From: a virus
Lineage: Duplodnaviria > Caudoviricetes
IMG/VR virus record: IMGVR_UViG_3300038391_000041
Span: 1-37,507 of that record
Strand: one strand, 5' to 3'
DNA: 37,507 nt
Of the stretch, positions 1 through 37,507 are shown one piece after another. Positions within the stretch are counted from its first letter, which is position 1, and each line of letters starts with the position of its first letter. The position numbers were made by a program, and so were the translations under genes. The notes beneath the pieces are model-generated. The model had not been told where the DNA came from. It was given only the letters and a program-made list of their open reading frames with translations, and did no database searches.

Positions 1-5
1 TCGGC

Positions 6-42
6 AAAACGAAATGTACAGCTTTTTAAAACAGAATGTACA
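6..42 (+). repeat. Window-left end: two direct transposase-binding repeats
   Basis: AAAACGAAATGTACA (6-20) and AAAACAGAATGTACA (28-42), 22-bp period; 27-42 is the exact reverse complement of 33859-33874. Confidence 0.85.
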
Positions 43-45
43 ATT

Positions 46-315
46 TTAGTCTATGTCATTCAGCTCAAGCGTCTGACCGGCCTTCTCATGAGTGCAATCT
101 CCTAAGAACTGGATCTTACCACTCCTCACATAGCTATGACAGACAGATCCGTCATGGCCTCTCACTAGCAGTGATGGGCTGAAGGTTGGACTTTCAAAGT
201 CTTGATTAAACTGCCACCGGTGATCAAAGACATGAGCAAACCCACAACCAGGGCACTCAAACAAATACCCATTAAGGGTCTTACCGTCTGGACTGTATGT
301 CTCCTCTACCTTCAT
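46..315 (-). CDS. DUF6527-like small Cys/His metal-binding protein
   Basis: Motifs FECPGCGFAH, WQFNQDFESPTFSPSLLV, CHSYVRSGKIQFLGDCTH; TAATG-coupled to the upstream gene. Confidence 0.8.
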   Translation of the reverse strand: MKVEETYSPDGKTLNGYLFECPGCGFAHVFDHRWQFNQDFESPTFSPSLLVRGHDGSVCHSYVRSGKIQFLGDCTHEKAGQTLELNDID

Positions 316-1262
316 TATGCCGGTGGGAATAGTGCATCAACAAAGTTGACAATGTTGAAGTCATTGCCTCTGGCCGAGCTTTTAACATTGACCATATCCG
401 CTTGATCAATCAGTTGGATCTGAGCAAGTAGGTCCAGCTCAGTTAGATGCTCTGGTATTGGCATATTCCGGACTGAGTATCCACTGAAGTTGGTCTTCTG
501 GAGCTCAGTGAAGTTTGCAGCTGTTACAAGGCCATCTCCACCATTTACCCCGTAAATGATGGTATGCTTGCCCATTGCCATTGATTCAATTGCAGAACGC
601 CCATAAGCAATCACTAGATCTGCTTTCTCAATCTCTGCCTCTATTGCCCAGGTTGGTACATCTACCATCCGGACATATACTCCAGGAAGCAATCCAGCAA
701 GGTTGATCACCTTGTCTCTGTAAAAGGCATTATTCCTGACATCAAAGACTAAGATCTTTCTGATCACAGTAGGAATCGCTTCAAGAGTGTCAAATCTGGT
801 CAGATCAATGGCATTCCTGAGCCTGATGGGAGTCTCATATCCTAGCTCATCCTGGAGGTAGGTCTCAGCCTTTTCACCAAAGCAAACAGGCTTGAAAGTA
901 AGATGAGACACCTGCCCTGGATAAGGAGGCAGTGCATTGTCTGCATCCAGACTGTGAGTAAGGAAATAGTATTGTGCTGTTTTAGTTGTCCTCATGGCAT
1001 AGGAAAGAGTCCCTTTGCCATTGACAAAAATAACCTCATAGCCATCTGTGCTCTGGTCCTTTGATGGCTCCTCCAGCACTGTGATACCTGCAAGCCCTTT
1101 AAACTGACTTGAGAATTGATTGTTATCCTGCAAGAAAACAACCTCTATAGGGTCCAGAGCTGGATTGGCTGCGTTGATCCGTTCTGCAATTGCATAATTG
1201 AGAGTAAGGATCCCATTTAGATCATCATTCTCCAGTAAAAAAAGAGCTCCTGCTGCTGCCAT
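315..1262 (-). CDS. GT-B fold (GT4-like) glycosyltransferase
   Basis: RNAIDLTRF and ADLVIAYGRSAIESMAMGKHTII match GT4 NGVD..RF and AD....E-A-M-A-x-G motifs. Confidence 0.75.
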   Translation of the reverse strand: MAAAGALFLLENDDLNGILTLNYAIAERINAANPALDPIEVVFLQDNNQFSSQFKGLAGITVLEEPSKDQSTDGYEVIFVNGKGTLSYAMRTTKTAQYYFLTHSLDADNALPPYPGQVSHLTFKPVCFGEKAETYLQDELGYETPIRLRNAIDLTRFDTLEAIPTVIRKILVFDVRNNAFYRDKVINLAGLLPGVYVRMVDVPTWAIEAEIEKADLVIAYGRSAIESMAMGKHTIIYGVNGGDGLVTAANFTELQKTNFSGYSVRNMPIPEHLTELDLLAQIQLIDQADMVNVKSSARGNDFNIVNFVDALFPPA

Positions 1263-1265
1263 GTC

Positions 1266-2084
1266 TTAAATGCTTGAAGTTGAAATTCTGTTGACCTCTA
1301 CCCACTTGCCAAGAGATTCATGCCATCTGAAAAATACACAGAGGTTGTAGTCATAAGCTTGACCTGATGCCAGTGGTCCAGTTGCCCTGGATCCAATGAA
1401 TGACTCTAACCCAAAGAATGGCCGTAAGACCTGGTCAAGATCTTTAAACTCTGCTCTGTTAAAAACTAGATTACTGACTTCAGAGTTCTTGGTCACAAAG
1501 CTCAACCCGGTTCCATCACCACAGCGGACCATTAAGTCATATCCATTAGGGATGTTTTCAAAAGGAGTTATTTGGGTAAGAATAAAGCCTCCATTTGCAT
1601 AGGTGTTGCCATTACTGTCAAGAGTTATGGTCTTAGCATGCTTAGGGAGCCTGTACTTGTAACATCTATCAGCTAGATGGTCACAATCACTCTCCTGGAT
1701 GGTAAAATGCTCATAGAGCCTCTTAAAATCGCTGAGAGGAGTAGTGACACCAGACTCCTCAACATTACTCCTGGCATCTTTGTCAATTTGGACAACATGA
1801 GAGTCTGTATCCTCAAAGGTTAAACTGACATTTTCAGTGAATACTTTAACATGCAAATGAGATCCACCGGTGAACTTCATGAGCTCTCCTTCTATAATCA
1901 TCCAGCCATCAGACACAGTGGATCCATCCACCACACATCCAGCAATGATGTATTTGTCAGTGTCCGTGATATTAAGGTGGCCATAGAGAGCCTTTACAAT
2001 GTCAGTGTATGCAAGCTGCATGTGCTGAAGGAGGTCCTGATCTAGTGGCAATCCTCCGGTATGAGTCAAGTCAAGTGTCTTCAT
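1266..2084 (-). CDS. Tail fibre / receptor-binding protein
   Basis: N-terminus TGGLPLDQDLLQHMQLAY...IIAGC...VSDGWMIIEGELMKFTGG is typical of Bacteroidota Mu-like fibre anchors; follows the baseplate wedge genes. Confidence 0.7.
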   Translation of the reverse strand: MKTLDLTHTGGLPLDQDLLQHMQLAYTDIVKALYGHLNITDTDKYIIAGCVVDGSTVSDGWMIIEGELMKFTGGSHLHVKVFTENVSLTFEDTDSHVVQIDKDARSNVEESGVTTPLSDFKRLYEHFTIQESDCDHLADRCYKYRLPKHAKTITLDSNGNTYANGGFILTQITPFENIPNGYDLMVRCGDGTGLSFVTKNSEVSNLVFNRAEFKDLDQVLRPFFGLESFIGSRATGPLASGQAYDYNLCVFFRWHESLGKWVEVNRISTSSI

Positions 2085-2584
2085 TAGTATGTCTTGATTT
2101 TGTAGGTTTTGGTATCAACAAAGTAGTCAATGATGGCCCTCATCTCTTTCTCATCAAAGGTTAGAGTGGCAGGGACGTTGACAACAAAGTCAGCATAAAA
2201 GGCCTCTATCTCAGCCCTGGTGTATGTATAAACTTGAGTAGTTCCACTGATGTACAGAGGATCTAGCTCAGCTCTTTGGAAAATGTATGGACTAGAGAGC
2301 TGCTCTCCTGGTCCAATTGTGATCTCCCTGGTGCCAGTGTGATCAGTTACAGAATATCCTGAGATGTATTTCTGGTTAAGTGCCTTCTCCAGGTAGATGA
2401 CTTGAGAGTTGTGAGATGCCTTAAATCTTTGATCTTCTCTAAAAGCTTGTTGAGTCTGTGAGAGCGTTTTGAGAGGCTCTACAGTGGATTTCAGCCATGC
2501 AGTCATCTTAGGACTCCGCAAGAAGGTTGGAAGCAGCATCTCTGCAAGCCTTGGGAAATCAAGATTATAATACTGCTTGGCCAT
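2084..2584 (-). CDS. Baseplate wedge protein (Mu gp48 / P2 gpI-like)
   Basis: LLPTFLRSPKMTAWL, QVIYLEKALN, DFVVNVP; lies directly after the J-like gene. Confidence 0.7.
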   Translation of the reverse strand: MAKQYYNLDFPRLAEMLLPTFLRSPKMTAWLKSTVEPLKTLSQTQQAFREDQRFKASHNSQVIYLEKALNQKYISGYSVTDHTGTREITIGPGEQLSSPYIFQRAELDPLYISGTTQVYTYTRAEIEAFYADFVVNVPATLTFDEKEMRAIIDYFVDTKTYKIKTY

Positions 2585-3408
2585 TAGTTGGTATAGTTTA
2601 CAGTTAAGGAATCAATCACAAAATACCCTGAGTTTGCAACCAATGAGACAGCAACATCTGTAAAAGGCAGAGCTCCATATCTGGACTTAATCGTGAACTC
2701 TCCAGGATTAATCACTCCCTCAGCTTTCTGGATCTTGTCAATCATCTTGTTGATCACATATTCACCATTAAATTCAAGAGCATTTAAATACTCGTTAATC
2801 GCGATTTCAACTGGCTTGGATCCAGAATCAGTGTGCAAAGCTCCAGTGCTGACATCTATCACAGATGCATCTACCTTGACATCAATTGTGATCTGCAAAT
2901 CATCTGGAGTGTTTGAAATAACTTCCACCGTGTCACCAGCTGCTTGCATTAAATCCATGTAGGCCTGAAATGCAGCTTTTTCAGCTGTTGAAAGCGGATC
3001 TGGTAGATCATTGGTCTGCTTGGCCACCTTTACCCTCACTTTGCCTGGTGCCTTGACAGCTGCTGCATATTGTACAAGCTGAAAATCTGATGCTATTTCA
3101 CCGGTGGCTAGTTGCTGCTCCCATTTTAGAGAGTCCTCATTCCAGACCAGGGGCTTACCATGAAGATAGTCCTTTGAGATCTGCTGATACCAGCGCAGTG
3201 TAGGAGCCTGCTTGGAAGCAACCAGATCCTGAACCTCTTCTTTAAAAAAGTCATTGATCTTCTCATGAGCAAATATTGCGAAGGCTACTACATAGGCCCA
3301 AAGCTTATAGATGGCAGTGGCTGATGTGGAATTAAGATCAGTCAGCTCTGCGTAGCTGTCCTTTTTGGCAATGATCTCATTATATATGGTTTCAACTGTT
3401 CTGGCCAT
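2584..3408 (-). CDS. Baseplate J-like wedge protein (Mu gp47-like)
   Basis: MART..IY, TSATAIYKLWAYVVA, TLRWY, IAINEYLNALEFNG; synteny. Confidence 0.75.
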   Translation of the reverse strand: MARTVETIYNEIIAKKDSYAELTDLNSTSATAIYKLWAYVVAFAIFAHEKINDFFKEEVQDLVASKQAPTLRWYQQISKDYLHGKPLVWNEDSLKWEQQLATGEIASDFQLVQYAAAVKAPGKVRVKVAKQTNDLPDPLSTAEKAAFQAYMDLMQAAGDTVEVISNTPDDLQITIDVKVDASVIDVSTGALHTDSGSKPVEIAINEYLNALEFNGEYVINKMIDKIQKAEGVINPGEFTIKSRYGALPFTDVAVSLVANSGYFVIDSLTVNYTN

Positions 3409-3411
3409 GAT

Positions 3412-3771
3412 CTAAGCTTCTTTTGAAATGTATGCTTTCTCTACATGCTCTGGATCTAGCAAATTGAGCAACCAGCTCAACCATCTTCCTGGAGCGTAAA
3501 GCCGGTGATTTATTTTATTGTGTCCTAGGACATAGCTGATGGTGTCTCCTTCTTTTCCAAACCGGTACCCATCAGGAGGCACCATAACATCATTAAACAG
3601 ATGTTGAAAAAACACATTTCCGGATATGTCAATGGAAAGAGCACAGTCAAGGAAAAACTGACTCAATCCAGGACCTCTAAAAATAGTCCGGACAATAGCC
3701 CACAGGATGCCCAATGGAGCAATCAGGAAAGCTAGCAACAGGGCAAGTATCAAAAGCAGTAAGTTTTTCAT
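3412..3771 (-). CDS. Conserved phage membrane protein
   Basis: Hydrophobic N-terminal helix; SIDISGNV and GDTISYVLG motifs; ATGA-coupled. Confidence 0.65.
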   Translation of the reverse strand: MKNLLLLILALLLAFLIAPLGILWAIVRTIFRGPGLSQFFLDCALSIDISGNVFFQHLFNDVMVPPDGYRFGKEGDTISYVLGHNKINHRLYAPGRWLSWLLNLLDPEHVEKAYISKEA

Positions 3772-4088
3772 TTCAGTTTAGTTAATTCAGCATTTACTTG
3801 TCCGGCAATATCTACAGGCCACATTGATTCAATTGAGTAGTACATAAGCTTCAGATGAGACTCATGGATTGGCTTCTCAAACTTGAAGTTTTTCTCCTGG
3901 ATAGCTTTGGCCAGTTTCCATGCAGCTTCTTTATCTCCAGGCTCTCTTTTAGGCTGGTTTGTATACTGAGACTGAAGCAGAGCAAGCTTGCAGCATTCAG
4001 CATAAGAAAGAGGCTCTTGGTTGCTATCCTGAATGTCCTTGCCCTCTATGGTCTTGACATTAGTGTTGTAGAAATCAATTGTTTTCAT
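3768..4088 (-). CDS. Hypothetical protein, possible tail-fibre chaperone
   Basis: Overlaps neighbours in the operon; ATG at 4088 preferred over 4112 because it reduces overlap. Confidence 0.55.
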   Translation of the reverse strand: MKTIDFYNTNVKTIEGKDIQDSNQEPLSYAECCKLALLQSQYTNQPKREPGDKEAAWKLAKAIQEKNFKFEKPIHESHLKLMYYSIESMWPVDIAGQVNAELTKLK

Positions 4089-4524
4089 GTCCTGTGAATT
4101 TTTCAAAGTCATTGATTGAAATACTTTCCCCTATAACTATAAGGCCTCTTCCAGCCTGTAGATCCGCACCAAGCACATAAGGAAGGCCCATCTCTAGGGT
4201 TTTCTTTCTGTTGTTTACAATATCAGTGTCATCATCATAGCTGAGGTTTAAAGCGGTGTAGAGCTGCTTTGCCTCAACAGGATTGATCCTTCTGTTGAAG
4301 GTCTCAATCAAGTGATACTCATAGTCTGTGAACTCATCTCCATTCTCATCATAATTGGTGAACGGAGTTTCATAGTAGTATCGGCCTTTGATGACAATGT
4401 GCTCCTTGCCCTCATCTTCAACCACTGTCTGATCAGAGTGGATCCTGGCTATTGGTTTACACTGAACTCTTTGAGTTGAGCCCACTGCAATGGTTATCTC
4501 TTTTTTACAAATCAGTGCTATCAT
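4075..4524 (-). CDS. Hypothetical protein, possible tail-fibre assembly protein
   Basis: ATGA-coupled directly downstream of the fibre-like gene. Confidence 0.55.
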   Translation of the reverse strand: MIALICKKEITIAVGSTQRVQCKPIARIHSDQTVVEDEGKEHIVIKGRYYYETPFTNYDENGDEFTDYEYHLIETFNRRINPVEAKQLYTALNLSYDDDTDIVNNRKKTLEMGLPYVLGADLQAGRGLIVIGESISINDFEKFTGHENN

Positions 4525-5435
4525 AGTTGTTTTTGATATGTTACAGTCCCTCCTTCGTTGCTTTTCTTCCAGACCTCTCCAGCGTTGCCCATTCCATTTC
4601 CATTAGAAGTCCATCCAACAGACTTACCATCTACTGGATCAGGAGGCTCATCGGACTGGCTTTGAGTTATTGGTCCATTTACATCAAGTCTGGTATCTGG
4701 AGAAGTTTCACCTACTCCAAGGGCTACTGAAGTAAGGGTCAAGGCCTCAACTGTAGATGCATAAAACTTCTGAATTGATATCCCTGAGGTGTTACCCCAT
4801 GACATAACACTTCCCAATATTCTTGCAGCTGTGCTGCCATTGATGGCTAATGACCCGTTATTTACATTGAAGAGAAATGAGTTTGATCCTTCAATCAAAA
4901 CATGGCCAGTAAAGTGATTAGGCTGTGATGGTGTGGTTGTTCTGAATCCTAGTCGGTCATTTGCGGAGTCATAATACAGCGCAGCTGCTCCAAGTGCGGT
5001 GTCACTTGCCTTAGTTTGAATTTGCCCAACTGCTCCAGCTGGAGAAGCTCCTGCTGTAATTGTCCAAGATCTATCTTGAGAAAGATCTAAGGTGGTCCCG
5101 TTTATGGTTATGGTCCTTGAGCTTGGCACTTTATCATTCAGAGCGGAAGACACAGCTGAGGCATCCGCATAACCTCCACTTGCATGATTGCCCCATGTAT
5201 GAGCTTCATCCCAATTGGCAACCTTTTGAGAAGTTACTCCATCCAGGACAGCCTTATTGTCATGTGTGTGGATGTTTAGTTCAACTTGGCCAAGATTGCC
5301 ATTAGCATCAACTACCAGGTACCTGTTGGCTACACCTCCAGAAACTATGTCCCCAATAGTGATAGGCCTGACCTCAGCTTGAGTGTTTACGTCAGCCTTA
5401 ACTACAGGGCTTGATATGTTTGCTTCTAGTGTCAT
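4521..5435 (-). CDS. Second tail fibre/spike-like protein
   Basis: G/S/T/A/N-rich; fibre-type motifs HTHDNKAVLD, WDEAHTWGNHA, RTITINGTTLDLSQDRSW, YDSANDRLGFRTTTP, LGVGETSPDTRLDVNG. Confidence 0.7.
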   Translation of the reverse strand: MTLEANISSPVVKADVNTQAEVRPITIGDIVSGGVANRYLVVDANGNLGQVELNIHTHDNKAVLDGVTSQKVANWDEAHTWGNHASGGYADASAVSSALNDKVPSSRTITINGTTLDLSQDRSWTITAGASPAGAVGQIQTKASDTALGAAALYYDSANDRLGFRTTTPSQPNHFTGHVLIEGSNSFLFNVNNGSLAINGSTAARILGSVMSWGNTSGISIQKFYASTVEALTLTSVALGVGETSPDTRLDVNGPITQSQSDEPPDPVDGKSVGWTSNGNGMGNAGEVWKKSNEGGTVTYQKQL

Positions 5436-5773
5436 ACAGTGCCATATTTTAAGGTTACAGACTCTAGGTATCCACTTGGGAAAATTGCATCATCAGAAAT
5501 AAGATCAACAACAATGGTGATCAATCCTTCTGGCCAGCTGGCAGTCATTGCCCTTGTTATAGGCAGGATGACTTTGTAGTTCTCTGCTGGCTTGTGCAGA
5601 TCCTCATAGCCTTCTGTTGTATTAAATGCAAATTTGACTTGCTCCTTTTTGTTGATATGAACATAAAAAAAGGCATCAGTCACGCTGGTCAGATCCACAT
5701 TGGATCCATTGAGCTTGACATCAATTTCAATCTTCAGATCCTGTCCTGGTTTAACTTTCTCTAGTGTTTCCAT
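5432..5773 (-). CDS. Beta-rich baseplate/fibre-anchor protein (BppU N-terminal-like)
   Basis: NGSNVDLTSVT, VILPITRAMTASWPEG pattern; position before the fibre gene. Confidence 0.5.
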   Translation of the reverse strand: METLEKVKPGQDLKIEIDVKLNGSNVDLTSVTDAFFYVHINKKEQVKFAFNTTEGYEDLHKPAENYKVILPITRAMTASWPEGLITIVVDLISDDAIFPSGYLESVTLKYGTV

Positions 5774-5994
5774 TATTCTACTGCTGTTCCTGGTATTACC
5801 TTCTTGAGCTCGTAAAAGTCAACCATGTCCTGATCAACCACCTCAACTGTCTCCAGCTCTTGTCCTCCTGTTAATGCATCAGTCAGCTCCAGATCATTTG
5901 TCCTGGCAAGGTCCAGTGCCGCTGTTGCTGATCCACTTCTTTGAATAGCTATATCTAAAAGGCTTTGCTTTGGTATGACAGTTGTCTTGCTCAT
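5773..5994 (-). CDS. LysM-like baseplate protein (tail X-like)
   Basis: VIPKQSLLDIAIQRSGS...LARTNDL...LTGGQEL fits a LysM pattern. Confidence 0.75.
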   Translation of the reverse strand: MSKTTVIPKQSLLDIAIQRSGSATAALDLARTNDLELTDALTGGQELETVEVVDQDMVDFYELKKVIPGTAVE

Positions 5995-6557
5995 TGTTGC
6001 CCGTACTCATCATGATCTCCCTCCAGATCAAACCACTTATTGAACTTCACCTTTATTGCTTTGACTACTTTGTTGGTCTCAGTAAATCCTAGCTTACCTA
6101 AATTTTCCAAGACACTAACCAAAAGCTGGATAGTGATGGCCACCAGGAATCCATTGTATAACCAGCTGAATGGATCTATTTCAAGGCCAAGAAGGCTCCC
6201 ATAGTTCTGAAACTGGCTGAATAAATTCAGGACAATAACAATGGCCAAATAGTACCCGAACTTCAGAAACATCCGGCCAAACTTTCTGCTTGAGAACTTC
6301 TTACCATTCTTTAGAGCTACATGGATCCCTGTGATGGTTTCAATCAAGATCAGGATACTAAATGCCAGGAACATCAAAGGCTCAAATCCGGTCAGCTTGG
6401 TTATCCAAGTTGCTACACTTGCAAGGACAGAGCTCACAGTGATTGTAAAAGCCATGATTTTTGGATTGCTGATATGCCAGCAACTTTCATTAAGCTCTCT
6501 TAATGAGCTGAAGCCAAATGCATCCAGAATGAATGCCCATCTTTCTACTTTACCCAT
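5991..6557 (-). CDS. Phage holin family protein
   Basis: 3-4 TM helices; ETITGIHVA, FSSRKFGRMFLK and VSVLENLGKLG motifs of holin_4-type proteins. Confidence 0.75.
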   Translation of the reverse strand: MGKVERWAFILDAFGFSSLRELNESCWHISNPKIMAFTITVSSVLASVATWITKLTGFEPLMFLAFSILILIETITGIHVALKNGKKFSSRKFGRMFLKFGYYLAIVIVLNLFSQFQNYGSLLGLEIDPFSWLYNGFLVAITIQLLVSVLENLGKLGFTETNKVVKAIKVKFNKWFDLEGDHDEYGQQ

Positions 6558-7113
6558 GAGTTATCTTCTTGTTTTCTATATCTGACAAATCAGCAACTGG
6601 TCTCTCAGTCCAGCCTGCCTGTATTAATGCTGTTTTCAGTGCAGCTCCACCATCTTGAGTAATTGGAATCCATGCCTTAATAAAGCCTTGCAACTGAGAG
6701 AGCAGATCTGAATTTCTCTCAACTTGAGTTCTAAGCTTTGTCACTTCAATAAGTCCTCCCTTTGATCCATCATTGATCTTGATGCCATCTGAGTCCCAAG
6801 TGATACTATTATTGCCAACCACAGCCTCAATGGTCTCAGCTTCCTCTACAGTGGCCACTATATAGATCCCGTCTGTATCAGATCCAAGAGGCATCACCTG
6901 GACTACAGTGCCCACCTTTGGAAATATGACTATCCCTTCAGTGTTTTTGATCACTGGCCGTAGCCTTGCATCAGGGATCACCAAATCATCAACAGTCCGG
7001 ACTTCAACAGTCTTGTCAGTTTTGTTGACAGATAAGACTTCAGCTGGAGTCAGGATCTGAGGACTCTTGAGAAGGTCCTTTAACTGCTGTTGTATTTCTC
7101 TTTCTAAGGTCAT
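6550..7113 (-). CDS. Baseplate spike (Mu gp45 / P2 gpV-like)
   Basis: OB-fold N-terminus AEVLSVN...DARLRP...PKVGTVVQV; C-terminal H (KITHG); follows the hub gene. Confidence 0.75.
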   Translation of the reverse strand: MTLEREIQQQLKDLLKSPQILTPAEVLSVNKTDKTVEVRTVDDLVIPDARLRPVIKNTEGIVIFPKVGTVVQVMPLGSDTDGIYIVATVEEAETIEAVVGNNSITWDSDGIKINDGSKGGLIEVTKLRTQVERNSDLLSQLQGFIKAWIPITQDGGAALKTALIQAGWTERPVADLSDIENKKITHG

Positions 7114-8096
7114 AGTGCTTCTCCCAGGAATATTTGCCTCCGGGCCCCGTTGGTTCCATAGGTTACTTTGGTTTTTTCTACGAAGTATTTACCGCTCATT
7201 TCCTGGTGATTGTCATCTTCAATGTTGACAGACCAACCTCTCTGACAGTTTGGATATAAAAAGCTGGTGAAAGATCCTCTGTAGCCGGTAAACTTGGACA
7301 TCTTCAGCATCTCCTGAGCAATCTCTGTAAGCCTTTGCTTGTCCGTTACGTTGTACCTGAAGAAAGTCCGGAGCTCTCCATCATCATCTCCTATGATTAC
7401 AGTCACTCTAGTATTGTCTGGAGCAATTCCAATGACCTTGACCCGGAGCCTGAGATCCTCCTCCTTAATAAAGGTTAGGTCATGCTTTGGAAGGATGTTT
7501 TCCTGGAAGTGATAGCTCTGTTCATTCAAGGCATTAAGCTGCTGTCTTAGTCCAGCAAATAAGTGGCCATTGTCATCAATGTAGACAGCAAGACCAAACT
7601 CCTCTTTAATCTTCTGAAGGACTTGAGCTGGAGTGATGTTCTTGGCCTGGAACCTCTCCAGCTTAAAGGAAGGGACCTCAGTTGAAACTGAGATCCCTGA
7701 TCCAGCTGCAAGGTCTTTGAGAAGGTCTCTGAGCTCAATGTTCTTGTAGATCTTGTTTAAGTCTTTGCTCCTTCTTAGCTTCCATACAGCATCTTCACAC
7801 TCAACTTCCACCGGGAAAGTAGGCTTAACCTGCTTTACATATCCTTTAAACTCAGTTTCAAGGATCAGGTCTTCATATCCTATCTGAATGGTAACTTCAT
7901 CTCCAATTGAGATCACTTTGTCTGCTTCAGCAGCTTCAAAGCCTTCACCATAATTCTGAACTATCAACGCCCTTGGGATCTTGATGGTGGCTGTATCAGA
8001 TAGAACATCCACACTCCTAGTGATTTCAACAGAGTGAACCTCTTGAAAGACCAGCTGTCCGATTGTGATATTTGCAATCAATACAGCGTACATCAC
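7110..8096 (-). CDS. Baseplate hub (Mu gp44 / P2 gpD-like)
   Basis: LSDTATIKIP, GDEVTIQIGY, EFKGYV, VECEDAVWKL, GKYFVEK. Confidence 0.8.
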   Translation of the reverse strand: MMYAVLIANITIGQLVFQEVHSVEITRSVDVLSDTATIKIPRALIVQNYGEGFEAAEADKVISIGDEVTIQIGYEDLILETEFKGYVKQVKPTFPVEVECEDAVWKLRRSKDLNKIYKNIELRDLLKDLAAGSGISVSTEVPSFKLERFQAKNITPAQVLQKIKEEFGLAVYIDDNGHLFAGLRQQLNALNEQSYHFQENILPKHDLTFIKEEDLRLRVKVIGIAPDNTRVTVIIGDDDGELRTFFRYNVTDKQRLTEIAQEMLKMSKFTGYRGSFTSFLYPNCQRGWSVNIEDDNHQEMSGKYFVEKTKVTYGTNGARRQIFLGEAL

Positions 8097-8662
8097 AGCA
8101 GTTTGTTTAGTTTACGCTGAACCAAAAAGTCTTGATATTCAAAGCCGGTGATCCTGAAGTCTTGAGAAAAGGGCTTTCCCTGACCTGGAGGCCATGTCAC
8201 ATCTTCAATGACCATCTTGTTGATGCCAAAGAGCTTCAATAGTGAGCAGTCAACATCCAGAGCCTCTCCAGAGTCAGCCATCTCTCTTAAGGCAATAACT
8301 TGATCTTGAGGATATCTGGGCTTTGTTTGATCACGGTTGATCAGATAGCCTACAATGTCAATGGTGTAGTAACTGTGATTTACTTGCTCAACTACCATCC
8401 CTCCAGGCTTTCTACTGTTCCCTGCAATAACAGTCTTAACAAGGTTCTTTTTTCGTCTAAGCATCACCAATGGCTCTGTCTGAAGCTTGAAGCTTTTGCC
8501 TAGCTTTTTACTTGTGAAGGTTAGATCTGTGAACACCAAACGGCCCACAGCATCTCTTGCCGTTGCATTGAGTCCGAGCTCAGACAAATCAACCACAGGC
8601 ACATCCGGATAAATTGGTCCGAAATTCTGCGCTATTCTCTCTATGGTTACTGTGACACTCAT
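8093..8662 (-). CDS. Tail tube initiator-like protein (DUF6046-like)
   Basis: KKNLVKTVIAG, YTIDIVG, YPQDQV, LFGINKMVIED; lies between tape measure and hub. Confidence 0.7.
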   Translation of the reverse strand: MSVTVTIERIAQNFGPIYPDVPVVDLSELGLNATARDAVGRLVFTDLTFTSKKLGKSFKLQTEPLVMLRRKKNLVKTVIAGNSRKPGGMVVEQVNHSYYTIDIVGYLINRDQTKPRYPQDQVIALREMADSGEALDVDCSLLKLFGINKMVIEDVTWPPGQGKPFSQDFRITGFEYQDFLVQRKLNKLL

Positions 8663-10368
8663 TGCCTTTGTCCAACACTATTTAACACCCTCAAGATGGC
8701 CTCAAGTATTACCTTTTCAAGATCTTCAACCCCTTCCTGGATGTTTGTGGTATTCAATTGGAGTTGATCTATCAGTGACCCAATTGAAATGTTTTGATTT
8801 ATCTGTCTGCCTCCAGAGCCTACAACTGAAGACACTCCCCTGGTACCTCCAGATCCTGCACCGGCAAGAGCAAGTCCTCCAGGTGATCCTCCTTGATTTC
8901 TGTATTGGGCCATGATTTTCTCATAGTCCATCTTTTCTCCAGGCGCTTTCATTTTGAACAGCCCTCCAGAGTTGTTTTTCTCAGCTTTGACAAAGCCTTC
9001 AGCATAAGCCCTGGCTGAATCAACTCCAACCTGCCTCATATCTGAAGCAAATTTCTTCCTGGCTGATACTCCAGCTAGATCACTGATAGCTTGCTTTCCT
9101 GCTTTGACGGCTTCAGAAAACTCTCCTTTAAAGATGAGCTTGATGGCTCTACCAATACCAGTGATCCCGGTAATCATTGCCTTAAATCTAGCAATGACAT
9201 GATCCTTGAGCGCAATAGCAAAACCTTTAATAGCTGCTCCAGCTGCATCCACAGCTCCACGGAACCAACCTACTTTTTTATATGCATGCACTACAAGAGT
9301 GATCAGCATTGTGATCCCGGTTATGATTGCAAAAATTGGGATAGCATTCATGGCCACTGCAAGCTTGAGACTTGAGATGGCCAGGATAGACTGCCTGACA
9401 GCCATCACCGTCAAATAGCCCTTATAGGCAACAACACCCAAAAGGAAGCCTTTGAATACAGTAGCATGAGAAGCAATGAATCCAAGGAAGCTGGATGCCA
9501 CATTATATGCTGTCATGACTCCACTTGTAATGCTATTGATCAAAGGGCTAAAGTCTCTTGATGACACCCAATCTATGGCAGCTCCAAGCTTATCAATAAA
9601 AAAGGAATAGAGGGGCATCAGCTGCTGGCCTAACCCGTATGAGAACAGAGTGAACTTATCTCTCAGATTGCTCAACATACCTCCTAGAGTTTGAGCTATG
9701 GATCCCATAGATCCTCTGACACCATCCATCTGGCCAATCTGGATCAGATAGTCTGCAATGGCATCTCCAGTGTTTTTGATTTCGGTGGTTTGCCCCTTAA
9801 AGGTAAGAGCAACAGTCTGGCCATTAGACTTGGCCTTTATACCAAACTCCTTGAGTCTTTCAAATTCGCTAGTCTGAGCATCCAGAACAGCCTCCACATA
9901 CTGATCAAATGACTTCCCCTGAGAGGCAGCAACATCTCCAAGCTGCATCATCTGCATCTTAGTTGGAACCAGGCCTCTATTAACCAACTTAGTAAATGAT
10001 CCGGCTACTTCATCAATCTGGAATGGTGTTCTGCTGGTGAAGTCTGTGAGCATCTGGAAAGATGCAGCTCCTGCTCTTGTGGACTGAAATGTATTGTCCA
10101 GGACTGCTCTATACCTGCTCAGCTCAATTGTGCTATCAACTATGTGATCATTGAACTGACTGACAGCCATGATGCTGAAAGCCGATAAAAGCAAAGGAGC
10201 AGCCAACCTAGCTGCTCTGCCCATGAATCCAATCTTATTAGAAGTTTCAACTGAAGACCGGCCAAGCTTCTCAACATGATGATCTGCTGACCTAGCTGAT
10301 TTAGCTAGCCTTTCAACATCCCTGCTGCCTTTTGACTTGAACTTTATTAAATACTCGTAGGCCTTCAT
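8659..10368 (-). CDS. Tail tape measure protein
   Basis: TPFQIDEV, LGDVAASQG, ERLKEFGI, TLGGMLSNLRD; Ala/Gly-rich with hydrophobic segments. Confidence 0.92.
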   Translation of the reverse strand: MKAYEYLIKFKSKGSRDVERLAKSARSADHHVEKLGRSSVETSNKIGFMGRAARLAAPLLLSAFSIMAVSQFNDHIVDSTIELSRYRAVLDNTFQSTRAGAASFQMLTDFTSRTPFQIDEVAGSFTKLVNRGLVPTKMQMMQLGDVAASQGKSFDQYVEAVLDAQTSEFERLKEFGIKAKSNGQTVALTFKGQTTEIKNTGDAIADYLIQIGQMDGVRGSMGSIAQTLGGMLSNLRDKFTLFSYGLGQQLMPLYSFFIDKLGAAIDWVSSRDFSPLINSITSGVMTAYNVASSFLGFIASHATVFKGFLLGVVAYKGYLTVMAVRQSILAISSLKLAVAMNAIPIFAIITGITMLITLVVHAYKKVGWFRGAVDAAGAAIKGFAIALKDHVIARFKAMITGITGIGRAIKLIFKGEFSEAVKAGKQAISDLAGVSARKKFASDMRQVGVDSARAYAEGFVKAEKNNSGGLFKMKAPGEKMDYEKIMAQYRNQGGSPGGLALAGAGSGGTRGVSSVVGSGGRQINQNISIGSLIDQLQLNTTNIQEGVEDLEKVILEAILRVLNSVGQRQ

Positions 10369-10574
10369 TATTCAGTATTGGACTCATTTTCAACTCTTTT
10401 GTAGTGCCAGATTGCGGCTATCCTTGAGCACCAGACTTCATCATCCATCTGACTGGCATCCTTTCCATGCGTGTGGTAGAATAGAAAGTCATCCAGTGCT
10501 CTTATAGAGCATTCTAGCAGATCTGAGGAGTCTCCTGGAGTATCATCATACAGGAGCTCCTTTAGAGCTTTTTT
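10368..10574 (-). CDS. -1 frameshift extension of the tail assembly chaperone (gpT-like); not in the ORF track
   Basis: A AAA AAG at 10574-10568, then a hairpin at 10560-10527; the -1 frame is open for 66 codons (ALKELLYDDTPGD...VWCSRIAAIWHYKRVENESNTE) to a TAA overlapping the tape-measure ATG. Confidence 0.85.
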   Translation of the reverse strand, partial: KKALKELLYDDTPGDSSDLLECSIRALDDFLFYHTHGKDASQMDDEVWCSRIAAIWHYKRVENESNTE

Positions 10575-11131
10575 ATTGAGACTTCCTTTTTCTTGTACAG
10601 GTCCTCAACATTGCTCAGCACCGGGATCAGCCAGTACATGTCTTTGCTATCAATAAACTCTGAGTCTCCATCTAGGAGAAGCATCTTCAATAGCTCTAGC
10701 TGCTTTGTGAGAACAGCACCTCTTTTGGACTTCCTTTCTGCAAGGTTCAAGTGCTCCCTGGTAATTGGCTTTAAAGTGATAACTTTCTGCTCTGGATTAC
10801 CTTGAAGATCTTCACCATCCAAGGTGATCACAATCTTGGAACCTTCCTTTTTCCAGGAGAGACTTGCTGGCTCAGTTACCAGGCCAATCACCTCCCTGAG
10901 GTTCATCAGATCCTCTGAGTCCTTAGCTAGGTTCTCATCTCCATCAACAATGCAGTTGTTGACAATAGTCTCAACATAGCCAATCTCTGACTCTATTGCG
11001 GCAGCAACAGCTTGCTGATAGACTTTGTAAGAAGGAAAGCAGATGATTGCCTCCTTGTTGCCAATAGTGACCAATTGGATCCTTCCATGCTGCTTCTTGA
11101 GCTCCTCAACGTTGTATGTAGTTTTTGCCAT
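10562..11131 (-). CDS. Tail assembly chaperone (gpG-like), apparently two tandem domains
   Basis: Lies between tube and tape measure; ends in a slippery site. Confidence 0.8.
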   Translation of the reverse strand: MAKTTYNVEELKKQHGRIQLVTIGNKEAIICFPSYKVYQQAVAAAIESEIGYVETIVNNCIVDGDENLAKDSEDLMNLREVIGLVTEPASLSWKKEGSKIVITLDGEDLQGNPEQKVITLKPITREHLNLAERKSKRGAVLTKQLELLKMLLLDGDSEFIDSKDMYWLIPVLSNVEDLYKKKEVSIKKL

Positions 11132-11142
11132 AGTCTTACTTA

Positions 11143-11556
11143 TTAAATGCCCTCAACTAGCTTTAAGAATTTGAATGGAATCCGAATGCTGGCATGCTTG
11201 TCCCCTTGAGCCATTCCCTTCTCAACCTCCTCAAAGACAACTCCAACCAATTGATCCACTGTCTGCTTTGCCACAGTAGTCTTAGCATAGGCTACTGTTA
11301 GTAAGTGGTCAAGAGCGGAGATATCCCTATTTGGAGACACTTGAGTCAGCTTGTCAAGCTCATTCTGAGTGATCACAATCTCTCCAGTGAGCTCTCTATT
11401 GCCTCTTTCAATATCGTGAGGATCTCCTCCTTTTCCATACCGGAACTCAGTGCTCCTGGTGTACTTGTATTTGATCTCCTCAATAGAGATCATGTTCTGG
11501 CCAGTGACATTCACTGAGATGTCCTTCCAGCCGTATTCTTTACTATCAAATGCCAT
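11143..11556 (-). CDS. Tail tube protein
   Basis: FDSKEYGWKDISV, YGKGGDPHDIERGN, KGMAQGDK; follows the sheath gene. Confidence 0.85.
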   Translation of the reverse strand: MAFDSKEYGWKDISVNVTGQNMISIEEIKYKYTRSTEFRYGKGGDPHDIERGNRELTGEIVITQNELDKLTQVSPNRDISALDHLLTVAYAKTTVAKQTVDQLVGVVFEEVEKGMAQGDKHASIRIPFKFLKLVEGI

Positions 11557-11558
11557 AA

Positions 11559-12734
11559 CTAGCTATTTACTTGAGTTGTTAATCCAAACTTGGCTGAAAT
11601 GGTTCCAGCGTAGCCTCTAGGCTGTACCTTGATTTCAGCAATTACTTCACTGGATGAGACCAGGTTTTGATCTGCATCAATCACAGCCTCCACCGCACTT
11701 GCTTCAGCTGGGACCATTGCATCTCCAATGGCCTGCTCAATACCTCCCTGCCATCCTTTTACTTCAGCAAGATCCATCTTACCATCTGAGTCCACTTCAA
11801 AGTCCCCTTCTAGGTTCTCAAGCAGATCTGCATACCCTAAAAGAACAGCCTTGTCAATGACCCTAACTTTAGAGATTCTATCAAAGTCATCAGTGGTGGC
11901 CGTAAGGGTCTGATCAGAGGAGAAGTAAATTCCTCCTTTTGTCTGGTGAGTTCTGTGGATGATGTATCCCTTGTTATGAATAGTCTCCCATTCAGACTCT
12001 CTATCCTCTATAGTGACAGTGCCTCCAAACTTGGCAGAGGTTATGCCCTCAATTGGGCCATCTTCAACAGCACTGGCTCTCCTTTGTACTGTGTTCTTAG
12101 CAAGTCTACCAAGCAAGGATCCTACATCTCCATTGTTGTTGGCTCCTCCGTCTTCAGAAGATAGAACAATGGCCACACGGTTATAATCAAAATTCCTGTA
12201 GTCCTTCAGATCTGCTGGAGTATTGTTGTAGCCAGCTCCTTCAAGGATCACAGCAGAGATAGGTTTCCTTTGATTGAAATACTCCTCAGCCAAAGCTTGA
12301 GCTTTTGGAGCTGCAAGGTGAACCTTGTCCTGTAAGCCATCAACAAGAGTGATACTCCCTGGATTCTCAACAGAAGCACCCAGCAAGCGGATCTTGCCCT
12401 GAGCATAGTCCAAAAGAGCTGTAACAATGACACCATCCTTATCAATAGCAGCATCAATAGTGGTGCTGGTTAGCATCACATAAAGCTCCGCACCGGTACC
12501 AGCTTCTGAATAGAAGTCAGAAATCTGCTTGTGAGCATAAGAGTTACCTCCAGAGGCAGTGATTCCATCATCCTCAGCTTGCTTCAGAGAAGTGTAGAGC
12601 GTTGGATCATTCAACTGGATTTTATCTGTCACAGCTACTCCTGAAATGAGTAGACCTGCAATACCGTCAGAGGTCTGGAGCGTTTGCTTCAGATTGTCAT
12701 TGGATACTGATATTGATACTTTTGGAAGTCCCAT
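11559..12734 (-). CDS. Contractile tail sheath protein (DUF2586-like)
   Basis: MGLPKVSI, DFYSEAGTGAELYVM, GSLLGRLA, KVRVIDKA, IKVQPRGYA. Confidence 0.85.
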   Translation of the reverse strand: MGLPKVSISVSNDNLKQTLQTSDGIAGLLISGVAVTDKIQLNDPTLYTSLKQAEDDGITASGGNSYAHKQISDFYSEAGTGAELYVMLTSTTIDAAIDKDGVIVTALLDYAQGKIRLLGASVENPGSITLVDGLQDKVHLAAPKAQALAEEYFNQRKPISAVILEGAGYNNTPADLKDYRNFDYNRVAIVLSSEDGGANNNGDVGSLLGRLAKNTVQRRASAVEDGPIEGITSAKFGGTVTIEDRESEWETIHNKGYIIHRTHQTKGGIYFSSDQTLTATTDDFDRISKVRVIDKAVLLGYADLLENLEGDFEVDSDGKMDLAEVKGWQGGIEQAIGDAMVPAEASAVEAVIDADQNLVSSSEVIAEIKVQPRGYAGTISAKFGLTTQVNS

Positions 12735-12775
12735 GTTTGGTCTTGCTATTTGTTAATCAATGCCTGGCTTCAGGC

Positions 12776-13186
12776 TTACTTGCTTGGATTTTTCTTTGCT
12801 TCCAGCTCAGCAATTTTGGCGTTAGCTGCCTCAAGCTGCTCCTTTAAGGAGATGATCTCCTGGTCTTTTGCCTGGAGAAGCTCAACCTGCTTGTCACTGT
12901 TAGCTTTTGCAGCCTCTACAGTCTCAGTCAACTCCTTAATCTCCTCATCTTTGGCAGTGACTTGAATCTGGAGCTCCTTAGCATCCGTGCTGATCTCTTC
13001 CTTGGCATTTCCAACCACAGGAAACTTGATAGGACCCTCAAGCTCATTCTCTTTGCAGTAGGTCTTTGCTCTTGCACCCTCTCGGAAGCCAGTGCCGTCC
13101 TGAGTGATCCAGATGGAGTCATAATTGTTGGACTCCATTAACTCCTTGGCCTTCTTGGCCATTTGTTCAATTGATAATTTGCTCAT
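12776..13186 (-). CDS. Hypothetical protein with C-terminal coiled coil
   Basis: ATGA-coupled; duplicated helix AKDEEIKELTETVEAAKA / AKDQEIISLKEQLEAANA. Confidence 0.6.
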   Translation of the reverse strand: MSKLSIEQMAKKAKELMESNNYDSIWITQDGTGFREGARAKTYCKENELEGPIKFPVVGNAKEEISTDAKELQIQVTAKDEEIKELTETVEAAKANSDKQVELLQAKDQEIISLKEQLEAANAKIAELEAKKNPSK

Positions 13187-13626
13187 CTGAATAACATTTT
13201 AATAGCCAGGAATAACAGGAGCCCCAGCAGAAGCATCTCAGTAAATGACATGCCCCACAAGAAGCCTCTTTTCTTGACTGTGGTTTCTTTGATATATGAT
13301 TCAAGTATTTTGTCTCTTAGTTGTAGCTCAATGAGTGCAGTGTCACACTCACAATCAGCTTGGATGGTTCTTGTCTCTGGCAGATATCTGACAGTGACTG
13401 TAGAGTTCCCACTCTTACTCTCGATTTGTTGCCCTTTTAAAAGGTCTTGCAACAAGGTTTCAACTTGACTGAAATCACCTCCAACAACAACAGACGTGTC
13501 CCGGTAGATGATCCTCTCTGAGGTCTTTTCCTCAACAGTAGTGTCACCAACCGGCTGAAGCAATCCACAGCCGGTGATGAACAGCATAACTACTACTACA
13601 GCGATATTGACGTAGGTCAATCTCAT
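13183..13626 (-). CDS. Lipoprotein, candidate unimolecular spanin
   Basis: N-terminal signal with lipobox ITG-C and a C-terminal TM helix; directly after the endolysin. Confidence 0.65.
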   Translation of the reverse strand: MRLTYVNIAVVVVMLFITGCGLLQPVGDTTVEEKTSERIIYRDTSVVVGGDFSQVETLLQDLLKGQQIESKSGNSTVTVRYLPETRTIQADCECDTALIELQLRDKILESYIKETTVKKRGFLWGMSFTEMLLLGLLLFLAIKMLFR

Positions 13627-14126
13627 TTCCCAAAGTATATCCGGTTTTTAGGCACCCCTATGCTCAATGCCCAGGTAGGCACATCGAATGAAGGACAAGC
13701 CTTGTTTGCTACTTGGTTATGACCAATTAGTTTGGCCTTTGGGTATCTCTCCAGCAGCACAAAAACCCGCTCCTTGAGTGACTCAAGTTGCTCCTTGGTT
13801 CTTGTGTCCTTAGGAGGGTAAAATCTCATCCACTTCTCTTTAGTGGCTGCACAACCACCTTCATAGCACATGTGATAAGTGAGAGAATTGAGACCCCTGG
13901 CACCATTTGTGATTTCCCAGGGGTCCACAAATTCATCTCCATCATTGCCTTGTAAGTATTCAACAGTCCCCTCAAGCCTATGATATTCTCCATATCCTGG
14001 GTTCTTCCAACCTCTTCCACCATCCTTAACAGGACCCGTGTGCATTCTTATGATGTCATCACCAGAAAGCCTTTTCCCTTCAGGAGTGGCAGAGGTGTGG
14101 AGCATGATGAACTTACATTGTATCAT
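13623..14126 (-). CDS. Endolysin, N-acetylmuramoyl-L-alanine amidase (Amidase_2, T7-lysozyme-like)
   Basis: IMLHTSATPEG, GRGWKNPGY, CYEGG, DTRTKEQ, GHNQVANKACPSFDV. Confidence 0.92.
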   Translation of the reverse strand: MIQCKFIMLHTSATPEGKRLSGDDIIRMHTGPVKDGGRGWKNPGYGEYHRLEGTVEYLQGNDGDEFVDPWEITNGARGLNSLTYHMCYEGGCAATKEKWMRFYPPKDTRTKEQLESLKERVFVLLERYPKAKLIGHNQVANKACPSFDVPTWALSIGVPKNRIYFGK

Positions 14127-14148
14127 GATGTTGTTTCAGTTTTAGCGG

Positions 14149-15066
14149 TTAAACGTGCTTCTGAACGATTGCAGCAGCTCCAACCTCATCAAGGCGAGCA
14201 ATAGCACCTCCAGCTCTAACATTGTGAGACATCACATCTCCTACATGCTCAGCATCAGCCTTGTTGTAGAAGGTGTTTACCTTGCCTTCAGCAGCATGAA
14301 CAAAATCAGGGTGCCAGGCCAAGATTGCATCATTCATGGCTGCTGATCCAGCAGCACCAACAGCTTGCCTTGCAGGTGTAGCTGCGTTGTCATAGCGCAC
14401 GGTCTTAGGCCGCTTCATACAATTAAAGTTGAAGATTTGACCCATGTACCCCTTGGCGATTAAATCAGAAGACAACTTGTCTGCTCCAACAAACTGATCA
14501 AGACCAAGAGCCAAGAACTCAGACCAGAACCCGGTAGAGAACAACAGAATTCTCCTGCCATCATCTGGAACATTCATATTGTCAAGCTTTTCTCCAAGAT
14601 CAATCAAGTCTTGCATTACTAACTTTGAACGACTCCCTGAAGCTCCAGTAACCAAATGACCTCCAGCAAGACCCGAAGTCCTTACCATGTTGGCCAATAC
14701 TGAAGGAGCAAACTTGAATCCCATTTGGTCTCCAATCTCAGCATTAAGCTGATTTGCTTGAGTCACTAGCGTGCTTCTGTTCTTGTCATAGGTCACTGTG
14801 GCATTGTTATGCTCAGTCACCCTAACAGGAGGGGCCACATACTCATCAACATCATAGCTCTGCTTGGTGTCTGCCACCTCTTGAGCTGTGATAGGCTTAG
14901 ATGGATTCTTTTGAATCGCCGGGAATGATCCTTGATTAGGAATCTCAACGCTGCTAACGTTTGCATTTACACCGGTAACAACTTGAGCGTTCTTAAACGG
15001 CGACTTGTCCGGAAACAGCAACAGCTGCATCTGGTTTTCAAATAATTTTCTTGTTACTTCTGCCAT
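14149..15066 (-). CDS. Major capsid protein
   Basis: 305 aa directly after protease/scaffold; LDNMNVPDDGR and GYMGQIFNFN motifs typical of HK97-fold capsids. Confidence 0.85.
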   Translation of the reverse strand: MAEVTRKLFENQMQLLLFPDKSPFKNAQVVTGVNANVSSVEIPNQGSFPAIQKNPSKPITAQEVADTKQSYDVDEYVAPPVRVTEHNNATVTYDKNRSTLVTQANQLNAEIGDQMGFKFAPSVLANMVRTSGLAGGHLVTGASGSRSKLVMQDLIDLGEKLDNMNVPDDGRRILLFSTGFWSEFLALGLDQFVGADKLSSDLIAKGYMGQIFNFNCMKRPKTVRYDNAATPARQAVGAAGSAAMNDAILAWHPDFVHAAEGKVNTFYNKADAEHVGDVMSHNVRAGGAIARLDEVGAAAIVQKHV

Positions 15067-15084
15067 AACTTTAAAAAATGGGTA

Positions 15085-16269
15085 TTACTTAGTCCCGTTT
15101 ATTTCAGCCATTACAGCGTCCGGGTTTTCGTTTAATGCTTTTTCAAGCTCCTTATCTGTCATGTCTTTGACAGGCTTGTTAAAGGCAGAACCTGACGCTC
15201 CTGGAGCAGCCACTCCAAGCCCATCAAGAAAGCTCTTCACTTCTGGAGCAAGAGTCTGGTGTTTGGGATCATCTCCACCCTGTGACCCTTCAGGCTTTTC
15301 AAGCATTCCCTCAACAAGAGTCTTGGTAGACTCAAAGTCTTCAGAGAATTGCTTCTCAATGATGGGCTTCATGCCTTCTGGCATCTTCCCATCCTCAATC
15401 AACTTCGCAACAAGCTGCTCTGCTTCCTGCTTTTGAGACGCCTCAGCAGCATCCTTGAATTTCTTCAGCTCAGCATCAAGCGAAGCCTTTTCATTTCCTA
15501 GCTCCTTGACCTTGGCAAGGACCTGCTCCTCTGTTGAATCAGGCGCAAGAGCCAGGATTAAACAGAGCTTTGCGAGTAACTCTTTCATCTTTATGTTTGA
15601 ATTGTTTTGAGTCGTTTGTTTTTGCTGAGCAACAGCATAAGTGCTGGCCAGCTGATTAGGATCTTTGAGCAGATCCTGAATGGCTGAAGTATCAACTCCA
15701 TAACCCTCATCAATAAGTTTTGTAGCAATGCCTCTCTCAAGAGCTTCAGCAGAATCATGCCAGATGTCAACACCTGTCTTGAACCACTTTTTGACTTCAT
15801 CTTCAGTATTGCCGGTTTGATCAGCAAAAAGCTCAATAAAGCCCTTCTCTATCTTGGAAAGCATCTCTGCATATTCCCGGATCTTATCGGCTTCACCACT
15901 AATGCCTCCCTTGGGAAGGTGTGTCAGGATCATTGCATCCTTTGCCATTTGCCTCTCATCTCCAGAGACAAAAATCACAGCAGCCATGCTTGCTGCAAGA
16001 CCTTCACAGATTGTGATAACCTTGGCCTTGGATTCCTTGATTAAGCTTGTTAACACAAAGCCATCAAAGACAGACCCTCCAGGGCTTACGCCTATTCTGA
16101 TAGTAACTGTGTCGGATAAAGCCTCAAGCTCCTTAAAAGCCTTCCTGAATGCTGCCGCATTGTTGCTAGTCCATGAAGAAATCTCTCCATCAATAAAGAG
16201 CTCTTTAGCTCCGGAGCTATTCTCTACCAGGTTGAATCCTTGGCCAGCTGCTTGTTGTTTTTCACTCAT
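15085..16269 (-). CDS. ClpP-type head maturation protease with C-terminal scaffold
   Basis: SPGGSVFDG, GLAASMAAVIF, ILTHLP, AEALERGIA; internal MKELLAKL may start a separate scaffold. Confidence 0.9.
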   Translation of the reverse strand: MSEKQQAAGQGFNLVENSSGAKELFIDGEISSWTSNNAAAFRKAFKELEALSDTVTIRIGVSPGGSVFDGFVLTSLIKESKAKVITICEGLAASMAAVIFVSGDERQMAKDAMILTHLPKGGISGEADKIREYAEMLSKIEKGFIELFADQTGNTEDEVKKWFKTGVDIWHDSAEALERGIATKLIDEGYGVDTSAIQDLLKDPNQLASTYAVAQQKQTTQNNSNIKMKELLAKLCLILALAPDSTEEQVLAKVKELGNEKASLDAELKKFKDAAEASQKQEAEQLVAKLIEDGKMPEGMKPIIEKQFSEDFESTKTLVEGMLEKPEGSQGGDDPKHQTLAPEVKSFLDGLGVAAPGASGSAFNKPVKDMTDKELEKALNENPDAVMAEINGTK

Positions 16270-16440
16270 AGGCTTTATGGCTTAAAAACCGTAAAATCTT
16301 GGAGCGAAAATGGCCGAGATTTAAGACCCTAAAAAATGGGATTGCTAGAGTTAAACCCTTTGGTTTAAGTCCTTAATGATTTAGTCTAAGTCTATTAATT
16401 AAGGTGGAAGCTTGGGGCTTGCTGGGCTGATATTCGCCTT
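16270..16440. promoter_or_regulatory. Divergent late promoter region with direct repeats
   Basis: Only divergent gap between the two late operons; TTTGGTTTAAGTC (16359-16371) and TTTAGTCTAAGTC (16380-16392), 21-bp period. Confidence 0.55.
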
Positions 16441-16728
16441 ATGAAAGATATACTCCTTGATGATAATGAAGACATCCAGATCCAATCAGGAGACCTAGTA
16501 ATTGGGGAGTCCGGGGATCAACATGTCCGACATCTTGTGAAGTCCAGCAAAGGCGAATATAAAGCAAATCCAGAAATTGGAGTCAATCTGATAGACTTCC
16601 TAGAGACCGACAAGATCCAAGAGTTAGGATATGAGATCAATGATCAGCTGAAGTATGATGGAGCAACACCTGGATCCATTGTGCTTGATTCAGATACCGG
16701 GGAGATCTTTATAAAAGCAGACTACTAA
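16441..16728 (+). CDS. Sheath initiator / baseplate wedge protein (Mu gp46 / gp25-like)
   Basis: MKDILLD, GDLVIGESGDQHV, KGEYKANPEIGV, QLKYDG. Confidence 0.7.
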   Translation: MKDILLDDNEDIQIQSGDLVIGESGDQHVRHLVKSSKGEYKANPEIGVNLIDFLETDKIQELGYEINDQLKYDGATPGSIVLDSDTGEIFIKADY

Positions 16729-17201
16729 TGGGAAGACTCACAGCAACACAGAAAGAGCAGAAAATGAGAGAGGCCAAAAACCTCTACATGAGAGGCTACA
16801 ACATCACTGAGGTGTCTGGAGCTATCCAGGTTGGTCCCAAAGCAATCAGATCTTGGATCACTGAGAACAAGTGGGCTGAAGAGAGGGAATATGCCAAGAT
16901 GACTGTCAAGGACCTGATCAACAAAATCAAGAGGACCCTTCATGAAATCGCTGAAGGCAAAAAGGCAAAGATCTCTCCTGATGATCTCTCCAAGCTAGCC
17001 AAGGCAATTGAAAGATTAGAGGATCCAGAGAAGTCTCTCCGGTTTGCTATCCCAGCATTTGAAGCCCTGAGTGCTTCACTATACCAGGACATGAGAGAGG
17101 AGCCCTCAGCACAAGGAAAAGAGCTGGCCATGATTGTCTACCAGAGAACAAGAGCAGCCTGTGACAAGATTATAATTGAGATGGAGCATGGCATTATCTA
17201 A
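16728..17201 (+). CDS. terS: Terminase small subunit (N-terminal HTH)
   Basis: AKNLYMRGYNITEVS..IQVGPKAIRSWITENKW; directly upstream of TerL. Confidence 0.75.
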   Translation: MGRLTATQKEQKMREAKNLYMRGYNITEVSGAIQVGPKAIRSWITENKWAEEREYAKMTVKDLINKIKRTLHEIAEGKKAKISPDDLSKLAKAIERLEDPEKSLRFAIPAFEALSASLYQDMREEPSAQGKELAMIVYQRTRAACDKIIIEMEHGII

Positions 17202-18747
17202 AGACCTCAAGAAAAGGCTAGAGGAGTGGAAACAGCGAAGCCTAGAGATCAGGAACGCCACTCTTGAGACTGCAATATCAGAGTCAGAGGAAGAGAAGCA
17301 GGAGAGGATCCGGAGACTCTTGATCCCTGGCAACTACGGAAAATTTATAAGCTACTACTTTGGGCAAGACACAGCTGATCCTCTAGTGGATGCACCCTCT
17401 GCCAGGTTCCATGTTGAAAGCTACATGCAGCTGCAAGCTCATTCCTGGATAACTCAATTCAGGCCCTGGTATAGAGGTGCAGCAAAGTCCATTCATTCAG
17501 TGGTTGGGAATCCACTTGCTTTGATGGCCAGAAAGGAGACCAAGTTCATCCTGGTTGTAGGGGCCAATGAAGACAGAGCAAAGATCTTGCTTTCAGATCT
17601 CCAGCTCCAACTAGAGAATAACCAGAGATACATTGCTGACTTTGGACCTCAGAAGTCCTACGGAGACTGGAGTGAAGGAGCCTTTGAAACTCAAGACGGT
17701 GTTTACTGCTTAGCAGTTGGTTTGAACCAGCCCATCAGGGGACTCAGAAGAGGACCCAACAGGCCTGACCTGGTGATCATTGATGACATTGAAGACAGAG
17801 AGGTTGCTCTTAATCCGGATCTAGTCCGCAAAAGAGGTGAGAAGATCACCGGTGATATCATGAAGTCCTTTGGTAAAAAATGGAAAAGGATGGTAGTGGC
17901 CAACAACTTCATCACCAAGACTGGAGTGATGGCATACTTGATGGATAAGCTAGAGAGGCTTGAAACAACCAAGATCCATCAAGTCAATTTCATTGATAAG
18001 AATGGAAAGCCAACCTGGCCAGAAAGATACACAGAAGAGGATGTTCAAATGGAGCTGATAAACACTCCATACTTTGAGTTCCAGAGAGAGCTCATGAATA
18101 ACCCCATTGAGGAGGGCAGGCTGTTTAGATCTGAATGGATCAAGTACAAGGTTGCCGGGTATATCAAGAAGTGGGACGGTTTTATCATCTATATGGATCC
18201 TTCCTACACTAAAAAGGGAGACTACAAGGCTGGAGCTGGACTAGGATTCAAAGACGGCAAGATCTACTGTGTTGAGGCCTTCTGTAGGAAGTGCGAAATC
18301 ACAGAGCTAGTGAATTGGTATTTCAACACAGTTGAAAAGCTCTTTAAAAAAGGGATAAGCCCAATGAGCTACTTTGATGGGACAGCCTCTCAGGATGCAG
18401 TACACATGCCAGTTTTTAGGCAAGCTGCAAAAGACAGGCAATTCCCAATACTGCCAATGGCCGACAAGAGTGCTAGAATTGACAAGCACGCAAGGATTGA
18501 GGCCACGCTTACAAACGCTCTGTTTAATGGGCTCCTGGTCTTTGATCAGAGGCTCCAGGATGATCCAGATCTAAACACCGGTATGAATCAATTGCTAGGC
18601 TTTGAAAAAGGTACCAGAGGGCATGATGATTTTCCGGATGTGCTGGAGGCTGGGGTCAGAATTGGACAAAGGCTTTTTTCAGTCAGTGGTCAAAGAGAAG
18701 GATCAGGCAGAATACTACTATCAAAACATAAAAGAGGAGGATTCTAA
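17188..18747 (+). CDS. terL: Terminase large subunit (Mu gp28-like)
   Basis: RGAAKS Walker A, IRGLR..RPDLVIIDDIED Walker B, DPS and HDDFPDVLE nuclease motifs; ATG at 17188 preferred. Confidence 0.93.
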   Translation: MALSKDLKKRLEEWKQRSLEIRNATLETAISESEEEKQERIRRLLIPGNYGKFISYYFGQDTADPLVDAPSARFHVESYMQLQAHSWITQFRPWYRGAAKSIHSVVGNPLALMARKETKFILVVGANEDRAKILLSDLQLQLENNQRYIADFGPQKSYGDWSEGAFETQDGVYCLAVGLNQPIRGLRRGPNRPDLVIIDDIEDREVALNPDLVRKRGEKITGDIMKSFGKKWKRMVVANNFITKTGVMAYLMDKLERLETTKIHQVNFIDKNGKPTWPERYTEEDVQMELINTPYFEFQRELMNNPIEEGRLFRSEWIKYKVAGYIKKWDGFIIYMDPSYTKKGDYKAGAGLGFKDGKIYCVEAFCRKCEITELVNWYFNTVEKLFKKGISPMSYFDGTASQDAVHMPVFRQAAKDRQFPILPMADKSARIDKHARIEATLTNALFNGLLVFDQRLQDDPDLNTGMNQLLGFEKGTRGHDDFPDVLEAGVRIGQRLFSVSGQREGSGRILLSKHKRGGF

Positions 18748-19235
18748 TGAGACCAAAGAAAGACCTATTCCTGAAGATATCTGAAGCCTTGGACCCTTTG
18801 ATCATAAGTGAGAAGCTGAGATATGTTGACTTAGATAAAGGACAGCTTTCAGCTGAATCCGGAGGCCCAACTCTTGTCACTCCAGCTGTACTGATTAACG
18901 TGCCAAGAACAGAGTACCAAATGGCTACAAGAGACCGGGCAGATGGAGATGCTCAAGTCAGCCTCCTGGTCGTTTTTGAGAACTCATACCCGTCATTCAA
19001 CACAGCACAAGACAAAAAGGCTAGCCTTGACATGTTAGACCTCATTGATGAAGTAACAGAGGCGGCTCTTGGGGCTGCTGGAGAGTGCTTTGATGAGTTG
19101 CACCTTTCAAGTGAAGAGCAGCTCTCTTATAGATACCGCAATTACCAAGTCCACTCAGTAGGATTTGAATGTGAAACAACCCATAAAGTTATAACTGATG
19201 CCAAACTATCTTACACCGCAGGAGCTCAAGACTAA
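18747..19235 (+). CDS. Neck / tail terminator-like protein (Mu gp37-like)
   Basis: LRYVDLDKGQL, PAVLINV; synteny; TAATG coupling. Confidence 0.6.
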   Translation: MRPKKDLFLKISEALDPLIISEKLRYVDLDKGQLSAESGGPTLVTPAVLINVPRTEYQMATRDRADGDAQVSLLVVFENSYPSFNTAQDKKASLDMLDLIDEVTEAALGAAGECFDELHLSSEEQLSYRYRNYQVHSVGFECETTHKVITDAKLSYTAGAQD

Positions 19236-19635
19236 GAGCAGGCTTGATAGCATTAACATGCTCTCTGGATTTGATGATAATCTGATCCAAGAGGTAATAA
19301 ATGAACAGCAGGAAATTATCCGGAGCTACCTGGAGGACAGGTATGACATGGAGGTTGAATATGCCAAGACTGGAGATGACAGAAATGTTCCGCTTTTGTC
19401 GTGCCTCAAAGTGTTCTCTGTTCATCAAATGCACGCCAGGCTAAACCACCAGATCAATGAGTCTGTAGAGCTCCAGTATGACAGATCCTTGAAGTGGCTC
19501 AAAGATGTGGCTAGTGGGAAAGCTTCACTTTCTGGACTCAATCCTAAACACGGAGAGGACTCTGATGGAGATGGCATTCCAGATGGAGACTCCAGCCTGG
19601 TATCCTCAAACACAAAGTATCCAAATAAATTCTAA
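19198..19635 (+). CDS. Head-tail adaptor (Mu gp36 / DUF1320-like)
   Basis: YLTPQEL, IRSYLEDRYD, YDRSLKWLKDVASGK. Confidence 0.85.
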   Translation: MPNYLTPQELKTKSRLDSINMLSGFDDNLIQEVINEQQEIIRSYLEDRYDMEVEYAKTGDDRNVPLLSCLKVFSVHQMHARLNHQINESVELQYDRSLKWLKDVASGKASLSGLNPKHGEDSDGDGIPDGDSSLVSSNTKYPNKF

Positions 19636-19640
19636 GAGAG

Positions 19641-20873
19641 ATGTGGAACCCGTTCAAAAGAAATAGCAAGGAGGAAGGAGCTGGCCCTCAAGCGAAAGCC
19701 AGCCCAAAGTCAAAAGCTGTCAAGGTTGTTGCAGATCTCGACCGCTTGAATGAAGACAGGCTCAGAAAAGAGCTTGATGACTGGACTTATGCCAGAGATG
19801 TCAGACTGGATGTCCACAGGCCACAGACCTACCTGCTCCAGGAGCTCTACAATGATGCTCTTGTTGACTCTCATTTGATGTCTGCAATCCAGTCCAGGAT
19901 ATTGAGGATTGTCAACAAGAAGTTTGTCATCTTGAATGACAAAGAAGTCAATGAAGATAAAACCAAGTTCATTGAAGCTCCTTGGTTTAGGGATATGCTA
20001 AGGCACTGGATGTGGAGCATCTTCAGAGGATACAATCTCATTTATGTCAAAGAGTCTACTCCAGGAAGGATCATCAGTGTGGATGTGGTACCCAATAGCC
20101 ATATCATCCCTGAAAGAAGGGTCATCATCAAAAATGTAACGGACACAGATGGAGGCCTGCCTTTTGACAAGCTGGATGGTCAGATGCTTTATGCTCAAGC
20201 TTATGATGCTATTGGGCTCCTCAACACAGCTGCTCCATATACCATCCTAAAAAGACACAGCTGGGCCTCCTGGGACAACTTTGAGCAGCTCTTTGGAGTG
20301 CCCATCAGAGTTGGGAAGGTGATCAACAGCTTTGATGGGAAGAGAATGAGGGAAATGCATTCAGATCTTGAGAATATGGGCCAGAGCCCTGTTGTAACTA
20401 TGCAGCAAGGAGAAGAGATTGAGATCATCCACTCCAATCAGACAGATGCATTCAAGGTATTCCAGGAGAAGATCAAGCTTGTCAATGAAGAGGTCAGCAA
20501 ATTGATCAACGGACAGACAATGACAGCTGACAACGGAAGCTCTAAGTCTCAAGCTGAAGTCCACCAAATGACTCAAGATGAAATCACCAGGGCAGATGAA
20601 AAGGAGATTCTGGACTGGCTTAATGAGCAGCTCAAGCCATTGATGGTAAAATATGGATACTCGTTGACTGATGCTGATGTTTTTGGAATCCATACTTCAG
20701 AGGATCCAAAAGAGTCCATTGACATTGACTTCAAACTCTCTCAAGCCGGATACAACTTGAGCCCTGAGTACATTGAGAAAAAGTATGGTGTCGAGTTGGA
20801 CAAGGATCAACCCACTAAGACTCCAGATAATGAGCCTAGCAACCTGAAAGCGCTTTTTGATTTTTTCGACTAA
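19641..20873 (+). CDS. Portal protein (Mu gp29 / DUF935)
   Basis: DSHLMSAIQSR, WDNFEQLFGVPIRVGK, EVSKLINGQTMTADNGSSKSQAEVH. Confidence 0.93.
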   Translation: MWNPFKRNSKEEGAGPQAKASPKSKAVKVVADLDRLNEDRLRKELDDWTYARDVRLDVHRPQTYLLQELYNDALVDSHLMSAIQSRILRIVNKKFVILNDKEVNEDKTKFIEAPWFRDMLRHWMWSIFRGYNLIYVKESTPGRIISVDVVPNSHIIPERRVIIKNVTDTDGGLPFDKLDGQMLYAQAYDAIGLLNTAAPYTILKRHSWASWDNFEQLFGVPIRVGKVINSFDGKRMREMHSDLENMGQSPVVTMQQGEEIEIIHSNQTDAFKVFQEKIKLVNEEVSKLINGQTMTADNGSSKSQAEVHQMTQDEITRADEKEILDWLNEQLKPLMVKYGYSLTDADVFGIHTSEDPKESIDIDFKLSQAGYNLSPEYIEKKYGVELDKDQPTKTPDNEPSNLKALFDFFD

Positions 20874-20892
20874 GCCCCAGCTCGGTTGGGGC
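20861..20892 (+). promoter_or_regulatory. Predicted -1 ribosomal frameshift signal linking portal to MuF
   Basis: T TTT TTC (20861-20867), 6-nt spacer, hairpin GCCCCAGC-TCG-GTTGGGGC (20874-20892); the -1 frame is open from 20861 into MuF. Confidence 0.7.
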
Positions 20893-21001
20893 ATCAACTA
20901 GAATCTTTTACTCTCCTTTTGTCAAAGCCCTTGGAGGCAAGTTTCCTTGGGCAGACTATCAAGATGCCATCAAGAAGATAGTCCCAAAGGTTAAAAAAGG
21001 C

Positions 21002-22147
21002 ATGAGATCATTTCACAAGAACCAGGACCAACTATCTCCTGGATTGTTTGAGGCCAATTTTGATCCTCTAGTTGAAGCCTCCGGAATAAATCTGAAGTAC
21101 AACTATGGGCCTAACATGGTTTTTGATCACATGATGAGTCAGAACCTGGGCCACTTTGCAGCCAGGAAGACCCTAGCTCAGCAAGCTGCTTTAACCAGAG
21201 CTTTATTTGACCAGGATGGCAAGCTCAGACCCTTTGTGGAGTTTGAGAAAGAAGCCAAGCCAGTCCTCAAGGATTATAACCGGAATTGGCTAGCAGCTGA
21301 ATACAATACCACCACCAGATCTGCAAGGATGGCCACAGACTGGAGAACAGCACAAGAGGAGAAGGATCTGTTCCCAAACATCAAATACCTTCCTTCAAGA
21401 TCTGCAACTCCTAGAGAAGCCCACAAGCCTTACTATCACATTATCCGGCCAGTTGATGATCCATTCTGGGACACCCACCTTCCACCTAACGGCTGGCAGT
21501 GCCTTTGTGGATTTAAGACCACTGATGAAGAGGTCACTGACATTCCTGAAGATCTGGAGCCTCCAGAGTTTGGCTTCAGGCAAAATGTGGGAAAGACAGC
21601 CAAGCCCTTTGACAACTCACATCCCTATTTTTCTCAAAGGTATCCAGAGAGAAGAAAGCTCATGGCTGAGATGATGGAATCCATGCCTTACAACATAGAT
21701 GTTGATGGTGTGAAGGTGAGCCTTTGGGCAGATCCTTCAGACCTGGAGAGCAATCTGCAAGCAGCTCAGATATTTAAGGAGAGCTTTGATGATGTCCGGA
21801 TCATGCCTCACCATTTTGATGGCAGGAAAAATCCAGAGTATCTGATTGACCAGGTGCAAGGTGATCTGGTAGTTGCCCAGGGATCCACAATCAAGGGCTC
21901 ATTAAACAATGCACTCAGAAGGAAATACCAGCAGATGAGTGGCAAGTTTTACCTGGTGTTTAATGTGAATGCGTTAGCACTACCTGGAGAAGAGATCCTG
22001 GCAAGAGAGATCTATGGATCACTGAAGCAGAGAAGACGGTGCAACAAGCTGATCATGGTTATGGATGAGAGCTTGTATGTTGTGGTTGATCAAGGGATGA
22101 ACCTGGAGGAGATCCAGGAAGCAATTAAAACAGCAAGAGGCAACTGA
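21002..22147 (+). CDS. MuF (SPP1 gp7-like) head protein with C-terminal CdiA-like nuclease domain; frame open upstream to 20861
   Basis: YNRNWLAAEYN, REAH, RPVDDPFWDTHLPPNGWQCLC, FRQNVGKT, HPYF; C-terminus ESNLQAAQIF..VRIMP..KNPEYLIDQVQGD..K..LVFNV. Confidence 0.88.
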   Translation: MRSFHKNQDQLSPGLFEANFDPLVEASGINLKYNYGPNMVFDHMMSQNLGHFAARKTLAQQAALTRALFDQDGKLRPFVEFEKEAKPVLKDYNRNWLAAEYNTTTRSARMATDWRTAQEEKDLFPNIKYLPSRSATPREAHKPYYHIIRPVDDPFWDTHLPPNGWQCLCGFKTTDEEVTDIPEDLEPPEFGFRQNVGKTAKPFDNSHPYFSQRYPERRKLMAEMMESMPYNIDVDGVKVSLWADPSDLESNLQAAQIFKESFDDVRIMPHHFDGRKNPEYLIDQVQGDLVVAQGSTIKGSLNNALRRKYQQMSGKFYLVFNVNALALPGEEILAREIYGSLKQRRRCNKLIMVMDESLYVVVDQGMNLEEIQEAIKTARGN

Positions 22148-22192
22148 TGAAGCTGCCTCTTGAGAGGTCGGGGCCTGTAGCTCCAACCGGGT
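22125..22192 (-). ncRNA. Candidate small antisense RNA (~65-70 nt) downstream of the MuF toxin domain
   Basis: Minus-strand TATCTTTG -7 element at 22204-22197; hairpin 22188-22166; terminator-like hairpin 22162-22134 followed by CTGTTTT. Confidence 0.45.
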
Positions 22193-22208
22193 AGTACAAA
22201 GATACAAA

Positions 22209-22700
22209 ATGAGTAGCAAACTATCAGAGGACCTAGAAAAGCTCCAGAGAGATCTGAAGAAGGCTATATCATCGGAGATCCCAAGGAGAGCAGGTAAGGC
22301 CGGAGTTGACTACTTCAGAGAGTCTTTTGTCACTGAGAGTTTTGATGGTGTAAAATGGCCAGCTGTCAAAAGGAGAGATCCTGGGAGTAAGTGGTACGGC
22401 TTTCAGTATAAAGGCAAAGGCAGTCCAAGATTTTCAGCTGCTGCAACCAGGAGAAGAGTGCTGACTGGATCCACCGGTGAGCTTGGAGATTCCATCAACT
22501 ACATAGTCAGACCTTTTGCCACCATCTTCAGGAGTGACAAGCCCTATGCTAAAGTGCATAATGAGGGCTTGATGGCCAAGGTCTTTGGGAAGCACCCATT
22601 CAAAATGAAGAAGAGGCAATTCATGGGTCCTGCAAAACAGCTAGACAAGAAAGTTGACAAGATTGTTGATGATGCTATTGATAGGGCTTTTACCCGATAA
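22209..22700 (+). CDS. Virion morphogenesis protein (Mu gpG / P2 gpS-like)
   Basis: ESFDGVKWPAVK, LTGSTGELGDSI, PYAKVHNEG, KRQFMG. Confidence 0.85.
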   Translation: MSSKLSEDLEKLQRDLKKAISSEIPRRAGKAGVDYFRESFVTESFDGVKWPAVKRRDPGSKWYGFQYKGKGSPRFSAAATRRRVLTGSTGELGDSINYIVRPFATIFRSDKPYAKVHNEGLMAKVFGKHPFKMKKRQFMGPAKQLDKKVDKIVDDAIDRAFTR

Positions 22701-22713
22701 CTGATAATATGGG

Positions 22714-22953
22714 CTATTTATCCGATTTGTCCGGACTGGAGCTGAATAGATCCAGCTGCTTGGATGGTGCCTCCTTGTAGTGGCCAACTCCAAGGATGAT
22801 CTGCTGCACCGTTTTGGCACTGACATAATACTTTTCAGACAGATACTCCAGATAAGCAACGTACTTCCACTGAGGGTGCTTCTGACGCAGCTTGTCATAG
22901 TCTTTCTTGAGATCCTGGTCTCTCTTTTGCCTGAGTGATTCTTGACTATTCAT
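22714..22953 (-). CDS. Mor/C-like HTH transcription activator (candidate late regulator)
   Basis: RDQDLKKDY and LSEKYYVSAKTVQQII HTH; last gene of the early operon. Confidence 0.65.
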   Translation of the reverse strand: MNSQESLRQKRDQDLKKDYDKLRQKHPQWKYVAYLEYLSEKYYVSAKTVQQIILGVGHYKEAPSKQLDLFSSSPDKSDK

Positions 22954-23362
22954 CCAGGAAGGTCTTTTGTCTTAGATAGGTTTTAGGATATGGCATCTGA
23001 GTGCCTTCAGCTCCTTTAATTCTTTTGAGCTTAGGGATGTAACTTATGGCTCTGGCTTTATCTTCATCAGGAAGCTTGTTGTAAAGCCTCTCAGCTTCCA
23101 TCTTGCCAACCTTCTTGTCATACTGATTCCAGAAGTTTTCAAAACTGAGATCTAGTGGTATGGCCTCAATGTCAAAGGAGTCTGACTTGTAGGTCTTGAG
23201 TGATTCACGCCTGAGAGGCAACTTACCAAGTAGCCAGTCATACTGCTCCTGAGTGTATGGGCCCTTGATGGACCAGGCACATAATCTGCCTTCCTGGTCA
23301 AACTCAAAGGAGATAACAACCTCCCGGAACTTCTTACTTGATATGATGAACTTCTCTCTCAA
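22946..23362 (-). CDS. Conserved phage protein with replication-protein-like C-terminal helical domain
   Basis: FENFWNQYDKKVGK.EAERLYNKL...YPKTYL. Confidence 0.6.
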   Translation of the reverse strand: MREKFIISSKKFREVVISFEFDQEGRLCAWSIKGPYTQEQYDWLLGKLPLRRESLKTYKSDSFDIEAIPLDLSFENFWNQYDKKVGKMEAERLYNKLPDEDKARAISYIPKLKRIKGAEGTQMPYPKTYLRQKTFLDE

Positions 23363-23694
23363 TGTAGTGCCTGGTTTAATTGGGTTCTAAATGCTAGCAG
23401 AGCTGTATTGAATCCAGAAGGATCTTCATCTGCATTAACTGTCATTGATGTGATGATCACATCAAATGCATAGGCCTCATGATACTTCATTGTTAAGCTG
23501 ACAACACTCTTCTTTTTTTGTGCTAGTCTGTTCTTGTAAACCTTTGATTGTAGTTTAGGGAATAGCTCAACCCAAATGCTCCAAACAGCCCTGGTAAACG
23601 GTTTTGCAACAGGTTCACTTTTGAAGCTTGTTGGCTCCAATACTTGAACAATGTTCTCAATGAGCATCTGGCTTATTTCTACCTTTATTTTCAC
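23359..23694 (-). CDS. Hypothetical early protein
   Basis: Coupled by 4-bp overlaps on both sides. Confidence 0.6.
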   Translation of the reverse strand: MKIKVEISQMLIENIVQVLEPTSFKSEPVAKPFTRAVWSIWVELFPKLQSKVYKNRLAQKKKSVVSLTMKYHEAYAFDVIITSMTVNADEDPSGFNTALLAFRTQLNQALH

Positions 23695-24140
23695 CCTTTT
23701 TTACCGCTTTTTCTGACTATCTGCTCCAGTTGATTAATGAGGTTGTTTACCTCAACTGAGCTCATTAGCTTCAGTGGCTTTTTAGCTTTGGATCTGTCCT
23801 TGATAAATTTCCCTAGGACATTCAAGTCTGCCATTGCTTTCCCTGTTGCCCTGTTCAACTTGATCCAGCCAAGCTGATGACACAAGCTCAAGACATTCAT
23901 GTGCTGCTTATTTTTAGAGTCGAATAGTGCGAAGTAGTCAGCTCCACCATACAAGCTGCAAATCATCTGATTTGCCTCATCATAGGTCAGCTGAGTGGTG
24001 CTCCTTCTTGTTGGATCTCCAGTGAACTGCTCTACAAGGTCTGCCTTGTTTTCTTTATCGTGTTTACAATGCCAGGGCAACTTTGCATGTATAGCCTTGA
24101 TCTGGTCACTTGTTACTTTTTGAGTTGCTACTTCGTTCAT
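23691..24140 (-). CDS. GemA / Mu gp16-like protein
   Basis: QIKAIHAKL, LVEQFTG..RRSTTQLTYDEANQMI, EVNNLINQLE. Confidence 0.6.
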   Translation of the reverse strand: MNEVATQKVTSDQIKAIHAKLPWHCKHDKENKADLVEQFTGDPTRRSTTQLTYDEANQMICSLYGGADYFALFDSKNKQHMNVLSLCHQLGWIKLNRATGKAMADLNVLGKFIKDRSKAKKPLKLMSSVEVNNLINQLEQIVRKSGKKG

Positions 24141-24712
24141 GCCTCTTGAGATTCTACTTTCAGTGATCTTGCAATCCTTGGCTCATAAGCCTGGTCAAGC
24201 TTTGAATACTTCACCACCTTGACAATAGGGTACTTGATGTTTCTCTTGACTCCGTACTTGTCATAAAGAACAAGGACCCGGTTTGGAGCAATCTTGGAGA
24301 AGATCTTGCTACCTCTCCAGAGCCAGCCTTGTGTTGGCTTAGTGGTGATCACAACTCCATCCTTGTCAATGACCCAATAAATGGCATCCTGGCCCCCATC
24401 AAACAACTCAAGGACCTGGTGAGGATCCTTAGGCTCTGGAGCCTTGTAGACCTCCTGAAATCGCTCTCTATACTCTGCAATGCTTTCAGCCTTCTCAACC
24501 CGTTTAATCCTCATGGTTGTCAGCTTGACAAACTGCTGCTTCTTCTTAAACTTCAGCTTAAAGCCTCGTTTGATTCCACTCAATACTTTGGCCCCTTTGA
24601 GATCCTTTTTGTATTGCTCTGGATAGACATCAGTGATGTAGTTCTCCTCATTCACCTCAGCATAGACTGACAGGTCATCTACAGCTCTAAATTCAATTAC
24701 TCTATTTTTCAT
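24137..24712 (-). CDS. Hypothetical basic protein with two similar domains
   Basis: Overlaps both neighbours; internal similarity between halves. Confidence 0.6.
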   Translation of the reverse strand: MKNRVIEFRAVDDLSVYAEVNEENYITDVYPEQYKKDLKGAKVLSGIKRGFKLKFKKKQQFVKLTTMRIKRVEKAESIAEYRERFQEVYKAPEPKDPHQVLELFDGGQDAIYWVIDKDGVVITTKPTQGWLWRGSKIFSKIAPNRVLVLYDKYGVKRNIKYPIVKVVKYSKLDQAYEPRIARSLKVESQEA

Positions 24713-25154
24713 TAGTCTGGTTTTTTGATACTTTTTGTCTTGGATTTATGGATCCTGTGTAAGGCTGATCTAGCAGCTCCAGGAGCTCCTTGTTCTCAAA
24801 GATGTTGCCCACTACCTCTACTGATGGCCGTGTTGGATCTTCCGGAATGCAAGCAGGAAACTCATGAGTCAGAGGCATGGTTGATCCTAGATCTTGAGCA
24901 TGTGAGATGTCAAGATGAAAAGCTCCATACATGTAAACTACTTGAGAATACTGGCAGAGCACTTTGTTGAAGTTTTCAGAGAGCTCATCTGAGCAGACGT
25001 ATGGAATGCAGATGATGTGGCCATGAAAGATCTCTGTCCCGAAGTAGTCAACCAAGCCACTCCCTGGCAGGAGCTGATAGCTGTCATCCTCTACATGCGC
25101 AGTCATGTAATCCTTGATCACACCGGCTTTCTTGTCATAGATTCTGAACTTCAT
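24702..25154 (-). CDS. YopX family protein
   Basis: MKFRIYDK, SGLVDYFGTEIFHGHII, VEVVGNIFENKELL. Confidence 0.85.
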   Translation of the reverse strand: MKFRIYDKKAGVIKDYMTAHVEDDSYQLLPGSGLVDYFGTEIFHGHIICIPYVCSDELSENFNKVLCQYSQVVYMYGAFHLDISHAQDLGSTMPLTHEFPACIPEDPTRPSVEVVGNIFENKELLELLDQPYTGSINPRQKVSKNQTNEK

Positions 25155-25546
25155 GGCTTTGCTGTTTGTCCAAGTAGTTGATCTATCTGATCCTGGTTAA
25201 GAGTCTGGTGCACTAACTCAGGATTTTGGTGAACGCACCCTATGATATAGCAGTTGAGTTGGTCCTGCTTTAAGTGTTTTAAGGCGTAGTCTTTCAGTGG
25301 CCAATACCTATCTCCTTCTATTTCTGAGCTGTAAACAAATTGACCTTGCTCAATTCTAATCGCATGAGTGAAATGAATAAACCTGTTGTCTGAGTGTGTT
25401 CTGGCAACAATGTGACCTTCATGAATCTCCTTGCCTGTTTTGTCAAACAACCGGGATCCAGCCATTGGAATCCTGTTGGAGTCCTCTCTTGGGGTGAATG
25501 CGTTTTTAACCTTGTTGTCTCGTTTGTCGTAGTATTTGACGTTCAT
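25151..25546 (-). CDS. YopX family protein (divergent paralogue)
   Basis: LFDKTGKEIHEGHIV, IIGCVHQNPELV. Confidence 0.75.
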   Translation of the reverse strand: MNVKYYDKRDNKVKNAFTPREDSNRIPMAGSRLFDKTGKEIHEGHIVARTHSDNRFIHFTHAIRIEQGQFVYSSEIEGDRYWPLKDYALKHLKQDQLNCYIIGCVHQNPELVHQTLNQDQIDQLLGQTAKP

Positions 25547-25557
25547 ATTGCTGTTGA

Positions 25558-26163
25558 TTAATTGAGTAAGAGTGCAGCTCCTGTGAGTATGAGTATGGCT
25601 GCAATTGGGTAATAGTATTTTGTAGCCTCTCCTGACAATCCGGATGGATACCAGAAGGATCCAATCTTAGCCTGACTCCAGATAAATTCTGCTTGTCCAG
25701 GCTTCTGATAGTAGTCAGGTTTATTGAGGCCTCTATTTACCTGGATCTGCCACTGATGAGATGCAAGCATTCCTTGGCCAAGGGTTAAGAATATTGTTGG
25801 GATGTAGTAAGGGATCCAATTGATCAGTGACTCAATGGCTTTGCATTCCATCCAGATCCTCAAAGTGTACCATTTAGGGCTCCAGGAAGTCAGATCTAAC
25901 CTGAATGGATCTGGAGCTATCAAGATAGTCATTGCAACCACCACAAAGAAGAAAATGGCTGACTGAGAAGCATTGGCCGGAGCATTTACTTCATGGATGT
26001 TGTCATAGTTCTCTCTCAACCTTGTTCCAGGCTCAGGAGCAATGCCCATGTTTTTAGCCCAATAGAAGGCACTTAACAGCTGAGCGAATAGATACCGGTG
26101 CAAACCTCCAGAAAGGCAGGCTAACACCAGGAGAATGATTGATATGGTTGTTTTTGTTTGCAT
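25558..26163 (-). CDS. Hypothetical membrane protein
   Basis: Start reassigned to ATG 26163 (MQTKTTISIILLVL), just after a terminator; 3-4 hydrophobic segments. Confidence 0.6.
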   Translation of the reverse strand: MQTKTTISIILLVLACLSGGLHRYLFAQLLSAFYWAKNMGIAPEPGTRLRENYDNIHEVNAPANASQSAIFFFVVVAMTILIAPDPFRLDLTSWSPKWYTLRIWMECKAIESLINWIPYYIPTIFLTLGQGMLASHQWQIQVNRGLNKPDYYQKPGQAEFIWSQAKIGSFWYPSGLSGEATKYYYPIAAILILTGAALLLN

Positions 26164-26173
26164 ATTGTTTCTT

Positions 26174-26204
26174 AAAAAGCCCGGATCTTTGCAGAGCTCC
26201 GGGC
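26174..26204 (-). terminator. Intrinsic terminator inside the early operon
   Basis: GCCCGGA...TCCGGGC 7-bp stem followed by TTTTT on the minus strand. Confidence 0.7.
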
Positions 26205-26327
26205 AGGCTCTTTGTTGTGAGAGGGTCATCAACCAGGTAGGGCTACTCATTCGCTGTGGCTTATCCCTACTGTACACCACTGAACACCTCAAGCCTCTCC
26301 TCTCTATTTTCCCTGTTGTTTGGTTTG

Positions 26328-26394
26328 TTGCCGGTGGAGGGCTCGAACCTCCAGAGTATCCCTAGATCCCATGATTGATCTATCTTATCCGGCA
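26328..26394 (-). ncRNA. tRNA-like element lacking a D-arm
   Basis: Acceptor TGCCGG/CCGGCA; perfect T-arm GGAGG-TTCGAGC-CCTCC; stem TAGATC/GATCTA with loop AATCATGG. Confidence 0.6.
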
Positions 26395-26401
26395 AGAGAT
26401 C

Positions 26402-27037
26402 CTAACTGCCAACACTGGCATAGTTGAGATCAATGTTCTGATACTCTCCGTTTTCATCTCGGATCGCAAACCGCTGATACTTCTTGGAATGAGGCTTTCT
26501 AATAGAATCCTCAATCAAGTCAAGGGCTTTTGAGAATCTTGGATCACTCACTTTGTCTCTGTACTTCAGAAGGCTCAAGACTTTCTTTGTGTCCAGCTTG
26601 CCTCTTGACTTTGTAAATGCACTAAGGACTAACTCCTTAACCATCTGATCTCCTTCAATTGATGCATTCAGGAACTCATCAAGCTTCTCCTTGGCTGCTT
26701 GGATCCCCAGGTCATCAAACTCAATCCGCTCAGAGATTGCCACCTCCAGTCTAAAGGACCTGTCAAAGCTGTAGATAGTGACATTGCCCTTGGTCTCTTT
26801 AGAGCTTTCTAGCTCTTTGAGTCTTTGATCAATGATCTTCTGAACTCTCTCTTCAACTTCCTGCTTGAATGCGATGAGCTTGTTTTGAATAGCAAGAGCT
26901 TGCTTGCAAATTGCTGCAAGGTTCTGATCTGTGATCTTCTCTGATTTCTTCAGCCTGTCTCTAGGAATTGTGACTCCTTCATCATCAATCCAGATCTTGT
27001 CTGATGACTTGTAAAATGTTGGGTTTTGTTTATCCAT
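26402..27037 (-). CDS. DUF3164 family protein
   Basis: KGNVTIYSFD, ERIEFDD..QAAKEKLDEFL, ALDLIEDSIR, YQNIDLN; family typical of Mu-like phages. Confidence 0.85.
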   Translation of the reverse strand: MDKQNPTFYKSSDKIWIDDEGVTIPRDRLKKSEKITDQNLAAICKQALAIQNKLIAFKQEVEERVQKIIDQRLKELESSKETKGNVTIYSFDRSFRLEVAISERIEFDDLGIQAAKEKLDEFLNASIEGDQMVKELVLSAFTKSRGKLDTKKVLSLLKYRDKVSDPRFSKALDLIEDSIRKPHSKKYQRFAIRDENGEYQNIDLNYASVGS

Positions 27038-27695
27038 TATCTTGATTTATTACTTGTGTTGATGTCACTTCTGCTGGTGGGTTATACTTGCTCCCATACC
27101 ACTTCTTGAAATTCTCAGCTATCTTGTCGTACTGTGCTTTGTAAGCCTGATCAAATAGCATGTCGTTCACTAGGGTATCTCTAGCGTGAATGACAGAAGA
27201 GTGATCCCTTCCACCAATTGCGTCACCAATAGACTGGAGACTTATTCCAGGAATCAGGTTTGCAGCTAGTCCCATGAGAAGGAACCTGGGCTTCACGTTC
27301 TCTCTTCTTTTACTCTTGCTTTGAATATGAATGAATGAGACCGCTGTCTCTAGGACCACTTGATCAGCCAGGTAGTTCAAACACTCAAGATTTCGTTTAC
27401 TCAAGTTCTCATCCTCAATATGATAGCGCACTGATACTGTATTGATCTTGCCAGTCAGATCATAAATCTTGTCGGCTGCTTCCTGGAGTATCTGCTCAAT
27501 CATTTCAGAATCTTGAGGGATGCTGATTTCATTCTTGTTGTCTCTCAGATACAGATCAGCAGATCTGATAATATCTCTGAGAGCTCTTTCTGTGTTTGGA
27601 TGAGTGTTACCACTTCTGGCCAAAAGAGCTTGCTGTGCCTCATATTTTGAGGTCATTGCATCCATCCTGCTCTTAAATGAGTCATTTGCTGTCAT
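27030..27695 (-). CDS. Protein with DnaA C-terminal (domain IV-like) HTH
   Basis: SKRRENVKPRFLLMGL...SLQSIGDAIGGRDHSSVIHA. Confidence 0.85.
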   Translation of the reverse strand: MTANDSFKSRMDAMTSKYEAQQALLARSGNTHPNTERALRDIIRSADLYLRDNKNEISIPQDSEMIEQILQEAADKIYDLTGKINTVSVRYHIEDENLSKRNLECLNYLADQVVLETAVSFIHIQSKSKRRENVKPRFLLMGLAANLIPGISLQSIGDAIGGRDHSSVIHARDTLVNDMLFDQAYKAQYDKIAENFKKWYGSKYNPPAEVTSTQVINQDNG

Positions 27696-28123
27696 ACCGT
27701 GTCTTTGAGTTTGTAGTTATAGTTTTTAATGCCTGCCTCTTTGCGGATCTGCTCTCTCATCCCATTAGATGGGTGGATATTAAATAGCATGTCATGGCTG
27801 CCTCTAAAGCCCTTCCAGAGGATATCTTTCTGCACACTGCTCAGCTTTGAGCATTCAAGGCAGTGCTTGAAAAAAGGATCCTGCATGATGGTCCAGTTGG
27901 TCATTGCCCACTGCTTAAACCACCAATGCCAGAAGCTCTCTGATTTTGTCCAGTTAGTCCTGAAGTTGTGAGCAGTGTAATCATGAGCTCTGTCAATGAT
28001 CATGTTGTTGTGATCATCTTCACTCAGATCCAGTAGCTTCTGAATCTGCTCCTTTGCTCTTTCTAGGTCTATTGTAGTCACCATGATCTCAATCACTCCG
28101 TCCTTCTTTGATGTCATTGCCAT
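27692..28123 (-). CDS. Hypothetical early protein
   Basis: FWHWWFKQW motif; overlaps neighbours in the operon. Confidence 0.6.
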   Translation of the reverse strand: MAMTSKKDGVIEIMVTTIDLERAKEQIQKLLDLSEDDHNNMIIDRAHDYTAHNFRTNWTKSESFWHWWFKQWAMTNWTIMQDPFFKHCLECSKLSSVQKDILWKGFRGSHDMLFNIHPSNGMREQIRKEAGIKNYNYKLKDTV

Positions 28124-28739
28124 GTATTACTCTTGCTGCATACTGATCCACGAAAATTTTACCACCTGGAGCTCTGCCTCCAACCTCCAGGACCATACCC
28201 TGAGCCCTGATGATTACATTGGCCAGCTTTTGAGCAAGCTTGGCAGCTGCTCCATAGGGCTTCTTTCTTTCATCCTCATGGGCAATGCAGATAAAAAGTG
28301 TGTTGGGATGATCATTCTTGAGGTCTTTGAGTCTGGTGCCTCTAAGCTCATCCTGGTACATGGTTAAATTGTCCAGAAAGACAATCCCTGGAGCTCTCCT
28401 GACACTGAGTCTCGCTTCAACCTCCTCAATGGTCTCATACTCCACAAACTGGATATTTTTATTCTCCTTTTTGATGCCTGCTGCAAGGCAGGTTTGAATG
28501 AACTCTTTTGAGAGACCTTCCTCAGCTGATACATACAGGATCTTGGAGAATTGGCTCATATACTTGGCCAACTTCAGTGCCCCTGTGGTTTTACCGTTCT
28601 TACTCGGCCCATAGAGCAGCCAGATGCCGGAAGTAGAAGGATCTCCTAACACTTCCTTATACACTCCATCGAACTTATATGTCTTGAACTCCATCTTCAT
28701 CAGGACATCCATTGTTTTGGCTCGTTTCTTTCCCCCCAT
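28089..28739 (-). CDS. Second P-loop ATPase (RecA/AAA-like)
   Basis: LLYGPSKNGKT, LYVSAEEG, IVFLDNL, FICIAHE. Confidence 0.85.
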   Translation of the reverse strand: MGGKKRAKTMDVLMKMEFKTYKFDGVYKEVLGDPSTSGIWLLYGPSKNGKTTGALKLAKYMSQFSKILYVSAEEGLSKEFIQTCLAAGIKKENKNIQFVEYETIEEVEARLSVRRAPGIVFLDNLTMYQDELRGTRLKDLKNDHPNTLFICIAHEDERKKPYGAAAKLAQKLANVIIRAQGMVLEVGGRAPGGKIFVDQYAARVIHGNDIKEGRSD

Positions 28740-28746
28740 CCTGGTC

Positions 28747-29625
28747 TCATGCTCCTAGTTGGATCAGTGTCTTGAGGTGCCTCAAAGACTTCTCTTTGTT
28801 TACCGTCTTATGAACCACTGAGTCAATCAGCTTGGGATCCTTTGAGTTGATAGTGGCCACATCCTGGCAGAGCTGCTGCCAGAACTTGTGCTTCTGAGTC
28901 ACATCTCTTGGAGTCAGGTGGATATACTCCTCACTGAATCTGGAGAAAATGGCTCCATAGCCAACTGTCTGATTTTTCTTGCCTCGGTTGATCTTGGTCT
29001 CAAGTGAGTCATCACCGATGAGGTACCAGCCACACCTTCCCTCAGTGGCATTCCATAGCTCTTTAAGGACCTTGAAAGCTTCATACTTGAGATCTCCTGC
29101 ATCATCCATGACTATCAATGGCTTTTCAAGCAGGTTTAAATAGTATTTAAGCTGTCCTTTAATCTGAACCAGTGAGCCTCTAGTCTCCAGACCAACTGCC
29201 TTGGCCAATGCATGGATAAACTCTGTTTTAGTGGAGTGCTGAGAGCAGTCTACATAGAAAGCATCTCTCAGGCCTCTGAGCACATGCTTTGAGCAAAAAG
29301 TCTTGCCAATACCCCACTGATCTACAAGGATCATCCCTTTTGAATACTCCTTGCAAAACATCAAGTTTGCCTCAATCTCATTATACACCAAAGTCCTTGC
29401 TGGCTTCCAATTGTCCTGCCCTGTTTGGACATTGTACTGAAGTCCAATCTTGAGCCATGTTGAAGGGTTAAGTAATCCATCAGTCTCTCCAGCTTTTAGC
29501 CTGGAGTAAACTGAGGCAGACATGCCAAGGCTCTTAGCATACTGCTTGTCAGATCCTGAGAAGCTATCCCTGTTGTCCAGGATAGCCTGTCTCACTTTTT
29601 TCTTGTACTCTGGTGGAAAATTCAT
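28747..29625 (-). CDS. MuB-like transposition AAA+ ATPase with N-terminal HTH
   Basis: AKSLGMSASVYSRLK HTH; GIGKT Walker A; LIVMDDAGDL Walker B; directly after the transposase. Confidence 0.88.
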   Translation of the reverse strand: MNFPPEYKKKVRQAILDNRDSFSGSDKQYAKSLGMSASVYSRLKAGETDGLLNPSTWLKIGLQYNVQTGQDNWKPARTLVYNEIEANLMFCKEYSKGMILVDQWGIGKTFCSKHVLRGLRDAFYVDCSQHSTKTEFIHALAKAVGLETRGSLVQIKGQLKYYLNLLEKPLIVMDDAGDLKYEAFKVLKELWNATEGRCGWYLIGDDSLETKINRGKKNQTVGYGAIFSRFSEEYIHLTPRDVTQKHKFWQQLCQDVATINSKDPKLIDSVVHKTVNKEKSLRHLKTLIQLGA

Positions 29626-29630
29626 TGTAG

Positions 29631-31670
29631 TTATTTGAAGCTGTCTTTCCAGGACCTAATCGCAGGCCCTGGGTTGTTTTCTGGATTAAGTGGGTCCGGA
29701 AGCTCAGGAAGCTCTTTGGAGAACTCCAGGTCATCCTCAATGACTTCTCTTTCCATTCCAGGGATGGAGAAAGAGTCTGATATTGTTGCTGAGCGTTCTT
29801 TGATTACTGAAGTGCGCTCAATCTTGCTCTTTTGTAGTTTAATGAAGCTGGTCACAGTTTGGATGTACCGGCTCATGACTTCCCTGGCATCTCTGTGAGC
29901 TGGAGTCTCCTCTATTGGAGCTCTGGCAGCTAGTGGCTTCTCAATTACCTCACAGATGTATCTGCCTTCAGAGTCGTAGACCATAGCCTTGAATGGCTGG
30001 CCTTTGTTATCATCTAGCCAATAGATGTCCACTGACTTTCCTTCAACCACTTTCAAGAGCCTGATCAGCTCCTCACCGGTGGCCACTTCACCATCTTGGC
30101 CCAGAATCCACTCACGCCCTTTGAGCTTGATGATTCCAACCTTGCAGCTGGATCCTGTTTTTTGACCTAGATGATACATGAATGCCCTGTAATTGGTGGG
30201 CTTGAGTGCTGGATGATAATTATGAGAGAAATACTCAAAACGGCTGATATCAGGGTTTTGAGAGTTGGGCATATTATTCCACTTTTCAATATTGCTGAAA
30301 CATTGCTCAACAAGTTCCTGATATGGAATAACTGGCAGCTGGTCAGGTCCCAGCTGGTTGGATTCGTTTTTAGCATGTGGTCTGGCAATCCATCCCTCTT
30401 GCTCTTTTTCTATGCTGTACCTCATCTCTTTGAAGTACCGCTCAATTCTTTTACTCCTAGCACTGTTGGGCCTGATTTGAACATCATCAAACATGGCCCC
30501 AGGAGCTAGGAAGGTATTTCTGAAGCTGCTGTTCAAGCTGCTCTCACATTCCAAAGCTGCTGGCATTGGAATATTCCACTCATGGCAGTTCCGGACAAGC
30601 TGTCTGTAAAAGTTTAGGATCAGCTCCTCCTTGGTCTTTCCATAAGCCCAGGCAACAATTGCCTCACTAGCCAAGTCAATGCCCAGGTACCACCACATCC
30701 TTGATCTTTTCTCATACCAAAAAGGTGGCTGCCTGTCATCAATTGACAGCATAGATCCTGCAAAGTGAGGTTGCTCCATGCTTGTATATGGGATCTTAGC
30801 ATCAAGATACTTTTGTCTGTCTCCAGATCTCAGTGCATGAGTTCCAGAAGTAGATTCCCATGTGGATAGATATGCTCTGATAGTGGACTCACTTAGGCTC
30901 TTAAATTTGGATGGATCATAAAGCTCACCGGTGGCCTCATTTACAACCTTATAGTCTCCTTCCAGGAATGCTAGATATGCCCTTGCAACCTCTGATGCTG
31001 TTGGCTTGTAGTTTTGACCTGCAAAAAGGTTGTTTAGCAAGATCTCAACATCTCCAGTCCGCTTGAGAGCGTTCTTTTTAGCGTTTCCTGCTGAGTCTTT
31101 GATCAGTGAGACATATCCATCCTTCACAAACTGCTTAAAAGCTTGTGAGAAGCGTCTTGGATGAGATGGAAGAGAGTGCTCATATCCAAACTCTTCCTTT
31201 AGGACTGCATTGAATGTGACTACATCTTGAGCAATCCCCTGGAGTAGTCTGCCTTTTGACATGCCAAGGCTTCTCCTTTTGTCCTCCCTGTCCTGGTGGA
31301 GGTTAATAGCAGCCTGCATGACACTGGCATTGACTACATACTTCTGCTGAGATTCAGGCTTGAGCCAAGACCCATCCGGATATCTAAACTCAGTGTAGTA
31401 GTCATTAGCATCTGCATCAATTTCATAGTAGTTGGAAAGAATGTGATTGTCCAGCCTTGGATCCAGTAGCTCTGACTTAATGCTCTCTGGTAGCGTGTCA
31501 TATAGGACCATCATCTTACGGCCATTGCCTCCGGATTGATAGCGTTTGATGCCGCCTGGAAGGTGCTTGCTTCTGAGAATCCTCTTTTTTAAGGCCCCAT
31601 AACTTGGGAAGAAAGCCGGGACCAGCTCCTCAAGTGTTACTACCGCTATGGTTCCAATCAGCTGAGGCAT
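29631..31670 (-). CDS. MuA-like DDE transposase
   Basis: LSIDDRQPP, GIDLASEAIVAWAYG, LECESSLN, RSKRIERYF; 679 aa. Confidence 0.9.
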   Translation of the reverse strand: MPQLIGTIAVVTLEELVPAFFPSYGALKKRILRSKHLPGGIKRYQSGGNGRKMMVLYDTLPESIKSELLDPRLDNHILSNYYEIDADANDYYTEFRYPDGSWLKPESQQKYVVNASVMQAAINLHQDREDKRRSLGMSKGRLLQGIAQDVVTFNAVLKEEFGYEHSLPSHPRRFSQAFKQFVKDGYVSLIKDSAGNAKKNALKRTGDVEILLNNLFAGQNYKPTASEVARAYLAFLEGDYKVVNEATGELYDPSKFKSLSESTIRAYLSTWESTSGTHALRSGDRQKYLDAKIPYTSMEQPHFAGSMLSIDDRQPPFWYEKRSRMWWYLGIDLASEAIVAWAYGKTKEELILNFYRQLVRNCHEWNIPMPAALECESSLNSSFRNTFLAPGAMFDDVQIRPNSARSKRIERYFKEMRYSIEKEQEGWIARPHAKNESNQLGPDQLPVIPYQELVEQCFSNIEKWNNMPNSQNPDISRFEYFSHNYHPALKPTNYRAFMYHLGQKTGSSCKVGIIKLKGREWILGQDGEVATGEELIRLLKVVEGKSVDIYWLDDNKGQPFKAMVYDSEGRYICEVIEKPLAARAPIEETPAHRDAREVMSRYIQTVTSFIKLQKSKIERTSVIKERSATISDSFSIPGMEREVIEDDLEFSKELPELPDPLNPENNPGPAIRSWKDSFK

Positions 31671-31678
31671 TATCTTTG
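31647..31678 (+). promoter_or_regulatory. Bacteroidota-type promoter for the antisense membrane gene
   Basis: TATG-N20-TATCTTTG against the consensus TTTG-N19-21-TAnnTTTG. Confidence 0.5.
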
Positions 31679-32383
31679 GCTGGATGATGGACCTGGAAAA
31701 AATTCACAAGAAGATTCAGCCTCTTGAGGCCAGTAGTAATCAATTGCGCCTTGATTTAGCAAAGCACATTGTGACATTATCTGCAACCCTGTTGTCTCTC
31801 TCTGTTGTTCTGGCTGGTGAAGATTTAAGAAGCTCGGATTTGTTTGCTGGTGCGCTAATAGCGTTTCTTGTTTCGATAGTGTCTGGCACGTACCTTCTAA
31901 GGCTGGAGATACTGAGGGTAGATAAGTTGAAAAAAAGAGCGTTGCGATTTTACCAACAAGAATTAGAGCAAGGATACCCGCAATCAGCTCGACTAGTGGC
32001 AACCAGATATAACTGGTTCCCAAGTACTCTACTTTTAGTTTGTTGGATTTCTTTTCTTGTGGGAGTTGCTCTATTAGCTTTGCTACGTCTTTATCCAGAA
32101 ATAACACTGCTGGACCTTCTTCCTTGGTAACTTCATGTTTTAAACTGGTTAGACCTCTAAGAAAATCTCCAGCTAGCCTGTCATAACGATTGATGTGCTT
32201 GATTAGAAATGGGTCTTCAATCTCAATTTTGTAGATTAAACTGCCATCATCACCTTCATTAATATCTCCTGAGAATTGATTGACAGTTCTAACCAGCTTC
32301 TTACCCTCATGATGATCAGATGGGTATATAACATCCTTAATTACCGTACTTGTTGTTCGTATTTTCGGTGGTGGTATACTCAT
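31670..32383 (-). CDS. Hypothetical ORF between cro-like gene and transposase; contains a nested antisense gene
   Basis: ATGA overlap with the cro-like stop and TAATG overlap with the transposase start. Confidence 0.45.
   Translation of the reverse strand: MSIPPPKIRTTSTVIKDVIYPSDHHEGKKLVRTVNQFSGDINEGDDGSLIYKIEIEDPFLIKHINRYDRLAGDFLRGLTSLKHEVTKEEGPAVLFLDKDVAKLIEQLPQEKKSNKLKVEYLGTSYIWLPLVELIAGILALILVGKIATLFFSTYLPSVSPALEGTCQTLSKQETLLAHQQTNPSFLNLHQPEQQRETTGLQIMSQCALLNQGAIDYYWPQEAESSCEFFPGPSSSQR
31684..32130 (+). CDS. Three-TM membrane protein (moron-like)
   Basis: Three clear hydrophobic helices; own promoter-like element; richer in CpG than the core phage genes. Confidence 0.7.
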   Translation: MMDLEKIHKKIQPLEASSNQLRLDLAKHIVTLSATLLSLSVVLAGEDLRSSDLFAGALIAFLVSIVSGTYLLRLEILRVDKLKKRALRFYQQELEQGYPQSARLVATRYNWFPSTLLLVCWISFLVGVALLALLRLYPEITLLDLLPW

Positions 32384-32562
32384 GCCTCAATCTTTTTTGC
32401 TTCCTCAATTAGAAGTTCCTTGGCTCTCTCTCTTATCTCTGTAGCTTTCTGGCTATCAGCGTACCCCTTTAAGCAAAACCGAATATGTTGAGGTGTGACG
32501 TTGAACTCTTCAGCTAGTAGTGCTTTATGTTTTGCACTGATCTCAATTTGATGTTTAGGCAT
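32380..32562 (-). CDS. Cro/Ner-like HTH regulator (60 aa)
   Basis: LAEEFNVTPQHIRFCLKG; divergent from the repressor; start reassigned to ATG 32562. Confidence 0.75.
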   Translation of the reverse strand: MPKHQIEISAKHKALLAEEFNVTPQHIRFCLKGYADSQKATEIRERAKELLIEEAKKIEA

Positions 32563-32594
32563 GTTACCGTACTTTCGTTTTGGAATTTCCTCAG

Positions 32595-32648
32595 CAAAGG
32601 AAGTAAACAATTTTCTAACACGCAAGCACCAAGTAAACATTTTTCTAA
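32595..32648. promoter_or_regulatory. Immunity operators and early promoter
   Basis: AAGTAAACAATTTTCTAA (32601-32618) and AAGTAAACATTTTTCTAA (32631-32648); minus-strand CTTG-N20-TTCCTTTG overlaps them. Confidence 0.7.
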
Positions 32649-33319
32649 TGAGCGACCATAATACCATAACAAGACTCAAGGAATATATTGAGGCGAAGAA
32701 CATAAGCAATCGAGCTTTTGAGCGCAGTATTGGCTTGTCTAACGGAGCATTCGCAACTCAACTAAAGAGAGGTGGTTCAATAGGTGCAGATAAGTTAGAG
32801 AATATTCTACATGAGTATCCGGACTTAAACCTGGAGTGGGTTCTAACAGGAAATGGGAAAATGTATAAATCTGAACCGTTACATACTGTGAAAGAGGATG
32901 AACCGTTACCATATACTGCATCAGCAGGTATACCCCTAGTCCCTATAGAAGCAATTGCCGGATGGGGTACCGGTGAGACACAGGTTATGGATTATCAAGC
33001 GGAGAGATATGTGATCCCTGAGTTCGATGAACTACAAGTGGATTTCATGATCAGAGTGAAAGGTGGAAGTATGTACCCCAAGTACAACCCCGGAGACATT
33101 ATTGCTTGCAGAAAGGTTGAGATGGGTACCTTTTTTCAGTGGAATAAGGTCTATGTGTTAGACACCGATCAGGGTGCTCTTGTAAAAAGAGTGAAACCTG
33201 GTGAAGATGAATACAGCATCACACTGGTCAGTGAAAACAAAGAGTATGATCCATTTGAGTTATTGATCAACCAGGTGCATGGTCTTGCACTGGTAGTAGG
33301 TGTCATTAGATTCGAGTAA
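32648..33319 (+). CDS. CI-like repressor (HTH + S24 peptidase)
   Basis: AFERSIGLSNG, LNLEWVLTGNG, AIAG cleavage site, RVKGGSMYP, LVKRV; start reassigned to ATG 32648. Confidence 0.92.
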   Translation: MSDHNTITRLKEYIEAKNISNRAFERSIGLSNGAFATQLKRGGSIGADKLENILHEYPDLNLEWVLTGNGKMYKSEPLHTVKEDEPLPYTASAGIPLVPIEAIAGWGTGETQVMDYQAERYVIPEFDELQVDFMIRVKGGSMYPKYNPGDIIACRKVEMGTFFQWNKVYVLDTDQGALVKRVKPGEDEYSITLVSENKEYDPFELLINQVHGLALVVGVIRFE

Positions 33320-33561
33320 GGGTGTACACTTAATGTGAAACAAAGTGTGCATTAATTGCGGTGAACCCCTAAAATGAGTGACAAATAAGTCACAGACAGC
33401 CCCGTTCTAGCCACTCTATTTCTATTAATGCTAATAAAATTAGGCTCTTTCAGAGTTTTGATGTCGTGTACATAAAGGGTCAGTTAAAGGCTATTTTGCT
33501 GCCAAAACACCCTTTTTTTTGTACATAAGCCCCCCGTAGCGGCCATTTGAAAACCACGTTA

Positions 33562-33597
33562 TGTCCCCCCAACTGTCCCCCCAACTGTCCCCCCAAC
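33562..33597 (+). repeat. Perfect tandem repeat, 3 x TGTCCCCCCAAC
   Basis: Read directly from the sequence. Confidence 0.95.
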
Positions 33598-33763
33598 TTT
33601 ATTTGTATGGTTATTTAGACATATTTATAAACGTGTTTTTACAACACGCATATTAATGCGCAATGCAGTCACAGCAAGCCCTGCAAGGCTTCTAGGTGTA
33701 TCTTTAAGTGATTTAAACGCTAGGGAGTAAAAACAGGCTAAATCAGCCATTTTAGAGCAAACG

Positions 33764-33874
33764 TGTACAATCCGTTTTTTATTAGCAATTTGTACAAAAA
33801 GGGGCTAGAAGTCAGTATTTATAAGGGTTTGAGCTAAAAATGAGCCAATTATACTATGTGTACATTCTGTTTTA
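33764..33874 (-). repeat. Window-right end: transposase-binding repeats
   Basis: TGTACAATCCGTTTT (33764-33778) and TGTACATTCTGTTTTA (33859-33874), inverted relative to the left-end copies. Confidence 0.85.
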
Positions 33875-33883
33875 GCCTTAATA

Positions 33884-36800
33884 TGGGCGATGGAGGAATT
33901 GATCCACGAAGCCGACTCCAACGGAAGGGCCAACACAAAATACCGAGGTGTTAAACCCATTGTGGCAGACAGCATCGGTCCGGATTTATTCCGGTTGAGG
34001 GAATCGGGTAGGGGAGGTGGAATAGAAACCTTTGATATGAACCGGGGTCGAAAGTATTCGGCCGCAGTGGATTTCATTGATTCCAATAATTACTGGGACA
34101 ATTACAACGCGGATCTGGACGAAGTGGCCGGTGATGCGCACTTCGGTGCGGAGCAGACCTACGACTACTTCAAGTCGAAATTCAATCGAAACAGCTTTGA
34201 TGACAACGGAGCCAAGATCAGAAGCTTTATTCACTACGGGAACAACTACGTGAATGCTTTTTGGAATGGCTTTGTGATGACTTACGGTGACGGAAACGGC
34301 AAAGGCATTACTCCATTGACCACCGTGGATATTTGCGGTCACGAAATTGCCCACGCAGTGACCACCTACAGTGCAGGGCTGATCTACAGAAACGAAAGCG
34401 GTGCGCTCAATGAGTCCTTTTCAGACATCTTTGGAAATGCCATCGAGTGGTTTGCTGATTCCACCCAATTCAGTTGGAGAATGGGAGAGGATATCATGGC
34501 CTCTAAGAATGGAATCCGAAATATGGCCAACCCCAAAACGCATCGGGATCCTCATACCTACAAAGGCCAGTATTGGTACTCAGGCACGGGAGATAACGGT
34601 GGGGTTCACACCAATAGCGGAGTTCAAAACTATTGGTTCTACCTGTTGTGTGAAGGTAAAACGGGGACAAACGACAACAACGACAATTACCAGGTGGATA
34701 GCATCGGAATCCACAAAGCGGAACAAATAGCCTATCGGAATTTAACTGTTTACCTGACCAATTCATCCGATTACGAGGAGGCACGGTACTATGGAATCCA
34801 GTCGGCCGGCGACTTGTACGGTTACTGTTCCAAAGAATTGGAAGCTACCACCAATGCCTGGTATGCCGTGGGAGTGGGACAACCGTACGATAGCAGCGCA
34901 GTCAGTGCCGATTTCACGGCAGATAGCCTTTACTGTCAGGGCAACGAAACAGTGCGGTTTGTCAACCGATCTCTAAATGCCAAATCATTCGTCTGGTCCT
35001 TTGGAGATGGCGACACGTCTCATGCGGTCCATCCCACTCACGAGTATGGCCAGCAAGGATCCTTTACCGTTTCCCTTGCGGTTGAAAGTTGCTATAATGG
35101 TTTTCAGGACACCTTGGTTCGAACCCAATTCATTACCATCGATTCCACGCGCGACATCTGCTCCGGTATCTTAATGCCGTACGCCACCTGGGATACCGTT
35201 CGTGCTTGTTCCGGTTTTGTTTATGACCACGCAGGGGAATCGAATTACACCGGATTGCACCGGGATACACTCACCATCGATTTTGCCACGAGCGATTCCG
35301 CTTTGCTTACCTTCCTGGAATTCGATTACGAAACCAATTACGATTCGGTTTATGTTTACGACGGCTATAGTCCCTCGTCGGGCAACCTGATCGGTGGATT
35401 TACCGGCACGTACTTACCCAATAATGGAAATGCGATCAGCCTTTACTCCGGCGCTGTTACCTTGGTCCACTTTTCAGACCCCTTTGTGGTAGGTACTGGA
35501 TTTAAAGCCCGGTTTGAAGCTAAAAGGCCGGCACTTTCTCTCACTCACTCACCGGATACTACAGCCTGCTTTGGGACTGAAGTCCATTTGTCCATGAAGG
35601 GCAGTGGAGGAGACCCTGCGGACCATTATTATTCATGGAATAGTATGGAATTCTCTGATTCCATTAGTTTCATTGCTCAACAAGATACATCGTTTGAAAT
35701 CACATTTGGCGACCTATGCATGCGCGAGTTTGTCACAGATTCAATTCATCTGGAAGTACTGGATCCGATCACGTTCTCTCAAAGTGGAAATCCCACCCTG
35801 TGTCAGGGGCAGTCAACAATAATCTGGCTCAATCCAAGAGGTGGAAAAGGAGTGTATGATTTTACCTATTCTGATGGCGGAGGTGCCGTTGGTAGAAAGA
35901 GCATCACTCGGCAATTGAATGGTCTCCTGCCGGGTGAGCACCCGTTTTGGGTGTCCTTCACAGATCAGTGTACTCCCGGTCCGGATACCGCTTTTTATAC
36001 CATCCGGGTGAGGGATTCACTGAGTTTAAGTCTCAACTCAGACACCACTATTTGTATGGGTACCACATTGGACTTGCAGGCATTTGCAGAAGGTGGAAAC
36101 GGAAATTATTCCTTTGTTTGGGATGATGGTACTTCCGGGAGTAGCAGGGTGGTGAGGCCCGGTTCGAACCAAAGCTACGCGGTCACATTGAAGGACGGGT
36201 GCAGTCGGTTCGAACCAAAAGCAAGCCTGAATGTAACGGTACTGGATTCACTGAAAATTGAAATATCAAGCCCCGATTTGGTGTGTTATGGAGAAACAAC
36301 CACCTTAACGGCCACAGTGACCGGTGGTTTGGAAAAAGACCGCATTGTACGTTGGGCAAATTACAAGGTGCAGGGACTTACTTTGACAAAAGAAATACGT
36401 GAAGAAGAGGAGTTCATTGCTACAGTAGAAGACGGGTGTTCCGTGGATGCAGCAACGGCTAGCGCGCTGGTTTTGGTTCGAACCAAACTATCCCTTAAAG
36501 CTTCTGCAGACCAAACAGTTTGCGACTACGATACGTCTACTCTCTCAGTGGTGCCTGCAGGAGGCATTTCCGAAAACTACCGGGTAACGTGGAACCAGGG
36601 TTTGCCGGATGGCTTATCGCATGAGGTCTCGCCGTCATTTACCACGGTGTACCTCGCTACGTTGAGAGATGGATGCAGCGACAGTGCAACGGCTATTATT
36701 ACCATTGAAGTTCACGACTTTGCCATACCGGATTTTGAGGTCGATCCGGAAGATGTTTGCCTGGGAGATACAATCAAACTATCCAATACAGGAGACACCG

Positions 36801-37507
36801 GGCCGGGGTACTCCCATGCGTGGGATGTTACAGGACAAACCGGACTCACCGGAGCCGATGTTCAGTATGCCTCGAATTCTGCGGGGGTGTTTGATGTAGA
36901 ATTGAAAACCACCACTCCGGAAGGTTGTATTTATATTCTGGAAAAACAGAATGCTGTGGAAGTATGGGAAAATCCGAGGTCGTATTTTGAATTTGATTTC
37001 GACACCATACGATACACGAATCAGCGCGTTCAAACCAGAAACCGTTCTTCTTTTGGACGAGATTATACCTGGCTGGTGGGGGATGAATTTTACAGCTCAG
37101 AAAGTGAGCCGTTGATGGAATTTGATTACACCGGAATCAACTATGCCAATCGAACTGTACCGGTGACCTTGATCGCGATGAACGAAATCGGTTGCTCGGA
37201 TACCCTCTCAAAACCACTTACTATTTTAGGAACTTCCAACGTTTTTCAGGCCAATGCCTTTACTCCGGATGGGGACGGATTAAACGACGATTTCGGTTTG
37301 ATCCACTCCAACTTCGAGGAATTGGAATTTTGGATCACAAACCGACTGGGAGTGATCGTATTCCAATCGGAGAGCAAGGATGACCGCTGGGATGGTACGA
37401 CCAAAGGTAAATTGGTTCAGCCCGGGTTATACAACCTGTTCATACGCGGTACGGATCTTTACGGAAACCCGGTGGAGGAACAGTCAACGGTTCTGGTGGT
37501 TTACTAG
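33884..37507 (+). pseudogene. Host M4 (thermolysin-family) metalloprotease with PKD, CUB and T9SS type-B C-terminal domain; 5' part separated by the prophage
   Basis: NAFWNG, HEIAH, GALNESFSD, DNGGVHTNSG; PKD WSFGDG; CUB ETNYDSVYVYDG; NAFTPDGDGLND CTD. No signal peptide or propeptide; the frame starts at the phage end. Confidence 0.85.

Follow-up and report, generated by a model that had tools for sequence, protein, structure and literature searches.

The portal-MuF junction of a Mu-like phage

In the window analyzed here (a 37,507-nucleotide stretch of viral DNA, positions 1 to 37,507 of IMG/VR record IMGVR_UViG_3300038391_000041), a portal gene and the ORF for a MuF protein are separated by a 128-bp gap (20874-21001), raising the question of whether MuF is translated on its own or as an extension of the portal protein. 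The window encodes a transposase and ATPase, a terminase, a gp36-like adaptor, a DUF935 portal, MuF and a gpG neck protein; on the basis of its transposase, terminase, adaptor and neck genes it is a Mu-like (transposable) phage, and its named relatives, among the matches listed, belong almost all to the Bacteroidota.

The portal gene (DUF935/Portal_Mu; 19641-20873, plus strand, 410 aa, taken as frame 0) matches Portal_Mu (PF06074, E = 3e-70) and the phrog_113 portal family, and the downstream ORF (21002-22147, plus strand, 381 aa as called), composed of a MuF domain and a C-terminal domain, matches Phage_Mu_F (PF04233) and the phrog_220 minor head protein family. The 3' end of the portal gene reads GAT TTT TTC GAC TAA and contains, in the portal phase, the slippery heptamer T_TTT_TTC (20861-20867, plus strand). 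A TGA in the -1 frame (20858-20860, plus strand) sets the 5' bound of a possible shift site, and past it this frame reads FF and 45 further codons without a stop into the ATG at 21002, so that a transframe stretch of 47 codons (20861-21001, plus strand) would form the N-terminal part of the MuF moiety. A 6-nt spacer, GACTAA (20868-20873, plus strand), which includes the portal stop (20871-20873), leads to an 8-bp GC-rich hairpin (20874-20892, plus strand), the predicted 3' stimulator. The first-pass annotation had read a programmed -1 frameshift from these elements, and the portal end, heptamer, spacer, hairpin, -1 TGA, 45 open codons and 128-bp gap that it described were all found in the sequence. 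The fusion predicted from the window would have 835 aa and ~96 kDa.

The junction is unchanged in contigs of three of four sequencing runs, two of the three being possibly the source of the window itself. Among 47 ORFs of the window phage, only the portal gene and a predicted tail chaperone gene carry an in-phase heptamer within their last four codons. Rfam searches returned no match at the gathering score in five loci, and none near it in the window between 19600 and 22800. Taken alone, the 73-nt stretch at the window hairpin folds no better than its shuffles (z = -0.77), and the case therefore rests on conservation.

The slippery heptamer and its phase are conserved in related portal genes

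A first clue was that, by eye, FF-x or KK-x endings predominate among 120 listed portal proteins. Aligning 52 of these 120 proteins gave a search query that found relatives, whereas a single-sequence locus search of viral contigs had found none. Loci were taken from three collections (80, 74 and 71, the viral ones being the best 80 of 178), for a total of at least 225, or 226 with the window. After dropping 9 truncated loci, the remaining 217 were reduced to 108 at 90% portal identity and to 38 at 70%. Three loci (L223, L224, L225) are indel-rich and one (L137) has broken portal and MuF genes; L223, L224 and L137 were kept in the 108 as misses and excluded from the tree.

An in-phase heptamer lies at most three codons from the portal stop in 101 of the 108 listed loci (one of them, L087, being a chance match at the end of an in-frame fusion) and exactly one codon before it in 98, against a background of 221 in 36,964 positions (0.6% per position). 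At 70% identity, 32 of 38 loci have it. The heptamers fall into three classes, T_TTT_TTY, A_AAA_AAR and G_GGA_AAG. When loci are sorted by peptide alone, FF is encoded as T_TTT_TTY in 37 of 37, KK as A_AAA_AAR in 38 of 38 and GK as G_GGA_AAG in 23 of 23, in genes where TTT makes up 68% of Phe codons and GGA 27% of Gly codons. This fixed codon choice (98/98) points to a constraint on bases and phase, not on residues. Furthermore, 103 loci have MuF within 600 nt of the portal; the MuF frame is -1 in 101 of these and is open from the heptamer in 100. On a FastTree portal phylogeny with weak deep support, used just for class intermixing and not for the order of events, KK loci are interspersed with GK loci, and the T class is spread over more than one clade.

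The seven loci counted as lacking the heptamer are L016, L117, L075, L223, L224, L141 and L146. The first two carry a heptamer a few codons further upstream, and L075, which represents one Capnocytophaga cluster, has the non-canonical C_CCC_CAG in its place, with the -1 frame open. No adjacent MuF and no heptamer signal were found in L141 and L146.

We also compared a set of 11 annotated loci comprising cultured phages and controls. Hankyphage p00 presents T_TTT_TTC, a 6-nt spacer, a 6-bp GC hairpin and an open -1 frame, its portal stop lying 13 codons past the heptamer and being overlapped by an ATG; one further locus (L236) resembles it, and another (L235) has a standard T-class site. In fF4 and Peternella_1, A-run heptamers lie 2-4 codons before the stop, and the -1 frame is open. 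FPSV-S1, lotta8-1, Mu and L233 have MuF in the +1 frame, with no usable heptamer. Published capsid mass spectrometry of Hankyphage lists 3 peptides for MuF and 20 for the portal in a table that carries no peptide sequences (S6 Table of PMC12135933, a source available in part). MuF was detected there in the 250-85 kDa slice, as are the small Gam, adaptor and ThyA proteins; the slices smear and are silent on a fusion (PMC12135933, available part).

A stem downstream of the heptamer is tied to the slip site

In T-class loci the 3' structure is a local hairpin, with a mean folding z-score of -2.08 (n = 36) compared to -0.25 and -0.20 in control windows, and with 24 of 36 loci below -1.5 compared to 5 and 5 in the controls. 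In 22 of 36 loci, 5-6 nt separate the heptamer from the stem, and the arm at +6 pairs downstream over at least 6 bp in 32 of 37 (swapped arms, 18%); 14 different 5' arm starts occur, reversed C-rich and G-rich arms among them. Short-window folding detected no short hairpin in the A and G classes (z = 0.0 and 0.25). Most of these loci have an 11-12 bp long-range stem, visible only with a longer folding range and mostly enclosing ~55-75 nt of coding sequence; the arm at +6 pairs over at least 7 bp in 47 of 63 A/G loci, compared to 4 of 63 for a distal control, and swapped arms give 24%.

To avoid circularity, the position of the 3' arm was fixed by the protein alignment. With the arm so placed, at least 9 of 10 positions pair in 45 of 61 A/G loci. 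In the main A/G clade of 49 loci, for which 12 loci of a second clade were set aside, 94.7% of cells pair, compared to 25-56% when the arm is shifted by 1-3 nt; covariation is seen at two synonymous third positions (30/4/1/12 and 25/1/0/14, as raw counts that ignore kinship). RNAalifold, also ignoring kinship, returned 11 pairs for the A/G stem, 7 of them with two-sided changes. In the second A-class clade, no stem was found at the expected spacing in 8 of 14 loci, and 6 of 14 have another stem at +7. A displaced or missing portal stop (p00, L117, the Porphyromonas phages and L087) leaves the 6-nt distance from heptamer to stem unchanged, so that the stem is linked to the slip site rather than to termination. 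The conservation check on related Bacteroidota portals suggested by the first-pass annotation thus came out positive for the heptamer, its phase, the open -1 frame and the 3' structure.

MuF apparently lacks a conserved start codon

The ATG at 21002-21004 (plus strand), called as the MuF start by ORF callers and taken as such in the first-pass annotation, is present, and the -1 frame is open into it; its role as a start is doubtful, since only 2 of 100 aligned loci have Met in that column, where Ile, Leu or Val prevail, and the position lies within a predicted helix. It is probably an internal Met. The window transframe stretch aligns with those of three other loci (L081, L001 and L002) and shows a coding-type substitution pattern. 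In the A/G class, substitutions by codon position from the heptamer to the Met column are 0.42/0.32/0.58, resembling those of the MuF core (0.42/0.31/0.61); the T class, which is divergent, gives a weaker signal (0.59/0.54/0.68), as does the window clade of four (0.56/0.45/0.67). AlphaFold2 modeling on a 95-sequence alignment (mean pLDDT 91) predicted helices at residues 13-24 and 31-53, the latter including Met48. Judged by these alignments, the portal-MuF gap is coding sequence, and a product started at 21002 would, according to the model, lose most of a conserved helix.

These data bear on the best surviving alternative, which we consider quite unlikely: that MuF is translated separately by coupling, from the ATG at 21002 or from a start near the portal stop, with the stem controlling initiation or RNA processing and FF and KK being protein motifs. 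MuF is normally initiated separately in Mu, FPSV-S1 and lotta8-1, the window does have an ATG, and that of Hankyphage p00 overlaps the portal stop. Although an ATG stands at or before the window Met column in 17 of 100 loci, and some canonical start (ATG, GTG or TTG) in 73 of 100, which leaves room for internal starts particular to single loci, start-like codons never exceed 22 of 100 loci in any one alignment column, and the Leu codons just past the portal stop vary synonymously. Separate initiation also fails to explain the fixed codons at FF, KK and GK (98/98) and their phase: the three differ as peptides and agree as slip sites, and the stem tracks the heptamer rather than the stop. Some internal initiation could take place beside frameshifting. 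Nevertheless, MuF seems to be without a conserved start of its own across the aligned loci, so that frameshifting is probably the main route to MuF and not an add-on.

Taken together, the conserved heptamer phase, the -1 position of MuF, the open frame and the covarying stem support the frameshift first proposed from the window alone: a -1 ribosomal frameshift at the end of the portal gene very probably joins MuF to the portal. Most MuF would then likely be produced fused to the portal C-terminus, in an 835-aa protein that accompanies the plain 410-aa portal. The same fusion could arise by transcriptional realignment if RNA polymerase slipped on the T or A run and added a base, and two of the three heptamer classes are indeed homopolymer runs of at least 6 bases; this is very unlikely, however, since G_GGA_AAG occurs in 23 loci without a long run, the phase is locked to portal codons in 98 of 98, and the stem lies at a ribosome-like spacing of 5-7 nt downstream. 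A fused portal-MuF gene broken by homopolymer assembly error or prophage decay, in spite of the existence of natural in-frame fusions and the location of the break in a T run, is barely conceivable and effectively refuted by the conservation of the same break, phase and stop in ~100 diverged loci, including isolate genomes and cultured phages, and by the agreement of contigs from three runs.

In-frame portal-MuF fusions retain the heptamer

Some relatives encode portal and MuF in a single ORF. An Atlas cluster of 64 proteins (representative 838 aa; Portal_Mu in 100%, MuF in 72%, CdiA_C in 11%) has the same build as the predicted 835-aa window product, phrog_35074 spans both the portal and the MuF halves, and the Porphyromonas phage fusion has 853 aa. 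Searches for longer proteins returned few fusions (2 and 4), a weak guide to their frequency. Five fused genes were readable at the DNA level: those of two Porphyromonas phages (L230 and L234) and of L087, L238 and L239, the last cut by a contig end. All five retain the junction heptamer, and their -1 frame closes after 26 (L230), 21 (L234), ~14 (L087, by hand), 3 (L238) and 4 (L239) codons. Three of them (L230, L234 and L087) show a clear stem at +6, whereas L238 and L239 do not.

The Porphyromonas portal is sister to that of Hankyphage p00 on the tree, with ~30% identity over the matched pieces, and because of this distance the heptamer and hairpin kept in the Porphyromonas fusions are unlikely to be a fresh relic. 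The in-frame fusions may follow an inverted logic, in which the slip yields the short portal; the evidence for this is suggestive only, because chance alone would soon close a shifted frame, and three of the five rest on single assemblies. If the inverted logic is real, both forms are needed and frameshifting may be considerably more efficient than a few percent, a point against the first-pass notion that the fusion is a minority product. Retention of the slip site in in-frame fusions hints that the portal-MuF ratio may not be low, and we hold any stated stoichiometry with much lower confidence than the frameshift itself.

The frameshift signal is independent of the MuF C-terminal domain

The C-terminal domain of the window MuF (21674-22144, plus strand) is predicted to adopt a CdiA_C-like fold of the tRNase-type nuclease kind, based on Atlas features (0.87, a lead) and on structure matches to PF18451 clusters. 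Its top Foldseek match is 4g6v (TM 0.68 by target, E = 0.012), with none at E of 0.001 or below, and its profile match to 4g6v is weak (E = 0.11); a Pfam search with this domain alone returned no match. The nuclease label reflects a fold resemblance to CdiA_C, and any toxin or nuclease role is putative. The 95 aligned MuFs include 30 with CdiA_C, 18 with LPD3 and 3 with ADP-ribosyltransferase domains. Twelve of 97 complete MuFs are shorter than 300 aa and have no C-terminal domain, and all 12 keep the heptamer; judged from these loci, the frameshift signal is independent of the toxin-like tail, and recoding serves MuF itself. MuF polymorphic toxins typically have an immunity gene directly downstream. 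No immunity ORF was found directly after the window muf, where a 61-nt gap is followed by the neck gene (22209-22700).

A proposed mechanism and its relation to known systems

In the mechanism that we propose, two tRNAs would re-pair in the -1 frame while the 3' stem pauses the ribosome, and plain and extended portals would co-assemble in the portal ring. MuF and its variable C-terminal domain would be tethered inside the head in a ratio set by frameshift efficiency, the covalent tether replacing the non-covalent portal-MuF binding of the SPP1 gp7 type. On balance, we lean slightly towards the broader reading that a large group of Bacteroidota transposable phages, the widespread gut Hankyphage included, weld MuF and its exchangeable toxin-like cargo to a set fraction of their portal subunits by frameshifting, with a polarity that flipped several times (Porphyromonas phages and others having the fusion in frame and the short portal from the slip), a mixed ring as the conserved requirement and a MuF dosage tunable by single-base changes. 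If the frameshift is real, the portal would join the few phage virion proteins that are produced in two forms through recoding, and a mechanism would be available for the low copy number and portal location of MuF, making this long-standing open point testable. It would also imply that MuF starts are mis-annotated in this phage group, including cultured Hankyphage, fF4 and Peternella_1, and would supply natural -1 cassettes for the Bacteroidota, including some with an unusual long-range stem that closes around ~55-75 coding nt.

A portal frameshift was not found in the literature searched, which was mostly open-access and included the available main texts of PMC10367356 and PMC10627814; this is therefore a known kind of recoding at a gene for which we found none described there, hard-wired portal-MuF fusions being already published. 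In Microbacterium phage clusters EA3, EA5, EA8 and EB, portal and MuF are genetically fused (available text of PMC7302621), and SPP1 gp7 is present at 1-2 copies per capsid in complex with the portal (available text of PMC5576092). These systems contain the same two modules, joined or bound, but are all-or-none (one ORF, or two with non-covalent binding), whereas a partial join by recoding is predicted here. In the available main text of Jamet et al. 2017 (PMC5576092), which has 0 mentions of frameshifting, muf immediately follows the portal gene and its C-terminal domains vary. The MuF domain of these polymorphic toxins is encoded downstream of the portal, as in the window.

Among frameshift-extended capsid and tail proteins (T7 10A/10B, SPP1 gp17.1* and those of Listeria and Lactobacillus phages), a recoded C-terminal extension is placed on a minority of the subunits of an oligomer, a likeness that is predicted here; those proteins are not portals, and their extensions are surface domains, whereas the extension here would be an internal head protein. 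In Escherichia coli dnaX, the slip gives the short form (tau/gamma logic) and is assisted by a Shine-Dalgarno-like 5' stimulator, a dnaX feature; the portal loci were compared by heptamer and 3' stem. In-frame fusions retaining the site would share the polarity of dnaX, whereas in most loci here the slip gives the long form. The dnaX site, A_AAA_AAG, has the same heptamer as the largest class here, although it lies in a host replication gene and not in a phage portal; U_UUU_UUN sites were weaker than A_AAA_AAG in E. coli tests (both from the available text of PMC5009743).

A further comparison is with the tail assembly chaperone G/GT system. There, the slip site lies in a chaperone gene between the tail tube and tape measure genes, and here in the portal gene. 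Xu, Hendrix and Duda (2004) reportedly described this -1 frameshift in lambda and other long-tailed phages. Work on it is cited in PMC10885494 and PMC7302621, and the G_GGA_AAG class is used in g-t frameshifting (PMC5009743), according to their available text; the word portal was not found in the available text of PMC10885494 or PMC5009743. In G/GT, a structural-module gene ends in a heptamer, from which both a short and an extended product arise at a set ratio, and the same is predicted here. Unlike in G/GT, the predicted extension is an entire, separately annotated family of virion proteins, MuF, which frequently carries a toxin-like domain; a conserved 3' stem also sets the portal site apart. 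The window phage has a G/GT-like site of its own, separate from the portal site: an A_AAA_AAG at 10568-10574 (minus strand), one codon before the stop of a predicted tail assembly chaperone gene (11131-10562), so identified by its position between tail-tube-like and tape measure genes, with the -1 frame open beyond it.

A conserved motif downstream of muf

Downstream of muf, the window presents a CAAAnnTA motif (22197-22204), which in relatives lies 48-114 nt from the muf stop codon. The motif was found 3' of muf in 72 of the 85 loci whose MuF carries a C-terminal domain, compared to 9/85 and 8/85 in controls, and in none of the 12 loci encoding short MuFs devoid of this domain, a set that may represent few lineages. 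Because CAAAnnTA is the reverse complement of the Bacteroidota -7 promoter element, its sequence suggests an antisense promoter that would fire across the spacer into the 3' end of the toxin-like domain. With no immunity ORF following muf in the window, the putative antisense transcript at the 3' end of muf might act as an RNA antitoxin or as an antisense brake.

Variation at the portal-MuF junction

In the Capnocytophaga-type cluster, locus L075 bears C_CCC_CAG in place of the slippery heptamer (near L075:4077-4089), yet it retains the long-range 3' RNA stem and a -1 frame that stays open. A stop codon in the -1 frame lies just upstream, limiting any slip to the C_CCC_CAG spot, where a single-tRNA slip is possible. 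The heptamer is retained in loci in which portal and MuF are encoded in frame by one gene, comprising those of two Porphyromonas phages (L230:2902-5463 and L234:301-2862) and three further fusions (L087, L238 and L239). In these genes the -1 frame closes soon after the heptamer, and they may follow an inverted, dnaX-like logic.

The loci with A_AAA_AAR or G_GGA_AAG heptamers share a conserved LxYRxxCC motif, encoded 8-16 codons past the heptamer (e.g. L024:4131-4190) within the loop of the long-range stem and often followed by His-rich stretches. This motif could possibly be a metal-binding or processing site of the portal-MuF linker; it was not found in the clade of the window. Immediately past the portal stop codon, and inside the coding -1 frame, four loci (L044, L147, L040 and L218) harbor long perfect inverted repeats, which constitute an enlarged hairpin loop with preserved register.

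Six copies of one Mu-like prophage (L141-L145 and L151), all in a single Cyclobacteriaceae MAG, present neither a muf gene next to the portal nor a heptamer, and show a MuF-like match 1.3-2.7 kb downstream.

Other features of the window

On the minus strand, an A_AAA_AAG heptamer (10574-10568) lies one codon before the stop of ORF 11131-10562, a predicted tail assembly chaperone, and beyond it the -1 frame stays open across the gap up to the tape measure gene. This second -1 site of the window corresponds to the ordinary G/GT frameshift. Three GTCCCCCCAACT-like units form a short tandem array (approximately 33561-33640) within the non-coding stretch close to the probable prophage end, ahead of a host gene encoding a thermolysin-like protease with a type IX secretion signal.

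Follow-up and report, generated by a model that had tools for sequence, protein, structure and literature searches.

What could protect a lysogen from a virion-borne toxin whose gene is not followed by an immunity gene? Toxins of the MuF class are proposed to be packaged in the virion and to be toxic upon delivery (available text of PMC5576092), and the available parts of PMC5576092 and PMC12226406 describe proteins as the agents of immunity to polymorphic toxins. The locus analysed here departs from that description. It lies in a stretch of 37,507 nucleotides, hereafter the window, which is the provirus record IMGVR_UViG_3300038391_000041 of a Mu-like transposable phage. The plus strand carries a module of terminase, gp36, portal, MuF and neck genes, preceded by a transposase and a repressor. 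Since relatives occur in Bacteroides vicugnae, Chryseobacterium and Paludibacter, we infer that the host belongs to the Bacteroidota; prophages of gut Bacteroides include relatives as well.

The MuF gene and its C-terminal domain

The Mu-type portal gene (19641..20873, plus strand; PF06074, E 3e-70) overlaps the open frame of the MuF toxin gene (20861..22147, plus strand; first ATG at 21002), which is in the -1 frame relative to the portal. Matching PF04233 (E 1.8e-7) and sitting between the portal and neck genes, this gene has the hallmarks of a MuF polymorphic toxin, namely a MuF domain encoded within the head module and extended at its C-terminus by a toxin-like region. The small downstream immunity ORF typical of such toxins is absent at the window locus: no immunity ORF lies between the toxin gene and the neck (virion morphogenesis) gene (22209..22700, plus strand; phrog_26, E 8e-16), which starts 61 nt past the toxin stop. 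At the portal end, a slippery heptamer (T TTT TTC, 20861-20867), the portal stop codon (20871-20873) and a hairpin (20874-20892) make up a plus-strand segment (20861..20892) that is predicted to direct a -1 frameshift and so to yield a portal–MuF–toxin fusion. Of 47 two-frame loci, the window counted, 46 have MuF in the -1 frame relative to the overlapping portal gene, 44 with a slippery heptamer; seven further loci are in-frame fusions. This conserved layout supports, as a prediction, the portal-anchored toxin proposed in the first-pass annotation of this DNA. The words 'Bacteroidetes' and 'frameshift' do not occur in the available text of PMC5576092.

The last 153 residues of the toxin (21686..22144, plus strand) correspond to a CdiA_C-like PD-(D/E)xK domain, predicted to be a tRNase. 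A model of this tip domain (pLDDT 87) matched 4G6V with Z 10.6 and rmsd 3.3 over 122 aligned residues, the next match having Z 7.2, and Foldseek gave E 8e-4 for the same structure. In sequence searches, Pfam returned nothing for the last 153 residues, a PDB sequence search with the tip profile gave nothing useful, and PF18451 (CdiA_C) found no match in the window domain at E 0.1, against nine of nine aligned homologues that did match. Close protein relatives did not emerge, one search recovering only the window's own protein and another a single 34% match; among metagenomes the toxin has relatives at 23 loci (27-58% best-segment identity). The structure 4G6V belongs to the CdiA-CT/CdiI pair of Burkholderia pseudomallei 1026b (PF18451), whose CdiA-CT cuts tRNA-Ala at the acceptor stem through catalytic residues E187, D214, D223 and K242 (available text of PMC9086364). 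The window domain has the same fold and similar catalytic spacing, but only 12-15% identity, and the 1026b toxin uses two-partner secretion and is blocked by a protein, CdiI (available text of PMC9086364).

The candidate catalytic residues in the window are E51 (21836-21838), D60 (21863-21865) and K80 (21923-21925), all on the plus strand; their spacing of +9 and +20 compares, by sequence alone, with +9 and +19 for D214/D223/K242 of 1026b. The CdiA-type domain family comprises 493 clusters at 50% identity. Its DxK lysine is Lys in 148 of the best 150 family representatives and Val in the window (21869-21871, plus strand) and in P0139. The window domain retains E51 and D60, but it has also lost a Gln that is conserved in 145 of 149 representatives. 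Because of the Val and the lost Gln, the domain may be inactive. The view that the catalytic lysine had simply been lost was revised, since the lysine 20 residues past the Asp (K80 in the window) is invariant in a five-member variant clade and its spacing is near that of 1026b; two members of this clade, L242 and L253, retain the canonical RNA unit described below. The window may thus encode either a variant enzyme that is still active or one that has decayed.

The minus-strand unit in the window

A compact unit on the minus strand covers the spacer between toxin and neck genes. It includes a -7 promoter element, TATCTTTG (22197..22204, minus strand), that fits the TAnnTTTG consensus; the Bacteroides promoter elements are -7 = TAnnTTTG and -33 = TTTG (available text of PMC7366714). 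A -33-like TCTG (22225..22228, minus strand), matching TTTG at three of four positions, stands 20 nt from the -7 element and inside the neck gene. The predicted small RNA of about 66 nt (22127..22192, minus strand, with putative ends) has no AUG-started ORF and consists of two hairpins. The 5' hairpin, GGUUGG-A-GCU-ACA-GGC-C-CCGACC (22166..22188, minus strand), is the candidate toxin-binding element; its 23 nt can also be read as 5 bp, a 2x2 loop (GA/CC), 3 bp and the triloop ACA. The second, called by a terminator scan, is an intrinsic terminator (22127..22162, minus strand) whose 12-pair stem (22162-22134) spans the toxin stop codon and is followed by the tail CUGUUUU (22133-22127). Since the toxin stop TGA (22145-22147) falls within the terminator loop, the RNA and the reading frame share about 21 nt (22127-22147), and the full antisense overlap with the toxin mRNA comprises these 21 nt and 45 nt of spacer.

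TCTG-N20-TATCTTTG, both hairpins and the CUGUUUU tail are all present on the minus strand as the first-pass annotation had described them, and the overlap with the last codons of the toxin gene is real at about 21 nt. Its further observation, that the terminator stem is fully paired only on the minus strand, with G-U there and A-C on the plus strand, also holds, with 12 pairs counted. A 70-nt unit folds at -30.7 kcal/mol on the minus strand (z -4.86; 0/200 shuffles as stable) and at -27.7 kcal/mol on the plus strand (z -3.52; 0/200), and the first hairpin by itself is weak (z -1.93; 7/200). The -7 octamer occurs 17 times in the window against 23.5 expected, so that alone it is no evidence; what raises the unit above chance is the conservation of its position and architecture in relatives. 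No Rfam covariance model matched the unit at E <= 10. Among the units of 17 related loci none reached an Rfam gathering score, the sole hit being RT-3 elsewhere in L119, and ARAGORN found no tRNA genes in 15 loci.

Promoter motif, cargo and loops in related phages

The reverse of the -7 octamer, CAAAnnTA on the plus strand, lies 54-78 nt past the stop in all 28 viral loci recovered with the tip domain, which represent 15 distinct downstream sequences of about six independent types; in the window, with its single 66-nt unit, the spacer from toxin to motif is 49 nt. A sample independent of the toxin was drawn with the MuF alignment (80 loci fetched, four truncated ones dropped, 49 unique). Of the 25 RNase-type tips here, 24 have the reverse motif 40-95 nt past the stop. 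The RNase-type grouping was made in this analysis and has Pfam backing for only part of its members (CdiA_C, LPD3); L259, which a sequence pattern had mis-sorted into it, was moved by hand to the papain-like tips. The motif is found at that distance in 0/17 papain-like, 0/4 L231-type, 0/2 short and 0/1 broken tips, and past the stop of 3/264 other ORFs. The survey of MuF-toxin loci that the first-pass annotation had called for thus yields 24/25 against 0/24 for all other MuFs. One related tip of 174 aa, in L249, has no unit. Among 77 promoters of relatives, the spacing of a CAAA word has its peak at 19 nt (16 of 77), which is the behaviour expected of a -33 box. In MuF loci that lack the Bacteroidota motif, a sigma70-like site in reverse orientation was seen after 15 of 18 RNase-like tips, after 2 of 19 short MuFs and after 3 of 9 of the remaining long MuFs, with forward controls of 4, 1 and 1, respectively; these groups were drawn by eye after the sequences had been viewed, so the result is only a lead. 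A DNA-only pattern of core loop plus promoter occurred at 115 loci, 61 of them immediately after a CdiA-type gene and 35 with short flanks, and with the strict core a CdiA-type gene lay directly before the unit in 55 of 62 loci.

In the papain-like and L231-type loci the promoter motif lies farther from the toxin gene. All 21 carry it 226-260 nt past the stop, and 16-35 nt beyond it a minus-strand ORF of 72-85 aa begins, convergent with the toxin gene (for L256 and L276 the longest-ORF call began at a farther Met and ran through the same ORF). The papain-like tips matched PF15644 in the two tested, and the slot ORFs had no Pfam match in the three tested; by their position we infer that the latter encode immunity proteins. 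The claim that the unit stands where an immunity gene should be is supported by these phages with other tips, in which an ORF occupies the place and is headed by the same motif. The RNA or ORF state requires 10 changes on a tree of 49 MuF domains, eight of these changes being forced by well-supported branches, and near-identical MuFs differ in state (L284 from L266 and L275; L254 and L277 from L257), which indicates that tip and cargo move together. On this tree the window is placed beside L241, in a long-branch join.

The loops of the RNA units are specific to the toxin family. A GC/AA 2x2 internal loop, with base pairs closing it, is present in 15 of 22 protein-found CdiA-type units (0.5 expected; 0 on the plus strand) and in 0/9 units of other PD-(D/E)xK tips and 0/7 RelE-like units. 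The hairpin of the window has the dimensions of that of L241 (GGUUC-GA-GGU-ACU-GCC-GA-GAACC), with 5 bp, 2x2, 3 bp and a triloop. It lacks the GC/AA motif (C-GC-G...C-AA-G), and the covariance model R1, built on the main CdiA-linked subfamily, did not match the window RNA at E <= 10; layout and hairpin dimensions are all that it shares with that subfamily. A search with the window's own loop pattern returned 119 loci, none near MuF or CdiA, and so revealed no close relative of the window RNA. Among LPD3 tips (80 loci fetched, three truncated, 77 used) the reverse promoter is present at 75 of 77 loci, and each of the 21 unique units has a stem capped by the 7-nt loop UU-G(C/U)A-NN, strictly YUGCARN in 16. 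Compared with host-type tRNAs, this loop has the geometry of the Cys/Tyr anticodon arm. The top seven fold matches of the LPD3 model, colicins E5 and D among them, are without exception BECR RNases, although weak (Z 4.2-4.7), and Foldseek gave none at E <= 0.001.

RNA units also occur apart from an intact partner. They lie away from the toxin in L123, L163 and L191, beside another toxin and its ORF in L184, behind broken toxin genes in L125 and L136, and in tandem in L025, L584 and L586; a few relatives carry two hairpins or units. In being displaced or repeated they resemble orphan immunity genes. The toxin profile found nothing in five fragmentary orphan-RNA records, and since these are 10-69% complete the cognate toxin may lie elsewhere. 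General mimicry of tRNA sequences was rejected: when units were compared with the 77 distinct tRNA sequences of two Bacteroidota genomes, likeness was at chance level, only two of 74 strand tests reaching 4/300 shuffles (L254 minus, L036 plus). The window scored 123/300 and 291/300, the former for a plus-strand likeness to the 5' end of tRNA-Pro, which is therefore also at chance level.

Candidate RNA immunity and alternative readings

We are confident that the reverse-strand small RNA unit is real and conserved at the level of the family, and we think it probable that it serves as immunity. The argument comes from the slot, which holds a hairpin unit after predicted RNA-cutting tips and a small protein gene after others, so that the RNA is likely to neutralise the toxin. 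For the window's own copy we lean towards a 66-nt RNA immunity gene whose product would bind or decoy the predicted tRNase. In the proposed mechanism, the reverse-facing host-type promoter, active independently of the late operon, would make the hairpin RNA in the lysogen, and the portal–MuF–nuclease fusion made by -1 frameshifting would be packaged and delivered upon infection. The 5' hairpin would contact the toxin, and the 3' hairpin would merely end and stabilise the RNA. By binding the predicted tRNase on the MuF tip, or by serving as a decoy substrate, the RNA would shield the producing cell, and lysogens, from incoming sibling virions.

The first-pass annotation had left the choice between such binding or decoy action and silencing of the toxin mRNA. 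The former is favoured and the latter less so, because the loops are specific to toxin families and RNA units occur as orphans or in tandem. A cis-antisense RNA of type I kind would pair with the MuF–neck spacer and the final part of the MuF-toxin message, and would promote decay of leaky late transcripts in the lysogen. Full positional complementarity, the overlap of about 21 nt that includes the stop, and a dedicated promoter and terminator all fit this reading. Type I systems with a 3'-overlapping convergent antisense RNA are known, in which the small RNA overlaps the 3' end of the toxin gene as the window unit does, and the predicted RNA of the window is likewise antisense to the toxin mRNA; in those systems the overlap is long, and most of the toxins are small peptides of the membrane. 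Yet complementarity requires no conserved sequence, and in the window's family loops that lie outside the coding sequence are conserved according to toxin family. Moreover, an ORF fills the slot for other toxin classes, the units persist away from the toxin gene, and the RNA is nearly all self-paired. Displaced units and family-specific loops are unneeded for cis-antisense action and needed for a protein-binding decoy, and we regard antisense decay as unlikely.

It seems slightly less likely again that the system is real in the family and the window copy a decayed relic, with an inactive nuclease and a drifted RNA kept as terminator or spacer. The Val in place of the DxK Lys, the loss of the conserved Gln and the missing PF18451 match would agree with decay, as would a hairpin that lacks GC/AA and escapes R1 and, in L249, a related tip without a unit. 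Against decay, the frame, the promoter, both hairpins and the terminator of the window are intact, E51/D60/K80 fit the 1026b spacing with K80 invariant in the five-member clade, and L242 and L253 of that clade keep the canonical unit.

The strand and the non-coding nature of the cargo can be read from the relatives. In 40 unique units the 3-bp stem around the core is paired on the minus strand in 120 of 120 cells, with 23 G-U and 0 A-C; one side of the inner pair is fixed by the search pattern, and the outer two pairs give 80/80 paired against 33, 54 and 46 of 80 in slid controls. Across 35 unique terminators, G-U outnumbers A-C by 27 to 3, and the stem is followed by a U-rich tail in 31/35 on the minus strand and 3/35 on the plus. 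RNAalifold, run on 30 of the 40 units, gave 13 pairs, nine showing double changes, which supplies the covarying stems that the first-pass annotation had advised looking for. Spacer lengths are evenly spread modulo 3 (20/22/23), and an ATG ORF of at least 40 aa is present in just 7 of 65 units. The cargo thus reads as non-coding, and the G-U pairs and U-tracts point to the minus strand. They also render improbable a plus-strand mRNA element, whether one for processing or attenuation in the toxin–neck gap or a site at which the nuclease trims its own message. The plus strand does fold well (z -3.52 in the window) and more stably than the minus in 8 of 40 relatives, but G-U over A-C stands at 50 to 3 and U-tracts at 31 to 3, both in favour of the minus strand, on which the bipartite promoter and the slot ORFs also lie.

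Very improbable is a minus transcript encoding a small immunity peptide of 55 aa, started at UUG in a frame that extends into the toxin gene: 22019-22309 is indeed open on the minus strand, its longest non-AUG ORF has 55 aa, and other phages have protein cargo in this slot, but translation would require read-through of the 12-pair terminator and the frame is not conserved across 65 units. That a chance octamer and inverted repeat happen to share an intergenic gap, as the octamer's chance frequency in the window and the first hairpin's z of -1.93 would allow, is scarcely credible and largely refuted at family level by 24/25 against 3/264, by covarying stems and by class-specific presence.

Among known systems, AbiF is a nuclease with a dedicated structured non-coding RNA antitoxin; it is a HEPN-type defence protein, not a virion-borne polymorphic toxin, and we know of no swap there between RNA and protein cargo. 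In type III toxin–antitoxin systems (ToxIN, CptIN, TenpIN, AbiQ) an endoribonuclease is neutralised by a small non-coding RNA, as proposed here, and that RNA lies upstream in the same operon, consists of tandem repeats cut by the toxin and folds as a pseudoknot (available text of PMC5086642). The window has neither an upstream same-operon antitoxin nor tandem RNA repeats; its RNA is a single short unit that lies downstream, antiparallel to the toxin gene and with its own promoter, and its toxin is the PD-(D/E)xK tip of a virion protein, with unrelated folds using the same slot. The type III-like label that the first-pass annotation applied consequently fails on layout, and the likeness is confined to the proposed mechanism. 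Compared with MuF toxins that have protein immunity (available text of PMC5576092 and PMC12226406), the window has no ORF, and a reverse-facing slot holds RNA. The DUF3800-I to XI, drum and skipping-rope motifs are likewise diverse terminator-ended structured RNAs tied to one nearby domain on either strand (available text of PMC5737381); their protein partner differs, and no Rfam family matched our units.

RNA immunity is untreated in the available parts of PMC5576092 and PMC12226406, and the words antisense, promoter and noncoding each have 0 occurrences in PMC5512222. The literature searched yielded no description of RNA immunity for MuF or polyvalent nucleases. We give an even chance to a general class in temperate phages across phyla: tiny reverse-strand substrate-decoy RNAs, one for each virion-delivered RNase family (PD-(D/E)xK, LPD3, PBECR2, MuF_C), that would be carried as tip-swapped cassettes, could be exchanged for protein immunity genes within one promoter slot and would be collected as orphans for broader protection. 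An RNA in the immunity slot would explain MuF nuclease toxins that lack an immunity ORF, and RNA antitoxins would extend from type III defence operons to the virion-borne toxins of competition. The target of a toxin would then be readable from its partner RNA, and LPD3 would be predicted to cut Cys/Tyr anticodon loops.

Portal–MuF junction and other elements

The −1 overlap between the portal gene and MuF, the phage head-protein gene that follows it, is conserved in 46/47 loci with two frames, including the window (20861-20892, plus strand), and carries slippery heptamers, either T TTT TTC or A-runs. Together with the in-frame fusion of portal and MuF in seven loci (L001, L009, L036, L231, L232, L234 and L262), this pattern makes a programmed frameshift the likely reading of the overlap. 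A second TAnnTTTG lies inside the MuF gene of the window, near the start of the toxin-like tip (21635-21642, minus strand); such an occurrence is within chance expectation. Beyond the repressor, a 1205-aa ORF (33890-37507, plus strand) had no match in a PHROG search; this stretch may belong to the host, at the border of the prophage. Near the MuF module of L119 lies an Rfam RT-3 RNA (2493-2640, plus strand; 127.8 bits).

RNAs and ORFs in the putative immunity slot

Following LPD3 tips, the RNA hairpin bears a UUGCAGU or UUGUAGU loop (L237, L264, L277, L284 and L524-L603) resembling a Cys/Tyr anticodon arm, from which LPD3 is predicted to be an anticodon nuclease. Single units with two anticodon-like hairpins occur in L584 and L586, and two promoter–hairpin–terminator units stand in tandem at L025:1973-2106. 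The unit at L254:4514-4602 (minus strand) aligned with tRNA-Ser above chance (4/300 shuffles), and ARAGORN called no tRNA in it; a T-arm-like GGAGGUUCGAAUCC also lies within this unit.

Other loci have minus-strand ORFs of 72-85 aa just after the MuF stop (L246, L252, L266, L294 and others; L231, L232, L234, L262), under the same reverse promoter as the RNA units. They probably encode unannotated proteins that confer immunity to the papain-fold and L231-type tips, and the L231-type ORF contains a CxxCxH...C motif.

Structured spacers with reverse sigma70-like sites were found in 11 MuF phages of non-Bacteroidota type (L046, L056, L072, L076, L077, L081, L094, L105, L107, L109 and L110), whose tips are PBECR2, MuF_C or similar; a GAGAATAT(C/T)ACCGT-like word is common to L081, L094 and L110.

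Orphan units and absent spacers

RNA units also occur as orphans, after an unrelated gene in L123, L163 and L191 and additionally in L184, L125 and L136; these have apparently moved, or stayed in place when the toxin was lost or broken. Two different tips stand in tandem in L125. In L249, L267 and L043 the MuF stop abuts the neck gene, the spacer is absent and the tips look decayed, which suggests loss of the RNA once the toxin is dead.
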